Shown here one piece after another: positions 1-64,000 of a stretch of DNA of 64,000 nt. Within the stretch, counting starts at the first letter, position 1. Each line of letters opens with the position of its first letter. The DNA is from Podarcis cretensis (lineage: Eukaryota). The position numbers and the translations under genes are program-made. The stretch is taken from assembly GCA_951804945.1 (NCBI GenBank), contig OX638150.1:35092001-35156000 (forward strand), given 5' to 3'. The notes beneath the pieces were generated by a model. The model ran no database searches. It was not told where the DNA came from and saw nothing but the letters and a program-made list of their open reading frames with translations.

Positions 1-467
1 GTTTGCAAATATATGGGACTCATTTCTAAAACTGAACTTTTCATGCTTGGTAGAATACTGTGCTGATTTATGAGAATTCTTGTATTTTCACATTGCCCTG
101 TTTGGCTAAATTACCTGGTACCAAAGCAGCATACTGAGAGGCAACTTAACTTGTTCTTGCTTTAAGCCTTTATGGTCTACCTTTCCACTCAAAATTCAAA
201 AGGGTCTTACAGTCTAAAGTTGAACAACTGTTAGATGCATCTGCAGGGGTAAAGCTGAAATTCTTACCTGTGGTCTGCCACTGACTACTGTTCCAGTTGA
301 TTTGCTCCTTGGCAGACCACCTTAATTTCTTACGTTATTGCTTTTATGTGTGTGGGGTGGTGTTTGTGCTTTTGTCCTGTATTTTTGTATTGTGAACAGT
401 CCTGAGATCTTCAGATGAAGGGTGATATAAATTCAATAAATAATAAAGTAATAATAATGAGGGTCCT

Positions 468-827
468 TGTGGGACGTGGGTGGCGCTGTGGGTTAAACCA
501 CAGAGCCTAGGACTTAACGATCAGAAGGTCGGCGGTTCGAATCCCTGCGACGGGGTGAGCTCCCGTTGCTCGGTCCCTGCTCCTGCCAACCTAGCAGTTC
601 GAAAGCACGTCAAACTGCAAATAGATAAATAGGTACTGCAATGGCAGGAAGGTAAATGGAGTTTCCGTGCGCTGCTCTGGTTCGCCAGAAGCGGCTTAGT
701 CCTTCTGGCCACATGACCCGGAAGCTGTACACCGGCTCCCTCGGCCAATAAAGCGAGATGAGCGCCGCAACCCCAGAGTCGGTCATGACTGGACCTAATG
801 GTCAGGGGTCCCTTTACCTTTACCTTT
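468..827 (+). mobile_element. Full-length Sauria SINE
   Basis: tRNA-like head (TGGCGCTGTGGG...GGTTCGAATCCC), (ACCTTT)n tail, 13-bp TSD TAATGAGGGTCCT at 455-467 and 828-840. Confidence 0.92.
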
Positions 828-1039
828 TAATGAGGGTCCTAGGTTCAGGTCCCAGTTAATGACATGGCTGTCCAGACTGAGATCTCTTCTCAGTCAGGGT
901 AGGTGAGACTGGGTGAGAGGGACTGATAATCTAACTCTTATTAGAAAGCAGCTTTGTATGTTCCGCATTAAAAAACCCAAACCCTCCTAAGTTCATATCC
1001 AATGGTTATTAGTAATAATGGCTATGTTCTCCTCCTACT

Positions 1040-1225
1040 TTTGGAAACTGTATGCTTCTGAATACCACTTGCTGACACCGCAGAATGGGGGAGAGTACTG
1101 TTGTGCCTCAGGTCCTCCTTGTCTGGTTCCCATAAGGTATCAGGTTGTTGGCCACTCTAAAAACAGGCTGCTGGACTAGATGGGCCACTGGCCCAATTCA
1201 GCAGTGTCTTTTTCATATTCTCACT
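1040..1225 (+). mobile_element. Old CR1-like LINE/SINE 3' fragment (relatives near 4410-4478, 20205-20250, 42610-43040)
   Basis: Recurrent ttggccact...gctggactagatgg...ttcttatg motif; family assignment tentative. Confidence 0.45.
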
Positions 1226-2685
1226 TCAGCCTAAAGAACACATATGTGGCTTGATAGAACTGGGGAAAACTTATCCAATATGTGTTGCACATAGAAAACA
1301 TGTTCCCTGCAATGATTGTCCACAGCAGCGGTGGGGAACCTTTTTTCTGTTGGGGGCCACATGGGCTTATTGCTGTGGCTTAGAGCCTTAAAGTTGTTAT
1401 CATTTGCTATTGTGAGATACAAAGGTGGTCCAAAAACAGCTCAAGAATAATTGGATACAGCTGCTGCCCAAAATATACATGGCAAGATGGGTGGTATACC
1501 AGCCATCATTTGTATGCAAAATTTTCTAAGTGAAACTGCAGATATCCTTCTGCTCTACTGGATCTTCCTTTTCCTTCCCTCCAACATAACACCTTTCCCT
1601 AAAACATGTCTATTCATCTTGGATTTCTCCAAGTTCCCAGGCCTTGCCCTTCTTAAACTGCTTTCTTCCAAGGCTTAATGTTTTTCACACCTTGTTTTGT
1701 GAGTGAAGGTAGTTGAACTCTTGGATTTGCATTTCCTGCTCCAAATGCTATTGTTAGCTCAGTTGCTTTGGGTTATTCCTGTATTTACCATCTTTTATTA
1801 GCTTTTGGAGAGGCATTGAGCAGCGGTATCTGCAGAGGTGCAAAATACCTTAAGGCTGTTGCATCTTCCATGGCAGTTGCTGGTTTAAGCGTTTGTGGTT
1901 TTTTGTAGAAACAGATTAACAATTAACCTGTCTCCACACCAGATCTTGATGCATCAACCAAGGACCGCTGAACATTTTTCTCAGCGCTGTAAACACCGGG
2001 AAGACTCCCATGTGCAACCGCTGTAGAAAGCATCCATGTAATGTGTACAACTGCATGTATGATTGTGTGTTCCCCAGAATTTGGCAGAGCGGCTCCTTTA
2101 ATGAAAGCCTTGCTTTCCATTTGCTTTATTTTTAATAAAGGCTTCAATCCTCCATGCAGCAACAGATTATTTCACTGGAACCTAAGTGCCTGTTTTGAAT
2201 TAGAATTTCAGCTAAAACCTCTAGGCTTTCATAGTGTCAGGGATTAATACAACCCCTTTGAAGAGATCAAAAGAGAGAATTGGTGTCTCTTGAGCAGAGC
2301 ATAGTCTCTTACTGGTGGTGCCTTATGTGCCACAGCCCCTGGCCTCACCTACACCTTTCTCTAATCACCCAAAATATTCTGTGAAAATGCAGATATTCTA
2401 GCCAGATACCACTAGACAAAAGTAAGTCTCTGAGCACAGGTTGCATACTCAACATTACAAAAATTCTAGGTAGTTGTGTTGGTCCACTAGGGAGAAAAAA
2501 ATAAGAACTTACAATAGGCTATTGATTTTATTAGTATTTTGATTAAGACCTTCACAATTTGACAAGATAGTGAGCAAGCTTTCAAGTTCTCCAGAACTCT
2601 TCTGGGAACGATGTTGGAAGTCCCAAAGTATGCAGTTCTCAAGAACGTTATTCTTTATATATTTAACAAAACGGTTGGGGTAGAT

Positions 2686-2927
2686 CAGGCATGTCCAAAG
2701 TCCGTTTCGGGGGCCCACTGGTCGGTTTAATCCGGCACCTGTGGCAGTTTATTTCCTGGGTTAAAATTCCCAAAAACCTCCACAACTTCAATCCTAAAAA
2801 ACGTTCCACAACTTCATAAAAAAGCTGAACATCTTCAATCTTAAAAAGATCGGCAACTTTGGTCGGCCCTCACAGCCCTTCACTTCATCAGATCAGACCC
2901 TCTTTGAAAGAAATTTGGACACCACTG
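2686..2927. mobile_element. hAT-type MITE with internal short tandem duplications
   Basis: CAGGCATGTCCAAA ... TTTGGACACCACTG; degenerate TSD (nngtagat); inverse relative of 23684-23865. Confidence 0.75.
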
Positions 2928-3079
2928 ATGTAGATAAAGCTGGGTGATGTTTTTTGTCCCTCAGGGAAGGGGAATCTTTTTCATCCTGAGGGGTCTCACT
3001 CCCTCCTGGGCAACCAGTGGTGGGTGGGGCCAGAGGCAAAAGTAGGTGGAGCAATGCAGGTGGATGTTACTTTAATATA

Positions 3080-3312
3080 CAGTGGTACCTCGGGTTAAGT
3101 ACTTTATTCATTCTGGAGGTCCGTTCTTAACCTGAAACTGTTCTTAACCGGAAGCACCAATGGGGCCTCCTGCTGTTGCTGCGCCGACAGAGCACAATTT
3201 CTGTTCTCATCCTGAAGCAAAGTTCTTAACCCGAGGTACTATTTCTGGGTTAGCGGAGTCTGTAACCTGAAGCGTATGTAACCTGAAGCGTATGTAACCC
3301 GAGGTACCACTG
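3080..3312. mobile_element. Tc1/mariner-superfamily (pogo/Tigger-like) MITE, family A
   Basis: TIR CAGTGGTACCTCGGGTTA, TA TSD; 7 similar copies in the window. Confidence 0.9.
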
Positions 3313-3477
3313 TAGTAGGTTACATTCCACCCATGCAGGTGCAAGAGGCTTCTGCATGCACACACATCTCTCTAACCCTGGTTCATATTCCAGTCACATA
3401 CAACCACTTAAGGAGGTCATGAAGCAGACTCAGTAAGGGCTGTGGTTTGGCTGTGGCCAAGAGAGAGTCCCAAGCAC

Positions 3478-4307
3478 CACTGGGTTGAACTTCACTGCAT
3501 GTAATGCTTTGAAGGAAAATGTAATGAAAATGATATATAGATGGTACATGACCCCAGTTAAACTTGCCAAAATATACCATTTGTCTGATAACAAATGCTG
3601 GAAATGTAAAGGAAATGAAGGAACATTCTTTCACCTCTGGTGGACGTGCCCTAGAGTGAAGGCCTTCTGGGAAATGATATATAATGAGTTGAAGAAGGTA
3701 TTTAAGTATACTTTCCCTAAGAAACCAGAGGCCTTCCTCCTGGGTATTGTCGGCCAGAGGGTGATAAAGAAGGGCAGAATTTTTTTCCTGTATGCAACAA
3801 CGGCAGCAAGGATACTCATCGCTAAGCATTGGAAAACTCAAGATCTACCCACACTGGAGGAATGGCAGATGCAACTGATAGACTATATGGAATTGGCTGA
3901 GATGACCGGCAGAATTCGAGACCTGGGAGAGGAGAGGGTTGAAGAAGACTGGAAGAAATTTAGGATTTATTTACAAAAACACTGTAATTTGGTTGAATGT
4001 TAAGAAGGATGCCAGATCATAAACAATTGAGCAACATTAAACTAGATGTAATCTGGATGATAAATGAGATTAAGGAAAATATAAATTTTTTGGAGAATTA
4101 TTAGATTAAATTAAATGAATGAGATTTAAGAATGTAAACAAGTTGATAAATTGCTGGAAAAACTTTTACAATGATGCAAGTGGGAGCGGGAGGCGTGAGG
4201 GAGTCCAAAGAAGCTTTGAAAATATGTTACGATACATGTTATATTGTTTATTATTTTTTGCATTTTTGTATTTAAAAAATCTTAATAAATATTTATTAAA
4301 AAAAAAG
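3478..4307 (+). mobile_element. 5'-truncated L1/Tx1-clade LINE (ORF2 C-terminus + 3'UTR + poly-A)
   Basis: ORF 3485-4003 with Cys-rich motif CWKC...FFHLWWTCPRVKAFW; AATAAA at 4284 then A-tail; 18-bp TSD AGAGAGAGTCCCAAGCAC at 3460-3477 and 4308-4325. Confidence 0.92.
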
Positions 4308-4945
4308 AGAGAGAGTCCCAAGCACTAGGTTTCGGTTCCTCACTCCTTTCCTACCCTTTTCACTTGCTGCTTACGGGTTGAGTGTGGATCCTAATCCTGG
4401 CTTATATACCCTGGTTGGCCACTGTGACAACAGGGTGCTGGACTAGATGGCTTGATCTGGCAGGTTGTTCTTATGCTTAGCAATTTCTATGTACCAGGAT
4501 GGTGCAGCTTTGGAAGAAATAACGCTAAACAACATAATGTTGTAGTCTTGGGCATGTGACACTGCTGTTTCGTTTGACACAGAAAAAACTTAATTCTCTT
4601 TAGTCTCATGAGAATAGTTGAACTCCCTCTTCCTCTCTTCCCCTTGTTCATTTAATATGAGACTGGTGTGAAAACAGATCCCAGTCAGGGTTGCCAACCA
4701 ATCTGGGAAGCTGGGAGAGTCTCTAGAATTGATCTTTTAAAATGCTTATCTGCTGTGTTATCTCTCAGCTGTTGCCCAACTTCTGGTGCGCTCTCTTTTC
4801 CACTTCTAGTCAGAGAAAATTGACCTGAAATATGCAAGTTATTTCAGTTTTCCTCATGTGGAATGTTCTAGGTAGGTTGCATGTGATCCTTATCAAATCT
4901 TCTTGTTCTTCCTTAGGTTTAGGGGCCAAGCAGTTAAAGAGGAAA

Positions 4946-57636
<52,691 letters not shown>

Positions 57637-58359
57637 TTGTGCTCCTGCAGTGTCTCCGTGATGTCTGACGTTTGGAAAGAGTGCCATAACACTACTGACT
57701 ACAGGCCCACCGTCACTGGAAGAGACATCCACTAACCGTGGCCTTGGATTCAGTTGCAGGGCTGAGTCTTGCCTGGCCACTCACCTGCTTATCATCCTCT
57801 TCACTGTGCCTCACCTGAAGCCCTCATTTTCTCTTTGAGATGCCAGCCTTGCACTAAGGCTGGAATGCTTCCCTTGGCCTGTTTCCCTTCATGCCTCTGG
57901 ATATGTTTTTGCAATTCTTCAATCGTTTGCACAATTTCTTTTAAAATAAAATATTTCTACTGGGATGGGTTTTAAATTATAAATATTACTGCCTTGGGTG
58001 CAGAGATTTTTTTAAAAAAATAAATACTGTTACCTCTGACTAAGATTATTTTTTGTACATTTTTTTTAAAAAAAATCATACTGGGTGTTTGTTCAATAGA
58101 TATATTTTAGAAGAGTTCTTTTTTTAAAAAAAAATCTTGAATGAAATAATATATGTCATTTTAGATTCCTGTGGCTGCTGTAACTTTTTTTTTCTCCTTC
58201 AAATGAGGAAATTGCAAGGGGTTTGGGTTTTTTTGGTCATGTTACTGTTAAGTAGTTTTGCAGACTCAGGTAGATTCTTATTTTTGTAGCTGATCAGAGC
58301 TGGAAAAATTAATCAAATTAACTTGATTTGTGTGTGGACACTACATTGAACTGTTGTGA

Positions 58360-58365
58360 AATAAA
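58360..58365 (+). terminator. Probable LLGL2 polyadenylation signal (alternative AATAAA at 57945 and 58019)
   Basis: AATAAA at the end of an AT-rich 3'UTR, followed by U-rich sequence. Confidence 0.55.
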
Positions 58366-59158
58366 CCCGTACTTTTAACATGCTTTTTAATTTGACCAAG
58401 AAACTCTGTTGCCTCATTTTGATGCCCTCTGAAATGTTTTAACAGCCTTGTAACTGCAGCACGGGAAGTGATCCTCTTCATTTAGATGCTTGTAGTGCTT
58501 TCCATGGTCACATGAAACTTGTTCTATAAGCCACGAGTTCCCCACATTCTGTGAAAGGCAGACAAATCTTACCTGGAAGGGGTTATTATAGACCACTCAG
58601 CCTTTCAGCGTAATTGCCTAATGCATTTCTAGGTTGCTTTCCAGGGGATTTTACCAATTCTCTCAATCTAGTCCAATTCACTAGACCAAAGGCAGAATCC
58701 CAACTGTATCCTAACCTTCCAAAGGTAACAGATCATATTAATTTAGGTTTGATTCTATGCACCAATCAAAAGCACAGTATAACACCCAGAGAATGAAGCG
58801 TGTGATAATGATAAAAATTATTCCTTACTAAACCTACAAACAAGCTGCTTTGCTACAGGGCAAGGTAAAAAAATGCCTTGTAATCAAATGAATCTTATTT
58901 TTAAAAAATTATTCCTCCATATATGAAGAAATATAAACTGATGAAGGGGCCTGTATAGTACTGCTAGGGAGACTAGAGCTAGGTTTAGATTCTGCAGGCA
59001 GGGGACTAAGAAAATCTTGGGAAGATGATTTATCAGTTCCCATTTTGTAAAAATTGGAATAGCAGCGCGAACCACCAAGAACTTGCTCTTACGTATGTGT
59101 AGAGAGGCGAAAATGACAAAAAGGCACCAGGAAGTAAATATACAAACATTAAAAAGAG

Positions 59159-59193
59159 TTTATTTGAAAAGTACAAAATTAACTTACTTTATT
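59159..59193 (-). terminator. Two poly(A) signals for the minus-strand gene
   Basis: TTTATT on + at 59159-59164 and 59188-59193; U/GU-rich sequence follows on the minus strand. Confidence 0.55.
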
Positions 59194-59330
59194 AAATACC
59201 TCAGTTAGGGACTATGCTAAAATATATAAATATATATACATATATATAAGGAGAAGGAAAATCCTCCCCAGTTTAAAAACCCTGTGTACCGGCTGCTCCT
59301 AGTACACTGCCAATATTGCAGCATGTGTCT

Positions 59331-60188
59331 CTAGAAGAAGCCTTGGGTATACCTTTTCTTTGGCGGAAGGTGGCCGTTTTGAGAAGAGTCCGCAGACCGT
59401 TTGGTTGCCACCATGAGCTCAGACAGAGGAGCGCTCCTCTTCAGGCTCAGCTTCCGGTTTTGTGTGCCTCTCATCCTGGCGGTTCTCCTGGCACCCTGTT
59501 GGCAGGAAGCTGCTTCTGTGGCCCTGGGAGGTATCCGACACTCTACCTGTGGGCAAAGCTGCCCATCCCTCCTGGAAGATCCTTTCCGTTTCTGCCCGAG
59601 AATGAAACTTCGATAGAAGGATTCCACCTCAGGAAGGTCTGCCAGATTAGTCATCTCTATGGTATCGAGCAGATGGCTGTACTCCAGGGGGACAGGACTT
59701 CTTTGGCACTCTTGCAGTGGGGGCGAGTCCTGCCTCTTCAACACCTCCACGTGCATCTTACGGTTTGGCGGCAGCAGCCGTGGCCTCTTCCTCTCTGCAG
59801 ACTTAAGCAGCAAATCTGAAGCGCAGATCTGCAGGAATTCCTCTTTGGGATTTGCTTCCGGCTCCAGCTCTTGGGCCACATGATGCAAGTCTCTTTGGCG
59901 GGGGCACTGTGCCGTCATCCGGCTACTTGCGTACAATTGCGCCTGAGGGGGAGGCACCACCATCAGGTAGAAAAAGGCATGTGACAAGGTTGTGTCCCTT
60001 GTCCAATTCTCCTGGCTTGGAGCACAAGCTGGTGACCCACACCCTGACACTTGAGACGACACGGTGGGGTGTGTCTGGGGTTTCCGTTTTTCATACCACG
60101 CTTGAAGAAACTTCTCCCGGCTGGATTTGGGCCCTCCTACATCACTTGGGCACACGGCTTCCTCCCCTGGAATGGCTCCCGTTTCCAT
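59331..60188 (-). CDS. Uncharacterised 285-aa protein, basic/Pro/Ser-rich with NLS-like motifs; probable terminal exon of an unrecognised gene
   Basis: Longest ORF in the window; no TE hallmarks that I can see; acceptor at 60197 with long pyrimidine tract; AATAAA (minus strand) at 59188-59193 and 59159-59164; no family recognised. Confidence 0.65.
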   Translation of the reverse strand: METGAIPGEEAVCPSDVGGPKSSREKFLQAWYEKRKPQTHPTVSSQVSGCGSPACAPSQENWTRDTTLSHAFFYLMVVPPPQAQLYASSRMTAQCPRQRDLHHVAQELEPEANPKEEFLQICASDLLLKSAERKRPRLLPPNRKMHVEVLKRQDSPPLQECQRSPVPLEYSHLLDTIEMTNLADLPEVESFYRSFILGQKRKGSSRRDGQLCPQVECRIPPRATEAASCQQGARRTARMRGTQNRKLSLKRSAPLSELMVATKRSADSSQNGHLPPKKRYTQGFF

Positions 60189-60314
60189 GCAAGGATCTGT
60201 GATTTCAAAGAGCGAGACGGGGGGGAAAATAAGTGAAGGAACTTTCTGACGTGCAATTTAATAAGGGGGTGATAAAATGGAGTCTCGAATTGACCTGCAA
60301 GGAATAGCTGTAGC

Positions 60315-60327
60315 GTTGCCAGGCAAC
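60315..60327. promoter_or_regulatory. RFX X-box palindrome GTTGCCAGGCAAC
   Basis: Perfect GTTGCC-N-GGCAAC inverted repeat matching the RFX consensus, 127 nt upstream of the orphan ORF ATG. Confidence 0.55.
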
Positions 60328-60987
60328 CACACGCATTCTAGATCTCACCAGTCTCAAACAAGCTTCTTGGCCTAAGCCATCACAGCAACAGCAGTTGGGA
60401 CAAGAGGGATCAGGCTTCCCGATGTCATAAGCACTCTGATGTCAGTAACTTGGACAGTTGCTCACAACTGTTCACAAACCCACTGTGTACTATTTATGTG
60501 ACCTGACCACTTGCCAAAGCTGTAGCTGGCAAGTCTTGACTACTGAGTGTTAGTGGTGGCTGGAGTCCTGGAGGTGTGGCCAGTGAGGTCACAGGGGCAT
60601 GGCCAGTTCTGGTTTTCTCCCCATCTTGCCTTTGCAAAGATTCTGTGGATACTTACGCATTGTAGTTGTACAAATACTTAGGACCTAACTAAATCGATAA
60701 TTGACTTACAGGAATGCAAAACCCCCATACTTATCACAAATCCTACACAAGTGTTGAAAGTTGCAAAACACACACACAAGACACCCACCATTTCTCCTTC
60801 CAATCCTCTTACCCATTCACAAAAATAAGTGGAAAATAGATATTACAAAGACACACACTGTCCACCATTGCTCTCAACAAATATTAATTTGAAAACAAGC
60901 TGCTCAAATTAGTAACCACACACATTCTTCCTAGATAGCTATGAAGAATGTGTTTTGAGGTGTGGCTTTCAAGAAAACCGTTCTGAG

Positions 60988-61510
60988 CAGGGTGGATAGA
61001 AATTAATGATTTAAAATAAATAAATCAGATTTTTAAAATAAAATGCTTTTGGAGGAAACACCTTTCTAAAGATAGTTTTCCATTTAAGTTACATTATAGT
61101 CCAAAGGCTATTCATCAGGAAATAAGGATTTGTTTTAAGTTTTTCATATTAAACTTTAACTCAGTCTGGTTTTTTTTAAAAAAAAACACATTTAACCACA
61201 TCAGTTAACAAACATGGATACATATGCTATGTTATTGTTTTAGTAAAGTACAGCAGAAAAGTCAAAATATAAACAATTTCATAATTACCTGTCTTTGTAT
61301 TTCTAATAGTACAGTATAACCAAATCAGTAATTGTTCATATAACTGTAAAAACTACTCTGAAAATTTATTATTCCAAAAATGAAACCTTCATCTGTTGTT
61401 AATATTAATATTATACCAGCAAGAATGAGTCTTTCTATAAAAAAATGATTTAATCAAGCCTTACTGACTAGTGATTTAAATCAATTTGATTTAAATAAAA
61501 TCAGTTTCCC
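60988..61510. mobile_element. AT-rich DNA-transposon remnant (hAT-like)
   Basis: CAGGGTGGAT start and GATTTAAATC subterminal repeats at both ends; right TIR degraded. Confidence 0.45.
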
Positions 61511-62979
61511 TTTAATTCCAATATCAGTTACGTGGTACGTGGGGACTTTTTAAAAACATAGCTACACTTTTGGATTAGCAGTGGCTGAGTGCTGCAGAGA
61601 CCTGATTAGCCAGAGAACTAATTAACTTTATTTTTTTACAATTTATACACCATGATTGGGCGGGGAGAGAGAAATCAAAGCAGTTTACAAAAAGAAAGAA
61701 TAAAATTATCCGTAAAAAGTTAACAATGTTTGAAGAGCTTCTCTGAGTGAAAATGAAAGTACAAAATGTGTCTGAGACAGGAAAGCTGGGGAGGGATTTT
61801 TTTTTTTTTTAACATTCTTCTCAGGAGGGAAGGCTCCGCCACAGTGACCAGCCTCCACCACCCAATGTGTGTTTACAGTAGCAATACTGTTTCTGAATGC
61901 ATAATTTTATCTGGTGCCAACAGCTTTCATAACAGAAGAGAGCATCGTAAAATAACGGGTATGCACCACTTCTGTTTACAGTAACTAGGTAAGCCCCCCC
62001 CCCCCCGCCAAAAAGAACTCAATTAAGAGGCCATTGCAAGTTTTCCAAGCTCCTTTTGGATAAGATGTCCTCCCACATTGCCATGGGAAGCTGCAGCGTT
62101 TAGTGCTAGAATAAGCATTAAATATCTCCGCTGCTTGTTGCATCCCCTTGTCTGTGTGCCAGGTTACGTTAGGCCCCTGGCTGAAGAGGATCTGATTTAA
62201 TACCTTTGCATTGTGCTTTTGTTAGATTTGGCCATGGCAGTCGTAATCCTATCCGTTTGGGAGTAATTCAATTGGCTCTGCTTCTCAGGACTAAGCTCTC
62301 AGGCACTTAAGCAGTTCCCGTGCGCTCCCCACCCACCACAATCCCCGTTTCCATTTCCTGCAATCTTGTCCTATGAAGTGGGCGCATTTACCTATGACAC
62401 TGTGCCAGCCCCCTTTCACACTATTTGCGCGGATGTTCTTGAGGCGGAAGAGAGCTCAACCCAGCCACTCGGAACAGCTGCGCTCCAGGCTTGTGTCTTC
62501 TAATTACATCAGTGAAGAAGTGTTGTAGGCAAATGACTCCTCCAGTAGCAGAGCATTGCAGTTTAATGTGCAACATGAGCTCCTAACCGGCAGGCAAAAC
62601 AACACTTCAGCTGAGATGGCCGGCCCCATGACCTTGGCTGTGTTGTGTGGGTGGGAGGGTGAGAGAGAGAGAGGAGAGACATGGCTCTCATAACAACAGG
62701 ATTATTCCCTTGAACCTTACAGAGCAGCTGACAATTAGGCAACAAAGAGCAAGTGAAATATTTAGAGGACTTTTTCCAACCTGTGTTGCTTAATTGGTTT
62801 GGTTTGCTTTCCCTGGACATGAATATTTTATCATCCCACCTCAGGTTTCCTTTGAGGAACAAGTGACTAGAACCTACTTTCTTTTTAAATAGTAGCATTG
62901 TTACCCTAAAGCTGTAGAAAGCTCGAGGATTTTTTGTGGGGGTGGGTGGGGGAGCAGGCAGGTTTCTCACACACAAAAA

Positions 62980-63209
62980 CAGTGGTACCTCGGGTTACAG
63001 ACACTTCAGGTTACATACGCTTCAGGTTACAGACTCCGCTAACCCAGAAATAGTACCTCGGGTTAAGAACTTTGCTTCAGGATGAGAAGAGAAATTGTGC
63101 GCGGCAGCAGGAGGCCCCATTAGCTAAAGTGGTACCTCAGGTTAAGAACAGTTTCAGGTTAAGAACGGACCTCCAGAACGAATTAAGTTCTTAACCCGAG
63201 GTACCACTG
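62980..63209. mobile_element. MITE family A (opposite orientation)
   Basis: Same TIRs and body. Confidence 0.9.
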
Positions 63210-63264
63210 TATGGGAGGAATAGTGCCTGAGCGTTTTGTCAGGTGTCTCACGTCCTACAGATGC

Positions 63265-63407
63265 TGGAACCATAGGATTGTAGAGTTGGAAGGGACCACA
63301 GGGTCATCTAGTCCAATGCACTGCAATGCAGGAATCTTTTGGCCAACATGGGACTCGAACCCACAACCCTGAGAGTAAGAGTCTCATGCTCTACCGACTG
63401 AGCTACC
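63265..63407 (-). mobile_element. tRNA-Lys(CTT)-derived SINE with CR1-type 3' tail
   Basis: Minus strand TAGCTCAGTCGGTAGAGCATGAGACTCTTA.TCTCAGGGTTGTGGGTTCGAG, then gatgacc...ggtcccttccaactctacaatcctatg; acceptor stem incomplete. Confidence 0.82.
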
Positions 63408-64000
63408 AAAGATACTCCTTTCTTTTTTTCTTTTAAATGAAAGCTGGGAATCTGGTGATGATGCCACCCCTAATGGATGGCCATGCCTGAACCTGAGAAG
63501 TAAATCCATTCTGAGCCATGAAGCTCCTGTGCCTTTAACTGTACAGCAAGCATAAATTCAACAGAAGGGGGAAGTCATGTGTTTTGAATGTGCATTGGAT
63601 GTGCATTAAACTAATGGTGTGGATTCCGCCCCCCTTTTCTATCACTGCATCTTGATGGTACAAGTAACAGAAACAACACTTTCTCCACTCCTAATAACAC
63701 CAGTCAGAGAGGTAAGGAAGGAGGGGGCAGAGAACAGAACTGGTTTTAATAACTCTGAGAGGCATTAAAACACTCTGCTTATATTCAGAGGCACTCTTTC
63801 TAGAGGCGTTTGAAACCCCCATTGCTCTAGACGTGTTTTGCAACAGGGAATTTCATTCATGCGAACAGTTTCTGAGCTCTGGGCGCAGTACTGTGCCTAA
63901 GATTTCAGATTAAAACTGACACTGACTCTCCACTTCTAGCCACTCTCTGAAGACTGGAGAAGGGAGCCTCATAAGAATATTAGGGGGGCGGACAGGGGAG

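Follow-up and report, generated by a model that had tools for sequence, protein, structure and literature searches.

The window analysed here is the whole stretch of 64,000 nucleotides of the Podarcis cretensis genome (GCA_951804945.1, contig OX638150.1, positions 35,092,001 to 35,156,000), and positions are those of the window in forward-strand numbering. Its longest ATG-initiated orf has 858 nucleotides, is encoded on the minus strand (60188-59331) and specifies a 285-residue protein with a pI of 9.4; the runner-up has 204 residues. The GC content of the orf is 0.56 versus 0.40 and 0.37 in its 1-kb flanks, and its observed/expected CpG ratio is 0.47 versus 0.25 and 0.29. The left neighbour is LLGL2, identified by a match of one exon frame to PDB entry 6n8p (E 1e-25), and the two genes are arranged tail-to-tail: contigs of the last LLGL2 exon end at 58383-58384 in three of four sequencing runs, about 0.76 kb from the 3′ end of the orf gene. 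A previous sequence-only reading had described the orf as the longest of the window, basic, richer in GC and CpG than its flanks, preceded by an acceptor, followed by two polyadenylation signals and facing LLGL2 across about 0.75 kb between 3′ ends, all of which agrees with the present results. The features of the locus are collected in Table 1.

Past the right end of the window lie myosin-head exons whose best match among solved structures is myosin XV. The myosin-XV-like gene, probably MYO15B, begins about 8 kb past the right end (L021:7910-10000, L023:4829-5146, L024:4503-4880) and opens with a long frame of low complexity, about 700 codons in length. In human, LLGL2 is presumably followed directly by MYO15B. 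Elsewhere in the window, positions 36183-36916 hold overlapping minus-strand frames of repeated units, apparently a minisatellite within LLGL2, and positions 62979-63211 and 54044-54270 are copies of a short high-copy repeat, the former covered by contigs to a depth of more than 50,000 in each of the four runs aligned.

Table 1. Features of the orf gene and its neighbourhood (window positions)
Feature	Position	Strand	Basis or remark
Coding sequence, single exon, 285 aa + TAG	59331..60188	minus	Sequence; Podarcis models; 1294-nt X2 contig piece with 0 gaps
Two AATAAA signals	59193-59188, 59164-59159	minus	138 and 167 nt past stop; an X1 contig stops at 59188 (weak hint)
LLGL2 last exon and 3′ UTR, AATAAA at 58360	57627..58384	plus	Neighbour of the orf gene
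Polypyrimidine tract and acceptor AG (60198-60197)	60197..60240	minus	8 nt before ATG; used by X1 joint
98-nt 5′ UTR intron, GT..AG, partly retained	60197..60294	minus	X1 joint 60196->60295, ends CT..AC
Likely non-coding upstream exon	60295..60608 (5′ end from X1 contig extent)	minus	X1 contig
Alternative upstream exon of P. muralis isoform X1 model (349 aa)	62392..62576	minus	tblastn, two frames, one stop
N-terminal amphipathic helix, aa 22-35, SxREKFLQAWxEK	60084..60125	minus	Conserved in reptiles only
Central block, aa 117-150, ICxSDLL...RKRPRLLPPxxKMxV	59739..59840	minus	Best conserved part
Second block, aa 165-195, PLEYxHLxD...DLxEVESFY, predicted helical	59604..59696	minus	Alignment, AlphaFold
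C-terminal motif LPPKKRY, aa 274-280, candidate TBL1/NCoR-binding motif	59349..59369	minus	Alignment

The transcript evidence consists of assembled contigs from four of 20 listed sequencing runs, all of related organisms; none is recorded as RNA, and their RNA nature is a guess. They behave like RNA at the last acceptor of LLGL2, where contigs of all four runs begin (57627) and from which one contig runs on for 2982 letters elsewhere. The lack of contig cover at positions 58543-58769 in the four runs is likewise RNA-like. The whole orf is covered by X1 and X2, in the latter case by a single piece. The joint that removes the 5′ UTR intron was found in one X1 contig (depth 33, shorter side 27 letters), and other X1 and X2 contigs read through the intron unspliced. 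The upstream exon that this joint attaches has an in-frame stop before the junction and no ATG after it, and adds no coding sequence. The sequence-only reading had paired the acceptor with a donor at 60656, which would add MHPC in frame and give a protein of 289 residues. That frame does exist in the sequence, but the 15 joints listed (of 37) include none that starts at 60656, low-depth contigs of two runs cross the site unspliced, and the acceptor is used from 60295 instead. The 289-residue form is unsupported; the models of three named Podarcis species each have 285 residues from METGA.

Longer database isoforms of several reptiles diverge upstream of this acceptor region. The 64 extra residues of the P. 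muralis isoform X1 model come from the exon at 62392-62576, which ends in a donor (TAG/GTAAAT) at 62391. Because of a frameshift and a stop, this exon is non-coding in the P. cretensis genome, and the start of the RefSeq isoform is probably not real coding sequence. Donor scores computed from base frequencies are rough and carry little weight (0.1 for 60656, 1.4 for 60294 and 4.3 for 62391). Since the upstream exons add no coding sequence, the conserved product is considered to be the 285-residue protein of one coding exon, with variable 5′ exons. The orf is almost certainly a real protein-coding gene. At least 16 X1 differences are listed within it, with seven synonymous and seven non-synonymous codons on 200 and 655 sites, respectively; a ratio of the dN/dS type calculated by hand from the differences listed is roughly 0.3-0.4, a figure which suggests that the orf evolves fast but under constraint.

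The first protein search found 19 proteins at E ≤0.001 among 262 candidates. The top match, Podarcis muralis LOC114590618, is 95% identical over its full length, and the others are from Lacerta, Rhineura, snakes, geckos, a cordylid, Pogona, turtles and Latimeria; reptile orthologues are 37-95% identical over most of their length. Models of 285 residues with the same METGA start exist in P. muralis (isoform X2), P. raffonei and P. lilfordi, and 269-275 of the 285 residues are identical to these three without insertions or deletions. When 1.84 billion cluster representatives were searched with a profile, 14 matched; they added Anolis, Phrynocephalus, Chelydra, Pleurodeles and Ambystoma, as well as a protein of 146 residues (P0058, E 1.3e-4) that has four relatives of 130-181 residues. 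One of these relatives is AB205_0189320 of the bullfrog Aquarana catesbeiana; therefore, P0058 is read as a compact frog form of the protein, and a viral origin that had been considered for it was dropped. Viral contigs and metagenome contigs contained no relative. The frog profile matches the reptile-coelacanth profile with a probability of 96.7 (E 3e-10), and the best match of the frog protein in the lizard genome is the orf locus itself (E 0.04). Frog-type forms (P0058, P0064-P0067), 130-155 residues long in four of five rows, carry a CPxxCCH cluster behind the central block, and their C terminus reads IH[PRH]KKxLLxRF.

In a tree of 35 rows, the well-supported clades follow known groups (lacertids with Rhineura 97/99, iguanians with snakes 97/95, geckos, turtles), and the branching agrees with species groups among the reptiles and inside each of the amphibian groups; frogs attach weakly (56/93) to skink-like rows, and the deep branch order is without support. 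The spread of orthologues from coelacanth to lizard presumably represents about 400 million years. No named match from birds, crocodilians, mammals, ray-finned fish or cartilaginous fish appeared in the protein and profile searches, which is not proof of loss because several matches are unnamed and the frog form was barely detected. Genes of the same family are already present in RefSeq and GenBank as uncharacterized models: LOC114590618 (P. muralis), LOC128407495 (P. raffonei), LOC117039121 (Lacerta agilis), LOC110085194 (Pogona), LOC103277830 (Anolis), LOC112542397 (Python), LOC112058983 (Chrysemys), LOC106705162 (Latimeria) and AB205_0189320 (Aquarana). Accordingly, given the P. muralis match and relatives as distant as amphibians and the coelacanth, the gene is both annotated and old. 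The sequence-only reading had called it unrecognised, which it is not, and had proposed a lineage-restricted or fast-evolving nuclear protein gene; it is real, fast-evolving, probably nuclear and without a known family, but it is not young. Searches of the main text of open-access papers yielded no description of the gene, no mention of six of the LOC identifiers above, of the string RPRLLPP, of LLGL2-MYO15B synteny or of a relevant gene loss, and no paper with both PPKKR and TBL1; LLGL2 and MYO15B occur together in two papers, both on cancer.

When all 24 candidate regions of the P. cretensis genome were scored, three matches were obtained: the orf gene itself and, on a different chromosome, two incomplete and disrupted copies that are 74% identical in DNA over 199 nucleotides. 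The broken copies (G000:C1:112361111-112362934; L025:6013-7934) correspond to residues 133-225 approximately, contain stops and frameshifts, and are held within a 531-bp tandem duplication whose units are 93% identical. Their flanks are taken to be LINE fragments. By their sequence the copies are an old decayed duplicate of the orf gene. Neither numerous copies nor a reverse transcriptase or transposase domain turned up in the genome and Pfam searches, in keeping with the earlier remark that the orf has no transposable element hallmarks.

Pfam gave nothing under E 0.1 for the orf protein, 20 members of the alignment and seven distant members, and PDB sequence searches gave nothing beyond a chance match to GINS Psf2 (E 0.46). 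No DNA-binding domain was found in the orf protein, a point against the co-repressor reading proposed below, which gives no account of how the protein would reach chromatin. Scores against ESM Atlas clusters were all below 0.9, a level often reached by shuffled proteins. In the AlphaFold model of the lizard form (mean pLDDT 52, pTM 0.18), 154 of 285 residues have a pLDDT below 50, and the block of highest pLDDT (85) is the helix of residues 23-35; the frog form has a mean pLDDT of 54 and a pTM of 0.25. The protein is predicted to be mostly disordered, with the proviso that low pLDDT from an alignment of 20 sequences is not proof of disorder.

Conservation was counted over 29 aligned rows, which exclude near-identical cluster members and two partial models. 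Mean column agreement is 0.73-0.81 in the central block versus 0.63 in the tail. The tail motif persists although its surroundings are poorly conserved, also in frog proteins of half the length; LPPKKR is exact in 23 of 29 rows and KK is present in all 29. The EVESFY block is decayed in agamid-like rows, namely Pogona, Phrynocephalus and one unnamed row (P0018, P0052, P0056), and missing altogether from P0054, while all four of these rows retain the central block and the tail. A monopartite nuclear localization pattern, K[KR]x[KR], occurs in the central block of 27 of 29 rows and at the tail of none. Therefore, the tail probably does something other than import. A nuclear location is likely, and it is fairly probable that the protein is a disordered nuclear adaptor. 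Resemblances to CITED2 LPEL, the YAP omega-loop and PP1 RVxF, judged by eye, were rejected because key residues are missing.

The tail resembles a published class of co-repressor ligands. In PMC9890238, PLKKR and HKKF motifs are defined, PLKKR domains pull down Smr (Smrter), Ebi and HDAC3, one of the baits reads LPLKKRHY, and PLKKR is linked to the PIKKR site of MeCP2 on TBLR1; PMC13385800 reports that a second MeCP2-like motif, in SETD5, binds TBLR1. With the matrix taken from the former paper, 27 of 29 rows have their best-scoring site at the tail. In the orf protein this site scores 12.7 bits, which two of 200 shuffles reach; MeCP2 scores 18.8 and four fly baits score 22-26. The shortfall includes a penalty of -4.6 bits for Pro at the fourth position of the motif, where the five sites shown for the published matrix all have Leu and MeCP2 has Ile. 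In the data of PMC9890238, an xLPPKKR site has a FIMO score equal to that of the MeCP2 site, with a q value of 0.56. The tail thus has the LP-x-KKR core sought in a PLKKR motif, is the best matrix site and is conserved above its flanks, but 27 of 29 rows have Pro at the fourth position and the other two have Arg or His; because this residue is not Leu or Ile, the orf protein is not filed as a PLKKR-type ligand. Frog sites score at chance (reached by 16-181 of 200 shuffles), two frog rows lack the Pro, and by eye the frog tails IHPKKRLL and IHHKKNLL resemble the HKKF-type baits of PMC9890238. TBL1XR1 exons lie at G000:C5:90.53-90.57 Mb (L011, L016-L019) of the P. cretensis genome, and another gene of the TBL1 family has its first exon at G000:C4:70095939 (L010); therefore, the partner proposed below exists in the same genome.

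We tentatively propose that the orf protein is a disordered nuclear adaptor that may recruit TBL1/NCoR-HDAC3 by its tail. The central KRPR would mediate nuclear import, and the central block together with the EVESFY helix would hold a second partner, probably one bound to DNA or chromatin. The candidate motif LPPKKRY would dock on TBL1/TBLR1 and bring in the NCoR/SMRT-HDAC3 co-repressor, such that repression would run through the tail. Binding of the tail to TBL1/TBLR1 is itself a possibility to which we assign distinctly less than an even chance.

A reading that we rate somewhat nearer to even likelihood keeps the nuclear disordered protein, makes the tail an import signal or a site for another partner, and places the function in the central block, through a partner left unnamed. 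The better conservation of that block and the Pro at the Leu position of PLKKR both favour it, as does a bipartite pattern, KR-x12-KKR, that ends at the tail in five of 29 rows including the orf protein; yet the upstream basic pair is missing from the other 24, which retain L, P, P and Y/F, whereas an import signal generally requires less. The separate import pattern of the central block also tells against this reading, which moreover names no mechanism. Alternatively, the protein could regulate the cell cycle or the germ line by docking on a cyclin or replication factor, with RPRLLP as an RxL-like or EVESFY as a PIP-like motif. Proteins of this sort typically evolve fast and have short motifs, and the two motifs do resemble the RxL and PIP-box patterns, but RxL-type patterns are too short to carry weight, the FY pair is absent from coelacanth, salamander, frog and agamid rows, and the sole echo in the PDB is the GINS Psf2 match, which leaves this alternative improbable.

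The sequence LPPKKR also occurs in the C3G peptide PPPALPPKKR, a ligand of the Crk/CrkL SH3 domain according to PMC8705818, which would make the orf protein a cytoplasmic signalling adaptor. The consensus is PxLPxK, however, and its first Pro is found at the tail in none of the 29 rows, so that this assignment is very unlikely. Finally, the splice support amounts to a single contig from one run, its shorter side 27 letters long, and the runs are only guessed to be RNA, as one might expect of a chance orf, a transposon remnant or a non-coding transcript; full-length orthologues over about 400 million years and a single intact copy in the genome make such an explanation scarcely credible.

New here are the view of these genes as a family, its extension to coelacanth and amphibians, and a motif hypothesis that can be tested; the gene itself was not hidden, as annotation pipelines already call it. 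Scattered uncharacterized records are united in a single old family whose motifs are defined. Should the tail bind TBL1/TBLR1, the known motif would be widened to tolerate Pro, and reptiles and amphibians would have a co-repressor recruiter perhaps missing in mammals; if it does not, this is still an unstudied conserved nuclear protein. The broadest statement would be that an undescribed family of vertebrate transcriptional co-repressor adaptors, 400 million years old, sits between LLGL2 and MYO15B, combines a novel binding motif at its centre with a TBL1-binding motif of the PPKKR variety, which in frogs is drifting towards HKKF, and has disappeared from mammals and birds; this is speculative and, taken whole, unlikely.

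Among known systems, the orf belongs to the orthologue group of LOC114590618 by full-length homology and an intact frame, and the listed LOC orthologues likewise have neither a gene name nor a Pfam family. By features, the nearest Atlas clusters (0.79-0.81) are CCDC71/CCDC71L and other disordered vertebrate nuclear proteins, and human CCDC71 carries DLPPKKR like the tail of the orf protein; unlike CCDC71, the orf protein has no match to PF15374, and the likeness is one of features. From the TBL1/TBLR1 ligands of the PLKKR/MeCP2-NID type (MeCP2 PIKKRK, SETD5 PLKKWK, Drosophila Snail and Ash1) it differs by Pro in place of Leu or Ile, by having no DNA- or chromatin-binding domain and by being a candidate ligand only; with them it shares a short conserved LPxKKR in a disordered basic setting.
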